Origin: Nitrospirales bacterium | GTDB lineage: Bacteria > Nitrospirota > Nitrospiria > Nitrospirales > UBA8639 | DNA: 64,000 bases | Assembly (NCBI GenBank): GCA_963555755.3 | Contig: OY820905.2 | Coordinates: 2,560,001-2,624,000, forward strand | Direction: 5' to 3' | In this document: positions 1-64,000 of the stretch, piece after piece | Layout: each line of letters begins with the position of its first letter | How positions within the stretch are numbered: position 1 is the first letter of the stretch | Position numbers and translations under genes: made by a program | The notes under the pieces: model-generated | The model's database searches: none | What the model was told of the DNA's origin: nothing | What the model saw: only the letters and a program-made list of their open reading frames with translations

Positions 1-2
1 CC

Positions 3-680
3 GTTGCGAAACCGGTAACCACAAAGGCTTCCGCCACAACCTTTGAGGGGGAGGCCGCAACGGAAGAAGTATTGACCCTGGCCGATCTCCAGTTCGGCTT
101 CAGTCGCAGCGGGCTGGGGGACCCCGCCAAAGTGACGCTTGATGCCTATGCGGAAACACTGGGTGATCCGCAATGGAGTGTCTTGATTCAAGGCCATACC
201 GATGAGACCGGGTCGATCCGGCAGAACCTGCGTGTGGGATTACGTCGGGCCAATGCGGTTAAGCAGTATCTCATGGCACAAGGCATTCCCCAGCATCGCT
301 TACATGTGGTGAGCCTCGGGGAGTATCAGCCGGTGTGCATGGAGATGACTCCGGCCTGCCAGTTGCAGAACCGGCGGGTGAGTTTTTCAGTGGCCCACCG
401 GGAACACGTCGAGACGCCACCCGCGGTTCCGGTGACTCACCAGAAGGCACCGCCCACAGAACACACCGTGGTGGCGGTTGAACACGTCAGTCTCCCCGAA
501 ATGATTCCACAGCCGCTCACCAGTGCGGACCTTACTGATGTGCAGGCGAACATCAAAGAGCATGAAGCCGGAATCCGCGTGGACAACATCACCACACCGG
601 CAAAGATGGAACCGATCTATCCCGGACCCGTCCATAGCACCCCACCACCGACCATGACACCCAACGGTCGCAACCACTGA
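3..680 (+). CDS. OmpA-family (peptidoglycan-binding) protein, sortase-locus associated; 5' end outside window
   Basis: OmpA-C motifs IQGHTD...N..GLRRANAVKQYL and NRRV; frame is open back to the window edge; directly upstream of the sortase target. Confidence 0.8.
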   Translation, partial: VAKPVTTKASATTFEGEAATEEVLTLADLQFGFSRSGLGDPAKVTLDAYAETLGDPQWSVLIQGHTDETGSIRQNLRVGLRRANAVKQYLMAQGIPQHRLHVVSLGEYQPVCMEMTPACQLQNRRVSFSVAHREHVETPPAVPVTHQKAPPTEHTVVAVEHVSLPEMIPQPLTSADLTDVQANIKEHEAGIRVDNITTPAKMEPIYPGPVHSTPPPTMTPNGRNH

Positions 681-691
681 GGGAGGCTGAG

Positions 692-2929
692 ATGAAACGC
701 TTGCGCCAGAACACCATTCTCTTCGTAGGTGGGCTGTCCATGCTCGCGGCTCTGGGTGGATGGGCCGGCTATTCCTGGCTGGCCCCCGGGCACCAGACGC
801 GGCACGTACCTGTCGCCGCGACACAACCCGTACTCCCGGTCTCCACAACATCACAAGCCGGTCTGTTTTTCACGAGTGACACCCCGGGGAATTTCTACCA
901 GGCACCCGTGCTCAAGACGGATGTGCAGTTTGTGGTCTCCGGCACGATGATTCGAGCCAGGGTCCGGCAACATTTTCACAATCCCTCTTCCAGGTGGTTG
1001 GAAGGGATCTATGTCTTTCCGTTGCCGGAACATTCCGCGGTGGATCGCTTGAGGATGAAGATCGGGGATCACTTCGTGGAAGGACAGATTCAGGAAAAAG
1101 AGGAAGCCAGGAAAACGTATGCCCGGGCCAAGCAGGAGGGCAAGCGGGCGAGTCTGGTCTCCAGCGCCCGGGACAATCTCTTTACCACCCGCGTAGCCAA
1201 TGTGGGTCCGGACGAAGAAATCATCATCGAGATTCAATACGCGGATACCATGCGCTACAGTGACCACACGTATTCGCTGCGGTTTCCGATGGTGGTGGCC
1301 CCCCGGTACGTGCCGGGTCAGGTGGTGATCAATGAAGATGGCGAAGTGGGAACCACCAGGGTCCCTGACGCCGGGGAAATCCTTTCTCCGATTCATGATC
1401 CGCAACAGGGGCCCATCAATCCCCTGACGCTCACCATTACGCTCGATCCGGGCTTTGAGGCTGAACACATTCACAGCCTGTATCATCCCATCACGATTCA
1501 ACCGGGAGAAGGGAACCAGTGGCTCATCACACTGGCGGATGGGGCCATTCCGGCAGATCGGGATTTTGTGCTGGAGTGGCACCCGCCAGCCGGTGGCGGT
1601 CCAACCACCAGCCTGATCGCCGAACAGGTGGGGCCGGATACCTTTCTGCATGGCACCGTCTTTCCCCCCGGGCCGGACTACACCGCAGCAACATCCCGGG
1701 CTCGTGATCTGACGGTGGTGGTCGATGTCTCGGGCTCGATGTCCGGCACGTCCATCGCACAAGTGCAGCAAGCCCTGGACACGCTTCTGACCTGGCTGAC
1801 ACCTGAAGATCGATTCAACCTCATCACGTTTGCGTCCACCACCACCCAACTGTTTCCCGACCTCACCGCAGCCACCACATCGAACATAGACACCGCCAGG
1901 CGATTTGTGGTGGAGCTTAAGGCCGATGGGGGAACCGAGTTGGTCCCGGCACTGGAAGCAGCCCTCTCAGGGAACGAAGACACGCTCCGGTTCCAGCAGG
2001 TGGTCGTGCTCACCGATGGCTCGATTGGCTATGAAGACGAGATGTTGAAAACGATTCATCGCCTCCTGGGATCTCAACGGTTGTTCATGGTAGGGATCGG
2101 GTCTGCGCCCAACAGCATGGTGATGCGGGAGGCCGCGGCCCTGGGACGTGGCACGTTCACGTATATCGGGGATCTCCAGGAAACCAGCACACGGATGCTG
2201 GCCTTGCTGAAGAAACTGAAACACCCTGCCGTCACAGATCTGGAACTGGAATGGCCCCCGCATCTCGTCGCGGACGAACCCCTGCGCCACCCGGAAATGT
2301 ATCCGTCCCGCATCCCGGATCTGTATCACGGAGATCCGGTGACCTTTGATGTGAAGTTCCGCAATCTGCAACCGGATCACATGACCGGCGTGATTCGTAT
2401 CACGGGACAAAACGGGGTTCTGCCATGGGGGCAGGAGTTTTCGCTGCAACACATCACTCATACAGAAGGCGTGGCGAAACTCTGGGCGAGAAAAAAGATT
2501 GCACAGCTCATGACGGATGCGCGCCAGGGGAGGGTGTCACAGGATGAGGCGAAACAAGCAGTGGTGCAGGTGGCGCTGGCCTATCAACTGGTCACCACGC
2601 AGACCAGCCTGGTCGCGGTCGATCGGGAGGTGGCCCGACCTCCGGGTGCGCAACTGGTCACGCATCAACTTGAAACCAATCTACCGGCGGGATGGACCCT
2701 GCCGACGATGAAGGAAGAGGGAATCTTCCCGACCTGGCTCGTGCAGCTTCAAGGAACCATGCCTGAACACGTGATGCCCGTGGTTCATGTGCCGACCCTC
2801 GTGGCCCTGGCACTTCCACAGACCGCAACTGCCGCTCAACTGCATCTGCTCATCGGATTCATGGGGTTCCTTCTGTTCTGTGTCGCGCACTATCTCCGCC
2901 GTCAGAGGAGGTACGATGGGGTGGCTTAG
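692..2929 (+). CDS. VIT + vWA domain protein, marine-type sortase target
   Basis: VIT domain, MIDAS DVSGSM and LTDG, C-terminal LPQTA + hydrophobic helix + basic tail. Confidence 0.9.
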   Translation: MKRLRQNTILFVGGLSMLAALGGWAGYSWLAPGHQTRHVPVAATQPVLPVSTTSQAGLFFTSDTPGNFYQAPVLKTDVQFVVSGTMIRARVRQHFHNPSSRWLEGIYVFPLPEHSAVDRLRMKIGDHFVEGQIQEKEEARKTYARAKQEGKRASLVSSARDNLFTTRVANVGPDEEIIIEIQYADTMRYSDHTYSLRFPMVVAPRYVPGQVVINEDGEVGTTRVPDAGEILSPIHDPQQGPINPLTLTITLDPGFEAEHIHSLYHPITIQPGEGNQWLITLADGAIPADRDFVLEWHPPAGGGPTTSLIAEQVGPDTFLHGTVFPPGPDYTAATSRARDLTVVVDVSGSMSGTSIAQVQQALDTLLTWLTPEDRFNLITFASTTTQLFPDLTAATTSNIDTARRFVVELKADGGTELVPALEAALSGNEDTLRFQQVVVLTDGSIGYEDEMLKTIHRLLGSQRLFMVGIGSAPNSMVMREAAALGRGTFTYIGDLQETSTRMLALLKKLKHPAVTDLELEWPPHLVADEPLRHPEMYPSRIPDLYHGDPVTFDVKFRNLQPDHMTGVIRITGQNGVLPWGQEFSLQHITHTEGVAKLWARKKIAQLMTDARQGRVSQDEAKQAVVQVALAYQLVTTQTSLVAVDREVARPPGAQLVTHQLETNLPAGWTLPTMKEEGIFPTWLVQLQGTMPEHVMPVVHVPTLVALALPQTATAAQLHLLIGFMGFLLFCVAHYLRRQRRYDGVA

Positions 2930-2951
2930 AGCACGCACGACAACCATAATC
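2916..2951 (+). pseudogene. Stranded 5' fragment of the sortase gene (MGWLRARTTTII)
   Basis: GAGGAGG RBS + ATG overlapping the VIT gene end; resembles 5210-5234, which leads into sortase copy 2. Confidence 0.55.
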
Positions 2952-3035
2952 TATAAAATTTTACATTTCCCCTTTCAGCCACTGTCAGATACAAGGGGTA
3001 AGAGGGTTGGTCTCTGTCATGGAAAGACCCCTTTC

Positions 3036-3135
3036 TGTCATCCCCGACATCTGTTATCGGGGATCCAGGTTTTTCCGTCTCTCCTTCATAAAAAACAACA
3101 AAATGGATTCCCGATAACGAATGTCGGGAATGACG
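3036..3135. repeat. TGTCAT...ATGAC-type palindromic REP-like pair
   Basis: tgtcatccccgac..cggggatcc followed by ggattcccga..tcgggaatgac. Confidence 0.6.
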
Positions 3136-3201
3136 GGACGAGGATGCACAGGCCCCGCTCCCATCCATCGAACGTGAACAGCACCAGACGCTGCCTGAGA
3201 A

Positions 3202-3786
3202 ATGAAGTCTAAGTTTTTACACATAACCCTCTGCGTGTTGCTGGGGATCGCGGGATGGGAGCTCGGGTCGGGTGCGTATATTTATTCCAAGGCACAGGTG
3301 GGGCAATGGTTGATTGCGCAGGCCTGGGAATCCAGCCTGCGCACCCATCGTCCGGTGAAACCATGGGCCTGGGCGGATACGTTTCCGATCGGACGATTAG
3401 TCGTGAAGGAGTTAGGGGTTGATCAATATGTCCTGTCCGGGGCCAGCGGCCGAACGCTGGCCTTCGGTCCCGGCCACTACGCCGGAACAGTAGACCCCGG
3501 CGACAAAGGAAGGGCGGTGATAGCAGGACATCGCGATACCCACTTTCTATTTCTGAAAGATGTGCAGGTAGGACAGGCGATAGCCTACCAGGACAGAACA
3601 GGATCCTGGCAGCACTTCGTGGTAGAACACATGGTCGTCATGGATGTGAATGAGGAACAATTACTGTTGGATGCGGAAACGCCCGCGCTTGCCTTAATCA
3701 CGTGCTACCCGTTTCATTCCATAGTCCCCGGAGGCCCACTGCGATATATCGTCTATGCCGCAAAACGTGATCGGTCCGCATCGTGA
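3202..3786 (+). CDS. Class GN sortase, copy 1
   Basis: KPWAWADT, AGHRDT, LITCYPF and LRY catalytic motifs. Confidence 0.92.
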   Translation: MKSKFLHITLCVLLGIAGWELGSGAYIYSKAQVGQWLIAQAWESSLRTHRPVKPWAWADTFPIGRLVVKELGVDQYVLSGASGRTLAFGPGHYAGTVDPGDKGRAVIAGHRDTHFLFLKDVQVGQAIAYQDRTGSWQHFVVEHMVVMDVNEEQLLLDAETPALALITCYPFHSIVPGGPLRYIVYAAKRDRSAS

Positions 3787-3891
3787 TTGCGCTGGAAGGT
3801 TCCAGGCTCAGTGAATAAAAGACCAAACACTTTTAATGCCAGGAAAAAGGGACATTCTCCTTTTCCAGTTTGAACCCCAACCTGCAGACCG

Positions 3892-4404
3892 TTAGGCCGC
3901 TTCTGCCCATTGATTGTTGACTAATTTGAATGTCGGTTTCTTTTTGCCTTTTCCAGATTTTTCTTTGCCGAGTCGCCGGGCAAAGTCTAACAGCGCCTCC
4001 TTCCCCTTCCCACCGGTCCAGGCTTCTCGAATCAGGAGCCGGGCCAAGGTATCCCCGGTTGAACCGAGGGTTTTCGTTTTGCCAGTTTCCACCCGAGAGA
4101 GATGCGCCGGGTCAATATGCAGAAGCGTGGCAAATTCATGCGCCTGGAACCCGACATGCTTTCGAAGATATCGCAATTCTTTTCCGGTCAGCGATCCTGC
4201 TTTTTCTAGCAGGGTGGCGGCAATCATGTTCAGCAAGGGGCCCATTTTCGGAATCTGAACGCCATACTCTTTGCACTGCTTACAGTGCAGCACCGTGGCC
4301 CCAATCAAATACACATGATCGAGTCCACTTTCGATAAATCGATACGGATTCGTCGCCGTGGATTTCTTCGCCACGAAGGCCCCACCACATTCTTGACACT
4401 TCAT
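3892..4404 (-). CDS. MqsA/YgiT-type Zn-finger + HTH antitoxin
   Basis: CxxC...CxxC followed by Xre-type HTH (ELRYLRK...LSRVETG). Confidence 0.8.
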   Translation of the reverse strand: MKCQECGGAFVAKKSTATNPYRFIESGLDHVYLIGATVLHCKQCKEYGVQIPKMGPLLNMIAATLLEKAGSLTGKELRYLRKHVGFQAHEFATLLHIDPAHLSRVETGKTKTLGSTGDTLARLLIREAWTGGKGKEALLDFARRLGKEKSGKGKKKPTFKLVNNQWAEAA

Positions 4405-4419
4405 CGCGTGTTCCTCCTT

Positions 4420-4710
4420 TCAGTCAATAACAGTCACGATGATTAATGTATCTTGAATTTCCACGACGCACGACCCTTTTTGATTATTCAAGGTCTTCCC
4501 TTGCAATTTATACCGCCACGTCCCCTCGGGCATCGAATGATCCACCAACCGCCCGTACCACAGGATATGGTGAATGTCTTGAAGGGTGATGTCACGCTGT
4601 CCCATGCGTCGGCGCGCGTGAGGCAGGACCGTGACTGCGCCATCATTCCACAATGTTTGGATGGCCGCTTTTAGTTGGCGTACATTGAGGGGCGCAGTGT
4701 GGCCATCCAT
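4420..4710 (-). CDS. DUF4258-like putative toxin
   Basis: HARRRMGQRDI...IIVTV signature, 96 aa, upstream of the Zn-finger/HTH gene. Confidence 0.75.
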   Translation of the reverse strand: MDGHTAPLNVRQLKAAIQTLWNDGAVTVLPHARRRMGQRDITLQDIHHILWYGRLVDHSMPEGTWRYKLQGKTLNNQKGSCVVEIQDTLIIVTVID

Positions 4711-4716
4711 GACAAT

Positions 4717-4750
4717 TTGATATTATATCAATTATTGATAATATATCAAT
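4717..4750 (-). promoter_or_regulatory. Sigma70-like promoter with two palindromic operators
   Basis: Minus-strand TTGATA-16 bp-TATAAT overlapped by TTGATATTATATCAA and ATTGATAATATATCAAT. Confidence 0.7.
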
Positions 4751-4821
4751 CACTTTCTTTTACACACACTCCGGGACTCCGAAGGAAAAGGGGACAGTCC
4801 ACTTTTCTGACGGTTTCCCTC

Positions 4822-4897
4822 TTGTCATTTCGAACGGATGTGAGAAATCCTTACACATCGAACGGGCAAAGATTTCTCCCCTTGGTCGAAATGACAA
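4822..4897. repeat. TGTCATTTCG...CGAAATGACA palindromic repeat
   Basis: Terminal inverted repeats; related copy at 61841-61934. Confidence 0.65.
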
Positions 4898-5062
4898 CAG
4901 GGGAAGAGTCATCATTTCCTACTGCGGAATCCGGGTTTAACGAAAACGATCGGAAAAGTTGGCCAAATCCAGTGCAATCGCAGTAGATCCCTAATGGGCC
5001 TGTTGAATAATTCACGTGAATAGCCAATAAAAGCTCTAAATGAACCACGCATCGTCAAGGGG

Positions 5063-5210
5063 AGGGAATGTTCAAAAAAGCATGCCCTGAGTCTTTCCGA
5101 AGGGTCTATCCAGCAAGGCCGCAGCCATGTTGACGCGCGGAGCGTACTCTCAGTACGTGAGCACGGCAAAATGGCGAGAACGCCGCTGGCGGCTTTTTTC
5201 AACATTCCCT
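5063..5210. mobile_element. MITE family A
   Basis: TIR GGGAATGTT(C/G)AAAAA...TTTTTCAACATTCCC and conserved core; six copies plus fragments in the window. Confidence 0.75.
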
Positions 5211-5243
5211 AGATCACGCGCGACAACCGCGATCCTCTGCGTG

Positions 5244-5792
5244 ATGCTGGGGATCGCGGCATGGGAGTTTGGGTCGGGTGCGTATATTTATGCCAAGGCG
5301 CAGGTGGGGCAATGGTTGATTGCACGGGCCTGGGAATCCAGCCTGCGCACCCACCGGCCGGTGAAACCATGGGCCTGGGCGGATACGTATCCGATCGGAC
5401 GATTGGTCGTGAAGGAGTTAGGAGTTGATCAATATGTCCTGTCCGGGGCCAGCGGCCGAACACTGGCCTTCGGCCCCGGCCACTACGCCGGAACGGTAGA
5501 CCCCGGTAACAAAGGAAGGGCGGTGATAGCGGGGCATCGCGATATCCATTTTCTCTTTCTAAAAGATGTACAGGTAGGACAGGCGATAGCCTACCAGGAC
5601 AGAACAGGAACCTGGCAACACTTCCTGGTAGAACACATGGTCGTCATGGATGTGAATGAGGAACAATTACTGTTGGATGCGGAAACGCCCGCGCTTGCCT
5701 TAATCACGTGCTACCCGTTTCATTCCATAGTCCCCGGAGGCCCACTGCGATATATCGTCTATGCCATACAACGTGATGGGGTCGCATCGTGA
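5244..5792 (+). CDS. Class GN sortase, copy 2 (native start removed by a MITE; start uncertain)
   Basis: Near-identical to copy 1; AGHRDI and LITCYPF retained. Confidence 0.8.
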   Translation: MLGIAAWEFGSGAYIYAKAQVGQWLIARAWESSLRTHRPVKPWAWADTYPIGRLVVKELGVDQYVLSGASGRTLAFGPGHYAGTVDPGNKGRAVIAGHRDIHFLFLKDVQVGQAIAYQDRTGTWQHFLVEHMVVMDVNEEQLLLDAETPALALITCYPFHSIVPGGPLRYIVYAIQRDGVAS

Positions 5793-6300
5793 TTGCGCTG
5801 GAAGACTCCAGGCTTTGTGGATAACGGGGCAACAAGCCCCGAATACTTGTCAGACAAAGGGAAGTGTCAGGAGGCTGTTTCCCAGGGCAACGCTATCAAG
5901 GTGAGTAACGCCTGGAGTTGCTCAGGAGGGTGTGGGCTGGCGCAGACTGGAAGACCGCGACGCCAACGGTGAGGCGATAGTTGTCAGCGAGCATCAAGCA
6001 ATGCAGATAATTTATTAAACAGGATTGCCCTTTTTTTTTGAACAAACCCGCCGGTTTCGATCCTGCGCCTATCTTCAGAAAAAGCCATCTCTAATTCCGC
6101 CTGTACTTTAATGTAGGGGTTGGCTATTCTTGCCTTGGGAATGCCTGAAGTGGCTTGGGTAAAATGGACCTTTCCGTTTGGTAGAGAAAAACAAAAACCT
6201 GTATTTTGAAATGCAGGGCGTGTCTAATTTAGCTGCTTTCAGACGTTGACGAAATTTTCCTTCTCTTTGCACCTCTAAAATAAGACTGAGGAAGTTGCTT

Positions 6301-7839
6301 ATGCTGACCGGTACTATCCGTAGCCAAGTTGACAGTATCTGGAATGCCTTTTGGTCTGGCGGCATCTCCAATCCACTTGAGATCATCGAACAGATTACCT
6401 ATCTGCTCTTCCTTCGCCGCCTCGATGATCTCCATATCCTGGAGGAAAATAAATCTGCTCGGCTTAAAAAACCAATGGAACGCAGAGTCATCCCAGAAGG
6501 GAAAGACCCAAAAGACCGATCGTACGAGGATCTGCGCTGGTCCCGTTTCAAGCACCTCGCCCCGGGGGAGATGTTCACCGTCATTGACGAACACGTCTTC
6601 CCTTTCCTAAAAGCCATGGGCAATGACGACTCCACCTATGCTCACCATATGAAAGACGCGCGCTTTACCATCCCCACACCCGCGCTCCTGGCAAAGGTGG
6701 TGGATTTACTCGATGGGGTGCCAATGGAGGACCGCGATACCAAGGGCGATATTTACGAATACATGCTCGCCAAGATTGCCACGGCTGGCCAGAATGGCCA
6801 GTTCCGCACCCCGCGCCATATCATCCGGTTGATGGTAGAGATGACGGCGCCACAACCGACCGATCTCATCTGTGACCCAGCCTGCGGTACGGCCGGCTAT
6901 CTTGTGGCGGCTGGAGAATATCTGCGTCAGCACCACCCGAGCATCCTTCATGACGAAAAGGCCAAGGAGCACTTCCATCATCATATGTTCCACGGCTTCG
7001 ACTTCGACAACACCATGTTGCGTATCGGCAGCATGAACATGCTCCTACACGGCGTCGAAAATCCGGACATCCGCTACCGGGATTCCCTCTCGCAAGATCA
7101 TTCCGGCGACGAAGAGGCCTATACCTTGGTACTTGCCAATCCTCCGTTCGCTGGCAGCCTTGATTATGAGAACACCGCCAAGGATCTGTTACAGATCGTC
7201 AAAACCAAGAAGACCGAACTCCTTTTCCTCGCGCTATTCCTACGCCTGCTGAAGCCCGGAGGCCGAGCCGCTGTGATCGTCCCCGACGGCGTACTATTCG
7301 GGTCTAGTAAGGCACACAAAGAACTGCGCCGCTTGCTTGTGGAAGAGCAGAAACTCGATGCCGTGATCTCGCTTCCGAGCGGCGCGTTCAAGCCCTACGC
7401 CGGTGTCTCAACCGCAATCCTATTATGTACCAAGACCAACTCCGGCGGCACCGACAACGTGTGGTTCTATGGCGTGGAGGCCGACGGCTTGAGCCTCGAT
7501 GATAAACGTACGCTGCTTTTGAGCGAAGACAAACTCGGCCCAACACCGCACACTGCACTCGCCGCTGAGGAGCACGCCAAGAATAACCTACCCGATGTGC
7601 TAGCGCGCTGGGCGCTACGCGACAGTAGCGAGCACGAACGGGCACGCACGGATCAGAGTTTCTGTGTGCCCAAGGCCGACATCGCCGCCCAGGGTTACGA
7701 CCTCTCCCTCAACCGATACAAGGAAGTGGTGCACGAAATAATCGAGCACCGCATGCCTAAGGAAATCCTCGCCGGCCTCGCCAAGCTGGAGAATGAGATC
7801 CAGCAGGGGATGAATGAGTTGGAGGGGATGCTGAAGTGA
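6301..7839 (+). CDS. hsdM: Type I R-M methyltransferase subunit
   Basis: GQFRTP, DPACGTAG and NPPF motifs. Confidence 0.95.
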   Translation: MLTGTIRSQVDSIWNAFWSGGISNPLEIIEQITYLLFLRRLDDLHILEENKSARLKKPMERRVIPEGKDPKDRSYEDLRWSRFKHLAPGEMFTVIDEHVFPFLKAMGNDDSTYAHHMKDARFTIPTPALLAKVVDLLDGVPMEDRDTKGDIYEYMLAKIATAGQNGQFRTPRHIIRLMVEMTAPQPTDLICDPACGTAGYLVAAGEYLRQHHPSILHDEKAKEHFHHHMFHGFDFDNTMLRIGSMNMLLHGVENPDIRYRDSLSQDHSGDEEAYTLVLANPPFAGSLDYENTAKDLLQIVKTKKTELLFLALFLRLLKPGGRAAVIVPDGVLFGSSKAHKELRRLLVEEQKLDAVISLPSGAFKPYAGVSTAILLCTKTNSGGTDNVWFYGVEADGLSLDDKRTLLLSEDKLGPTPHTALAAEEHAKNNLPDVLARWALRDSSEHERARTDQSFCVPKADIAAQGYDLSLNRYKEVVHEIIEHRMPKEILAGLAKLENEIQQGMNELEGMLK

Positions 7840-9073
7840 TCTCCCGCAATTCTATTACCGACGCTTACCCCACCAAGCGACTGGGAGATGTTGTCGAGTT
7901 CCTCGATAGCATGCGTCGACCGGTCACCGAATCAGACCGCCGTGCTGGCCAGTATCCGTACTACGGGGCAAATGGTCTGCAAGGAACAATCGATGACTTC
8001 ATCTTTGACGAACCGCTGGTACTGCTCGCGGAAGACGGTGGCCATTTTGGAACACCTGACAGAGGTATTGCCTACTGCGTTTCAGGCAAGACATGGGTAA
8101 ATAACCATGCACATGTATTGCGACCGAAGGTAGGCATGGATCTGGGGTTCTTATGCCGTGTTCTTGAAAACTACGACGTAAGGCCATGGGTCACGGGGAC
8201 AACGCGCGGCAAACTGACCCAGGCTGGGGCTTCCCAAATTTTGGTTCCAGTTCCATCCCCCCCCGAACAGCGGCGGATTGCCGAGGTGCTGGATCGGGCA
8301 GAGGCGTTGCGGGCTAAGCGCCGCGCCGCCCTCGCCCAACTCGACACCCTCGCCCAATCCATCTTCTTCGAAATGTTCGGCAACCCCGCTACGAATCCGA
8401 AGGGGTGGATCCGGGAATCCTCAAAACCTAGGCGCGGTAATCAACGGCGGCATTTGGGAGTCCAACGAGCGCAGAATTTCGGAATGTTCGATGGCCCAAT
8501 TCCCTTGTTACGCCTGGCGACAACCTCGAGATCGATTCCCCGGGGTCGCGAAGCGTCACTGAAGCTGGCGCCAAGGAGATCGTTCGGTACACGGCCAGGT
8601 GCGACGCTCGGGTGACGTGCTCATCACTATCATCGGCACTTGCGGTTCAGCTGCGCTTGGCCTGCCCACTCTTAACGAAGATCGCCATCCCGATTCCTGC
8701 TACCATCAATGCTAAGGCGCGGGATCTCCAACTGCTGCATCAGGCACACGATTGGTTGACGACCGCTAAAATCGCTGCTGCCGAGTTACTTGCTGCGGTT
8801 TTTCCTCGCCACCCTCACGTGTTGTATCAGCATGGTATCCGGGAGAGAGGGGCTGTCCAGAAGATGCCTGTTAACCACAACACTAACTCATCTGAACATT
8901 GGAACTTCGGATTCCTCTCCCGTATCCTTTCGCTGGGTTAAATTCAAGGAACTTCGGATTCCGAAAGAATTCGTGCAGTCGAACAGCAAGAAAAACTCCT
9001 ACAGGCCAGCTCATCAGAAATAGATAATCTTTTTTCTTCTCTGCAATACCGGGCTTTCCGAGGAGATTTATAA
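7836..9073 (+). pseudogene. hsdS: Type I R-M specificity subunit; second TRD multiply frameshifted
   Basis: Intact TRD1 and central spacer (EQRRIAEVLD...FGNPATNPKGW); typical C-terminus LFSSLQYRAFRGDL* at 9073; no continuous frame between them. Confidence 0.85.
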
Positions 9074-9075
9074 CC

Positions 9076-9897
9076 ATGAGAGGTGAATTCCTTGGAGTAT
9101 GGTCTGAAACGTGGAACGAAATTTGGGAAGAAATTTCTGCAAATGCCACCAAGGATTTGTTCTGTGAGATTTATCGTGAGCTCGCAGGTGCACTAAAGAG
9201 CAAGCTGAAGCCAGAAATGCTTGCAGATATCATCGATGACCCGGCGAGGAGCAGGGACTCACTTCGGGCGACCCGTCCGGAGGATCTTGCTTGCGAGCGC
9301 GAGGTGATGGAGTTCTTTGAAAAGACACACGAGGCGCTCGAAGACCTGGCAGGCGAAGCCTTTTCGAATGCCTATTTCAACCTACTGGCCGGCTTCATCG
9401 ACAAGTTCAGTTTGCGTTACGACCTGCGTCGGCCCTGCATCCTTTGCCCTACGCTGCCGGGTGTGTTCGCTAGCCTGGTGCGTGATCTTCGAGCAGTGGC
9501 TTCTCAAGATACACATCTCGACAGCCTAATGAAGGAATTCGAAAACGCAATCCGCGACCTGCGCACCGATTGCTCTGATGGGCGCATCAAGACCTGCATT
9601 CAGAAACAGGTAAACCTACTGGAAGCACTCGGGCAGAATTGCCCTGGTGTCACAAATGACACCCTCGGTGCAATCTGTGAACAAGTGGGCACTTGGCCTC
9701 ACGACAAGGTCAAGGAGGCGCTGATGAGTCTCTATAAGTTCACATGCAGCTATCCAGGTATTCGCCATGCTGGTACGCCAGGTAATGCAATACGAACAAT
9801 TGAAATGCGAGACATGGTGGCGATGTCCATCCTATTGGCTGGATTCACACCTTATTTGACCGACCAACTCAACGCGAACAGCATGTATCGAGGATGA
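9076..9897 (+). CDS. Hypothetical protein with AbiJ/HEPN-like C-terminus
   Basis: LYKFTCSYPGIRHAG resembles the LYxxTS...GIRHA tail of AbiJ-like proteins; tightly coupled to neighbours. Confidence 0.5.
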   Translation: MRGEFLGVWSETWNEIWEEISANATKDLFCEIYRELAGALKSKLKPEMLADIIDDPARSRDSLRATRPEDLACEREVMEFFEKTHEALEDLAGEAFSNAYFNLLAGFIDKFSLRYDLRRPCILCPTLPGVFASLVRDLRAVASQDTHLDSLMKEFENAIRDLRTDCSDGRIKTCIQKQVNLLEALGQNCPGVTNDTLGAICEQVGTWPHDKVKEALMSLYKFTCSYPGIRHAGTPGNAIRTIEMRDMVAMSILLAGFTPYLTDQLNANSMYRG

Positions 9898-9909
9898 TAG
9901 GGAATCGTT

Positions 9910-11574
9910 ATGCCAACTACCCGCGAACAACTCCAACGCTGGCTCGATGAACCGGAAGGCGTCCACCTTGAATTCAAGGAAGCGAAGCACAACTTCCACT
10001 TCGACAAGTTGCTGGAATATTGCGTGGCATTGGCGAACGAGGGTGGCGGCAACATTATCCTCGGCGTGACCGATCTGCGACCGCGACGAATTGTTGGCAC
10101 GCAGGCATTCGCCGAGCCTGGTCGGACTGAAGCAGGGTTGTACGATCGGCTGTCCCACCACATTCCAGTGGAAGAGGTCACGACCACCGATGGGCGCGTG
10201 TTAGTGGTGCATGTGCCGCCTCGGTTGCCTGGGACGGCTTGGCAGATCGAGGGGCGCTACCTCAAACGCGCCGGGGATGAGTTGACGCCCATGACGGCAA
10301 ATGAACTCCGCGCGATCTTTGGGGAAGTAGGGCCGGACTTTTCGGCGGAGCCGTGCCCTGGTGCGACTGTTCTCGACCTCTCGGCGGCGGCGATTGGGGC
10401 ATTTCGTACCCGCTGGGTTGAACGGACGCGAGATGAACGGAAGGTGGCATGGACCGATCTTGAGACGTTGACCAATGCCGAATTGCTGGTCGAAGCCGTT
10501 CCCACCTATGCGGCGTTAATCTTGTTTGGCACACGCGCGGTACTTGGCCGGCGGCTGGCGCAGGCGGAAATTGTGTTCGAATATCGGTCATCCGAGGCCT
10601 CGGGTCCGGCCGCCGACCGTGAGGAGTTTCGGGAGGGATTTTTTCTCTGTCACGATGCGCTGTGGCAGAAGATCAATTTGCGCAACGATCGCCAAAGCTA
10701 TCAGGATGGATTGTTCCGGGTAGAGCTGCCTACCTTTGATGAGGTGTCGGTGCGAGAAGCCCTGTTGAATGCGGTGGCGCATCGAGATTACCGGCAGGGT
10801 GGCTCCATTTTCGTTCGCCAGTTTGCACACCGGTTTGAGGTGGTCAGTCCTGGGGGACTTCCACCGGGCATCACTCCCGAGAATATTCTTGAGCAGCAGA
10901 GTCCACCCAATCGTCGCCTCGCCGAGGCTTTGGCCAAGTGCGGCTTGATCGAGCGGTCGGGTCAAGGCATGAACCTCATGTTTGAACAGGCGATCCGGCA
11001 GGGCAAACCACTCCCCAGCTTGGCCGGGACTTCGGCTCATGAGGTTCGTCTCACGCTGGACGGTCTGGTAAAGCGCCCAGCTTTTGTGCGTTTTATGGAG
11101 CGGCTTGGCGCGGAGCGGCTTCGTTCGTATTCCACCAACGACTTTCTTGCGTTAGATTATTTGCATCGGGAAGAACCGCTGCCGGACTATTTGAAAGCCA
11201 GGTTGCCGGGGTTAATCGATGGCGGTGCTGTGGAGTCCATCGGCCGTGGGAAGGGCACGCGCTATTTGCTGTCGCATCACTTATATGCTGCATTGGGTAC
11301 CAAGGGGGTGCGTACCCGTAAGAAAGGGCTCGATCGGGAGACAAACAAAGCCTTATTGGTCAGGCATATCCAGGATAACAAGGCTACAGGGTCAAAAATG
11401 GAGGAACTCCGGCAAGTGCTCCCCGCTCATTCGCGCAGTCAAATCCAAGTTCTGTTGCGCGAGTTGGTGAAACAGGAGGCGGTGCATGTCCATGGAGCGA
11501 CTCGGGCGGCCCGCTGGTATCCAGGGCTCGAAGAATCGGATTGCAACCATGCGTCAGTCCAATGCAATACTTGA
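9910..11574 (+). CDS. Schlafen/AlbA_2 + ATPase-like + wHTH protein
   Basis: EGVHLEFKEA, ALANEGGG, REALLNAVAHRDY, SPGGLP, ERSGQG. Confidence 0.85.
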   Translation: MPTTREQLQRWLDEPEGVHLEFKEAKHNFHFDKLLEYCVALANEGGGNIILGVTDLRPRRIVGTQAFAEPGRTEAGLYDRLSHHIPVEEVTTTDGRVLVVHVPPRLPGTAWQIEGRYLKRAGDELTPMTANELRAIFGEVGPDFSAEPCPGATVLDLSAAAIGAFRTRWVERTRDERKVAWTDLETLTNAELLVEAVPTYAALILFGTRAVLGRRLAQAEIVFEYRSSEASGPAADREEFREGFFLCHDALWQKINLRNDRQSYQDGLFRVELPTFDEVSVREALLNAVAHRDYRQGGSIFVRQFAHRFEVVSPGGLPPGITPENILEQQSPPNRRLAEALAKCGLIERSGQGMNLMFEQAIRQGKPLPSLAGTSAHEVRLTLDGLVKRPAFVRFMERLGAERLRSYSTNDFLALDYLHREEPLPDYLKARLPGLIDGGAVESIGRGKGTRYLLSHHLYAALGTKGVRTRKKGLDRETNKALLVRHIQDNKATGSKMEELRQVLPAHSRSQIQVLLRELVKQEAVHVHGATRAARWYPGLEESDCNHASVQCNT

Positions 11575-11703
11575 CCGAGGTTTTTCCTTTCTGGACCAAC
11601 ATATTTCCTTTTATTCCAATGCGTTACGATTGCAACCGTATTGTGACCGCATTGGGCTTAGTTGCAATCTCTGACTGTTACTCAGTGCGGAAAGCCTGAA
11701 GGG

Positions 11704-14700
11704 ATGAGCCACTTTGGTTTTCTCCAGACGGACTGGCCGGCGGTTTTCGAGGCAACGGCGAAGGCGGAGTTGTTGGTGCACGCCGATCCACGCACGGCAT
11801 GCTTCTATGCCCGGCGCGCGCTCGAGCTGGCCGTGGCGTGGGCGTACAAACACGACAGTTCGCTGCGGCTTCCGTATCAAGACAACCTGAGTGCGCTGAT
11901 CCACGAGCCCACTTTCAAGGCTGTTGCTGGCGAGGCGGTGTTCAGTAAGGCCCGGGTCATCAATACGCTGGGCAATCAGGCTGTTCACAGTCATCGTCCA
12001 ATCCAACAATCTGACGCACTTACGGCGGTGCGGGAACTATTTCATGTGGGCTACTGGTTGGCCCGTTCGTATGCTCGAGGCACGAAGCCGGCTCCGGGGT
12101 TGGCGTTCGATGCACAGGCACTGCCCAAGACCTCGCCGCTACCGAAACAGACCATCGACCAGCTCCAGCAGCTAGAGTCTGGTCTTCGCGAGCGGGACGA
12201 GAAGCTTTCGGCACTCCTAGCCGACAAGGACGCCTTGGATGCGGAGCTAAAGCGGTTGCGCGCTGAAGTGGCCGAGGCAAAAAAGGCCACTGCGGCGCAA
12301 CCGGACACGCATGATTACTCCGAGGCCGAGACCCGTGACTACTTCATTGACCTGTTGCTCAAAGAGGCTGGTTGGCCGCTTGAGCAGCCGCATGATCGCG
12401 AGTTCGAAGTGACGGAGATGCCGAATACTCAGGGCAAAGGCTTTGTGGACTACGTGCTCTGGGGTAACGATGGCAAGCCCCTGGGTCTTGTCGAGGCTAA
12501 ACGCACCCGTCGCGATCCGCGAGTCGGGCAACAACAGGCGAAGCTCTACGCTGATTGCCTGGAACAACAGTTTGGCCAACGGCCGCTCATCTTCTATTCC
12601 AACGGGTACGATCACTGGTTGTGGGACGACGTGAACTATCCGCCCCGCCAGGTGCAGGGTTTCTATAAGAAAGCCGAACTGGAGCTTGTCATTCAGAGAC
12701 GCAGTATCCGAAAGTCACTCGCCGCGGCTGCGATCAACCTTCAAATTGTCGAGCGCTACTACCAGACCCGGAGCCTTCGCCGCATCGGCGAAGCCTTCGA
12801 GCGCGACCATGACCGCAAGGCCTTGGTGGTGATGGCCACCGGGGCGGGTAAAACACGTACGGTCATTGCCCTTTCGGATCTCCTGATGCGCTGCAACTGG
12901 GCAAAGCGCATCCTTTTCCTCGCCGATCGCGTGGCCTTAGTACGCCAAGCAGTGAATGCGTTCAAGAACCATTTGCCAGATTCTTCGCCGGTCAATCTCG
13001 TCACCGAGAAGGACACCGAAGGGCGGGTGTTTGTTTCGACATATCCGACCATGATGGGTTTGATCGACGACACACAGGACGGGCTTCGGCGCTTCGGGGT
13101 CGGCCACTTCGATCTCGTGATCATCGACGAGGCACACCGCTCGGTGTTTCAGAAATACCGGGCCATCTTCGAGTACTTTGACTCGCTACTGGTGGGCCTC
13201 ACAGCCACCCCGAAAGACGAGGTGGACCGTAACACCTACAGTCTGTTCGATCTAGAAAACGGCGTCCCGACTGACGCCTATGGACTCGAAGAGGCGGTGA
13301 ATGATGGATTTCTGGTTCCGCCCAAGGCGGTGTCGGTGCCGCTCAGGTTCCAGCGTGAGGGCATTAACTACAATGACCTTTCCGAAGAAGAAAAAGAACA
13401 GTGGGACGCGCTTGAGTGGGATGAGGAGGGTGGTGTCCCCGACCGGATCGAGGCCGAGGCCGTCAACAAGTGGCTGTTCAATAAAGACACCGTGGACAAG
13501 GTGCTGGCTCATTTGATGACGCGCGGGCTGACCGTTGCTGGCGGCGATCGGCTGGGCAAAACTATCCTATTTGCCAAGAATCAGGCCCACGCTGATTTTA
13601 TCGCCGACCGGTTTAATATCAACTATCCGCACTATAAGGGCGAGTTTGCCCGGGTCATCACGTTCAAGACCGAATACGCCCAGAGCCTGATCGATTACTT
13701 TTCCAATAAAGACAAGCCACCCCACCTCGCACTCTCGGTGGATATGCTCGACACCGGCATTGATATTCCGGAGGTCCTTAACTTGGTGTTCTTCAAACTG
13801 GTGCGTTCGAAGACCAAGTTCTGGCAGATGGTCGGACGCGGAACACGCTTGTGCCCGGACCTGTTCGGACCGGGCCAGCACAAGCAGTTCTTTTACCTGT
13901 TTGACTACTGCCAAAACCTTGAGTTTTTCAGTCAGAACCCTGAGACCACAGAGGGTGCGCTGGGTCAGTCACTCGGCAAACGGCTCTTCAAAGGGCGGCT
14001 CGAGCTTATTGGAGCGCTCGATAAAAAGTTAGTTGGTCTAAGCGAAACCGACAGAATCAAGCTCGTAGGTTCCGTCTATGGCGATCCATTCACAGAATCA
14101 GCTTTGCGGCAAGTGGTAGCGGAACTCTTGCATAACGAGGTCGCCGCCATGAATTTGGAAAATTTTGTCGTACGGCCCAAGCGACGTGTCGTCGAGAAAT
14201 ATACCAAAACTCATTCCTGGGACATTCTGTCTGCGGAATCATTGCATGAATTAGCACGGGAGGTAGCTGGCTTGCCATCTGAACTCGAGCCTGAATCCGA
14301 AGAGGCAAAGCGCTTTGACCTGCTCATACTCAATTTGCAATTGACGGTCCTGGGCTCCAAGCCCGCCTTTGCGCGTTTGCGCGATGAAGTGATAGCGATC
14401 GCCGGTTTACTGGAAGAGAAGTCTGCGATTCCCATGGTACAAGAGCAAATGGCGCTGATTCAGGATCTGCAAACTGACGAGTGGTGGCAGGACGTGACCT
14501 GCCAGATGCTTGAGGCTGTCCGGCGGCGGTTGAGAAATCTCGTGCAGTTGATCGAGAAGGCGAAGCGTATACCCATCTACACCGACTTCGAAGACGAGAT
14601 GGGTGATGAGACAGGTGTGGATTTGCCAGGCTTTACGGACAGCAACGGTTTCGAGAAGTTTCGCGCAAAGGCGCAGGCTTTCCTCCGCGCGCATCAGGAT

Positions 14701-15120
14701 CACATGACAATTCACAAGCTGCGCATGAACAAAGCACTCACAGAAGGGGACCTGGCTGAACTGGAGCGAATGCTCGCCGAAAGCGGAGTCGGCGAGATGC
14801 AAGACATCAGTCGGGCCAAGGCAGAGTCCCAAGGCCTCGGTCTCTTCGTGCGCGCACTGGTGGGCATGGACCGAGAGGCCGCCAAGCAAGCACTCGCAGG
14901 ATTCTTGGCGGGTAAAACAATGAGCGCGAATCAGATCGAGTTCGTAAACCTGATCGTGAACCGCCTGACTGAGCACGGTGTGATGGAAGCCACAGCGCTC
15001 TACGAATCGCCATTCACCGACCTTACCCCGCAAGGTCCAGATGAACTTTTTACATCCATTCAGGTGGATGAATTAATTCGAGTTCTCGATCAGGTCAGGG
15101 CAACAGCTGTGGCCGTCTGA
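11704..15120 (+). CDS. hsdR: Type I R-M restriction subunit
   Basis: D..L..EAK nuclease motif, MATGAGKT, DEAH, LTATP, QMVGRGTR. Confidence 0.95.
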   Translation: MSHFGFLQTDWPAVFEATAKAELLVHADPRTACFYARRALELAVAWAYKHDSSLRLPYQDNLSALIHEPTFKAVAGEAVFSKARVINTLGNQAVHSHRPIQQSDALTAVRELFHVGYWLARSYARGTKPAPGLAFDAQALPKTSPLPKQTIDQLQQLESGLRERDEKLSALLADKDALDAELKRLRAEVAEAKKATAAQPDTHDYSEAETRDYFIDLLLKEAGWPLEQPHDREFEVTEMPNTQGKGFVDYVLWGNDGKPLGLVEAKRTRRDPRVGQQQAKLYADCLEQQFGQRPLIFYSNGYDHWLWDDVNYPPRQVQGFYKKAELELVIQRRSIRKSLAAAAINLQIVERYYQTRSLRRIGEAFERDHDRKALVVMATGAGKTRTVIALSDLLMRCNWAKRILFLADRVALVRQAVNAFKNHLPDSSPVNLVTEKDTEGRVFVSTYPTMMGLIDDTQDGLRRFGVGHFDLVIIDEAHRSVFQKYRAIFEYFDSLLVGLTATPKDEVDRNTYSLFDLENGVPTDAYGLEEAVNDGFLVPPKAVSVPLRFQREGINYNDLSEEEKEQWDALEWDEEGGVPDRIEAEAVNKWLFNKDTVDKVLAHLMTRGLTVAGGDRLGKTILFAKNQAHADFIADRFNINYPHYKGEFARVITFKTEYAQSLIDYFSNKDKPPHLALSVDMLDTGIDIPEVLNLVFFKLVRSKTKFWQMVGRGTRLCPDLFGPGQHKQFFYLFDYCQNLEFFSQNPETTEGALGQSLGKRLFKGRLELIGALDKKLVGLSETDRIKLVGSVYGDPFTESALRQVVAELLHNEVAAMNLENFVVRPKRRVVEKYTKTHSWDILSAESLHELAREVAGLPSELEPESEEAKRFDLLILNLQLTVLGSKPAFARLRDEVIAIAGLLEEKSAIPMVQEQMALIQDLQTDEWWQDVTCQMLEAVRRRLRNLVQLIEKAKRIPIYTDFEDEMGDETGVDLPGFTDSNGFEKFRAKAQAFLRAHQDHMTIHKLRMNKALTEGDLAELERMLAESGVGEMQDISRAKAESQGLGLFVRALVGMDREAAKQALAGFLAGKTMSANQIEFVNLIVNRLTEHGVMEATALYESPFTDLTPQGPDELFTSIQVDELIRVLDQVRATAVAV

Positions 15121-15143
15121 GGTAAATTGGGGTCGAGAAATTT

Positions 15144-15284
15144 GGGTCGAGTCTTTTGTTGAGAGTTTCGGGTTGCCGGAGGGGACTTCAGAACTATGGC
15201 TCATTCCCTTCGAACTGAGAATTCTTGAGCCATCGGTTCTGCGGAGATGGAATTGTTTAATTAGTCAACAAAAGATGTGACCTC
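15144..15284 (+). repeat. Miniature Y1/RAYT-derived element, copy 1
   Basis: GGGTCGAGTCTTTTGTTGA...TCAACAAAAGATGTGACC ends; internal ATG reading MAHSLRTE. Confidence 0.8.
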
Positions 15285-15387
15285 TTCTCCTTCTCTTCTT
15301 GTAATCTTCCCTTCTTCTTCTCGAAGGGAAGCCTTCCCTTGCTCCACTTCTAATAGTTATTTTTCCTGACTGCGACCTATTTATGTG

Positions 15388-15416
15388 TTGCAGTTTGCAG
15401 TCATTTGACGTACAAT
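15388..15416 (+). promoter_or_regulatory. Sigma70-like promoter of dinJ-yafQ
   Basis: TTGCAG-17 bp-TACAAT. Confidence 0.6.
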
Positions 15417-15465
15417 TGAACTATACACCCTACCTAATGAATCACTTATTGAAGGAGTCTAAGCC

Positions 15466-15719
15466 ATGGCGAATGTCACGGTTCAATCACGAGTCAAACC
15501 GGAACTGAAAGAAAAAGCGGAAGCGGTTTTTTCAGCGGTCGGGTTAAGTACGTCCGATGCCATCCGCATGTTTTTGCAACAATCGGTGAATATGGGCGGG
15601 TTGCCATTCCGCCCGACCGCCAAACAACCCAATGCCGACACCCTTGAAGCCATGGCCGAATTGGCCAAGGGAAGACGTTTCGCAGCACCAAGGAATTCTA
15701 TAAAGACCTCGGCATTTAA
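15466..15719 (+). pseudogene. dinJ: RelB/DinJ antitoxin with a frameshift near 15670
   Basis: LKEKAEAVF..GLSTSDAIRMFL..GLPF; the expected tail GKTFRSTKEFYKDLGI* is in another frame. Confidence 0.75.
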
Positions 15720-15722
15720 TCC

Positions 15723-16001
15723 ATGTACAGCTTCACGCGCTCATCGAAGTTTCGGCGTGATGTCCGTCGGTGTCAACACCAACACAAAGACATGGAGAAG
15801 TTTAAAACCCTCCATGAACTCCTGATTGCCGGAAAGCCTCTTCCATCCAAATACAAAGATCATTTGCTTATAGGCACTTGGGGAAACCACAGAGAATGTC
15901 ACCTGGAATCCGATTGGCTCCTCATTTACCGAATCAACGAAGGAGAACAGCTCATCGAGTATGTCCGTATGGGCAACCACGCCGAGTTATTCAGTGGCTA
16001 A
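15723..16001 (+). CDS. yafQ: YafQ-family mRNA interferase toxin
   Basis: YKDHLL, RECHLESDWLLIY, RMGNHAELF. Confidence 0.9.
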   Translation: MYSFTRSSKFRRDVRRCQHQHKDMEKFKTLHELLIAGKPLPSKYKDHLLIGTWGNHRECHLESDWLLIYRINEGEQLIEYVRMGNHAELFSG

Positions 16002-16026
16002 ATACTGTCACGAGAAAACGAAAAAC

Positions 16027-16171
16027 GGGTCGAGCCTTTTGTTGAGAGTTTCGCGTGGCCGGAGGGGACTTCATCACTATGGCTCGTCCCCTTCGAATTG
16101 AGAATTCTTGGGCCTTCGGTTCTGAAGAGCTGGGATTGTTTCATGAGTCACCCAAAGACTACTCCGACCCC
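16027..16171 (+). repeat. Miniature Y1/RAYT-derived element, copy 2
   Basis: Same repeat; ATG at 16079 reads MARPLRIE. Confidence 0.8.
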
Positions 16172-16207
16172 AACTCCGAAGCGGCAAAACACTAAAAGGA
16201 GCACCCG

Positions 16208-16624
16208 ATGAGTAGGATTCTGGAACAAGCCAAGTTGTTCTTTGATGCATGCGAAACCGAAAAGGGCTGGGAAGGCTGTCGTGCCTACTGCCATCCGGAC
16301 GCGACGTTTTCTGCACAAGCGGCGGCGATTTCTGACATAGAGACCGTCGAAGGATATAGCGAGTGGATGAAGAATCTTCTTACTCCGATACCAGACGGAA
16401 GATATGAACTGAAGTTCTTTGCAGCCGACGAGGAGCGGAACTGCGTGGCTGCATTCGCCGTATTTCATGGGACACAGACTGGCCCCGGAGGCCCTGGCGA
16501 GCCAACAGGAAACACCGTAACAGCCGACTATGTCTATGCCATGGAGTTCAACGGCGACCGCATTCGTCACATGACCAAAATATGGAACGACACCATCAGT
16601 CTCCAGCAGTTAGGGTGGCCATAG
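16208..16624 (+). CDS. SnoaL/NTF2-like ester cyclase family protein
   Basis: FHGTQTGPGGP..PTG and YVYAMEF motifs; AAGGAG RBS. Confidence 0.8.
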   Translation: MSRILEQAKLFFDACETEKGWEGCRAYCHPDATFSAQAAAISDIETVEGYSEWMKNLLTPIPDGRYELKFFAADEERNCVAAFAVFHGTQTGPGGPGEPTGNTVTADYVYAMEFNGDRIRHMTKIWNDTISLQQLGWP

Positions 16625-16666
16625 ATCTCGCGATGTTACGACCTGGGCAAAAACCGGGTCGGAAAC

Positions 16667-16807
16667 GGGTCGGGTCGTTTGTTGAGAGTTTCGCGTTGCC
16701 GGAGGGGACTTCATAACCATGGCTCGTTCCCTTCGAATGGAGAATTCTTGAGCCATCGGTTCTGCGGAGATGGAATTGTTTAATTAGTCAACAAAAGACT
16801 CGACCCC
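16667..16807 (+). repeat. Miniature Y1/RAYT-derived element, copy 3
   Basis: Same repeat; ends TCAACAAAAGACTCGACCCC. Confidence 0.8.
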
Positions 16808-17091
16808 AAATCTACACTTTTGTGCTCACACAATCCTAACGAGATTTTACGCACCAAATCGGTGTCGGAACTCGGGCTCTCCGGACTGGTCTCAGCATTG
16901 CGTCATCAACCCAGCCATGGTGAATGATTAATGGACACGGGCAGAGACTCCATTAAAGGTCCTTGATCGTGTGGTTTCCCTTGAAACGTGAATTCCCTAT
17001 TTGGATCTTCCAAGAACCCTGTGTTGGGGGCATTCAGTTCAGTGGATTAGACGCCTGAACTAAGCGTTAACAGATTGTTTGAAACAGAAAT

Positions 17092-17736
17092 TTAAGCCTT
17101 GGGTTTCACGCAACTCTGTTGACCACGCCATTGAGACAGGCGATAGCGCAGCGTACTGGCCCAGTATTGGAATGACTCTTCGAGGGCAGTCCCTTCGGAG
17201 GAAAATAATCTCCCACTCCGTCGATCCACAGCGGCCACCAAAAGAATATTGAGTTCAGCATCAGTAATCTTGGCTTCAATACTGGCCGCTCCAGAGTGGC
17301 CAGTGAGGCCAGAGGGATTCGCTTCGGTAAGCGCTACACTAATCTGCATCACGTTAGGGCTTGGCTGTAGAACAATACTGTAGTCGGGTAATAATTTGTC
17401 ATGGAGAATGCCCCTAAGACGTGTGACCAAACGCGAGCGCTCGCGTGGAGGAACGTCGTGCAGAGGGGAACTCTTTCCCATCCAGAGTTGAACGGGGTCG
17501 ATGATGACTTTGGTGTATTTTTTCCATTCGGCAATGGGATTCTTATAGATCAGGAGGGCCTCACCTTTTTCCCCCTTCCGGAGGATGGAATAATCATCAA
17601 GGAATCCTGATTTCACGACATTCCTGGACTGCTTCGTGCTGGAACATCCTACTGCTCCAATCAGAAAAACGATGAGAACGATTCGGGATATAATGGTCAC
17701 GGCCTGACTCCTTTTTGAAAATGCACGTGTATTCAT
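17092..17736 (-). CDS. DUF3313-like lipoprotein
   Basis: Lipobox AVGC; SGFLDDYS and AAVDRR motifs. Confidence 0.75.
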   Translation of the reverse strand: MNTRAFSKRSQAVTIISRIVLIVFLIGAVGCSSTKQSRNVVKSGFLDDYSILRKGEKGEALLIYKNPIAEWKKYTKVIIDPVQLWMGKSSPLHDVPPRERSRLVTRLRGILHDKLLPDYSIVLQPSPNVMQISVALTEANPSGLTGHSGAASIEAKITDAELNILLVAAVDRRSGRLFSSEGTALEESFQYWASTLRYRLSQWRGQQSCVKPKA

Positions 17737-17960
17737 GTTTCGTCGCCCTGGGGGGCGAATGTTAGTCTCTAACTCATTTTCCCCATATCTTGTCAAGCTC
17801 CCCTCCCCTCTTCACTCACAGTTTTGTTCCCCATTCTCCGTCTCCGGTAGGCACACTTCATCACATGCCTGAATGAATTCAAGAAGCGTTGGGTCTCACC
17901 TCATATGGCTTGACGATGATGACCTCGGGATGGATTGTCTGTTGGGATCTCTTCTATTCA

Positions 17961-17991
17961 TGTCGGGTTACGCTGCGCTAACCCGACCTAC
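17961..17991 (-). repeat. GTAG-type REP palindrome
   Basis: GTAG-GTCGGGTTAGCGCAGCGTAACCCGAC-A on the minus strand. Confidence 0.7.
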
Positions 17992-18204
17992 TGGTAGGCG
18001 AAGGGAGTTGGGAACGATTTCCGCCGGTGGCTGAAATGACACGAGCCTGAGGTTCATCGAATCTGATTCCATTTATTACCCTTTCACGTTCTTCTTCCAA
18101 CTGCGCAGGTTGAAAAGCATAATTCCCTGCGAAGAACATGCTTGCGTGATGAAAAAAGGCGACTCAGGTAGAGCCTGAGCCGCCTGAGAAGAATGGCCTA
18201 ACGC

Positions 18205-20655
18205 CTATGCAGAAACAGGTTGCAGCCTCACATACTGAACAATAGATAACTTTGCCAGCGCTTTCAATTGCTCGATGGAGATATAACCGATAACAAGCTG
18301 GCCCGATTTGGGTTTTGTGATAAGTTTGAATCCTAACTCCTGTAATTGGTACAGATTCTCGGATGTGGTATCCGTGAGCCATACTTGGACCATAACTTTT
18401 CCATTCTGAATCTTCGCAGATTCTTCGGCACTGAACGTCTCCCTTTTCTCCTTCTTTTTCGCAATACGCAACAAAGTGGAATCCAATTTAGATTGGGGCT
18501 CATTGGGTCTTTTCATGAAGACCCGTTTCTCCAATCTTTCAAACATTGGTGACGCGGAGGCATCTGCGGTTACCATTCCGCCAAGAAGACTCTGACTCAT
18601 TTTTGCCATAGGCTTCATCGCACGCATACGGTAACCGTGCGATACCTGATCATCTCGTCCAAAGACGCCTTCATAGCTGACGCCCTCCGGCAATTCCACC
18701 GGTACCTCTATGCGCCGTGGTTGTCCACCTTCCGTAATGATTAATTCTTCTACCGCCACAAATGATGTGAACCGGGTCATCAGCCGATAGTCCAAGCCTA
18801 GTTGGGTGATGGATTCCTGGACCTTGGGCTGGGGGGTGCCTTGCTGAATACCCCGGTAGTTTTGGGCCATGAGATCCGCAATTTTCGTCCGGGCCCACAG
18901 GGTCGCGAGCACATCATGATTGGGCTCAAACCCTGGAAACTCCACTTCAATCTTTCGCACAACCGAACGTCCCGCGACTTTCCCTCGTAACCGAATAGTG
19001 GCCTTCCCTGGAGTAGTGTATCGTCCAGTCAACACCAATGGTTTGGCACTAAAGAGATCGGGAAGCCGTTTGGGGTATACATCGGAGACATCTACGTCGT
19101 CCCAGTCCACGGAAATATCGGTCAACAAGGGATGTTGAATCCGCTCATGGAAACGGCGGGCTGCTGCAGATCCGTCTTCATTCAATCCCACATACTCCAC
19201 TTCGCCGCGCCCATGTTCCGCCATCTTGTCTAATAAAAAACGATTGACGCTGCTCCCAATCCCAAACGCAAAGACTCGGGCGTTGGGATGATTCTGAATT
19301 TCTCCTAGAATCGCCATATCATTCCCGATATACCCATCGGTCATAAAGCAGACGATCCGCACATGTTCCTGCGAATCGGAGGGATCTAACGCCGCGCGAA
19401 TGGCTGTCATCATTTCAGTTCCACCTCCACCCCTGCGGGAAGACAAAAATGCTTGGGCTTTTCGCACATTCGAAGAGGTAGCTGGAACCGGCTCGGGAAA
19501 GAGAACATGGGTATCGCCAGCAAAGGTGATGAGATTAAACGTATCACGCGGGTTGAGCCCATCAATGGCCAGACGCATCGTTTCTTTGGCCTTTTCAATG
19601 GGAAACCCAGACATGGACCCTGACGTGTCGAGTACGAAGACCAATTCCTTGGGCGTGACTTGATCCGTTTTCACGCGATCCGGCGGCTGCAACAAGAGAG
19701 TAAAAACCCCACCCTTCCCATTTCGATGAGTCAGCACGGCATCACGTATATCTTTTCCCGCCACTGCATACGTCAGGATAAAGTCTTTATTGGGAATGGT
19801 TGCGTTCTGTTCGAGGTGGACTTCAGTCGGAGAATCCTTAGAGGGGTTCACTACAATATCATGCGTGGTTGATTGGACGTGATGAATGGGGACCCCAGCG
19901 TCGATTGTCACAGAGATCGACAGATCATGTCCGAAACGAGTGCCTGGTTTCAGCACAGGCGGAGTGATATGTGAAGCATCTTGGTCGGTGTCATAGGCCC
20001 ACCCCCCACCCAAGGGTAGCGTTGGTGCAATAGGTTGGCCAGGGATGTACCGTGGACCCACCACCATGGGGAACACCACCGAATAGACTCCACCGTCATA
20101 GGACAAGGTCTCCACATAGCTGATCGTAATCGTCACTGTCTCACCTGGCAAAATATTCGCCACGGATTGGGTAAAGATATTGGGTCGCTCTTGATCCAAC
20201 AACCCAGCAACATTCCCACGTCGTTTCGCGGCTTCATACATGGCTCGAGCCTCTTCCCGCTTTTTGATGGTGCCTTTCACAACCCGATCGCCAACGGTAA
20301 GCGTCATAGCATCCACTGCCGCGTTCTGCGGTAGAGGGAAGGTGTAGACAGCCTCAATTTTGTCGGAATAGGGATTCTCGAACTGCTGGGTCACCTGAGC
20401 CCGGGCAAGAGGCCCACTGACCTGAATCGAGACATCGGTATGTTTGAGAGGAAAGGATTGCGTCAGTTTTCCATCGGCGTCTACCCCGATTAAAGCCCCG
20501 GACTCATCGCCGACCCACTCTGTACTCGCATGGGCAACCGGAGTGGAATATTCGCCAATTCCCCACAATCCTCCAACCACAATGGCTATGGCCCCCGCTA
20601 AACCTCCAATCAATGCCCAGCCGAAAACCCCTTTCCCACCATTTTTGACATTCAT
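18205..20655 (-). CDS. VIT + vWA domain protein without a sortase tail
   Basis: N-terminal TM, VIT domain, DTSGSM, MTDG. Confidence 0.9.
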   Translation of the reverse strand: MNVKNGGKGVFGWALIGGLAGAIAIVVGGLWGIGEYSTPVAHASTEWVGDESGALIGVDADGKLTQSFPLKHTDVSIQVSGPLARAQVTQQFENPYSDKIEAVYTFPLPQNAAVDAMTLTVGDRVVKGTIKKREEARAMYEAAKRRGNVAGLLDQERPNIFTQSVANILPGETVTITISYVETLSYDGGVYSVVFPMVVGPRYIPGQPIAPTLPLGGGWAYDTDQDASHITPPVLKPGTRFGHDLSISVTIDAGVPIHHVQSTTHDIVVNPSKDSPTEVHLEQNATIPNKDFILTYAVAGKDIRDAVLTHRNGKGGVFTLLLQPPDRVKTDQVTPKELVFVLDTSGSMSGFPIEKAKETMRLAIDGLNPRDTFNLITFAGDTHVLFPEPVPATSSNVRKAQAFLSSRRGGGGTEMMTAIRAALDPSDSQEHVRIVCFMTDGYIGNDMAILGEIQNHPNARVFAFGIGSSVNRFLLDKMAEHGRGEVEYVGLNEDGSAAARRFHERIQHPLLTDISVDWDDVDVSDVYPKRLPDLFSAKPLVLTGRYTTPGKATIRLRGKVAGRSVVRKIEVEFPGFEPNHDVLATLWARTKIADLMAQNYRGIQQGTPQPKVQESITQLGLDYRLMTRFTSFVAVEELIITEGGQPRRIEVPVELPEGVSYEGVFGRDDQVSHGYRMRAMKPMAKMSQSLLGGMVTADASASPMFERLEKRVFMKRPNEPQSKLDSTLLRIAKKKEKRETFSAEESAKIQNGKVMVQVWLTDTTSENLYQLQELGFKLITKPKSGQLVIGYISIEQLKALAKLSIVQYVRLQPVSA

Positions 20656-20727
20656 GAGTTCCCTCCTTTCATTCAGCGGCTCCATGCCGCTTCAGTGAGG
20701 AGATGGCACCACTTCCCCAATCCTTTC

Positions 20728-20851
20728 AGGGAGTGTTGAAAAAGCCCGCCAGCGGCGTTCTCATTGCTCGAAGGGCTCAACGTACGAAGCGTACGCCTCG
20801 CCCTCCTCGCTGCTTGCGGCCTTGCTGGACGACCTTTTTCAACAGCACCTT
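20728..20851. mobile_element. MITE family A (diverged)
   Basis: TGTTGAAAAAG...CTTTTTCAACA ends and shared core. Confidence 0.65.
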
Positions 20852-21023
20852 CAGCGCGATAGGGTAGGAAAGAAAAAATTCTCTAACCTAAATATGGGAA
20901 GTGTTGGGGGAGGGACCAAAGGGTGAAATGAGGTGTGTGTTTTATCTATATCGTGATTTCGTCATATCCCTGCCATGGATCAAACCTAAGCTGTTACCCG
21001 GTAATTGAAATCTATTGGACTAA

Positions 21024-21180
21024 GGGCTCGCGCAAGAATAACTTCCCATGTTTGGGCGTCGATCCATTCTGCCTGGCGGCGTTGCTCGTCCTTTCCATAC
21101 GAGGAGTATGCGCAGTCCTCGCGCCTTGCCAGACAGGCGTCTCAGCACCCAAACATGGGAAGTTATTCTTGCGCGAGCCC
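21024..21180. mobile_element. MITE family B
   Basis: Long TIR GGGCTCGCGCAAGAATAACTTCCC; TAA duplicated on both sides. Confidence 0.85.
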
Positions 21181-22647
21181 TAAAGGAATATCAACCCGAA
21201 ACGGCGTTTCGGGTTTGGGGTGCGGATCCATGACCCAAAACCCCTGGTTTCCTGGTTGGTGTAATCTGTTTGTTAATTGATCCTGACTCCTTTCCTCTCC
21301 AAGCCATGTTCCTAATTCCGATATCGGAGTGGATGACAACAGTATTGTTACAGACGAGACTGCGGGCTTTCCGAATTTATTCGTTAATTGATTTAATGGA
21401 AAAGTCACAGGTTGATAGGCCTTCACGTTGATGGCCCCATCAGAGGACCTTGGGCCTGTTTGAGATTCTGGACTCATCAATTTCCATTTTCCATTTTCCA
21501 AATCTGTCAAAACATACAAATACCCCGTAACATTCGATGTTATTCCAAGTCGAAGATTCGCCCAACTTCCGGAAAAATGTTCAATGTCTATTGCATCATC
21601 TTTGCCGTCTGACGTTCCGTGAACAAAGCTGTATCGAATGCCTCGGGTTGGCAACTCAGAATCATCCGGAACGGCCTCTTGTGTCATCTCCAGATTCAAG
21701 GATTGTTTTTCTAATACCCTCTCCTTTTCAGAAGACATTCCACCAAAAAGCTGGGATGCGCGCCTGTTACCAATGGCTTCCCTTTCACCCTCGGGCTGTC
21801 TGCCTTTTTCGGCAAAAAATAAATCTCTGACACCCGTTGACGACGGAGCATCACTCCGGTGCATTCGATCGGCAAAGGTTTGTGCTTGAGGCAATTGTTG
21901 AAAGCCTTCTTCTCTTTTTTCCATGTTTCCAACAGACGGAGTCATTAAACGGTATTCTTGGGAAAAAGATTGATCCATGGCAGACTCTAGACCCTGAATG
22001 TCTGGCTCTTTAGCTTTGGGCAAATGTTCTTTTTTTACCATTTGCCGAAAGGCTCGTTTAGAAAAACCTGCTACCGGGGCTTCATCCATACGCTCCCTGT
22101 CTTTTGAAGCTTTTGCGATAGCCGGAGGCTCTGTTACGGGAGATTGAGCGGGCATGGAGGCAACCGGAGCCGGTTTACTTTGTGGTTTGTTCTGTCCCTC
22201 GCGGATTGGCGGCTTTCTTGTCTCCATTCTGGATGATTGAGCTATGGTGGCCATCGTGTCTTTGTCCTCAGACAACGAACGTTCGGCTTGGAGTTCTTCC
22301 TGGACCACGGGACCCCAAAGTTCTTCCATTTGCCACCCAAAAATGAGAGCGAGGCCCATCGCGGCGATGCTTCCGGCCCAAGCGAGAGAAGATGGTTGCC
22401 GGAACCAGCGAAGCTGCGGGCTATGAATGGCGGCCATCCCCTGCGGATTCCCTGATGCCTGTAGACTATCCAGGATTCGTTGACGTGCTTCCGGGTTGGC
22501 CAGCAGGGCTCTCAAAGCCTCTTCATCAGCCAACACATCAAACAAGGTTTGATCATTAAGGGCTGCCGCAAATAATTGGCGCTTTTCCTCTTCGGTGAGC
22601 GTATTCGTGGCATAGCCGCCAAGGATCTGTTCCCAGGACTTGGACAT
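21163..22647 (-). CDS. Putative anti-sigma-type membrane protein with DUF4384-like C-terminal domain
   Basis: Coupled to the ECF sigma gene; LGGYATNTL N-terminus, one TM, TGYLYVL motif. Confidence 0.6.
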   Translation of the reverse strand: MSKSWEQILGGYATNTLTEEEKRQLFAAALNDQTLFDVLADEEALRALLANPEARQRILDSLQASGNPQGMAAIHSPQLRWFRQPSSLAWAGSIAAMGLALIFGWQMEELWGPVVQEELQAERSLSEDKDTMATIAQSSRMETRKPPIREGQNKPQSKPAPVASMPAQSPVTEPPAIAKASKDRERMDEAPVAGFSKRAFRQMVKKEHLPKAKEPDIQGLESAMDQSFSQEYRLMTPSVGNMEKREEGFQQLPQAQTFADRMHRSDAPSSTGVRDLFFAEKGRQPEGEREAIGNRRASQLFGGMSSEKERVLEKQSLNLEMTQEAVPDDSELPTRGIRYSFVHGTSDGKDDAIDIEHFSGSWANLRLGITSNVTGYLYVLTDLENGKWKLMSPESQTGPRSSDGAINVKAYQPVTFPLNQLTNKFGKPAVSSVTILLSSTPISELGTWLGEERSQDQLTNRLHQPGNQGFWVMDPHPKPETPFRVDIPLGLAQE

Positions 22648-23204
22648 CAGCCTACTGTCTCCTTATTGGGTACCGAACCCTTCCCTTTCAGCGGAAGTGT
22701 CTCCCATACTCCACCCATTAAAATTAGGAGTTGTTTGCGACACCGCGAATCCCACGTATAAATCGTATTAATTGAGCGTTCGCCCAGAATCTTTTGGATT
22801 TCTGGAAAGGTATGGCCTTCCAGTTTCAGACGAAATAGGTTTTGGCATCGCTCACCTAATTGCTGTATTGCAGCAATCAGGTGTGTCACCCGCTCATTCT
22901 GCTCGGCTTGCATAGCTGGGTCATCTCCTGGATCGACAAGCATGTGATCATCCACTGACTCCTGGTTGTATTCCCCATGCCGAAGGGTTTTGCGGTGACG
23001 GTCCAGCATTTTATACCGAAGGATTTGAAAGGACAGGGGAACGAGTTCAGTCAATTCCGTCACGTGTGGATATTTTTCATGCAAGACCATCAGGACATCC
23101 TGGGTTAAATCTTCGGCCCCTTCCCTTACACCACGAGATGTCGCAAAAGCCAAAATCCTTTCACGGAGCCGGCACAGGATTTCCTCACGAGTCAGTGCTC
23201 CCAT
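22647..23204 (-). CDS. ECF sigma-70 factor
   Basis: AEDLTQDV region 2 and region 4 HTH; 185 aa. Confidence 0.85.
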   Translation of the reverse strand: MGALTREEILCRLRERILAFATSRGVREGAEDLTQDVLMVLHEKYPHVTELTELVPLSFQILRYKMLDRHRKTLRHGEYNQESVDDHMLVDPGDDPAMQAEQNERVTHLIAAIQQLGERCQNLFRLKLEGHTFPEIQKILGERSINTIYTWDSRCRKQLLILMGGVWETLPLKGKGSVPNKETVG

Positions 23205-23439
23205 TCTGTTACCGTCACTCCTCCCAACCGTGTTCCGGCAAATCAGTATTTCCCGTATGACTCAATGATACCACTTCTGCATCCGGTATATGGTTTCTTT
23301 TCATTGATGGAGGCGGTTTAGGAAAATTAAAGTGGGTAGAGTAGAGCACTGGTGCATACATGGAGCTGCTCTCGAACGCTTCGACGCACGCGTCTACCAC
23401 GGACCATAGCAGTCAGCACTTCCCAGCGCCCCCTCATCA

Positions 23440-25433
23440 GTAGGGTCGAGGACTGGCGCGCCAACGGTAGGGTTCGGTGGCTCCTCCACCCCTTTCGGAA
23501 TGGGCCTCAGTCCGACTCCCCTGGTCACGGTTCCAGTCCCCGCCACCTCAAACCCGGCGTGCTGATTTCCAGCACCGGGCTTTCCTGGATGCTTCACCTC
23601 AAGGGTTATGTGACCTATCAGCCTGGAAGGACTTTCATGCCGACCCGTTGTACCGCACTCGGTAATCTCCATATAAGCCAAGTACCGTGTAGAGCCAAAC
23701 CTTACTCCACCTCTTCCAGCCAAAACCTCGACGGTGGCGCACTCGCATCATGTGCCGCCGGACCTTCCGCTCCACCCAATCCTTCACGTAGGATAAACAC
23801 CGACTCGCATGCCCAATCCGGAAGTAGTTCACCCAGCCCCGTACGATCGGATTGATCATGGCGATCATCCGTCCCACCGGCTGGGATTGCCCGCGTCGGA
23901 ACACTTCCTTGAGCTTCCGCAGCAACGCGGTGCGCCGCTTCACCTTCGGTATGTACTGCGGGCGCCACACTCCACGCCGCGACCGCACACGCCGAAAGTC
24001 AAAGCCCAGAAAGCCGAAGCTGCCTCCCTGACTCAGGTCCACGATTCGGCTCTTCTCCTCATTCACCTGAAGGTCTAATTGGGCCAACGCCTCTCGCAGC
24101 TTCCGCTCCGCAACCTGCGCCAGTTGTGCGTGGCGGCGATAGCCATCCACTAACACGACGAGGTCATCCGCAAACCGGACATACTCGAGATACGTATACT
24201 GGCCCTGCCGGGTTGTCTCCTTCAGCTGCTCCAGCCTCTCATCCACTTCCGTGAGATAGAGGTTGGCCAGCAGCGGGGAAATCACACCCCCTTGAGGCAC
24301 CCCACGCGGGCCGGACGCCTTGACGATGAGTTTCACCAGCCGCAGGATCGCGGGATCCTGGATGCGTCGGGCCACCTTCGCCAGCAGCCGGTCATGCCGC
24401 ACCGTGTCGAAGAAGGCCGCCAGATCCACATCAATCACTCGCGTCTTGTTCTGCACCATCGCCTGAGCCACCCGGCCAATCGCCTGGTGGGCTGTCCGTT
24501 TCGGTCGATACCCATACGACCCATCACGAAAATCCGCCTCAAAGATCGGTTCCAGCAGGAGCTTGAGCGCTCCCTGTACCACGCGGTCCCGAATCGCGGG
24601 TATCCCTAAGACGCGGACTCGTCCACCGCCTTTCGAAATCTCCACGTGCCGGTTCCGCATCGGTCGGTAGGTCTGCGTGACCAGTTCGTCCCGTAGTCGT
24701 GCAAGAAAGGGCTCCACCCCCGTGGCCTCGATGCCAGCAAACGTCACCCCATCAATGCCGGGGGCTCCGTTGTTTTTCTTGGCCATCGAATAGGCCGCGC
24801 GTAGCGTCGCCTCTTTGCACACGTGGACGTACAGGCCCCACACCCGCCATCGCTTCTCAGCCTTCGCCTTGACGTAGAGCCGCTGTCGCAGGTCTTGCAG
24901 TGTAATGGACGCCGTTGTCATCTCGTCCCTGCCTCCCATGTTGATCACAGCCTACAGCCAGTAGGGCTCCTTTGCTCCACAGGCATGACCCTGCTTCCTC
25001 GCTCCTACGAGCCCCTCCGCCACCCTCTCGTCTTCGGCTCACTTCCCAGAGAGCTGGTTATAGAGCCGATCTTCCTCCAGGGATTTCTCCCTGGGACGAG
25101 GAGGGCTTCTCCAGTTGCGTCGTCTGTCCTTGCTCCCGTGCTGTCGCTCTCACCCCGCCGGAGTGGCCAGGCGTCTCAGCCTTGGTTCGCCTGTCCATGC
25201 CGTCTTCGTCCTACGGACAGGGACTCGACCTCCGAGGTTTCATACTTTCGAGGCTACCTCTGCGTTCACTTGCGTTACGGCCCGGGAACTCGCTCACCAT
25301 CCTCTACGATGGCTTTGTCGATGGGCTTCAGCGTCTCGGTTTCTCTCCACGCTGCCATCCAAGCTACAGGGCTCAGGCTCTTACCCTGGTGGGCTTGCTT
25401 CCCACTGAACAGTCTCGCCTTACCTGGACACAC
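23440..25433 (-). mobile_element. Inner group II intron encoding an RT/maturase
   Basis: 5' GTGTG, 3' CCCTAC, DV at about 23550-23583, EBS1 GTCCGT (25213-25218). Confidence 0.92.
23635..24921 (-). CDS. ltrA: Group II intron reverse transcriptase/maturase without endonuclease domain
   Basis: GAPGIDG, LGIPAIRDRVVQ, PQGGVISP, FADD, RGWVNYF. Confidence 0.95.
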   Translation of the reverse strand: MTTASITLQDLRQRLYVKAKAEKRWRVWGLYVHVCKEATLRAAYSMAKKNNGAPGIDGVTFAGIEATGVEPFLARLRDELVTQTYRPMRNRHVEISKGGGRVRVLGIPAIRDRVVQGALKLLLEPIFEADFRDGSYGYRPKRTAHQAIGRVAQAMVQNKTRVIDVDLAAFFDTVRHDRLLAKVARRIQDPAILRLVKLIVKASGPRGVPQGGVISPLLANLYLTEVDERLEQLKETTRQGQYTYLEYVRFADDLVVLVDGYRRHAQLAQVAERKLREALAQLDLQVNEEKSRIVDLSQGGSFGFLGFDFRRVRSRRGVWRPQYIPKVKRRTALLRKLKEVFRRGQSQPVGRMIAMINPIVRGWVNYFRIGHASRCLSYVKDWVERKVRRHMMRVRHRRGFGWKRWSKVWLYTVLGLYGDYRVRYNGSA

Positions 25434-26159
25434 ATCCGTGCGTATGGTTTTCCCATACACGGCTTTCCGATGTTCTTCTTCCAGCGGCATGCGTCTGTCA
25501 TCAAGCAATAGCCAAATTCAGACTTGGCCTTCTGAGATAGTTTCCTCTGTAGTGTCCTGATCGTGCTCGGGGTGGTTAGCGCAATGGCAATCCCCTGATC
25601 CTCCACTCGTCGGAAACGTGAACAAAGTAGGGTCCCTTCCCTCGGGCCGGGTTGTGTTGTCCCAGGCTCTCCAACGGTACTATGAACCCCTCCGACTCCC
25701 ACGACGGCCCGCAGCGATTTCGGTATCCCTTATACGCCTCAGTTGCTGGTTCTGCGCCAGCACCGTCGCGGGTCTCCCGTCCTGCACGGTGTCTCTTCCG
25801 CCACATGCCATCCCTGCTACCCCGGAAGATCCTGAGGGTGGGTGTTCGTTCTGCTCCCTCAAACGGCGGCCTTCCCCTTCTGACCACAGGGTCGGCATCT
25901 CCAATTCGTTTACGAGGCTACATCTAGGTTCGCTTGCGCTACGGCCTGCGGCTTTGCCCATGGGAAACTTCAACCCCTGATTACTCAGACGCTGCTTCCC
26001 GGTACTAGAAAGGTGTACGAACAACTCCTTTCGCGGGACTTCAACCCGCTAGACACACCGCCGATGACGGCATGCGGTCAGACTCGATTAAAACTGGAAT
26101 TCTTAGTAAAACTGTCCTGCGTTTTTATTTCTTCGAAGTTGCCCCCTAGATTTTTCATT

Positions 26160-27101
26160 TTAAGCCTGGCCGGTCCTGCTAGATTGTCGTGCCAGATTGA
26201 CTAACACCCCTTCCCGTAGTCCGTATTCGCTGACGAGGCATTGATCCTGCCGGAGTTCTTCCATGATGCAACGGAGAATGAGTGTGCCGGCGGCAATGAC
26301 TTCTTCGCGGCCAGGCTCTAACCCGGGGATGCTAGTGCGTTCTGATTTTTTTCGAGGGAAAATGGTTTGCTCGATGATTTTCACCGTTTCGAGTGTCAGG
26401 GTGTAATTATGTATGCGCTCGGGAACATATGTTGTGAGCCCTTGGGCGATGGCCGCCAGGGACGTGATGGTCCCGGCGGTTCCGACGAAGGTCAGGCCAG
26501 ATATGTCGCCTAGGGTGGTTAGAGCTCGTTGGGTTGAGGAATGGATGAGTTGTTCGGCTTCTTGAATTTCAGATGCTGATGGCGGATCACTTTTTAATAC
26601 ACGCTCTGATAATCGGACCACGCCAATGTCAATCGAGATGGCTTTCGGAGGTTGCCCCTCGCGACTGACGATAAATTCCGTGCTGCCGCCACCAATATCC
26701 AGGCCCAACATGTCATGAATTTGGTCCAGGAACCCTGAGCGAAGACCTAGAAGCGTTCGTCGCGCCTCCTCTTCTCCATCAATGACTTCAACTTCCACCC
26801 CGGCTTCCTGTTTGACTCGTTGGAGGAATTCCTCACGATTGCAAGCTTCTCGCACGGCGCTCGTGGCCACGGCAATGGAGGCTTGGACACCATGTTGATC
26901 AATCACTCCTTGCCACTCTCTTATCGCTTCGATGACCCGAGTCATGGCTTCGGGTTTGAGTTGCTTGGTTTGATCGACGCCTTCACCCAATCGTAAAATC
27001 TTCCTGCCGGAGTACACTGTTTTTACTGGGCCGTGACCGTCCACTTCCCCGATGAGCAGACGACACGTGAGGGTGCCGATGTCGATGCATGCTACTCGCA
27101 T
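26160..27101 (-). CDS. ppx: Ppx/GppA family phosphatase
   Basis: IDIGT, ATSAVREA, DIGGGSTE, GLREG. Confidence 0.9.
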   Translation of the reverse strand: MRVACIDIGTLTCRLLIGEVDGHGPVKTVYSGRKILRLGEGVDQTKQLKPEAMTRVIEAIREWQGVIDQHGVQASIAVATSAVREACNREEFLQRVKQEAGVEVEVIDGEEEARRTLLGLRSGFLDQIHDMLGLDIGGGSTEFIVSREGQPPKAISIDIGVVRLSERVLKSDPPSASEIQEAEQLIHSSTQRALTTLGDISGLTFVGTAGTITSLAAIAQGLTTYVPERIHNYTLTLETVKIIEQTIFPRKKSERTSIPGLEPGREEVIAAGTLILRCIMEELRQDQCLVSEYGLREGVLVNLARQSSRTGQA

Positions 27102-27107
27102 GAAACC

Positions 27108-29774
27108 TTATCCGATCGACCCTAGATCTAACTTGGCTTGCCATCGCCGTAATATGGTGGTTTTCAGCTCTCGATGTTCAGGCAATGATAAGTGGGGATC
27201 GTGTTGTACGAGTTTGGACGCTTCGTCGCGTGCTTGTTCGAGGAGATGACTATCTCGAACCAGATCAGCGATGCGAAATTCCGGCACGCCCCATTGGCGT
27301 GTCCCCAAAAACTCGCCCGGGCCACGAATGCGCAAATCCTGTTCGGCAATGGCGAACCCGTCGGAACAGTTAACCATGGCCTTCAACCGCTGTTGCGCGG
27401 TCTGTGTCACTGTGGGGGAATTCCGCGCGGCCCACGTCTCTTTGATGCCGAGCTGTAGCTCTGGAGCATAGTTCACCTTCTTTGTGGGAAGGATCTCTTC
27501 CCTCGTATTGGTTTCCTGCGACCTCACTCCTCGACCAGCAGAACTGATCAACAGGCAGAAGGATTGATGCGCGCCACGCCCCACGCGTCCGCGCAGTTGA
27601 TGTAACTGAGCCAACCCGAACCGGTCTGCATGTTCGATGGCCATCACCGTGGCGTTGGGAATATCCAACCCGACTTCGATAACAGTCGTCGCCACGAGCA
27701 CCTGCAGGAGTCCATCCTTAAAGGCCGTCATGACCTGGGCCTTTTCTCTGGATTTCATACGCCCGTGCAAGAGGCCAACCGTGTACGATGGAAACTCTTC
27801 TTGTTGAAGCCGATCGGCAGCTTGCATGGCGGCTTCCAGATCGATGTTTTCCGATTCCTCAACAAGCGGATAGACAATATACGCCTGACGACCAGCCTCG
27901 ATGTGTTTACGAATCAAGGCATATGCCCGCGATCGGGCACTGTGGCGAAACACTCTGGTGTGGATGGGCTTCCGTCCAGGCGGCATTTCATCAATGACCG
28001 ACACATCCAAATCCCCATACACGGTCATGGCCAAGGTCCGAGGTATTGGCGTCGCGGTCATGACTAACACGTCTGGATGAACCCCTTTCGTTCGGAGCGT
28101 GGCGCGTTGCAGCACACCAAACTTATGTTGTTCATCGACCACAATCAACCCGAGTTTGGCAAATTGCACGGCTTCCTCAAGCAGCGCATGTGTGCCGACG
28201 ATCAGTTGAACTTCTCCTTCTGTGATCTGTTGATACACTCGCGTCCGCTCTTTTTTTGAAAGGCCACCGGTGACCAATGCCATATTCAGCCCCAAGTTGG
28301 CCACGTATTGCTGCAGATTCAGATAGTGTTGTGCAGCGAGGATTTCGGTCGGAACCAATAGGGCGGCTTGGTATCCGGATCCACAGGCGAGCAACATGGC
28401 GTGAAGAGCCACTATAGTTTTTCCCGATCCCACATCGCCTTGGATTAAGCGATTCATAGGACATGGGCGTGTCATGTCTTGCTGAATCTCAGTGATGACT
28501 CGTTGTTGGGCCCCGGTTAGCGGAAAGGGCAGATGGGCGAGAAACCGGTCTATGAAAGGCATGGTTGGGTGAAAGGCAATGCCCGGTATTTCCTTTTGGT
28601 TGGTTCGTTGACGAATGGCAAGAGCCACTTGCAGGACAAAAAATTCCTCGAAAGCCAGTCGCCGATGCGCGGACGTTTGCCACCCATTCAGGTCATTGAG
28701 ATCTGTCTGTTGGTTTGGAAAGTGAATCAGACGAATGGCATCACTAATGGCTGGCCATTGCTCACGTTGTCGAATAGCCCGAGGTAGTATTTCCTGCAAC
28801 TGGCCCTGATATTCATCCAGAAGGCTCTTCATGATCCAACGCAGTTGCCGCGACGTCAGGCCTTTGGTCTCGTGATACACGGGTACGATTCGTCCCACAT
28901 GGAGTAGCATATCCTCGTCGGGACCAACGACTTCATACTGCGGGGTGCGCATTTGCCAATGCGCTCCTCTTCCTGAGGCAGCACTCACCGGCCCGCTGAA
29001 CACCACCTTCATCCCAACCTGAAACGTTTTCTCCAAATAGGGTTGATTGAAAAACACCGCTTCCATCCACCCGGTCTCATCACGCACGAAGACCGACACA
29101 ATGGTCATATTACGTCGATGGGTGCGACGCAGAGTCGTTCGATCAATAACTCCAGACACCGTGGCCTTCTCTCCGTAAACGAGAGCATGAATCGTTGAAA
29201 TACTCGATCGATCCTCGTAACGCCAAGGCAACACCCACAAGGCATCCTCAATCGTCCGAATCCCAAGCCTTTCGAGCAACAGTGCGCGCTTTGGCCCTAC
29301 CCCCTTGGCATATTGAATGGGCACCTCATGGGGGGGTCGATCAGATGCCGTGTTTGGGAGTTGTTTTTTCGCATCCCCCAGTGATCTGGATTTCTTTGAG
29401 GCGGGGGACTCCCCTGATGACACTGAATACTCCGGGGACTGTACCTGCTTGGTCGTTGTCCCAATCATGAATGAAATTCGATCCAAGATGGTTTGGGCAT
29501 GGTGCAATTGATTTAACTCATTTTCCTGCGAGGATTCTTCACTGCCCTGAAATAATGATCGAAGGGCCAGCAATTCGGCTTCAATTTTTCTGGGAAGGAC
29601 CCCCTCTCCCATGGCTCGAACGATTTGATCGGAAATAAAGCTATTGAGGTTTGTGATGGAAGCCTTTCGTACTCCGCCTAGTTGGCGCGCCCGTTCGATG
29701 GGTCGTCTCAACCTATTGATCAAGCCGCGGACATATTCCGAGGACTCGTGAGAGATAAACGATGGAATGGTCAT
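27108..29774 (-). CDS. recG: ATP-dependent DNA helicase RecG
   Basis: GDVGSGKT, DEQH, TATPIPRT, QLRGRVGRG, DLRIRGPGE. Confidence 0.95.
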   Translation of the reverse strand: MTIPSFISHESSEYVRGLINRLRRPIERARQLGGVRKASITNLNSFISDQIVRAMGEGVLPRKIEAELLALRSLFQGSEESSQENELNQLHHAQTILDRISFMIGTTTKQVQSPEYSVSSGESPASKKSRSLGDAKKQLPNTASDRPPHEVPIQYAKGVGPKRALLLERLGIRTIEDALWVLPWRYEDRSSISTIHALVYGEKATVSGVIDRTTLRRTHRRNMTIVSVFVRDETGWMEAVFFNQPYLEKTFQVGMKVVFSGPVSAASGRGAHWQMRTPQYEVVGPDEDMLLHVGRIVPVYHETKGLTSRQLRWIMKSLLDEYQGQLQEILPRAIRQREQWPAISDAIRLIHFPNQQTDLNDLNGWQTSAHRRLAFEEFFVLQVALAIRQRTNQKEIPGIAFHPTMPFIDRFLAHLPFPLTGAQQRVITEIQQDMTRPCPMNRLIQGDVGSGKTIVALHAMLLACGSGYQAALLVPTEILAAQHYLNLQQYVANLGLNMALVTGGLSKKERTRVYQQITEGEVQLIVGTHALLEEAVQFAKLGLIVVDEQHKFGVLQRATLRTKGVHPDVLVMTATPIPRTLAMTVYGDLDVSVIDEMPPGRKPIHTRVFRHSARSRAYALIRKHIEAGRQAYIVYPLVEESENIDLEAAMQAADRLQQEEFPSYTVGLLHGRMKSREKAQVMTAFKDGLLQVLVATTVIEVGLDIPNATVMAIEHADRFGLAQLHQLRGRVGRGAHQSFCLLISSAGRGVRSQETNTREEILPTKKVNYAPELQLGIKETWAARNSPTVTQTAQQRLKAMVNCSDGFAIAEQDLRIRGPGEFLGTRQWGVPEFRIADLVRDSHLLEQARDEASKLVQHDPHLSLPEHRELKTTILRRWQAKLDLGSIG

Positions 29775-29918
29775 AATCAGCGGAAGGAGAGGGTGTAAAT
29801 TATTTTGGAGGACTTTGTCCCATATCTATAGCCTTGTCTTAAGAGCCTGCGAACTAACAGATTATTAAAAATCATGCTGTTCACTTGTGGTCCATTTGTT
29901 GAATCGTCCAGAGCAAGA

Positions 29919-30064
29919 GGGGAATGTTCAAAAAGGTGCGCTCAGCAAGGCCGCGGGCGCTTTGGCGCGCGGAGCGTATGTCAGTACGTGAGCACGACAA
30001 AGAGCCGAGAACGCCGCTGACGCCCCCCCCGCCTCCTCGGGGGCATGCTTTTTCAACATTCCCC
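29919..30064. mobile_element. MITE family A
   Basis: TIRs and core as at 5063. Confidence 0.75.
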
Positions 30065-30137
30065 CTTGTCAAAAAGGCTGGGGGTATGGTAACAAGAGTG
30101 ACTGCCAGGTACAATCTAGTAAGGAAGGAGTGAGGTC

Positions 30138-30329
30138 ATGGCATTTTCATGTTCAATTTGTGGGAAAAAACGTATGACTGGGAATAATGTCAGTCATGCA
30201 AACAATAGAACCAAACGGGTCTTTCGCCCCAATCTTCAAAATGTCCGGGCGTTAGTCAATGGAGCGATCCAACGAATCAAGGTGTGCACTCGGTGTTTGC
30301 GGTCCGGCCTCGTCAAGAAAGCCGGTTGA
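30138..30329 (+). CDS. rpmB: 50S ribosomal protein L28
   Basis: [24 protein letters not shown]. Confidence 0.97.
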
Positions 30330-30456
30330 GTTCTCGTTACCACGGACAACGAGAGCCAACGGTATCCCGGGTTTTTCCTGTCTGCCAAAATCTGCAGTCA
30401 CGGCCTGTTGAAAATTTCAATAATCTTATCCCTCTGACCCTTTTTCAACATTCCCA

Positions 30457-30957
30457 TTAGGCGGGACGAAATACCAATGCTGCTGAATTGATACAATACC
30501 GAAGTCCGGTGGGGGCTGGCCCATCATCGAATATATGGCCTTGATGTCCGCCACAGCGCATGCAGTGAACTTCGGTCCGCGGATAGATGAATGTCCAATC
30601 GGTCTTGGTCTCTATGGCACTTGGCGAAATCGGTTCCCAAAAACTCGGCCAGCCCGTCTTGCTGTCAAACTTTTTCTCTGACGAGAATAGCAGCAGGTCA
30701 CAGCCAGCGCAGTGATAGCCTCCCACGGCTTTGCTGTCATGGTAGTGATGCTTAAAGGGGGCCTCCGTGCCTTCTTGCCGAAGGACATAATATTGCTCAG
30801 GCGTCAGTATGGCCTTCCATTCTTCATCTGTTTTGACCACTTCAAATTTCATTTGATTTTCCTTAGCAAGTGCGTCTCCCAATCCTAATCCTCTCGCTAT
30901 GACCCCGATTCCCATTAGTGTTCCCACGGCCAGTAATGTGCGTCTTCCTACGTCCAT
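30457..30957 (-). CDS. msrB: Methionine-R-sulfoxide reductase with Tat-like signal
   Basis: TGWPSF, GHQGHIF, RYCINS; N-terminal GRRTLL. Confidence 0.93.
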   Translation of the reverse strand: MDVGRRTLLAVGTLMGIGVIARGLGLGDALAKENQMKFEVVKTDEEWKAILTPEQYYVLRQEGTEAPFKHHYHDSKAVGGYHCAGCDLLLFSSEKKFDSKTGWPSFWEPISPSAIETKTDWTFIYPRTEVHCMRCGGHQGHIFDDGPAPTGLRYCINSAALVFRPA

Positions 30958-31185
30958 ATCCACCTCCTTATTCCCATGAAGGAAGAATACCCTTCCTCCT
31001 GATATTGTATCAAATACCACAGTTACTATGAGAGAGTCTTAATATGGAAGAAAGCGTTACAGACGATATGAGGCTGAACGCGGTTCCCAGATGTTTGGCA
31101 ATCCAGGTTTGATTTGGAAGCATCTGGGCAAGATGCAGTTGCGAGGAGTTAAGGAGAGATCTTTAGGAACGGTTGTCGCAGGTTC

Positions 31186-32367
31186 CTAAACCTTGAAAGT
31201 GGTGACAATATTTTTGAGGTCTTCAGCCCGACCACGCAATTCATGGCCTCGTTTGGCGGACTCTTCCGCACCCGCACTGGTTTCTTCTCCAACTTGGCTC
31301 ACCGCCTCAAGATCTTTGGCGATCTGATGAGTGGTCGTGGATTGTTCTTCCGCAGCGGCGGCAATTTGTTGAATCATCCCGGCTGTTTGCATCACGAGAC
31401 TTTGGATTCGGGTTAACGCCTCACTGGTTTCATTGGCCAGCATGACCCCATTGCCGACTTTCTGCGTTCCGTCTTCCATCGACATCACGGCTATTTTCGT
31501 ATCAGCTTGAATTTGGCGAATCATTCCGGAAATTTCTTTTGTCGCTTTTGTGGTTCGTTCCGCCAGTTTTCTCACTTCATCGGCCACAACTGCAAAGCCT
31601 CGGCCTTGTTCACCGGCACGTGCAGCTTCAATCGCGGCATTGAGGGCCAACAAATTCGTTTGATCCGCAATGTCTTCAATGGTTCCAACGATTTCACCAA
31701 TTTGGTCAGAGGATTTTCCCAAAGCCGCGATCACCGTGGAGGATTGCCCCACGGCTTCGGCAACCATCTGCATGCTGACAACCGCTTCGTTCACGACTCG
31801 CTGCCCATTTTTGGCTGTATTCGAGGCCTCTTGGGCGATGTCGGAGGCTTCCTGGGAATTTCGTGCGACTTCCCCAGCCGTCATCATCATTTCTTCCACC
31901 GCTGAAGCCGACTGCGTGACCTTGATCTTTTGAGTGTCAACACCCTTCGCCATCTCATCTGCCGTCGCGGACATCTCTTGCAAATCAATGGCGACTCGAT
32001 TCGTGACTTCTCCAACTTTCACCATAGACAACTGTAGTTTTTCGATGAATTGATTCACCAATTGTCCTAACTGGCCAATTTCATCATGGTTTGTCACAAG
32101 GACTCGCTTCGTCAGGTCACAATCACCCTTAGCAATATCCTCCACAACTTGGGTCAGCCTCTTCAGTGGGACAATTACCATTTTATGCACGAGCCATTGG
32201 ACCATCACCAAGGTGGTCACGATGAGAGCGAGTAAGTGTCCGAAAGAGTGCAACCAGTTCTCCTCTGGACCAACAACCATATACACTTGAATGGCAGACT
32301 GGATCAGGGCAATGGCTCCAAGAACCAGGGCAATCTTGATCCCAATTTTAAAATGTTGAAATCGCAT
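31186..32367 (-). CDS. Methyl-accepting chemotaxis protein
   Basis: HAMP domain + [34 protein letters not shown]. Confidence 0.95.
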
Positions 32368-32691
32368 GCTTCCTCCACAAATCCATCAATTCCGAGGGCC
32401 CATATAAAAAAAACGTAGAAAAAATTCTTCGGGATTAGAAACTTTTCTATGTCTTCGTCTTGAAGAGCCTTCAGATCTCTTCCCGACAAAATGGATCGGT
32501 CTAATTACTCATTTCTGTCAATTATTATTCAATCGGAATCTTGTGGTCTACACTTAATATGTACAGGAATTGCGGATTTTATCCCTATTCAGAACATCCT
32601 CCAGTGGAATCTCGCTATTACCCAAGAAGTTGTTTATGAAATGTTTTCGGAGTGTTATTTGGTGCGGGTTTTGTCCCCCTACGAGCGTTAG

Positions 32692-32777
32692 GTACCTGTC
32701 CCAGATTAGACGAATCTACTGCGGGTGCCCTGGATTTGGCCAGATCTTCCGATCCTTTTCGTTGAATAGTCCCACTA
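32692..32777. mobile_element. MITE family F, left half (split by the composite transposon)
   Basis: Continues at 37483; the uninterrupted junction sequence occurs at about 39819-39850. Confidence 0.8.
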
Positions 32778-34062
32778 TAAGATGGTCGGGAAAGTCAAAC
32801 AGTTTTTTCGGGTTAGATAAGTGGACGCTTCTCCTCATGCTGCCTGCTTCAGCAGGATGTCTCCGAAGTATATTTCTGCTGGATAATTATATTCGAGGGA
32901 TTGATGCTCTCGCAGGTTGTTCTACCGCTCAAAGTAGACCCGCAATCCTTCGCGACAGTCTGCGACATTTCGATACCCTTTCAAATACCCTTCTTCTTGT
33001 TTCACCGTTCGCCACAGCCGTTCGACAAAGACATTGTCTAAGGCCCGGCCTTTCCCATCCATGCTGATCTTGATCTGATCGGCCTTGAGGAGGCCGGTGA
33101 AGGCTTCGCTCGTGTACGGGCACCCCTGATCCGTATTAAAGATCTCCGGGTTTCCATATTGCGCGAGCGCCTCCTGTAAGGCCTCAATACAGAAGCTGCG
33201 GTCCAGCGTCGTTGAAATCCTCCAGGAGAGGACATAGCGGCTATACCAATCGATGATGGCCGTCAGATACACAAAACCTTTGTGCAGGCGCACGCAGGTA
33301 ATATCCGTGCTCCACACCTGATTCGGACGGGTGATGGCCACTCCCCGGAGCAAGTACGGATATTGTTTGTGTGAGGAGGTGGCCACCGAGAGACTCTTCT
33401 TGGGATAAATAGCCGCGACCCCCATACGGCGCATCAGCCGCCTCACTGTGTCCCGTCCCGCCACCAGCCCATATCGCTTCTTCAGAGCCGGATGCAAGCA
33501 GCGGGTCCCACGGGTGGGATTCTCGGTGAACAGTTCATCTAGTTTCTCCCTCAAGTGCAAGTCCCTCGCAGTCAATTCAACGGGAAGATAGTAGAAAAAC
33601 CCCCGTGACATCGATAACAACTCACATTGCCTCGTGATCGAGAGTACCGCAGCCGACTCAACCATGGTCTTCCTTACAGCAGGTTCAGTTTCTTTAAGCT
33701 TTTTTTTAGAAAATCGATCTCCATGCTTTGTTGGCCAATCCGTTGGTGGAGGGTATCGCGTTCCTCCTTCAAGCTCCTGAGAGCATCCTGGTCCGCCTTG
33801 TTTCCACCAAACACTTCCGACGCCTTTTCCAGAAACTCCGTCTTCCCATTCCTGATCTGATTGGGATGCACATCAAATTCGCTCGCTAACTCGGCCAGGG
33901 TCTTCCCATCTTGTAGGGTGGCAAGCACCACTCGTACCTTGAAATGGGCGTCATAATGTCTCCGCTGCCGTTTGGCCATGGTGGACTCCTTCTTGGTTAA
34001 GTGACCAATTGAATCCACTTATCTTATCCCAGCGATTTGTTCAAATTCTCCCAACCATTATA
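32778..34062 (-). mobile_element. IS3-family element, copy 1 (1285 bp)
   Basis: Imperfect IRs TAAGATGGTCGGGA / TCCCAACCATTATA; orfA/orfB with an A8G slippery site. Confidence 0.92.
32835..33979 (-). pseudogene. IS3 transposase orfAB with premature TAG at 32922
   Basis: WSTDIT, NTDQG and VERLWRT motifs; TAG where copy 2 has TAT. Confidence 0.85.
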
Positions 34063-34301
34063 CCGTGATTGATTTACTTAAAGACATTCAGGCCAAAAAC
34101 AATATTGGTTTCTTGTTTATCAGCCACGATCTTTCAGTAGTCAAAGCACTGTCTGCCCGAGTATTAGTGATGCAAAAAGGTGAAATAATGGAGCAGGGCA
34201 CAGCAGAAGAGATCTTCCACCATCCGTAGCATGATTACACTAAAAAGCTGATCAAGACTTCGTTTGATTTGGAGGAAGAAGCAACAGAGGGTGCTGCGTA
34301 G
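34063..34301 (+). pseudogene. 3' fragment of a peptide ABC transporter ATPase
   Basis: FISHDLSVVKALS.RVLVMQKGEIMEQG...HP*HDYTKKL. Confidence 0.75.
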
Positions 34302-34380
34302 ATGTTACTCATTTTTCAATAACATGTCAGATAAATTCTCAACCTAAGCGTTGATATAGTCAATCGGTGTGACTGCCGAT

Positions 34381-34412
34381 AAAAAAACTGCCGCAATGAT
34401 GCGGCAGTTTTT
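34381..34412. terminator. Bidirectional intrinsic terminator
   Basis: AAAAAAACTGCCGCA-ATGA-TGCGGCAGTTTTT. Confidence 0.8.
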
Positions 34413-34421
34413 ATTCTAAGT

Positions 34422-35999
34422 TTAGCGGTTACGCGGTTCTGTTCTCATCCCCATTAACAAGCTTACGCACATGAGTAATAGAATAACCGTGAAAGGTAGG
34501 GCGGTTGAGATCGCGCCTGCCTGTAATGCCTCAATTGCCTTCGTGCCGCCAACCCAGAGCAACACTGCTGCAATCGCGCCTTCTATTAACGCCCAAAATA
34601 TACGTTGGGGAATAGGTGCATCAACTTTACCGCCGGCAGTAATACTGTCGATAACCAGAGAGGCGGAGTCTGATGAGGTCACGAAGAACACCAATACTAA
34701 TATCACCGCAAGCATGGGTAACAGGTTACCCATAGGTAATATATCAAACATCTGGAACATAGCTAAAGGCACTTCTGTTAAACCGTCACTGCCTAGTGTA
34801 CCTATGTTATTCGCCACTTGGTCAATCGCCACACCACCAAATACCGACATCCATAATATCGTCACCGCAGTAGGAACAAGTAATACCGCCGTAATAAATT
34901 CACGTACAGTACGGCCACGTGAGATACGGGCAATAAACATACCAACGAATGGTGACCATGAAATCCACCACGCCCAGTAAAATACCGTCCACCCGTGCAT
35001 CCAGGCTTCATCTTCACGACCGATTGGATTACTCAGCGGGATGAGATTTTCAATGTATCCCATTATCGTGGTCGGGATAGTTCCCATAGACACAGTGAAA
35101 GTAACGAGTGCAACAAAAATTAACAAAACGATAGCAAGTAACATATTGATATTACTAATTACTTTAACGCCGCCATCAATGCCACGTGCCACCGAAACAA
35201 CCGCAAGCAGGGTAACGACAATAATAATAGTGATCTGTAAGAACAGGCTGTTATCAATCCCGAAAACGTGATGGAAACCGCTGGCAGCTTGCTGTGCGCC
35301 TAAGCCGAGAGATGTTGCCAGACCAAATAAAGTGGCTAATACCGCAAGAATATCAACAATATGTCCAGCCCAACCCCAAGTGCGGTCGCCTAAAATAGGA
35401 TAAAATACCGAGCGCATTGAAAGCGGTAAACCTTTGTTGTAAGCAAAAAAGGCTAACGATAAGGCAACCACACCATAAATAGCCCACGGATGTAGGCCCC
35501 AGTGAAACATGGTCGCGCCGAGCGCCAGTTTGGCTGCTTCCGGAGTATTGGCGGTGACATTAAGCGGTGTTTCATACCAGCCGGTATAATAAGCGACGGG
35601 TTCAGCCACTCCCCAAAACATTAAGCCAATACCCATACCGGCAGCAAATAACATTGCTATCCAGGACATCAGGCTATAATCCGATTTGGCATCATCGCCA
35701 CCTAAGCGGATTTTACCGTACGGTGATACAATCAAGGCTAAACAGAAGATCACAAAAAAATTGGCAGACCACATGAACAGGTCATCAAAGGCACCGATAA
35801 TTTGCCATTTGATGCCGTCTAAGAAGGTTTTTGAGGTTTCAGGCTCAACCCATAACATGGCCATTAAAAAGATGGCGATTAAAGATGTACTAATGCCAAA
35901 TACTGGATTATGTACATCAAAGCCCCACTTTTGAACGTTATCTTGCCCAACAGTATAATCAGTATTATCTATACTATATCTATCCTTATTTATACTCAT
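34422..35999 (-). CDS. BCCT (betaine/carnitine/choline) transporter
   Basis: AAGMGIGLMFWG, WTVFYWAWWISWSPFVGMFIARISRGRT. Confidence 0.95.
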   Translation of the reverse strand: MSINKDRYSIDNTDYTVGQDNVQKWGFDVHNPVFGISTSLIAIFLMAMLWVEPETSKTFLDGIKWQIIGAFDDLFMWSANFFVIFCLALIVSPYGKIRLGGDDAKSDYSLMSWIAMLFAAGMGIGLMFWGVAEPVAYYTGWYETPLNVTANTPEAAKLALGATMFHWGLHPWAIYGVVALSLAFFAYNKGLPLSMRSVFYPILGDRTWGWAGHIVDILAVLATLFGLATSLGLGAQQAASGFHHVFGIDNSLFLQITIIIVVTLLAVVSVARGIDGGVKVISNINMLLAIVLLIFVALVTFTVSMGTIPTTIMGYIENLIPLSNPIGREDEAWMHGWTVFYWAWWISWSPFVGMFIARISRGRTVREFITAVLLVPTAVTILWMSVFGGVAIDQVANNIGTLGSDGLTEVPLAMFQMFDILPMGNLLPMLAVILVLVFFVTSSDSASLVIDSITAGGKVDAPIPQRIFWALIEGAIAAVLLWVGGTKAIEALQAGAISTALPFTVILLLMCVSLLMGMRTEPRNR

Positions 36000-36197
36000 T
36001 AATCCTCATTTAGAACAATGCTGTTCTATTTGGTGTATTTGTTGTTCGTGGAGTCTGTTAACAAAATTGATGATAAATATCAGAGAAACAATAAATTAGG
36101 AAATAAAAAACCGCAATACAAGCGGTTTCTTTACGTCAGATCAACAACAGGCAAGAGAGTGAAAAGCGCGTCGAGAGTCAGCTCTTACAGGGTTCTA

Positions 36198-37482
36198 TAA
36201 GGTGGTCGGGAAAGTCAAACAGTTTTTTCGGGTTAGATAAGTGGACGCTTCTCCTCATGCTGCCTGCTTCAGCAGGATGTCTCCGAAGTATATTTCTGCT
36301 GGATAGTTATATTCGAGGGATTGATGCTCTCGCAGGTTGTTATACCGCTCAAAGTAGACCCGCAATCCTTCGCGACAGTCTGCGACATTTCGATACCCTT
36401 TCAAATACCCTTCTTCTTGTTTCACCGTTCGCCACAGCCGTTCGACAAAGACATTGTCTAAGGCCCGGCCTTTCCCATCCATGCTGATCTTGATCTGATC
36501 GGCCTTGAGGAGGCCGGTGAAGGCTTCGCTCGTGTACGGGCACCCCTGATCCGTATTAAAGATCTCCGGGTTTCCATATTGCGCGAGCGCCTCCTGTAAG
36601 GCCTCAATACAGAAGCTGCGGTCCAGCGTCGTTGAAATCCTCCAGGAGAGGACATAGCGGCTATACCAATCGATGCTGGCCGTCAGATACACAAAACCTT
36701 TGTGCAGGCGCACGCAGGTAATATCCGTGCTCCACACCTAATTCGGACGGGTGATGGCCACTCCCCGGAGCAAGTACGGATATTGTTTGTGTGAGGAGGT
36801 GGCCACCGAGAGACTCTTCTTGGGATAAATAGCCGCGACCCCCATACGGCGCATCAGCCGCCTCACTGTGTCCCGTCCCGCCACCAGCCCATATCGCTTC
36901 TTCAGAACCGGATGCAGGCGGCAGGTCCCACGGGTGGGATTCTCGGTGAACAGTTCATCTAGTTTCTCCCTCAAGTGCAAGTCCCTCGCAGTCAATTCAA
37001 CGGGAAGATAGTAGAAAAACCCCCGTGACATCGATAACAACTCACATTGCCTCGTGATCGAGAGTACCGCAGCCGACTCAACCATGGTCTTCCTTACAGC
37101 AGGTTCAGTTTCTTTAAGCTTTTTTTTAGAAAATCGATCTCCATGCTTTGTTGGCCAATCCGTTGGTGGAGGGTATCGCGTTCCTCCTTCAAGCTCCTGA
37201 GAGCATCCTGGTCCGCCTTGTTTCCACCAAACACTTCCGACGCCTTTTCCAGAAACTCCGTCTTCCCATTCCTGATCTGATTCGGATGCACATCAAATTC
37301 GCTCGCTAACTCGGCCAGGGTCTTCCCATCTTGTAGGGTGGCAAGCACCACTCGTACCTTGAAATGGGCGTCATAATGTCTCCGCTGCCGTTTGGCCATG
37401 GTGGACTCCTTCTTGGTTAAGTGACCAATTGAATCCACTTATCTTATCCCAGCGATTTGTTCAAATTCTCCCAACCATTATA
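36198..37482 (-). mobile_element. IS3-family element, copy 2 (1285 bp, direct orientation)
   Basis: Near-identical to copy 1 at a 3420 bp offset. Confidence 0.92.
36255..37399 (-). pseudogene. IS3 transposase orfAB with premature TAG at 36738
   Basis: TAG where copy 1 has CAG. Confidence 0.85.
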
Positions 37483-37559
37483 CTATTCGCCTCAAACGAT
37501 CGAAACATCTGACCCAAACCAGCATATCCTCGCAACGATCGCTAATCTTGGACAGGCTC
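37483..37559. mobile_element. MITE family F, right half
   Basis: Ends AATCTTGGACAGGCTC-CTAG. Confidence 0.8.
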
Positions 37560-37635
37560 CTAGCGACTTGTTCCCGCAAAGGTTGGAAGGAGGGGATTAG
37601 AAAAAACAAGGTTAAAATGTGTAAACGAACGTGAT

Positions 37636-38301
37636 CTATGATGAAAAAACTGCCAACAAATCTTCGGGTTTCTCACAATAATAGTCGGGGTCAAGGGCCA
37701 GGACTTTTTCCCGAATTCCATAGCCGTATCCGACCGCACACGCTCGAATACCGGCCGCCTTGGCAGCTCGCATATCGTTGGTGCTATCTCCCACGAGAAT
37801 GGCCTGTTCCGGGTCCACTTCTAACTGATCCAGGATTCGAAATAACATCCCTGGGTCAGGCTTAAGGTCAGAGAGATCGATTGGACATTCAATGGAGGAA
37901 AACGTATCGCGCACGCCTAATCCATCCACAATCCTCAAGGTATATTCCAAAGACTTATTGGTCGCCAGGGCTTTGGTCTTGTCTTGTAAGATGTCGAACA
38001 CCCTATCGAGACCCGCATAGTATTGGGTGGAATCTAGGCAATGGGTCAAATAATGTTCACGAAAGATTGTTAAGGATTCCTCATAGCGCGCATCATTGCC
38101 TTCGCCCACCGAAAGCCGAAGCAAATGTTTGACCCCATCCCCTACAAAGCTGAAGATTTCCTCAGGGGATCGTGTCGGCAAACCCATGTCTTTTAACGTT
38201 AAATTGACGGAGGTGGCGATATCGTATTTCGAGTCAATGAGGGTCCCATCAAAATCGAAGATCACTAATTGGAACGGGGCATGGGCACTTTTGGTTTTCA
38301 C
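37636..38301 (-). CDS. HAD hydrolase, phosphoglycolate phosphatase-like
   Basis: FDFDGTL, KPDP, VGDS. Confidence 0.85.
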   Translation of the reverse strand: MKTKSAHAPFQLVIFDFDGTLIDSKYDIATSVNLTLKDMGLPTRSPEEIFSFVGDGVKHLLRLSVGEGNDARYEESLTIFREHYLTHCLDSTQYYAGLDRVFDILQDKTKALATNKSLEYTLRIVDGLGVRDTFSSIECPIDLSDLKPDPGMLFRILDQLEVDPEQAILVGDSTNDMRAAKAAGIRACAVGYGYGIREKVLALDPDYYCEKPEDLLAVFSS

Positions 38302-38894
38302 GATTTGGCATCTTTCAATGAGGTTCTGAGACGTTGCAACACGTTTTTTCGCTCCTCATTCGTTTCTTCAAACATTGCCTGGCGAACAAAGTCTATTAAT
38401 CGCTTTCTCCCGACATGGGGCGGAAACATCGGAGCCGTAATCCGCCAACCGTTCAATACCGCTCGCACTCGGACCCAAACCGTTTCCTCTCTTCGCTCAG
38501 GCAGGAACGTGGCAGCCTCCCAATGCATGACTCCCACGACTTGAAAGGTAACGGGAATAACGGCCTCGGTACTACTGATGATTTCCCACTCTCGCACATC
38601 ATCGTTTACCGTATATTCGCGGATAACCACCACCTGACGCCAGGAAGGTTCTTCCTCCCACTCCACGTACGGCCGCACGGTTTCATAAGACAAGGCTTGT
38701 AACCGTGCGCCTCGTTTATCCAGAGAAAGATATTTTTTCACGATGTCGGCAGGATCGTTCGTCAGATCCCCAGTTAACCCGTAAGCCTTGCTGGAACAGA
38801 CAATAGTGCTGAGTGTACACACCAGCCCAAATACAAGGACCGTTGCTGGAAGGGACGTCCAGCGACCACACAGGATTTGATACAACCATTTCAT
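38298..38894 (-). CDS. Exported hypothetical protein
   Basis: Signal-like N-terminus; overlaps the next gene by 4 bp. Confidence 0.65.
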   Translation of the reverse strand: MKWLYQILCGRWTSLPATVLVFGLVCTLSTIVCSSKAYGLTGDLTNDPADIVKKYLSLDKRGARLQALSYETVRPYVEWEEEPSWRQVVVIREYTVNDDVREWEIISSTEAVIPVTFQVVGVMHWEAATFLPERREETVWVRVRAVLNGWRITAPMFPPHVGRKRLIDFVRQAMFEETNEERKNVLQRLRTSLKDAKS

Positions 38895-39140
38895 GGCAAA
38901 ACAGGGGCTGTTAAAAAAGCATGCCCTTAGTCTTTCCGAAGGGTCCCAGCGGCGTTCTCCTGGTTTGTTGCTGATCGCTCGTAGTGCAAGATCTTTCACG
39001 CTCTCTTTTTATCGAGCGACTAGCCCCGTTTTAATGTTAATACGGTCTCCGTGTGTCCATCGGCGTTGTCGTCGTGGAAAAGGCGAAAGTGAGAAAGAGG
39101 GGAAGTCAAAACGACAACAGGCGGGAGCCTCGAACAGCCA

Positions 39141-39614
39141 TTAGCCTTTTATCAAAATAACTAAAATAATCCCAAGGAGCAGCCATAACGGAATGGACAA
39201 CATCAGGCCCCAGGCCAGGCCCTGTGCTGTTTTCAGGCGTCCTTTCAGTGACCGTTTTTCGAGGGCTTTCTCAATCCGAAGTTTGACATCCTCTAAATGA
39301 AACGGCTTGGTAATATAGTCTTCCGCTCCACAATTAATGGATTCCACAGCTGTCCCAATAGAAGGATGGCCCGTGATCATGATAAAAATGACATCTTCGT
39401 CTACTTCACGAATGCGTTTCAGCAACCCCATCCCATCCAGATTGGGCATCATCAGATCGGCGAGAATGATCTCGAAATTGCCTTTTTGATATTTGTTGAG
39501 GGCGTCTTCCCCATCCTCCGCCGTGACGACTTCAAGGTCCAGCGTATGCAAAAACTGGGTCAAGGAATCACGAATGCCTTCATCATCATCGAACACGAGT
39601 ATGCGTCCTGCCAC
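39141..39614 (-). CDS. Response regulator receiver with C-terminal TM helix
   Basis: DDD, DLMMP, ITKPF; hydrophobic tail. Confidence 0.85.
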   Translation of the reverse strand: MAGRILVFDDDEGIRDSLTQFLHTLDLEVVTAEDGEDALNKYQKGNFEIILADLMMPNLDGMGLLKRIREVDEDVIFIMITGHPSIGTAVESINCGAEDYITKPFHLEDVKLRIEKALEKRSLKGRLKTAQGLAWGLMLSIPLWLLLGIILVILIKG

Positions 39615-39634
39615 AGCTCCTCACTTTCTTTGCG

Positions 39635-39912
39635 GGGAATGTTGAAAAAAGCCGCCAGCCTTCGCTAAAGCTACGGCTGACAAGCCAGCGGTTCCATACC
39701 TGCTGAAGCGGCTTCGCGTAGGCAGGTCGCCATTTTGCCGTGCTCACGTGAGAGTACGCTCCGCGCGTCAAAAGGGCTGCGGCCTTGCTGGACGGCCTTT
39801 TTCAACCTTCCCTGTTTTCGTTGAATAGTCCCACTATTCGCCTCAAACGATCAAAATATCTGACTCAAACCAGCACAGCCTCGTGACGATCGCAAATCTC
39901 GGACAGGCTCCT
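39635..39912. mobile_element. MITE A (39635-39813) joined to a partial MITE F
   Basis: Family A TIRs followed by the family F right arm. Confidence 0.7.
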
Positions 39913-39941
39913 CGGGGCCGACGTCGTGATGCAGAACACCA

Positions 39942-40634
39942 TCAACCTTGAGGAAGAACATCCTCCACGATCACGACCCCCTCAGGCGGATCCAGTGTAA
40001 AGACTGTATCGTCGATTCCGGTATTCGCCTTGACATTGGTGAAGCGAAAAGTCGAAATATTTCCGCTCACTTCATGTAGGGCTATCGACCGAATGAAGTA
40101 GGTGTCGGGTTGGATTTCCGAAACAATTCGGGTCAACGAAGAAGAACCTGGTTGCCCCTGGTTTTTAGGAATCAAGGTCAGCAAGGGCAACCCTCCCTCT
40201 CCCGTGCGGCCATTATCCGTGGGGAATACATCAAAAAGCTCGGTGAGTTTCCCCATTCCCTGAAGCAAGCGCAGGGGGGCTTTCGTTGCCACCATCATGG
40301 TAAGATTGCCCTTCAGAATTTGATTATGTTTCGGCACATACATTTGCAGCTGATCATTCTGCACATAAATGTGTTCGACTGAAGGTTCGGTATAATCCCA
40401 TCGTAGATAGCCAGGCTTCTTAATGTAGACTCGGCCAGATGATTGAAGTAGTGTATCAAACCCTTCAATACGAGTTTCTTGTGTAAAATCTGCTTGAAAA
40501 TCCTTGGTGGCGGCGTAGCGAGTATCCACGCGCTTGACCAAATCACGTACCTGTTGTGCCACATTCTCTTTCCCAAGAACCGGGAAGGGAATCAGAGACA
40601 TTACGATTATGAGACTGGCGAGAAAGAATTTCAT
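39942..40634 (-). CDS. lolA: Outer-membrane lipoprotein carrier LolA
   Basis: ADFTQ..SGRVYIKKPG.LRWDY; downstream of ftsK. Confidence 0.85.
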   Translation of the reverse strand: MKFFLASLIIVMSLIPFPVLGKENVAQQVRDLVKRVDTRYAATKDFQADFTQETRIEGFDTLLQSSGRVYIKKPGYLRWDYTEPSVEHIYVQNDQLQMYVPKHNQILKGNLTMMVATKAPLRLLQGMGKLTELFDVFPTDNGRTGEGGLPLLTLIPKNQGQPGSSSLTRIVSEIQPDTYFIRSIALHEVSGNISTFRFTNVKANTGIDDTVFTLDPPEGVVIVEDVLPQG

Positions 40635-42949
40635 CCGACCCGTTCTTGCCTCATGGTTTGAGGACCAAGAATTTCCCGGCGGCCGTCACGCCCAGGGGCA
40701 CTCACGAGCCCTTCTTCTTCCATTTGTTCGATCATGCGTGCAGCCCGGGGATATCCAACACGAAGCCGTCGTTGAAGCAGCGAGGCCGAAGCCTGGCCTG
40801 AGGTCAACACCACCTCTCGGGCTTGTTCATAGACTTCATCTCGTTCTGGGTCTTCTTCAAATACTTCGGGGTTTGGAAATGGGGCATCGTCACTATACTC
40901 CGGACCCGCTTGCGCTTTGACATATTCTACCACACGCTGCACATCCCCATCCGACACGTACGAACCATGGAGCCGAATCAACTTACCAGTTCCTGGAGCC
41001 AAATACAGCATATCGCCGAGTCCGAGAAGCGCTTCGGCTCCATTGGCATCCAGGATCGTACGGGAGTCTGTCTTGGAGGCCACTTGAAATGCGATCCGAG
41101 CCGGGAAATTTGCTTTAATCAACCCTGTCACTACATCGACAGAAGGCCGTTGTGTGGCCAAAATTAAGTGAATACCTGAAGCCCGTGCCATTTGCGCGAG
41201 ACGGGCAATCTTTTCTTCAATTTCCTTTGGAGCCACCATCATTAAATCGGCAAACTCATCGATGACCACGACGATATAGGGAAGAGGCTCGAGAGTGGGC
41301 TCTTCATCTTGATCTGGATCAAATGGCAGATCAGGCTGTGATGTACCAGAGGCCATGGCATTGCCTTCTTCTGTCACCTTGGCGTTGTAGGCTTGAATAT
41401 TTCGAACGCCATGTTCTGCAAGAAGGCGATAGCGCCGCTCCATTTCTTGTAGGACCCAGCTTAACCCACGCGCAGCGGATTTTGGGTCGGTTAAGGCCGG
41501 GCGCAACAGATGGGGAATGCCATCGTAGACTTGAAGTTCCAACACCTTGGGATCAATCAACAAAAGCTTAACCTCATCAGGATGGGCTGAAAACAACAGG
41601 CTCAACAGCATGCTATTTAAGCCAACACTTTTCCCGGCTCCCGTGGCGCCAGCCACCAACAGGTGAGGCATGGTTCTCAGGTCGGCCACAAACGGACGAC
41701 CAAAAATGTCTTTTCCCAAGGCAATAGTCAGCTTTGACCGTGATCGTGTATAGGCTTCACTGGTCAACACTTCTCGAAACGTGACGGTTTCTCTGACCGG
41801 ATTCGGGACTTCAATCCCCACGGTTGATTTCCCGGGAATCGGAGCGACAATGCGAACGCTGGTGGCTTTAAGAGCCATCGCCAAATCATGGGCCAAATTG
41901 ACAATGCGAGCCACCTTAATACCGGGGCCGGGTTGAAACTCAAACATCGTGATGACGGGGCCCGGATGCACTTCCGTCACCTTCCCGGGAATGCCGAAAT
42001 TTTGAAAAGCTCCAGTCAACACCCGCGATTGGGACTCCAATATTTCATCGGTCTGCGCTGATTGCGAAACAAGAGGTGGATCAAGGAGCGCAATAGGATC
42101 AGGCAAATTGTAACCCTCAGACACTTTGCGATGGAGTTGAAAGGTTCGGCGAATGGGAGGGGCTTCATCTGGTTCGCCCATCTTTGATTCAAAATCATCC
42201 TCAGGAATATCGGGTTCAGGGATAGGATCATCCTTCCGCAAAAAGGACAAGGCGCCATCCCGCATGGCCAGGCTCCGATTGATCTTCACCGGTTTATTCG
42301 ATTTAGGGATTCGGACTCTTGTGGGAAAGGACAGCCAACTCAAAGACAAACGAGGGGTGTGGTCTCGGATCGATCCAAGAGCTGAGGGAATATTTCCCAG
42401 AGCCGTGGCCACGGAAAACGGAGCAACCAACAAAACGGATACCAATACAAGTGAGAACAATACGATCGTGCTGCCGACTTCCCCAAACAGTGGAGACACA
42501 AGGGCCGTGGACCACTGCCCCCATTCCCCTCCCGTCATGTGGGAGGCCAACGCATAAAATTGAAATAGGGCACTGAGGCACAGCACCAATAGAACTCCGC
42601 CGAAGAGGCTTCGTGCTTTTGTTTGAAGTGTTTCTTCTTGGAATGACCGGATCCCTTGCAACAGGATCAAGATCGGAATGGCAAGAGCGGCCGATCCTAC
42701 GAGCCATATCAAACCCGCCGCAATGGTTGCGCCCACCATGCCGACAGCGTTGTCGATGACACCCGATGGTTGAGTAGAAAGGGAGCCAACCCAGGAGGGG
42801 TCCTGTGCCGAATACGACCACACGCTCAAAAAAACCAGGACTCCTAGCGTGAGGAGGGCAATTCCGAGAATTTCGCGGCTGAGTCTAAAGGATGGGGAAG
42901 CAGGTTCCTTCTTGACGGATTTCCCCCTAGGCCTAGGGAATATACTCAT
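40631..42949 (-). CDS. ftsK: DNA translocase FtsK
   Basis: N-terminal TMs, GATGAGKS, ATQRPSVDV, gamma domain. Confidence 0.95.
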   Translation of the reverse strand: MSIFPRPRGKSVKKEPASPSFRLSREILGIALLTLGVLVFLSVWSYSAQDPSWVGSLSTQPSGVIDNAVGMVGATIAAGLIWLVGSAALAIPILILLQGIRSFQEETLQTKARSLFGGVLLVLCLSALFQFYALASHMTGGEWGQWSTALVSPLFGEVGSTIVLFSLVLVSVLLVAPFSVATALGNIPSALGSIRDHTPRLSLSWLSFPTRVRIPKSNKPVKINRSLAMRDGALSFLRKDDPIPEPDIPEDDFESKMGEPDEAPPIRRTFQLHRKVSEGYNLPDPIALLDPPLVSQSAQTDEILESQSRVLTGAFQNFGIPGKVTEVHPGPVITMFEFQPGPGIKVARIVNLAHDLAMALKATSVRIVAPIPGKSTVGIEVPNPVRETVTFREVLTSEAYTRSRSKLTIALGKDIFGRPFVADLRTMPHLLVAGATGAGKSVGLNSMLLSLLFSAHPDEVKLLLIDPKVLELQVYDGIPHLLRPALTDPKSAARGLSWVLQEMERRYRLLAEHGVRNIQAYNAKVTEEGNAMASGTSQPDLPFDPDQDEEPTLEPLPYIVVVIDEFADLMMVAPKEIEEKIARLAQMARASGIHLILATQRPSVDVVTGLIKANFPARIAFQVASKTDSRTILDANGAEALLGLGDMLYLAPGTGKLIRLHGSYVSDGDVQRVVEYVKAQAGPEYSDDAPFPNPEVFEEDPERDEVYEQAREVVLTSGQASASLLQRRLRVGYPRAARMIEQMEEEGLVSAPGRDGRREILGPQTMRQERVG

Positions 42950-42997
42950 AACAGAAATCGTAGCATAGGGGAGGAGGTTAATCAATTAAAACCCTTA

Positions 42998-43097
42998 GGG
43001 TCCGTTACGGAATAACCTGGGCAATTGGCCGAGACGATTGGGGAGCGACACCGGCGCAGCCCAAAAGCGTCCGGCCTTACGAGGAGGCCCATCTTTT
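42998..43097. mobile_element. MITE family E fragment
   Basis: Matches the left arm of 54520-54782. Confidence 0.6.
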
Positions 43098-43245
43098 GTG
43101 CAAGTTAAAAAAGCTGAAAAAGAGGACGCTACCATTTTATACTAAAGTCACCTTTGAAAGCGTTTGCTTTTAACTCAATACTCATGCCTGACCCCTTTTT
43201 GACCCCTTTTGCTGACCCCTTTTGTGATCCCAAATGACAAAACGG

Positions 43246-43689
43246 TTACGTTGGGCATGAATGGGTTAGGGTCCGCCTATCACTCCATCCGCCTTTCCCG
43301 ACATCGTGTATCGGGAATCCAGTCAGTATACCCTCCACATTTCCCCCTTCGTTGGTTACGGGCAGACAAGAGATATTGTTGGCCAGCAACGTCTCGGCTG
43401 TTGTCTGAACCGTGACATTTTTCGACACACTGATGGGCTTCCGGCTCATGATCTGATGAGCCCGCTTTTGGAGGGTCGCTGAATTGCGAGAGGTTTCTGA
43501 GAGCGTATCCACAAAAGGGCTAATCGATTTCAATAAGTCCCGATCGGAAATTACCCCCATTAATCGGCGTCCGCTGACGACTAGCACATGGTGAAACCGA
43601 TGTTGTTCGAAAATTTCGCGGATTCGTTCGAGTGTCTCATCCATTTCCACAGTCACTATTTTTGGGCTCATGATGGTTTCGACTGTCAT
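43246..43689 (-). CDS. CBS-domain protein with C-terminus replaced by repeat sequence
   Basis: GVISDRDL, IMSRKPISV, SCLPV. Confidence 0.75.
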   Translation of the reverse strand: MTVETIMSPKIVTVEMDETLERIREIFEQHRFHHVLVVSGRRLMGVISDRDLLKSISPFVDTLSETSRNSATLQKRAHQIMSRKPISVSKNVTVQTTAETLLANNISCLPVTNEGGNVEGILTGFPIHDVGKGGWSDRRTLTHSCPT

Positions 43690-43877
43690 GATCTCACCCC
43701 TTCTCTGAATATTTGCCCCTGGCGCAGCTCACTCAGTAACCGGTGACTACCTACAGTACCCCAAACGAGCCATGGTCTCAATTTTCTCCAAGGAACATAT
43801 TGTGACTGTTGATGAATTCAAAAACTCTCATGGTGCCGTTCACATGTGACTCATCTCATGAACCTCTAAGAGCAAAT

Positions 43878-44144
43878 GGGGATGTTCAAAAAGGTGCGCT
43901 CAGCCAGATGGTCTCCAGGCTTCCCATCTGACTTTCCCAGGGGCTCTGCCCCTAGGACGGCCCAAACAGCAGGGCCTGTGACCCCTCGAAGGGGGAACAC
44001 CCCCTTCGAACATCCCCCCCACCGAGTGGTACTGACTACTCGGTGGGCAAGGCCGCAGGCGCTTTGGCACGCGGAGCGTACGGGTGAGTACGTGAGCACG
44101 ACAAAGGGCCGAGAACGCCGCTGACGCCCTTTTTCAACATTCCC
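43878..44144. mobile_element. MITE family A carrying a long hairpin-rich insertion
   Basis: Family A TIRs and core interrupted at about 43905-44045. Confidence 0.7.
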
Positions 44145-44235
44145 ATATTGTAAGATGCTCAATAGCGAAAAATTCGTTATGATGGGTAGCGAAAGAAACT
44201 AATAACCCAATAGGTCACTTCCTCGAAAATCGTGC

Positions 44236-45483
44236 ATGAGTGCCAACACACCAAACAAACTCCTTCTGGCCATTCTTCTTGGAATCACGATTGGGATTTT
44301 TGTCGGAGGGTTCACACCGGAAATTGGCCGATCGATTCAATTCCTCGGCCAACTGTTTCTGAAGGCCCTGTTTGTCATGGTGGTGCCACTGGTCATCAGC
44401 TCGATGATCGTGGGCGTGAGTAGCCTGGGAGACGTCCGGAAACTCGGCCCACTCGGAGGCCGCACCGTGTTCTTTTTCATGGCAACGACCGGAATCGCTG
44501 TGGTGATCGGGGTAATCCTGGTACTCGCAATTCACCCGGGAACTCCTGGAACCGGAGCAGAAGCCAATGATTTGTCTAGCGTCTCCGAACGATTAGAAAA
44601 TAAACCAACCACCATCACCGACCTTCTTCAATCCATCCTCACCAGACTGGTTCCGAACAATCTCTTCTCGGCCATGGTCAATGCCGAGGTGTTGCCCCTG
44701 ATTATTTTTTCTCTCGTGTTTGGCGGTGTCCTCACTACGATTGGGGAACCCGGACAATTCGTGATTAGATTTTTCGAAGGCGTCAATGAAGCCATCATGG
44801 CCATGGTCCATTTATTGATGTGGACGGCGCCTGTGGGAATCGGAGCCTTGATTGCAGGCCGGCTCGGGGAAGCCGGTGGCTTCAGCGGCTTCTGGCCTCA
44901 ACTCGTATCATTGGGAGCGTATGCGGCTACCGTCATTATTGCCTTACTGATTCATGGCCTCGTGGTACTTCCACTCCTCCTCCGGTTCATTGGAAAGCAA
45001 TCCGTTCTACCCTATGCCAGAAACCTGAGCACAGCCCTCACAACGGCATTTTCCACCAGCTCCAGCTCGGCGACCCTCCCCTTGACCATGGAAGCGGTGA
45101 TTGATAGGCACGGCATTTCTTCGCGAACAGCTCGCTTTGTGCTTCCCCTCGGCGCCACGATTAACATGAACGGGACGGCGCTGTACGAAGCCGTGGCCGC
45201 TATGTATATCGCGCAATCCTATGGCATTGAGCTGAGCTTTGCGCAGACGGTTATCATTGTGTTGACGGCCACCCTCGCAGCCATTGGCGCAGCGGGGATC
45301 CCGGAGGCCGGCCTCGTCACCATGGTGATCGTACTCAAAGCCGTGAACCTGCCAATTGAGGGAATCGCCCTGATTCTTGTGATCGACTGGTTTCTCGACC
45401 GCTGCCGAACCACGGTCAATGTCTGGGGAGATGCAGTGGGGGCCGCGGTGATTGATGGGCTAGAAAAAAAGAAAGAGGCGTAA
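44236..45483 (+). CDS. Dicarboxylate/amino acid:cation symporter
   Basis: [33 protein letters not shown]. Confidence 0.93.
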
Positions 45484-45577
45484 GGAAAGTCTCCTCCAAA
45501 AGCATATTCGGGACTTTGTGGAAGTAGAACGTCGTATAGTGACGAGGGAGAAAGAAAAAGCGTTTTGATATTACATG

Positions 45578-45607
45578 CGGAGGGGCCCTCGAATGAGGGC
45601 CCCTCCG
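45578..45607. terminator. GC-rich hairpin between convergent genes
   Basis: CGGAGGGGCCCTC-GAAT-GAGGGCCCCTCCG. Confidence 0.65.
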
Positions 45608-45668
45608 TGTTGATTCCCTAAAATGCGTGCCTAAGAGACTGTTCGACGCTTTTGGACCCACTTCGTTC

Positions 45669-47900
45669 TCAGGCTTCACACAAAACGGGATCAGAACCTG
45701 GAACACATAACATCGCTCTTGCGTTCACTTCCAGGGTCATGACTTGCTCCAGCAGATCCGCCTTTGTGGGATAGGAAGGCGTATTCAAAGCATCTGCAAG
45801 CAGTTGTTTAGCTTCCTTCAGTGTCACAACCGCATCCGAATGCAGTTGGGCGCCCTCGAGGACCTGAATGGCATCCTCCACCTCCGCGTGCGCCACCTTC
45901 AACAGGTGGTCCACATCCTCGGGAAGGGCCTTCGGGACCAGGTCAAACGACCCCAAGACCCCGACCTCAATGATGCGCAGAGAATTGCGAATGTTTTCCA
46001 GGGCATTCAGGACTCGAAGAAGGGCTGCAATAGCATCCACCTCGGTTGGTTCGAGATCAATTTCTGAAGGAAATGGATTTGTTACAGCGTCGAACGTGGA
46101 CGCGGGTGAATTATCAAAAGCATCGCTATTGTAAAAGGCCACGGCTCCTTCAATCGTATTGATCGAATGGTTATGGAAAAAGGGAGCCGTATCTGCGGCC
46201 TCGATCACGGGCGGGGTGTTGAACGTTCCATCACCGAATGCCGCAGGAATAGTCGTAGCAACCTCTGCACATTCAGGATCTTCGTCATTAAAAGGCGGAC
46301 CTGTAATATCAACCACAATAGCGTCTGATCCAAACCCTCCGTCACACGGGATATCATCGGCGAAACCATTATCATCGAAAATATTACCGATAGCAGCGGC
46401 TACCGCTCGATACGCGGGATTCGGCAACCTTTCCACACCGGTATCAAAATTCTGGTTTTGTCCGGTAAAAGCGCCATTCGCTCCGGCATTCGCGTGGCAG
46501 GCATTGCAGCCACCGTCACCAAAAAACAGCATCTTTCCTTGCGTCGCCAGCGTTCCTGTGAGTTGTAAGGCGCCCAGATTGATATCGTCCGAACGTCCCA
46601 AGGAGAGTTGAAAGGCTTCCAGGGCCATTAATCCATCGTCGTTCGGGAACGTAAAGTCTACTCCCGGTACGCGGTTTAACGTCAATGGGAAATGTTGATT
46701 GATCGCACCAAGGGCAAAGGAGAGAAGGGTCCCATTAAGGCCTCCGAGGGTGATATCACTCCCCTCGCCCGCGCCGGGAATCATAAATATGGGGGCTCCG
46801 TCTCCGGACCATCCAATGGCTTGACCTCTTCCATCCGAAGCGATATTTCCACCTGCTTCTGGAGTTAAGGACACCCCCAGGGCAAGCGTATGGGGAGTTC
46901 CCCGCATAGGAGCTGCGGTAAACGGAGCTCCGTCTACGTTCTCCAAGATCAGTCCGAATTGCTCCATCAGCTCCGGTATTTCTAGGTCCACAAGGGCAGG
47001 TTGAAACGCAGCTTTTGTCGGATCGGCCACAAAAAGTGGGTCATCTTCCGGAAGGGTGGCGATAAACGCCGGGCTAATCGTGAAATTATCTTCCGGTCGA
47101 TGACAAGTTGCACACGTGCGTCCATTCCCATTGAAGGTTTCCTTCGTAAATAGAATCTCGCCTAACGACACGAGACTCTGGAGTCCGGGAGGGCCTCCTG
47201 GCTTCTTGGCATAGGCCGGAGCTGGAACTAACGCTCGAAACGGAGCTGACCAAAGACTCCCTGTCGCCTCACCCGTGCTTCCCGAGGGCTCCGCGTTGGC
47301 CAACGTCATTCCTTCCCCCACCTGCTCATTATAGTAGAGCCGTTGAAACAGGCCAGGTGCTCCAAAGAGAAGCCCGCCTTCTCCAGGCGTTTCTCCCGTT
47401 CGCGAGACGACCACGAGATCCAAATTGAAATCTGACAAGATGTCGGGGTCGAGGGAAGTCTCCAATGTAGCGAGGCTATCCGAGGAGTGGAGGCTCCCGA
47501 TGTGGATCATGGTATCGCCCGCCTCCGGTTTGATGCTGCGATTGAGCCCAGGAAGATTGTCCACCAGCCACACATCATGGCTAGCTGTTTCCGGAAGCCC
47601 ATACACTTTGACGGAGAGGGATCCATTGATAAGATCCAACACGGCCTCGCCACGAGCTTTCGTGACTTCATCGGATAAGCCCTCAATGTAACCAAGCGAC
47701 AAGGAGAATTTTCGAGAGGTGTCCTCCGGCAAGGCTCCCTTCCAACGATCATAGGCAGCTTGTAGTGTCTTCACATCGCCAAGACCAGTGACAACGACTC
47801 TTTGATTTGATTCTTCCCCAGCAGGAATGAACCAACTCAATCCCCCTAATCCGATTAGTACAGTCCCAAGCGCTATTCCTGACCATCGCGCTTTCATCAT
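45669..47900 (-). CDS. Di-haem cytochrome c, peroxidase/MauG-superfamily-like
   Basis: CATCH and CNACH; FNTPP...TAPFFHN. Confidence 0.75.
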   Translation of the reverse strand: MMKARWSGIALGTVLIGLGGLSWFIPAGEESNQRVVVTGLGDVKTLQAAYDRWKGALPEDTSRKFSLSLGYIEGLSDEVTKARGEAVLDLINGSLSVKVYGLPETASHDVWLVDNLPGLNRSIKPEAGDTMIHIGSLHSSDSLATLETSLDPDILSDFNLDLVVVSRTGETPGEGGLLFGAPGLFQRLYYNEQVGEGMTLANAEPSGSTGEATGSLWSAPFRALVPAPAYAKKPGGPPGLQSLVSLGEILFTKETFNGNGRTCATCHRPEDNFTISPAFIATLPEDDPLFVADPTKAAFQPALVDLEIPELMEQFGLILENVDGAPFTAAPMRGTPHTLALGVSLTPEAGGNIASDGRGQAIGWSGDGAPIFMIPGAGEGSDITLGGLNGTLLSFALGAINQHFPLTLNRVPGVDFTFPNDDGLMALEAFQLSLGRSDDINLGALQLTGTLATQGKMLFFGDGGCNACHANAGANGAFTGQNQNFDTGVERLPNPAYRAVAAAIGNIFDDNGFADDIPCDGGFGSDAIVVDITGPPFNDEDPECAEVATTIPAAFGDGTFNTPPVIEAADTAPFFHNHSINTIEGAVAFYNSDAFDNSPASTFDAVTNPFPSEIDLEPTEVDAIAALLRVLNALENIRNSLRIIEVGVLGSFDLVPKALPEDVDHLLKVAHAEVEDAIQVLEGAQLHSDAVVTLKEAKQLLADALNTPSYPTKADLLEQVMTLEVNARAMLCVPGSDPVLCEA

Positions 47901-48383
47901 AAAACCCCCTCCATTTGAGTGAATATGCGCATCATGAAGATCTCTGCTCGCATCCCATTTGGATTCCTTCATGCTGTGTTGAAAATGAACGAGCAACAAT
48001 TTCAATCAACCACAACACACGTGGCCCATTGTGATGTAAAGCACAAAGATTGCGCTATTCCTCTTTCGAGGGGGTCGGAGAAGGGGTGTCTTTTGAAAAA
48101 TGCTATTTGATTAATGCTGACGGTACGCATACAGTTTTATATACGATTAAATACCTACATTAATACCCTGTACGCATATTGACGTATTACGTGTAATTTT
48201 TTTTGAAACCGTCTTAAAGATCACCGTACGTGATGAGTTCAAACGCATTTCTTAAATAAATATAACTACTTACTATAAATAGAAGGACAGGTATTCAGTA
48301 AATGGGGATTGGTTCTGAATTGACAACGTCCGGTGGGCTGTGGCCTACTCGATTAATTGGTGTTCTGATCCAGCGAAGAAGAA

Positions 48384-49064
48384 GTGATGAAAACCCGGCT
48401 CAAAGAATTTAATCCCAAAAAATTCAGTTTTCATCAGGACCCCGTGTTGATCCTCGAAGATTTTTGGTCCAAGGAAGAACGAGACACGTTCTTGGCCGCA
48501 ATGGACCAGGCGGAATGGAAAAAGCGTTCGGAAATTCAAGCCACCCAGCTCGCCTTCCCGAATTGCGGGGATTGGCTCAAAGCCCAAATTGGCCCAGCAG
48601 AAGGCTCTGCCCTGCTCAATCGAATCGCTCTTCCCTGCATTGCCGACTATATTGAATCCTTTCCCCAAATCAAGCAGCGACACATGAGTTTCAGTTACTA
48701 CTCGTATGGCGCAGGAGATTGTCTCTCCACTCACGACGATACGGATGAGCAATACACACGGGACGACGGGAACCCTGGGCAAAGCCCGCAATCGGTATCA
48801 CCCCAACGTCGCATTGCGGTGGTAACCTACTTTCATCAGGAGTGGGAACACGATTGGGGCGGGGAACTCATTGTGTATGACAGTCGCAAAAAAAAGGACG
48901 GCCAGGATCGCTTGGAAGTCTCGTATTGCTTGGAACCTAAGCCAGGATCAATTGTATTTTTTACCGTACCTCGGTTTCATCGAGTGTGCCGCGTGGATCC
49001 GTTGGCGAACAACCATCGACGAATGTCGATTGCCGGCTGGTTCATGACTGAACACTTTTCTTAA
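48384..49064 (+). CDS. 2OG-Fe(II) oxygenase, prolyl-hydroxylase-like
   Basis: HDD...WGGEL...FHRV...RMSIAGW. Confidence 0.85.
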   Translation: MMKTRLKEFNPKKFSFHQDPVLILEDFWSKEERDTFLAAMDQAEWKKRSEIQATQLAFPNCGDWLKAQIGPAEGSALLNRIALPCIADYIESFPQIKQRHMSFSYYSYGAGDCLSTHDDTDEQYTRDDGNPGQSPQSVSPQRRIAVVTYFHQEWEHDWGGELIVYDSRKKKDGQDRLEVSYCLEPKPGSIVFFTVPRFHRVCRVDPLANNHRRMSIAGWFMTEHFS

Positions 49065-49595
49065 TCGGTGCTTTTTACCACCCAATTCGTGGTCTTTCTA
49101 TTCCCAAGTCTTTCATCCCAGATTTGACAATCGGCTCACCACCTTGGAGCTACCAAGCGGTAGCCCAGCCTCACAACAGCAGTTGGACGCAAAAAAGAGG
49201 TGCAAGATATTGATGGGCATGGTGAAAGAAAATTTTTCGTGGTCACCTCAGTGGGGATGAAACAGTTTTTTGGGTCTTCTCCCAAGTGAGTGGGTAAATT
49301 GGGGCGAGTAATTTCCTGAAAGACTCGCTGAAGAAGAGGTTGGTGGGTTTTTGGACCGTGGGAAAAGTGGCCAGGCTTTCTTGAGGCTTCCCCCTGATCA
49401 TCCCTCCCCTTTGGAAGGGAAGGGGAGGGGAGGCCAGGTGGGGTAGAGCCCGTGGCAAGGAGCGAGCTGCAGCCATGCTGAAAGCCCGGACCGGATTCGA
49501 CAGCAGGCGGCTGACGTGGTCACGAATCGGGATAGGGTGCTCCAAGAGCGACCTGAGCGGCTGTCGTGGCCCTCTACCTCCCCTACCCCTCCTTA

Positions 49596-49943
49596 GGACC
49601 TGAGAGAAAATAACTTGAACAATTTCGCATCCAATCTTCGGGCCATCTTTGAACCTAGAAGCAGCAGTTGGATCACAAAAGTCCGCGCAAGCTCTTGGCG
49701 CACCTGGCACAATACAAAAAGGTCTCATCACCACCGAGGTGACCACGACTTTTTGTATTGCACCATGCACACCAATTTCTTACACGTCTTTTTTGCGCCC
49801 AACTGCCGTTTCTAGGTTGAACGGGCCTCAATCGACACACCCTCAACATCGCTGTGCTATGCCTCGGGGTTTTCTCAATCGTTCCGTCCAAATCCAACCC
49901 AAATCTTGGCGCGAAATTGTTCAAGTTATTTTCTCTCAGGTCC
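49596..49943. mobile_element. MITE C containing MITE D (49653-49817)
   Basis: C TIR GGACCTGAGAGAAAATAACTTG; D ACCTAGAA...TTCTAGGT flanked by duplicated TGA. Confidence 0.85.
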
Positions 49944-50109
49944 TGACAAAGGAGGGGAGTGAAAAACCCCAGAAGTGACCCACACGATTTGGAGAAGAGC
50001 CAAATATTGTAAGTGGTGTCTACTCTACAATTTAAAAAAACAGATCCTTCGCTTTGCTCAGGATGACAATTGAAGAGGTAACAGGAGGCTAAGGAAGTTC
50101 AAGGCAAGA

Positions 50110-50628
50110 TCAGTTCTTGGTCAACATCTTGAGGTAGGTGGCCTGAAGGCCAATGATGGTTTTGCCATCTTTGATGGTGCCGTCTTTGATGAGATCGATG
50201 GTTTTGGCGAGGGGCATTTCTACGATTTCCAAGACTTCATCCTCACCAAGGTCTTGGGTGCCTGGGGTGAGGTCTTTTCCGATAAAAATATGGATGATTT
50301 CGTCGGTAAATCCTGGCGTGGTAAAAAAACTGAGGAGGGGTTCTAAGGTTCCAACTCTGTAGCCAATTTCTTCTTCGACCTCTCGGACTGCGCAATCGCG
50401 GGGATCTTCTCCAGGATGCAACTTCCCGGCAGGGATCTCATAAATATACCCGCCCACCGCGTGGCGATACTGGCGAATCATTACGACGGTTTTGTCGTCT
50501 TTGAGCGGGACGACTGCTGAGGCGCCAGGGTGTGTAATGAGTTCCAATTCAGCGATCACCCCATTCGGCAACGTCACGGTCTCTACGGACAAATCAATGA
50601 TTTTTCCTTTATAAATTGAAGTCTTCAC
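50110..50628 (-). CDS. NUDIX hydrolase, ADP-ribose pyrophosphatase-like
   Basis: EIPAG...AVREVEEEIG; start codon uncertain. Confidence 0.88.
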   Translation of the reverse strand: MKTSIYKGKIIDLSVETVTLPNGVIAELELITHPGASAVVPLKDDKTVVMIRQYRHAVGGYIYEIPAGKLHPGEDPRDCAVREVEEEIGYRVGTLEPLLSFFTTPGFTDEIIHIFIGKDLTPGTQDLGEDEVLEIVEMPLAKTIDLIKDGTIKDGKTIIGLQATYLKMLTKN

Positions 50629-50651
50629 GGCAGCGTTTCCTTTGGGTGGAA

Positions 50652-51755
50652 TCAGGCGGTGGGTTTGGGTTTTTTATAAAACGGTGGCTTGACGACTTGG
50701 GCCGGAACGCGGCGACTACGAATTTCCACATCAAAGGTTGTCCCAATCTCGGTATACGAGGACTGCACATAAGCCAGACCTATGCCTTTTTGCAGAATGG
50801 GAGACAGGTTCCCACTAGAAATTTCTCCGATTTCGTTCCCGTTGGCCACTAGCTTCATGCCATGTCGCGGGACAGCTTTCGTCAGCAATTCAAAGGCCAC
50901 CAAACGTTTGGAGACACCATGTTCTATCTGACGTTTCAATACTTCATCCCCAATAAACGGGCCTTTATCCCATGAAACCAGCCACTCGGCTCCTGCTTCT
51001 ATCGGGGTGATCTCTTCGGTTAAATCATTGCCATAGAGAAAGTAGCCCATATCCAAGCGCAGCAGGTCTCGTGCCCCTAGGCCTGTAGGTTTCAATCCGT
51101 GGATCTTACCGATAGCCATCAATTTTTCCCATATTCCTAACGCCTGGTTTGCGGGAATGTACAATTCATATCCACGCTCGCCAGTGTATCCTGTCCTTGC
51201 AATCAAACATGGTGATCCAAACAATTTCATTTCCGCGCATTGTCGAGGCTTGAGGCCTTCAATGTCGGAACCCAGTTCTTGTCGAAGGATGGTGGATGCG
51301 GCAGGGCCTTGTAAGGCCAGCTGTGCCAAGTGATTTGATTGATTTTCAATCTGGACATTTTCTGTTTTGGGATCGCACTGTTGCTGCAACCAATCCAAAA
51401 TCTTTTCTCGATTCGATCCATTGACACACAAGAGAAACTTTTCCGGTGCGAGCCGATAGACAAAAATATCATCCTTCACTCCACCCTCGGAGTTGCAGAT
51501 CAAAGAATATTGCGAATTGAAGGGACTGATTGTATTGACATCATTGGTCGCCACTCGCTGAAGGTAGGAAACCGCATCGGCCCCATCCACCTGAATGCGG
51601 CCCATGTGGCTGACATCAAAGAGTCCGGCTGTGGTGCGAACGGCTTGATATTCATCCAGCACACCTGAATATTGAAGCGGCATGGCCCACCCCGCAAAAT
51701 CGACGAGTTTCCCGCCATGCGCCACATGCGCCTCATACAGTGGAGTCTGTTTCAT
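50652..51755 (-). CDS. gcvT: Glycine cleavage aminomethyltransferase T
   Basis: GLFDVSHMG, RTGYTGE.GYE, GLGARD.LRL. Confidence 0.95.
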   Translation of the reverse strand: MKQTPLYEAHVAHGGKLVDFAGWAMPLQYSGVLDEYQAVRTTAGLFDVSHMGRIQVDGADAVSYLQRVATNDVNTISPFNSQYSLICNSEGGVKDDIFVYRLAPEKFLLCVNGSNREKILDWLQQQCDPKTENVQIENQSNHLAQLALQGPAASTILRQELGSDIEGLKPRQCAEMKLFGSPCLIARTGYTGERGYELYIPANQALGIWEKLMAIGKIHGLKPTGLGARDLLRLDMGYFLYGNDLTEEITPIEAGAEWLVSWDKGPFIGDEVLKRQIEHGVSKRLVAFELLTKAVPRHGMKLVANGNEIGEISSGNLSPILQKGIGLAYVQSSYTEIGTTFDVEIRSRRVPAQVVKPPFYKKPKPTA

Positions 51756-51905
51756 GGTCTTCGTTATCCGTTATTAGAGCGTCGAAATAGAGGAAAGCAT
51801 GTGTGGTATTGTGAGAAGAAATCGTTATGCGTGAAGGGTAAAGAAAAGACAATCCCTAATCTTACGTTTCACGCTTCACGGATCACGCATTACGTTTATT
51901 AACGT

Positions 51906-52343
51906 TTAACGCAAGTCGAGCAATTCAACGTCGAAGATCAAGGTTGCGTTGGGAGGAATCACCTGTCCGGCCCCACGTGCGCCATATCCAAGATGCGAAG
52001 GGATGATCAGCTTGCGTTTTGAACCAATGTTCATACCAACCACCCCTTCATCCCATCCCTTAATGACTCGCCCTGCGCCGAGACGAAATGAGAAGGGTTG
52101 GCCGCGATCAACGGAGCTATCGAATTTGGTCCCGTCTTTCAACCAGCCTGTATAGTGGACAGAAGCGGTTTCCCCCACATGGGCTTCCCGACCCGAGCCT
52201 TTGACGAGATCAAGGTACTGAAGGCCTGACGAGGTCACCGTCGGTTTTTCTTCTTCTGCCAAAACCGGCGAGAGAAAGCCTCCCAACGATAATCCGAAGA
52301 CTATACCAACCAGAATACCCCAGTTCACCACATGTTTGTACAT
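51906..52343 (-). CDS. FKBP-type peptidyl-prolyl isomerase
   Basis: VHYTG.L.DG.KFDSS, VIKGWDEG, IPPNATL. Confidence 0.93.
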   Translation of the reverse strand: MYKHVVNWGILVGIVFGLSLGGFLSPVLAEEEKPTVTSSGLQYLDLVKGSGREAHVGETASVHYTGWLKDGTKFDSSVDRGQPFSFRLGAGRVIKGWDEGVVGMNIGSKRKLIIPSHLGYGARGAGQVIPPNATLIFDVELLDLR

Positions 52344-52719
52344 GTTTACTTTTCCTCCCTCAATATTGAAACCGCGAAATTTGGGATCATACAGAATATA
52401 TGGTTCTATCCTACCGCCATCCAATTCTGGCCACATGGAGTTTCTTGGCCATGGCGTTGCTTCCTGTGAGCGTTCTTTCTTGTGTCGCTGCACGATCGTA
52501 TCGTGCCCTCTTCCCACGGACCAAGGGGCTATGACGCCAGGAAGAGGCAGCATGAGATGCTGCAGCTCCCTAAAAATAAAAGACGACGCCATTCGCTCAA
52601 AAGGAGAGGCGACATAACCCACGAGGAGTGCCATACATTTATGTGCACCTGATCGTATTGTGCTGCCAGAACCCTAAATTCTGCATGATCCGAAATTTGT
52701 CCGTTTCACATTTCCAAAC

Positions 52720-53895
52720 TTATTTCTCGGCGAACAAGGCGATGCTGGCGGTATATCCATGAAGAAAATTTTTCCCGCCAACGGGCCCAATTTCCCCTGA
52801 CGCAAAAAACCCGGCAATGGGAAGACCCTCAGCGCGTTTTTGCAGCGCGCGCACATCATGATGCGGTTCGGCAAAAAATTGTCGCCCTCGACCATTGCAG
52901 GTAAACAGAAGGGCCCCTTTGGGTGTTTTGTTGGGGAATTCGACTTGATCTTTGGCGAGCAACAGGTTCAATTCTTCACTCGCGGCCTTGGGATCCCGCA
53001 AATGAAATTGCACCGTCTGCCCCTCCTCCACCAGATCCGAAATGGCCACGCCCCCTGAACGCTGATCCCCACCGATAACACCTCGAATGAGGAAATCTCC
53101 TTGATCCAGTCGTTCGCGTTGTTCATCAAAGGCAATGCCGACCTGCAAGGATCTCGCGGCTTGCCGACCCCCATCGGCGCCTAATTTATCTAAGGTAGCT
53201 TGTAACCGTTGCAGGGCCGAGGCCCCTCCTAATTCGTAAATGATGTTGCGTTCCGCTTTCGTGACTACGTATCGTTCACCAATGGGTTTGCACCCTTGCG
53301 ACACCAGGGTGCGAACGGACACCGGCCCCCAAAGCGCCACGCCAGTCATCCCCTCGGTCACAATAGTACCATTGTACACCATTCGATTTTCGCCTAAATC
53401 AGATCCGCCGCTCGCCACGCCACCAATGGCGGGAGCTCCCGGGCAACATTGTTCGATTTCTGAAAACACGGATTCAATCGGAGTGGAAAACGGGTCGGCG
53501 AACAAGAGAAACGTAGGACGTTCCGTGGTTGAATTCAAGGCTGTGGGCCACTCCTCCATGGTGAACGGACTATCATTCCCGGAAAACGTCAGATGCATGG
53601 GAAGCATGCGAACATCTGGCAAACTCGCAGCCCATACGGTCACCACGGAATTTCCTTCGAATTCCTCAGTTGGACTGATCACCCCTTCGCTCATACACCC
53701 TAACATGACTTCCGGATCCAACGCGTCCCAGAGAAGCCGCACTAACTCTTCGGCACGGTCCCCATAGTGGACCGAAAAAAAGACAAACACGAGATCAACC
53801 TTTTCTGAACCCAAGGCTTCTTTCACCGCCTTCGACAATACCGATGCGACCTTCTCAACTTCAGAATCTCGTGAAACAGCAACGTGAATTTTCAT
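52720..53895 (-). CDS. FIST-domain protein
   Basis: VSQGCKPIG, FTCNGRG, GFFASGEIGP. Confidence 0.88.
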   Translation of the reverse strand: MKIHVAVSRDSEVEKVASVLSKAVKEALGSEKVDLVFVFFSVHYGDRAEELVRLLWDALDPEVMLGCMSEGVISPTEEFEGNSVVTVWAASLPDVRMLPMHLTFSGNDSPFTMEEWPTALNSTTERPTFLLFADPFSTPIESVFSEIEQCCPGAPAIGGVASGGSDLGENRMVYNGTIVTEGMTGVALWGPVSVRTLVSQGCKPIGERYVVTKAERNIIYELGGASALQRLQATLDKLGADGGRQAARSLQVGIAFDEQRERLDQGDFLIRGVIGGDQRSGGVAISDLVEEGQTVQFHLRDPKAASEELNLLLAKDQVEFPNKTPKGALLFTCNGRGRQFFAEPHHDVRALQKRAEGLPIAGFFASGEIGPVGGKNFLHGYTASIALFAEK

Positions 53896-54129
53896 AACCC
53901 CTCTTCCATTATCTTCATAAAATGGAGTCTAGCAACGCGTGAAAGGCTTTGTCTATAAGGCGAAGACCAACTATGACAAACCGTGATGAAATTGTACGTC
54001 GAAAGTTGACAGGCTGAAAATCTCCGTACCTGGACCATCAATTCCGCAGGTAATTCACGAGAAAGGGGGAACAAGGATGCGTGGATTACGCACAGACGAA
54101 ATACGGGAGGGCCGTCTGCTGTAACCTTA

Positions 54130-54905
54130 GGGCTCGTGCAAGAATACCTTCCCCTGTTTGGGCGTCGATCCATCCCGTCTGGCGGCGCTGCTCGTCCTTT
54201 CCATACCGAGGAGTATGCGCAGTCCTCGCGCCTTGCCAGACAGGTGTCTCAGCACCCAAACAGGGGGAGCTATTCTTGCGCGAACCCTTCAACCTAGAAA
54301 CAGCAGTTGGATCACAAAAGTCCGCGCAAGCTCTTAGGACCTGCGAGAAAATAACTTGATCAATCTCGCATCCAATCTTCGGGCCATCTTTGAACGGGCC
54401 TCAATCGAAAAACCCTCACCATAGCTGTGCTATGCCTCGAGTGTTTCTCAATCGTTTCGTCCAAATCCGACCCAAATCTTGGCGCGATATTGTTCAAGTT
54501 ATTTTCTCGCAGGTCCTTAGGGTCTGTCACGAAATAACCGGGACAATTGGCCGAGACGATTTTGGAGCGAGCCAAGGAGCGAAGAGCGCGCATACCGGGA
54601 GTATGGAAGCGATGAGCGACGCCGGCGGAGCCCAAAAGCGTCCGGCCCTCCGGGGAGGCCCATCTTTGGCCCGGGGCGGCGTTGCTCCTCGGTCACAGAG
54701 CCCCGCTCTGCTCCCTCGTCGCGCCTTGCCCCGATCACAAATCTGGGCCTCCCAATTGTCCCGGTTATTTCGTGACGGACCCTTAGCGCACCTGGCAAAA
54801 TACAAAAATGTCTTATCACCACCGAGGTGACCACGACTTTTTGTATTTCACCATGCACCCCAATATCTTACACGGCTTTTTTGCGCCCAACTGCTGTTTC
54901 TAGGT
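54130..54905. mobile_element. Four-MITE cluster: B, then D containing C and E
   Basis: B 54130-54287; D 54292-54905; C 54337-54516; E 54520-54782; TTA present three times. Confidence 0.85.
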
Positions 54906-56227
54906 TAAAACCGTGTCGGTTCCGTATAGTGCTGGAGAATCCGCTGAATTTGATCATGCGATATGGCTTCAGCACGTCGTCCATCTCGCCCAACAACGGT
55001 CGTCGCCGTGATTAAGGCATTAATGATGGCTTCCTCTGTGGCCTCGACGGTTGCTGCAAAAATGGGGTTCAAATGGGTATCGGCCATATGCGTCATCAGA
55101 AAGGTTGGCGTGTCGGGATAATGCGGAATTTCGTTGGCAGTGGAAAAGGCCAAAATAAAATCGCCGCTCCCATGGTGGCTAGTCGCTCCTGTCCGAGCCA
55201 GTCCTAGGGCAGCACGTCTCGCCATTCGTTGAAGTTGACGAGAATCCACCGGCGCATCTGTCGCAATCACGATGATGATCGAACCTTGATCACCGAGCTG
55301 TTCACGTTTGGAAAGTCTTGCGACGTTCTCGTTTTCCAATAAGCCGGCCGATTCCATATCGTGTTCCTTCTCTTGCCACAGACGTCCTACGGGAACTCCT
55401 GCGATGGTAAGTTCATATCGCCGCCCGTGATTGGCATTGACCAGCACTCCGATCGTATACCCCCCGTTTTCTTCGGAAAGACGACGCGAGGAAGTACCGA
55501 TCCCTCCTTTGAATTGATACGCGATCATTCCGGTTCCCGCACCGACCGTTCCCTCCGTCACAGGTCCGCTGGTGGCTTCCTCCAAGGCTCGCACCACGTC
55601 ATCTTCAGACACATGCCGCCCTCGGCTATCATTGAGGCGGCTGTCGTCGCATTCGGCCACCACGGGGGTCAGGGTATCATCGGTGATTCCGATCTCGGGA
55701 TTGTGTTTGAACATCCAACTCATCACCCCATTTGCCACACGGGGCACGTTCAACGTATTCGTCAGGGCAATGGGATACTCGAGGAACCCAGCTTCTGCCA
55801 CCCATGCTAACCCCGTCATCTCTCCCGTCCCATTGAGCACGAAGGCTCCGGCTGGCGCCTTCTTATGCCACACATCATCGCGAGGAAGGATCACAGTCAC
55901 GCCAGTACGAACTGGGCCCTTTCCAGGAATGAGCGGACCGTTTCCGTTGATTAATGTGACATGGCCCACTTTGACCCCTGCCACATCAGTGATGGCATTC
56001 CAAGGACCCGGCAAATATCGACCGATGGTAATGCCCAAATCCCGCGCCCTGACGGATTTTGGATTGACCTCTTCAAGGGTAGGATCCGCAAATACATCCT
56101 TGGGGAACAAAGCTACTAGACAGAGAGATACTGACAATATCGAACCAATAAGAAGGGACAAAAGAGGATTCAAGGATCGCATAGAAAATACTGTTAGGAC
56201 TTGTTGAAGCATTCCAACCATTTTCAA
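54905..56227 (-). CDS. P1 (S58/DmpA) family peptidase
   Basis: NAITDVAGVKVGH, GAGTG, KGGIGTSS, GSGD; start codon uncertain. Confidence 0.9.
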   Translation of the reverse strand: MKMVGMLQQVLTVFSMRSLNPLLSLLIGSILSVSLCLVALFPKDVFADPTLEEVNPKSVRARDLGITIGRYLPGPWNAITDVAGVKVGHVTLINGNGPLIPGKGPVRTGVTVILPRDDVWHKKAPAGAFVLNGTGEMTGLAWVAEAGFLEYPIALTNTLNVPRVANGVMSWMFKHNPEIGITDDTLTPVVAECDDSRLNDSRGRHVSEDDVVRALEEATSGPVTEGTVGAGTGMIAYQFKGGIGTSSRRLSEENGGYTIGVLVNANHGRRYELTIAGVPVGRLWQEKEHDMESAGLLENENVARLSKREQLGDQGSIIIVIATDAPVDSRQLQRMARRAALGLARTGATSHHGSGDFILAFSTANEIPHYPDTPTFLMTHMADTHLNPIFAATVEATEEAIINALITATTVVGRDGRRAEAISHDQIQRILQHYTEPTRF

Positions 56228-56270
56228 ATTAGCGATGGCTGATTAACACCCTCAAACACTAAGGGGGAAG

Positions 56271-56558
56271 AGGGCTGTCCAAAAAGGCCCGTCCAGCAAG
56301 GCCGCAGGCCCTTTGACGCGCGGAGCGTACTCCGGTACGTGAGCACGACAAAGGGCCGAGAACGCAGCTGGCGGCCTTTTTCAACCTAGAAATGGCAGTT
56401 GGGCGCAAAAAAGACGCGTAAGATATTGGTGTGCACCGTGAAACAGAAAAAGTCGTGGTCACCTTTGTGGTGATGAGACATTTTTCTGTTTTGCGAGGTG
56501 CGCCAAGAGCTTGCGCGGACTTTTGTGATCCAACTGCCGTTTCTAGGTTCAATAGCCC
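56271..56558. mobile_element. MITE A with MITE D (56384-56548) inserted in its right TIR
   Basis: TCA duplicated around D. Confidence 0.8.
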
Positions 56559-56560
56559 TC

Positions 56561-56968
56561 CTAGGAAATTGCCCGCCACCGGGCCGATGGCCGTTGAGTG
56601 AGCGCAACCTGACAGGAAGGACAGGTCACAAGGTTTGCCAGATCAACCAACCAGGACATATGCGAGTGTGAGGAAATCATGGTCCACACCAGTCTGGCCT
56701 GACAGGAAGGACACCGGAGGGCATGGAGAAACCACACAAAGGTGCCACCTCCCAAACACGTCCCACCGATCAATAGAGGGCTAAACAGGCTTGTCTCCCA
56801 AAAAAGAAGGCTAAACCCGGCACCAAGGAAACACAGGAGTGTTCCACCAAAACCTAGAAGGGCGATATACAATTTCCACATCTGGTTGGTGGTTTCCAAC
56901 CAACTGGTTTTGGATGGTTGAGGGACAGGACGAGAAAGTTTTGGCACAACCTTACCCTTTCTCAACAA
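56561..56968 (-). CDS. Small membrane protein with two CPSC motifs
   Basis: Two TM segments and a CxxC pair. Confidence 0.55.
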   Translation of the reverse strand: MLRKGKVVPKLSRPVPQPSKTSWLETTNQMWKLYIALLGFGGTLLCFLGAGFSLLFWETSLFSPLLIGGTCLGGGTFVWFLHALRCPSCQARLVWTMISSHSHMSWLVDLANLVTCPSCQVALTQRPSARWRAIS

Positions 56969-57045
56969 TTTGTTTGGGTGTGATCATCAGGACACGTGGG
57001 TCTCGACAACCATTGCGTCGGCCCATGACTGTAGAGGCTGATCCC

Positions 57046-57561
57046 TCATGGCTCTCGTGACAAGACAAAGTCCAATTCGTACACATGATACCCAGCCAGG
57101 AGAAGACCCAATTCTTGGTAGACCTGTTGTGCGAGCCGGTTTTCTTTTTCCACATACAAGCGGACACCCGCAACCATATTTTTATTTCGGGCCTCTTCCA
57201 TGACAGATTGATACAGGTTCCGAAATACTCCACGACGACGCCATTCCTCATGGACATAGACGCTTTGGATCCACCAGAACACACCATTTCGCCAATCACT
57301 CCATTCGTAGGTAATGAGTAACTGACCAATGACTTTTCCAGAATGAACATCTTCGGCGATGAGATAAAATCCATGTTCGGGATTGTCTAACACTGCTTTC
57401 ACACCTTGTTGAAGCCGCGAAGGCTCTAGCTGCTTTCCCTCGGTTTCCAAGGCCAGCGCAGCATTAAATTCCACTACCGTCGGAACATCATTGAGGATCG
57501 CTTGGCGAATTCGAATTTTCGGATTTGGAGCATCTGACCTCGATTCGTTGGAATGGGTCAT
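57046..57561 (-). CDS. GNAT family N-acetyltransferase
   Basis: WIQSVYV..EWRRRGVF, N..AQQVY. Confidence 0.88.
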   Translation of the reverse strand: MTHSNESRSDAPNPKIRIRQAILNDVPTVVEFNAALALETEGKQLEPSRLQQGVKAVLDNPEHGFYLIAEDVHSGKVIGQLLITYEWSDWRNGVFWWIQSVYVHEEWRRRGVFRNLYQSVMEEARNKNMVAGVRLYVEKENRLAQQVYQELGLLLAGYHVYELDFVLSREP

Positions 57562-58199
57562 GGGGTCATTTCTGAAGAGGGCAACGCGGTCAGCCATCCA
57601 CGCGGGGGCCTGTAGATTCCGGCTGAAAATTCCATCTTCATGGCTTCCTGAGGACGGAGTTGGATGGCCTGAGTTTTATTCCGTGGAACAAAGGCTAAGT
57701 AGCCAGTAAAGGGATGAATAGCCGTGGGCACAAAAATCATGATCAACACATCGTGCTCCGGACGTTGCAAGACTGGGGGAGCCAGGCCCATCACAAACCC
57801 AATCGCCCATGTTCCCTCTCGCGGGAATGGAAAGACCACAACCGTACTATGGCCGAATCGTTCTCGAAACTGAAAGACATCCGTCATCCCTTTCAGGGTT
57901 TGATAAATACTTCGTACCAGGGGAATCCGGTCCAGCGATTCTTCAAATCGTCTGACTATCCGTTGCCCCAGAAAATGTGTGGCTGCCATCCCACTCAGGA
58001 GAATCAAAAAAAATAGTAAAACAATTCCGGCGCCAGGGACTTCAATGTTAAAGTGTGGACCGACAAGATCCACCCATAAGCCGTCTAAAGTCACAAACAG
58101 CGTTGACAAAATAAGAAAGGTACCCCAGGCGGGAACCACCACAAATAATCCCGTTAAAAAATATCGTTTGAGCTTGGCGATAGGAGTTTTATTCTTCAT
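57558..58199 (-). CDS. DUF502 family membrane protein
   Basis: YFLTGL, RIPLVRSIY, FVPTA..PFTGYL. Confidence 0.85.
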   Translation of the reverse strand: MKNKTPIAKLKRYFLTGLFVVVPAWGTFLILSTLFVTLDGLWVDLVGPHFNIEVPGAGIVLLFFLILLSGMAATHFLGQRIVRRFEESLDRIPLVRSIYQTLKGMTDVFQFRERFGHSTVVVFPFPREGTWAIGFVMGLAPPVLQRPEHDVLIMIFVPTAIHPFTGYLAFVPRNKTQAIQLRPQEAMKMEFSAGIYRPPRGWLTALPSSEMTP

Positions 58200-58416
58200 A
58201 CAGCTTGCAACTCGTCGTAGTACAATTTCCCACCAACATCGACCGCGGACACTCCGATTGGGATTAACCGAGAGGCCTTCTATATTATGACTGATACTTT
58301 TTGACTGCGCCGTAAAAATTTGAGGCACTTCACAGGTGCTTGATCTCGCAGATCACGATCTACTAGTGTATGAAAAGTTCGGACTGAAAACAAATCGCCC
58401 AACAGGAGGATGGACT

Positions 58417-58707
58417 ATGACCACTGAGAACAACACCCACGACCAGAAGGCACTCGACCCTCAACTCCTGGCTATTCTCTGCTGCCCCGAATCGAAACAA
58501 GAGGTAAGCCTGTTGGATCATGTTTTGCTAGAAAAACTAAACAAGAAGATCGAGACCGGGGAATTACAAAACCAGGGGGGAAGTGTCGTGAAAGAAAAAC
58601 TTGATGGTGGTTTGCTGAGGGCCGACCAAACACTGGTCTATCCCATTCGCGACGCCATCCCTATCATGCTTATAGAGGAAGGGATTTCCGTCAAAGGGCT
58701 CTTCTAA
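58417..58707 (+). CDS. Trm112/UPF0434-like protein
   Basis: LLAILCCP...YPIRDAIPIML. Confidence 0.8.
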   Translation: MTTENNTHDQKALDPQLLAILCCPESKQEVSLLDHVLLEKLNKKIETGELQNQGGSVVKEKLDGGLLRADQTLVYPIRDAIPIMLIEEGISVKGLF

Positions 58708-58865
58708 GGGCTCGCGTAAGAATAACTTCCCCTACTTTGGGTGCTGAGACACCTGTCTGGCAAGGCGCGAGGACTGCGCATACTCTCGGTATGGAAAGGA
58801 CGAGCAACACCGCCAGACGGGATGGATCGACGCCCAAATAGGGGAAGTTATTCTTACGCGAGCCT
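58708..58865. mobile_element. MITE family B inserted at a TAA stop codon
   Basis: TAA duplicated at 58705 and 58866. Confidence 0.85.
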
Positions 58866-58915
58866 TAAATATCCACCCTTCGAAAATCACAGCATCACGA
58901 TACTGAAAACTGTTA

Positions 58916-59093
58916 GGACCTGAGAGAAAATAACTTGGACATATCGCGCCAAGATTTGGGTCGGATTTGGACGGAACGATTGAGAAACATCCGAGGCATA
59001 GCACAGCTATGTTGAGGGTGTTTCGATTGAGGCCCGTTCAAAGATGGCCCGAAGATTGGATGCGAGATGTCCAAGTTATTTTCTCTCAGGTCC
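58916..59093. mobile_element. MITE family C
   Basis: TIRs present; TTA duplicated. Confidence 0.85.
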
Positions 59094-59114
59094 TTACCTC
59101 TACTCCCTCCCATC

Positions 59115-59372
59115 TCACCCATCCTCTGACGGGGAAGACGGTTCGGAATTTGAATGGCTTCGAAAAAACCACCAGAGCGATCGGCTCAATTGGACCACAA
59201 CATACACGGAAAATGAAATGAGAAGGGCATCCATCCAAAGAGATTCCATAGGCCATGAATCAGGGGAATGAAGCATAAGGCCCAGGACAATATGAGCTCC
59301 CAAACCCAGGGAAAGAGAAAAAATTATCCATTCACGGAGAACCTTGGACTTTTGTCGATCATATCCGATCAT
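59115..59372 (-). CDS. Small membrane hypothetical protein
   Basis: Two TM segments. Confidence 0.5.
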   Translation of the reverse strand: MIGYDRQKSKVLREWIIFSLSLGLGAHIVLGLMLHSPDSWPMESLWMDALLISFSVYVVVQLSRSLWWFFRSHSNSEPSSPSEDG

Positions 59373-59450
59373 GATAGAACATGATTCCAGCAGAATTCGG
59401 ATAAAAATGGCAAGGTAAAACCAGCAGGTAGGCTGAAGCCCCTACTTTTC

Positions 59451-59819
59451 TCACACGGGGCTTTTGGCGGATTCAATTTCCGTTGCGGTAATAAGACTCG
59501 TGAGATAGTCCGTGACAAAAATAAGAGCCTCTTCTCTACCATCGGCTCTTCTACCCTTTTCCCGACGTTGAACAGACAATTCATGCTCTAGGTCAGACTT
59601 CACATCACCTAGAAGTTTTTGAAGGGAAGCAGTTGTAAGGTTGACATCGACATCTTCAAATTCTTGACACCGATCCAACACCCAATTTAATCCTTCTACT
59701 CGTCCCAAATATCGATCTTGTTCAGCGGAGTCAATTCTGGCCATTGTGGTTGCAAAGGCTTGGGCTTCATAATGCAGATTGTAGAAACTCGAAACAGCTT
59801 TATGTAATGTCGAATTCAT
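59451..59819 (-). CDS. Hypothetical protein
   Basis: AGGAGG RBS; 122 aa, likely helical. Confidence 0.65.
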   Translation of the reverse strand: MNSTLHKAVSSFYNLHYEAQAFATTMARIDSAEQDRYLGRVEGLNWVLDRCQEFEDVDVNLTTASLQKLLGDVKSDLEHELSVQRREKGRRADGREEALIFVTDYLTSLITATEIESAKSPV

Positions 59820-60030
59820 TTTTCCTCCTAAAAAACCTTATATTTTCATCCATTATACAGTTTTGTTGGTGAATCTGCTACTTTCCTTTCAATTATTAAT
59901 TGAAATACTACTACCATACCCATTTCCTATAATTTATTCGGTTTCCCATTCTTATAGCATAACCAGTTTTTTTTCACTTTTTTTTGAAAACCAATTTGAA
60001 GGAAAAGGGATAAAGGAATTTAAAATTTTA

Positions 60031-60360
60031 TTAGGTAAAAAGGAGGGGATAAAATTCTGCCATAAACCCATAATACAGGGGAGCGAAATCTTTAAGACTA
60101 TGCGGGCTAATTTCTTTTAACTTTCTAAAAAATAGAACCTGATGCCTGGGATCCATTTGTGCCAAAATTTGTGAAAGTTGGGGCATAGAAAAGCTTTTCA
60201 AAGGGACACTTAAAATATAATAAATAAGGCGTTCCACAAACTGTTGAGTAATATATTCAGTGGCAAGAAATTCTTCAGGCAGTTTTCCAGACTCCAAAAG
60301 TTCCCAAAAGGGAATGGGTTTGGCCGATAAAGGAATGGGATCAGGCATTGCACTAGTCAT
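60031..60360 (-). CDS. Hypothetical protein (AT-rich)
   Basis: 109 aa ORF with plausible start. Confidence 0.55.
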   Translation of the reverse strand: MTSAMPDPIPLSAKPIPFWELLESGKLPEEFLATEYITQQFVERLIYYILSVPLKSFSMPQLSQILAQMDPRHQVLFFRKLKEISPHSLKDFAPLYYGFMAEFYPLLFT

Positions 60361-60490
60361 AATTCTCTTATTTTCCGTTTGTTTTTCAAAAATTTGTTGA
60401 AAACGGATTCCCCTTCAATTTGATAAGGCCTTTCAATTAAATCTTTTCTCGGACTGAAAGTGGAATTACTGAAAATTTAATTTCATCTTA

Positions 60491-61502
60491 TATGCCTTCC
60501 CATTTAACTAAGGTTGCTTCAGTTTATTGAATCCCAAGGGTTTTGAGCTGCTGGTCAGGATTTTCAACAAACTCTGGAAGGTACTCATTGGAGTCTCACG
60601 GCGGTTATAGCGAAAGACAAACTCATCAAGATAGTGTTGCAGGTATTTTGAATCCACTCCATGGTGAATCCCGTTCAGCCAGGTCTGCAGATTGCCGAAC
60701 GCTCTATGGATGTGTGGAGCGTGCTTCCCAGCACTTGCTGGGTCACCCTGGGTCCGTCTCAGGTGTTCGTATCCTGCCAAGGCTTTTGCCGAGTATCCCT
60801 TCCAACCATCGGACTTGATCTTACTGCCCTCAGCGACATGGCTATTGAGGAATGCTTTGATCTCGTTCTCTCCAGCGTCTTGAAGAATCGCTAATCGTAA
60901 ACGCCCTGCTTTCTCTCGAAAGTGATCCCCTTGTGTGTACGTGACAATTTCTACGGCTCCGGCTATTAACGTCTTGGTTTTCGCTTTCGCGACGCCACGG
61001 CCCGTTTTGCCTTTTACCGGTCCACCGATATGGGTTTCATCGGCTTCAACTGTTCCTGCGAGCCGTTCACGGTTCTGTCGTACCATTCCTCGTCGCAATC
61101 TGTGGAGCAAATACCAGGCGCTATCCACCTTCTTGATACTGAGTTGACGCTGCAATTGCACAGCACTGATGCCAGGTGTGTGCGTGGAGACGAAATAGGC
61201 AGCCCAAAACCAAAGCCGTAGCGGCAAGTGCGATCTATGCATCACTGTGCCGCTTAGCGGTGATGTCTGTCTATGACACGACGAACACTCAAACCGGAAA
61301 TATTTTTTGAGCCACCAACCACCGCGATGACCGCAAGCTGGACACATAAACCCGTCTGGCCACCGAATCGCCCGCAAGTACTCGAAGCACGCTTCTTCGG
61401 TGTGGAACCTAACAGAAAAATCCAAGATATCAGCAGCATACCCTGTGTCCATAGTCCAGCAGACTAGTCTAGGGACTAACCTTAGTCAAATGGGAAGGCA
61501 TA
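60491..61502 (-). mobile_element. IS1595-family element, apparently intact
   Basis: 23 bp IRs with one mismatch; 8 bp TSD TCATCTTA. Confidence 0.93.
60508..61452 (-). CDS. IS1595-family transposase
   Basis: Zn ribbon, VEADET, SDGW, YLDEFVFRYNRR. Confidence 0.93.
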   Translation of the reverse strand: MDTGYAADILDFSVRFHTEEACFEYLRAIRWPDGFMCPACGHRGGWWLKKYFRFECSSCHRQTSPLSGTVMHRSHLPLRLWFWAAYFVSTHTPGISAVQLQRQLSIKKVDSAWYLLHRLRRGMVRQNRERLAGTVEADETHIGGPVKGKTGRGVAKAKTKTLIAGAVEIVTYTQGDHFREKAGRLRLAILQDAGENEIKAFLNSHVAEGSKIKSDGWKGYSAKALAGYEHLRRTQGDPASAGKHAPHIHRAFGNLQTWLNGIHHGVDSKYLQHYLDEFVFRYNRRETPMSTFQSLLKILTSSSKPLGFNKLKQP

Positions 61503-61525
61503 TCATCTTATTTGAATTTCTCTAG

Positions 61526-61630
61526 GAGCCTGTCCGAGATTAGCGATCGTCGCAAGGATGCGCTGGATTTGGCAAGATCTTGCCAAATCCAGCGCATCCG
61601 CAGTAAATCCGTCTAATCTCGGACAGGCTC
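61526..61630. mobile_element. MITE family F, short variant
   Basis: TIR GAGCCTGTCCGAGATT; CTAG on both flanks. Confidence 0.8.
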
Positions 61631-61840
61631 CTAGGATACAATATTATTGTCAATGAATCTAAACAAATTTTTGTATGTGTATATATTTCGGATCAATCAC
61701 AATTTTGGTGGAGTGAGGCTAGCCCCTCGTTTGGTATTCCCGTAAAAGGGGGTCCCGGATGTGGATGCCTAGACCATGCCCCCCACTCCTAGGGTAGTGT
61801 TTCATAAATGCGTGTGCCTATTCGATGAACCTCAGGCTCG

Positions 61841-61934
61841 TGTCATTTCGACCAACGAGAGAAATCCTTGTCTCGAGCAAAGCGAGAGATCTCTTCCAAC
61901 CTTTCAAGGATTTCTCACATCCGTTCGACATGAC
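61841..61934. repeat. TGTCAT...ATGACA palindromic repeat
   Basis: Related to 4822-4897. Confidence 0.6.
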
Positions 61935-62358
61935 ACAAAGGGAAGGCCATTTCCCCATAACCATCACGGTAGAGAGTGAGCGCCCATACGAGCAAGAACA
62001 GAGAGAAACACTAGACGAGAGGTTGATCTTGCCTGCCCTGGTTTAGGGAAAGGGATGGGGTACCTAATAAGGGGCGCCACTACAAGGATGATGCTGTGAC
62101 CCTGGTTCGGCATCACCACAGCATGGCCACACAATAGGCCCCGACTCCACCAAAATTGCCACTGATCCTATATTTCCCCTTAAAGACATTGTTTTGATCA
62201 CCAAAATATTTTATTGAGAAAAATTGGCGCCTTAAATTAAAACTATTTGAAATAACCTCAATTTTCTATCATAAAAAAGGGGAATTATATCGCAAAGTGC
62301 CGAAATCCCTTGACCCGATCCGCCTTCGGCACTATATTGTAAGAACAAGGAGGCGGAC

Positions 62359-63301
62359 ATGACACACAAAGCACCAGGAAAATTCCACCGCAAAGGGCTC
62401 ACGCTGGCAGAGCTTTTCCGCATGTTCCCCGATGACGCGACGGCGGAGCGGTGGTTCGCCGATCAGCGCTGGCCGGAAGGGCCGCATTGTCCCTACTGCG
62501 GCTCGGTGAACGTCCAGTCCGGCGCCAAGCACAAGACCATGCCTTATCGTTGCCGCGAGAAAGAGTGCGCCAAGCGGTTTAGCGTCCGCACCAAGACGCC
62601 CATGGAATCGTCGAAGCTCGGCTTTCATGTCTGGGCGGTCGCGCTGTATCAGGTCACGACAAACCTGAAGGGAGTTTCGAGCATGAAGCTCCACCGCGAT
62701 CTGGGGATCACGCAGCGCTCGGCATGGTTCCTCGCGCATCGCCTTCGTGAAGCCTGGAAGGATCAGGGTTCACAGTTTGTAGGCCCCGTCGAGGTGGACG
62801 AGACGTTCATCGGCGGCAAGGAAAAGAACAAGCACGCCAACAAGAAGCTGCGGGCAGGCCGTGGCGCTGTTGGGAAGGCAATCGTTGTTGGTGCCAAGGA
62901 TCGCGAGACGAACCGCGTGAGTGCCACTGTGGTTAGCAACACAGACGCCAAGACGCTACAGGGTTTCGTCGGCGAGCGCGCAGCCAAGGGAGCGGGGCCG
63001 TCTATACGGACGACCATGGCGGATATCAGGGTATGCCGTTCGAGCACGAAACCGTGAAGCACAGCATCAGCGAATACGTGAACGGGATGGCCCATACCAA
63101 CGGGATCGAATCGTTCTGGGCGCTACTCAAACGCGGCTACCACGGCACCTATCACCACATGAGCGAAAAGGACCTTAGCCGGTATGTTGGAGAATTTGCC
63201 GGACGCCACAATGACCGAAGGGCCGAAACAGTGGATCAGATGATCCGAATGGCGCAGGGCATGATAGGCCAGCGCCTTCGATACTGAGACTTGATTGCGT
63301 A
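62359..63301 (+). pseudogene. IS1595-family transposase with a frameshift near 62995 and a late TGA
   Basis: VEVDETF, then VYTD and HTNGIESFW in another frame; candidate left IR GGGGAATTAT at 62279. Confidence 0.85.
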
Positions 63302-63482
63302 GCGGCTGACCCTTAATCTAATTGGACTTGGCTAACAATCAGCCTTTTTCTCCTGATCGCTCATATTGCTGCTAGTAGACCCAAAGCCGTATTCTGGCTT
63401 TTGGTAACTATACTGCGGTAGATCCTGTTGCTTAAGGGACTCTATTGTTGGTGTCGTTGCTTTCTTTGCCCTCGTCTCTTTT

Positions 63483-64000
63483 TCATCTTGCTGCATGATC
63501 TGTGTCCCTCCGGTTAAGTTGTTCTGAATAGTAGTGCTTACGTTTGATCCACTTAAAGCCTTCGTGCTTTGTCACCGTCGCAATTTCGGTATCACCGCCC
63601 ACAACATTCGCACCAGGCAGAAAAGCAAAATACCTCTTGGTCAGATCCACGAGAAAATCAGCTAGATCAATAGCGTCTTGGACAGGCATGGAAGAGTGTA
63701 CCAACGGCGTCGACACCTCCTGGCACACCGCCGTGATATCCTCAGCGGTCAATTGGCGTTGAACGAGCGCCACATTCATTTCATTGTCTTGACAATGTAT
63801 TAGCCGACTAATTGCCTTTATTTGCCCGCCCCACACTAATTTTTCGTCATCTTCTGCCCTAGCTAATTGCTCCGCCGGATGATTCGTCCCGTTTTCAATT
63901 TTGAATTTCCATACTTCACCCCGCGCACCCTTTGCCCCGTAACCTCCAACCCAAAATTCTAATCCGTGAGGATTGGCTGGCGCAGGGTAAATTGCATTAT
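63483..64000 (-). CDS. Hypothetical protein (5' end outside window), possible IS passenger
   Basis: MPVQDAIDLA..VGG..EIATVTK.EGFKW tail resembles proteasome-beta/Ntn-like proteins. Confidence 0.55.
   Translation of the reverse strand, partial: NAIYPAPANPHGLEFWVGGYGAKGARGEVWKFKIENGTNHPAEQLARAEDDEKLVWGGQIKAISRLIHCQDNEMNVALVQRQLTAEDITAVCQEVSTPLVHSSMPVQDAIDLADFLVDLTKRYFAFLPGANVVGGDTEIATVTKHEGFKWIKRKHYYSEQLNRRDTDHAAR

Follow-up and report, generated by a model that had tools for sequence, protein, structure and literature searches.

A Reverse Transcriptase-Encoding Group II Intron Nested in Domain V of an ORF-Less Group II Intron in a Nitrospirales Genome

Among the closest described counterparts of the locus studied here is the psbF twintron of the Euglena gracilis chloroplast, in which a group II intron lies within domain V (DV) of another (Copertino and Hallick 1991, via the review PMC8393795). 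The available parts of other reports describe nesting of different kinds. The RYADD-homing introns B.th.I3, M.a.I5, UA.I3, and P.l.I2 target the reverse transcriptase (RT) active-site motif (PMC2504315), nested group II introns occur in Methanosarcina acetivorans (PMC4424553), and sequential splicing was shown for the Trichodesmium twintron Tr.e.I7/I8, whose inner intron sits in domain I of its host (PMC4649490). In the TeI3/TeI4 twintrons of Thermosynechococcus elongatus, one intron family has inserted repeatedly and independently in dispersed copies of another, and ORF-less introns derived from one deletion are mobilized in trans, as shown between close relatives (PMC2882425). For EcKTE56.groEL, experiments have yielded head-to-tail copies through renewed homing to a site already filled (PMC12584367). 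Published precedents thus exist for twintrons, for a single DV insertion (Euglena psbF), and for lineages that home to other introns by way of the RT motif or domain IV. In the open papers that we searched, no bacterial DV-homing intron lineage was found, and the available text of PMC5572947 and PMC3534033 holds no precedent for insertion in DV.

We analyzed two nested group II introns on the minus strand of a Nitrospirales genome, between a ppx/gppA gene ending at 26160 (Pfam) and a probable ECF sigma gene starting at 23204 (weak Pfam match, below the cut-off). Positions refer to the window, that is, the whole 64,000-nt stretch of DNA analyzed (G000:C1:2560001-2624000), and those within the introns are given in the direction of the minus strand. 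A preliminary description based on the sequence had reported a twintron at 26075-23336; one intron does lie inside the other, with these boundaries.

Architecture of the nested introns

The outer intron totals 746 nt, in a 5' part of 642 nt (26075-25434) with domains I to IV and most of DV and a 3' part of 104 nt (23439-23336) with the last DV base, the linker, domain VI (DVI), and the 3' end CTCTAC, the latter part delimited by the fold and by the 3' ends of 18 copies or relatives. It has a domain I (Rfam D1D4-6, 26042-25810, 64 bits), a DV with the AGC triad, a DVI with a bulged A (predicted branch point at 23342, from the fold), and an AY 3' end; in this DV allele, the G of the triad stands opposite A, not U. 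The 5' end, GCAUG, is noncanonical and departs from GUGYG, with GUUCG in a sister family and GUAUG in a similar ORF-less twintron from another Nitrospirales MAG (L001; outer intron 85% identical). We placed this boundary on the grounds of a 7-bp match between EBS1 and IBS1 and of flanks that rebuild a dispersed repeat; the same start is common to 12 genomic copies or fragments. The EBS1 loop GGUCAGA (25885-25879), at the EBS1 hairpin position of the D1D4-6 alignment, is complementary to IBS1 TCTGACC (26082-26076), which is part of the repeat target TGACC/CC. TGACC immediately precedes all 17 outer-family starts listed, and EBS1 is identical in the 15 of these 17 copies that keep the loop. Two other candidate starts, GTGTG close by (26058) and the TGACC common to all copies (26080), were rejected, since TGACC is complementary to the outer EBS1 and forms the empty repeat again when joined to the CC of the 3' flank. 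The genome holds 102 empty copies of this repeat matching GAYYTGACCCC, and outer copies stop exactly at the intron boundaries within an otherwise intact repeat, with no target duplication. Judged from these sequences, the outer intron appears to home to the dispersed repeat at TGACC/CC. Only the longer context marks the repeat, the 7-mer TGACCCC not being over-represented in the genome (809 occurrences, versus a permutation median of 579 and a maximum of 1,210), and a literature search on the motif returned nothing relevant.

The outer intron is also an ORF-deletion derivative from which about 1.2 kb of RT gene has gone. An uninterrupted relative in the same genome (locus L081, G000:C1:230290-228319) has D1D4-6, Intron_gpII (42.8 bits), and an open RT frame of 450 aa (RVT_1 and GIIM). 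The outer intron is 93% identical to this RT-encoding relative over 573 nt, and in blastn its positions 1-573 and 595-746 align to positions 1-573 and 1821-1972 of the relative, against which a remnant of the N terminus of the deleted gene, its start codon lost, was located at 25585-25517. Matches to the outer intron were obtained in only 2 of 40 related genomes, both fragmented assemblies. The preliminary description had overlooked the deletion, along with the repeat target and the presence of seven copies of the outer intron, all of them invaded.

The inner intron (25433-23440, 1,994 nt, GTGTG...CCCTAC) has the GUGYG 5' end and AY 3' end of mobile group II introns, a domain I of a different Rfam model (D1D4-4, 25407-25270, 112 bits), and its own DV-DVI region (23584-23467). 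The Intron_gpII score of this region, 36.7 bits (E value, 6.5e-5), is under the gathering score of 40, and that of three other inner copies is 43.4 bits. Its intact RT/maturase (24948-23635; 437 aa from GTG, with the ATG at 24921 as a likely alternative start) has RVT_1 and GIIM domains and no endonuclease domain, and scores 356.8 bits with TIGR04416 (cut-off, 300). This protein is only 37 to 38% identical to the outer-family RT; among the matches listed, the closest RT is from Nitrospirales (93% identity). The inner EBS1 GUCCGU (25218-25213) pairs at six of six positions, one of them G-U as first described, with IBS1 ACGGAT (25439-25434), which constitutes the last six bases of the upstream outer DV. 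The predicted EBS3, an A at 25150 in the best covarying column, would pair with the first 3'-flank base, the T at 23439 that closes the outer DV. Covariation of both pairings in homologs is that of the IIB/IIC type, and we assign the intron to the IIB type on the grounds of its predicted EBS3; no EBS2-IBS2 pairing was evident by eye. The inner intron's own DV pairs with its EBS1 at only three of six positions. A promoter and terminator scan gave no signal above chance.

The insertion separates the final two base pairs of the outer DV stem, one base from the bottom of DV, which refines the earlier statement that the inner intron splits this domain. The upstream 32 nt of DV (25465-25434; the intact equivalent is the Intron_gpII match in L081) remain contiguous, with the AGC triad (25464-25462) and the bulge 5' of the insertion, and the DV closing base, the DV-DVI linker, the branch-point DVI, and the 3' splice site are displaced by 2 kb. 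When rejoined, the outer DV folds into a hairpin of -13.3 kcal/mol (z score, -3.8), and DV plus DVI gives a z score of -2.7 with a bulged A at -7, bearing out the DV-DVI fold predicted beforehand; the z score of the whole rejoined 746-nt intron is only -1.4. Two full sets of Rfam intron-domain matches had also been expected. Two different domain I models did match at the locus, but there was a single DV-DVI match, the inner one, which is what an interruption of the outer DV-DVI should produce. Contigs assembled from independent Illumina runs (X8 records 26 and 29; X10 records 10 and 16) span the two twintron junctions, which rules out a long-read assembly artifact. In addition, a contig of run X2 at another inner copy, that of the fhs gene, skips exactly 1,994 nt, and this empty allele fixes the inner boundaries at the ends proposed from the sequence.

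Site choice within the genome and among relatives

The genome carries 13 full-length copies of the inner intron and three larger fragments. Eleven of 14 inner 5' junctions are at the same DV position (nine in intact DVs and two in DVs already split by an insertion sequence [IS]), two are head-to-tail inside one such site, and one is in fhs; none of the 14 falls at an RT active-site motif, the homing site of the RYADD lineage. Invaded hosts belong to three intron families and include all seven ORF-less outer copies and two of the three full-length ones. The fhs insertion, in the only fhs gene of the genome, is in sense orientation after a 7-bp EBS1 match, and its site is empty in run X2, so the inner intron has moved recently. 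A three-copy tandem array is found at G000:C1:2165998-2160017, where one copy looks mosaic. Several DVs in other families remain empty, as do three ACGGTT DVs in the sister family; several empty DVs match or nearly match EBS1. An unannotated IS also has its four genomic copies, without exception, in DV loops.

Two EBS1 alleles coexist. GACCGU, also seen in a contig of run X10 (place 25217), is present in three copies, all at ACGGTT, and GUCCGU in 11 (two in tandem, seven at ACGGA[T/C], and two at ACGGTT with a mismatch). EBS1 follows the DV variant invaded, even among alleles of one genome. We consider it probable that an RT-encoding group II intron whose EBS1 is complementary to the 3' strand of DV arrived at the DV base of an ORF-deleted intron by ordinary retrohoming, landing on the most conserved sequence of other introns. 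The anatomy, the repeated choice of site, and the covariation of EBS1 and EBS3 with the target are observations. Given the number of copies in this genome, the spread across phyla, and the covariation of EBS1, the case for an intron programmed to target DV is stronger than the preliminary description had claimed.

Species genomes were scanned for inner relatives, and from an estimated 6,200 stretches the best 80 loci were taken; 23 were excluded (11 without a 5' match near the ORF, 8 without a recognizable start, and 4 with too short a flank), leaving 57 evaluable. A fixed DV-hairpin rule was passed by 22 of these 57 loci (17 genomes, eight named phyla), versus 167 of 17,100 random positions (1.0%), and six further loci resemble DV variants by eye. 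The remaining 29 to 35 of the 57 listed relatives are outside a DV, and their EBS1 loops mostly fit other targets. Across 58 homologs, EBS1-IBS1 pairing averaged 5.64 of 6 positions, against 3.29 after shuffling. Restricted to DV sites, by-eye ones included (n = 29), the values were 5.66 and 4.59, the former reached in none of 5,000 shuffles, a figure that is not a probability since the rows are related. For instance, TTCCGT goes with ACGGAA and ATCCGT with ACGGAT. In 36 of 43 homologs, the best covarying column, which is likely EBS3, and the base that opens the 3' flank form a Watson-Crick pair (G:C in 28, A:T in 7, and T:A in 1). This 6-bp, sequence-specific EBS1 is at variance with the terminator targeting of group IIC introns (a short IBS1 after a hairpin, with no fixed target).

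At gathering threshold, a same-strand host domain I was found upstream of 12 of the 20 DV loci scanned with Rfam and was missing from the other 8. Eight or nine of these 12 hosts are short and apparently ORF-less, with domain I mostly close upstream. An upstream RT was present at 4 of 22 DV loci and at none of 23 other loci, and at least two non-DV relatives (L020 and L028) have inserted into domain I of a different intron. A quick IQ-TREE analysis of 65 rows shows DV and non-DV rows interspersed in a clade of 58 (98% SH-aLRT), so that DV targeting as the property of one exclusive clade is unsupported. The pattern is compatible with an ancient preference for DV from which relatives were retargeted repeatedly, or else with several gains; DV targeting is a common, though not a fixed, trait of the clade. 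Pairing at all six positions with the intron's own DV occurs in none of 25 DV-targeting rows (range, 2 to 5). This self-avoidance is real but clade-wide, the divergent DV being common to all 16 non-DV rows, and does not establish an adaptation; L047 is even inserted in a DV of the clade's own type.

The frequency of ORF-less hosts might be read as mutualism, with the inner RT serving the ORF-less outer intron in cis and the host losing its gene because the invader supplies one. Such a reading would fit the complete occupation of ORF-less outer copies, as against two of three full-length ones, and the short hosts of other genomes. However, the two RTs are only 37 to 38% identical, the two RNAs match different Rfam domain I models, and relatives with open RT frames exist in this genome, trans-mobilization of ORF-less introns having been shown between close relatives (PMC2882425). 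We regard the mutualism as quite unlikely; the inner intron is likely a parasite of introns.

Separate movement, strand bias, and order of splicing

Two pairs of outer copies with no differences in 746 nt hold inner introns 15 to 16 sites apart, while outer copies 43 sites apart hold inner introns only 4 sites apart; in one pair, identical outers have inners 1 site apart. Such incongruent differences suggest that the inner and outer introns likely move separately. Recombination or gene conversion between copies could also yield incongruent differences. A simpler history would be a single insertion in DV followed by the spread of the whole twintron by DNA duplication or conversion, with no targeting program and a dead outer intron. 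That all seven ORF-less outers are invaded and none is free, that one pair has nearly identical inners, and that L001 carries a similar twintron would all agree with it. Against it stand the incongruence itself, the recurrence of one DV position in three host families of this genome and in 17 further genomes, an EBS1 that tracks the DV variant, and outer copies that end at exact intron boundaries in intact repeats, without target duplication and with a strand bias. As regards targeting, this history is largely refuted, and overall we hold it to be very improbable.

The strand bias concerns both introns. With the leading strand called by GC skew, from which alone the replication origin was also placed, leading-strand reading was found in 13 of 13 inner sites, a bias that is not independent of that of the hosts, and in 15 of 17 outer-family copies, versus 36 of 102 empty repeats (Fisher P = 7.5e-5). 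A single intact DV with a perfect match has stayed empty, and it has the disfavored orientation. By analogy, the bias of both introns fits that expected of endonuclease-less homing on the lagging-strand template, as described for RmInt1 (PMC8914252).

Under the targeted retrohoming that we favor, an endonuclease-less RNP would act at the replication fork and reverse-splice into single-stranded DNA of the lagging-strand template. Retrohoming requires an intact DV-DVI, so a moved outer copy should land empty and then be re-invaded. In the RNA, the inner EBS1 would have to strip the 3' strand off the host DV; the inner intron would splice first, and DV-DVI would be restored. The freed 746-nt outer intron could then splice and move with RT provided in trans by full-length relatives, landing without the inner intron in the dispersed TGACC/CC repeat, and each new outer copy would be re-invaded, as argued for TeI3/TeI4 (PMC2882425). 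An occupied DV site is likely targetable again, as its 5' flank is unchanged, and such re-targeting would give the head-to-tail array found elsewhere in the genome.

The predicted structures make it likely that the inner intron splices before the outer. The inner IBS1 is the strand that pairs with the host AGC triad, so the host DV fold and the inner EBS1 pairing are mutually exclusive, and the host branch site remains 2 kb away until the inner intron exits. The short DV-DVI linker positions this branch site. Alternatively, targeting could be as described and splicing unordered, in which case the outer intron would either contact its DVI despite the 2 kb in between, as a "zombie" twintron, or make use of the inner DVI and 3' splice site. 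The 32 contiguous upstream DV nucleotides, which include triad and bulge and fold at -13 kcal/mol, would allow this, and plant mitochondrial outer introns are reported to splice without inner splicing (PMC7049729). Yet, in the cox1 case of that report, the insert occupies domain IV, a structurally dispensable part of the intron. Here, the inner intron is intact and recently mobile, with an EBS1 that competes for the DV 3' strand. We therefore consider unordered splicing unlikely, though somewhat less so than the other two alternatives. In the contigs of two RNA-library runs (X8 and X10, which may contain DNA), no joint across the inner intron was seen at either locus examined, nor any fully spliced junction or spliced ORF-less outer junction; junctions were unspliced only, and such contigs show presence, not absence.

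Implications and comparison with known systems

Given that DV is the one element conserved by all group II introns (PMC4028801), a DV-homing intron has a safe, self-renewing target in intron-rich genomes and would gate the activity of the introns that it invades. DV twintron loci are under-counted, since one pipeline leaves out twintrons and another overlooks the outer intron (PMC4028801 and PMC8919778). This genome amounts to a test set, with invaded and free hosts, two EBS1 alleles that each have a matching DV allele, a tandem array, and a lone fhs gene that carries an insertion. It thereby opens both ordered splicing at the active site of a ribozyme and conflict between introns to direct testing. 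More tentatively, and with greater doubt than confidence, DV could be seen as a contested site in a layered parasite system. The repeat would host the outer intron, whose DV would be the target of an intron lineage that crosses phyla and, separately, of the unannotated IS; the two DV/EBS1 allele pairs would represent escape and counter-escape, and the invader would act as a natural regulator of intron mobility. This locus contributes the paired EBS1/DV alleles within one genome, the free host on the disfavored strand, the empty fhs allele, the outer repeat target with a noncanonical 5' end, and the use of this hairpin by another mobile element as well.

The following comparison goes as far as the available parts of the cited reports. 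The Euglena psbF twintron is alike in having a group II intron inside DV of another, but it is a single organellar locus for which no DV-targeting mobile lineage is described; here the inner intron is multicopy, RT encoding, programmed through EBS1, and related to introns at DV sites in many bacterial phyla. The RYADD lineage shares the lack of endonuclease, homing to a motif that other group II introns conserve, and the formation of twintrons. Its target, however, is protein coding (the RT motif, in domain IV), while here it is the catalytic hairpin, which is present in ORF-less introns too. The Methanosarcina and Trichodesmium cases (PMC4424553 and PMC4649490) are likewise prokaryotic nested group II introns, and a DV target is described for neither. 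With EcKTE56.groEL, our locus has in common the head-to-tail copies; the EBS3 U of that intron wobbles with the first G, whereas the predicted EBS3 here is A and re-homing would have to tolerate a mismatch. The TeI3/TeI4 system resembles ours in the repeated insertion into dispersed host copies and in ORF-less introns generated by deletion. In that system, an ORF-less inner intron has inserted in domain IV of a close relative; here, the inner intron carries an RT, is unrelated to its host, and occupies DV.

Inner-intron copies and the genes around them

A further copy of the inner intron (L113, G000:C1:1562261-1560268) lies in sense within fhs, the only formate-tetrahydrofolate ligase gene of the genome, and the reading frame of this gene is regained once the copy is taken out. 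Comparison with two sequencing runs showed the fhs insertion site to be empty in run X2 and apparently occupied in run X1. The twintron itself stands in sense directly upstream of an operon (window 18205-23204, minus strand) whose translations read as a probable ECF sigma factor, a membrane-anchored anti-sigma-like protein and a VIT/vWA-like protein, and it may be cotranscribed with these genes.

At G000:C1:2165998-2160017 (L082), three nonidentical copies of the inner intron follow one another head to tail, all within one outer domain V (DV). At G000:C1:1-12000 (L083) and C1:796870-802711, three intron families and IS256-like elements are inserted in one another to form nested stacks. The genome as a whole has at least 35 reverse transcriptase-like matches.

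Targets of the inner and outer intron families

Among relatives of the inner intron in other genomes, two sister introns (L023 and L027) were found in one Rokubacteria metagenome-assembled genome. The DV that hosts L023 is essentially identical to the DV of L027 itself and is matched by the EBS1 of L023; L023 may have switched its target to an intron related to it. In three other relatives (L020, L022 and L028), the target has shifted to domain I of a different intron family; at L020 and L028, the Rfam matches begin at the 3' junction. Two more distant relatives (L053 and L076), with a 5' start of GCGTG, directly follow the outer intron's target repeat, which stands there in reverse complement.

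In the outer-intron family, the 5' ends are noncanonical, and despite these differences an EBS1 directed at the TGACC|CC repeat is common to the family. The end is GCAUG at window 26075-26071, GUUCG in a sister family found at C1:3675077, 176541, 1426065, 5129 and 1254830, and GUAUG in L001. Inverted or tandem copies of the repeat are frequent, and the neighbors that were sampled include transposase, toxin-antitoxin and CDI genes.

An insertion sequence in domain V loops

An insertion sequence (IS) of ca. 1.86 kb with terminal inverted repeats and a short target duplication (L111, G000:C1:1251116-1252976) has further copies near C1:3058590-3060439, 775532-777381 and 1024325-1026155. Each of the four copies in the genome interrupts a group II DV at its terminal loop, with both orientations represented. 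Among metagenome relatives at loci with ends fitting the search pattern, insertion into a DV was judged by eye at about 4 of 14. The 596-amino-acid protein of this IS had no Pfam match; its atlas label is "putative transposase," with a weak IS1/IS1595-like neighbor.
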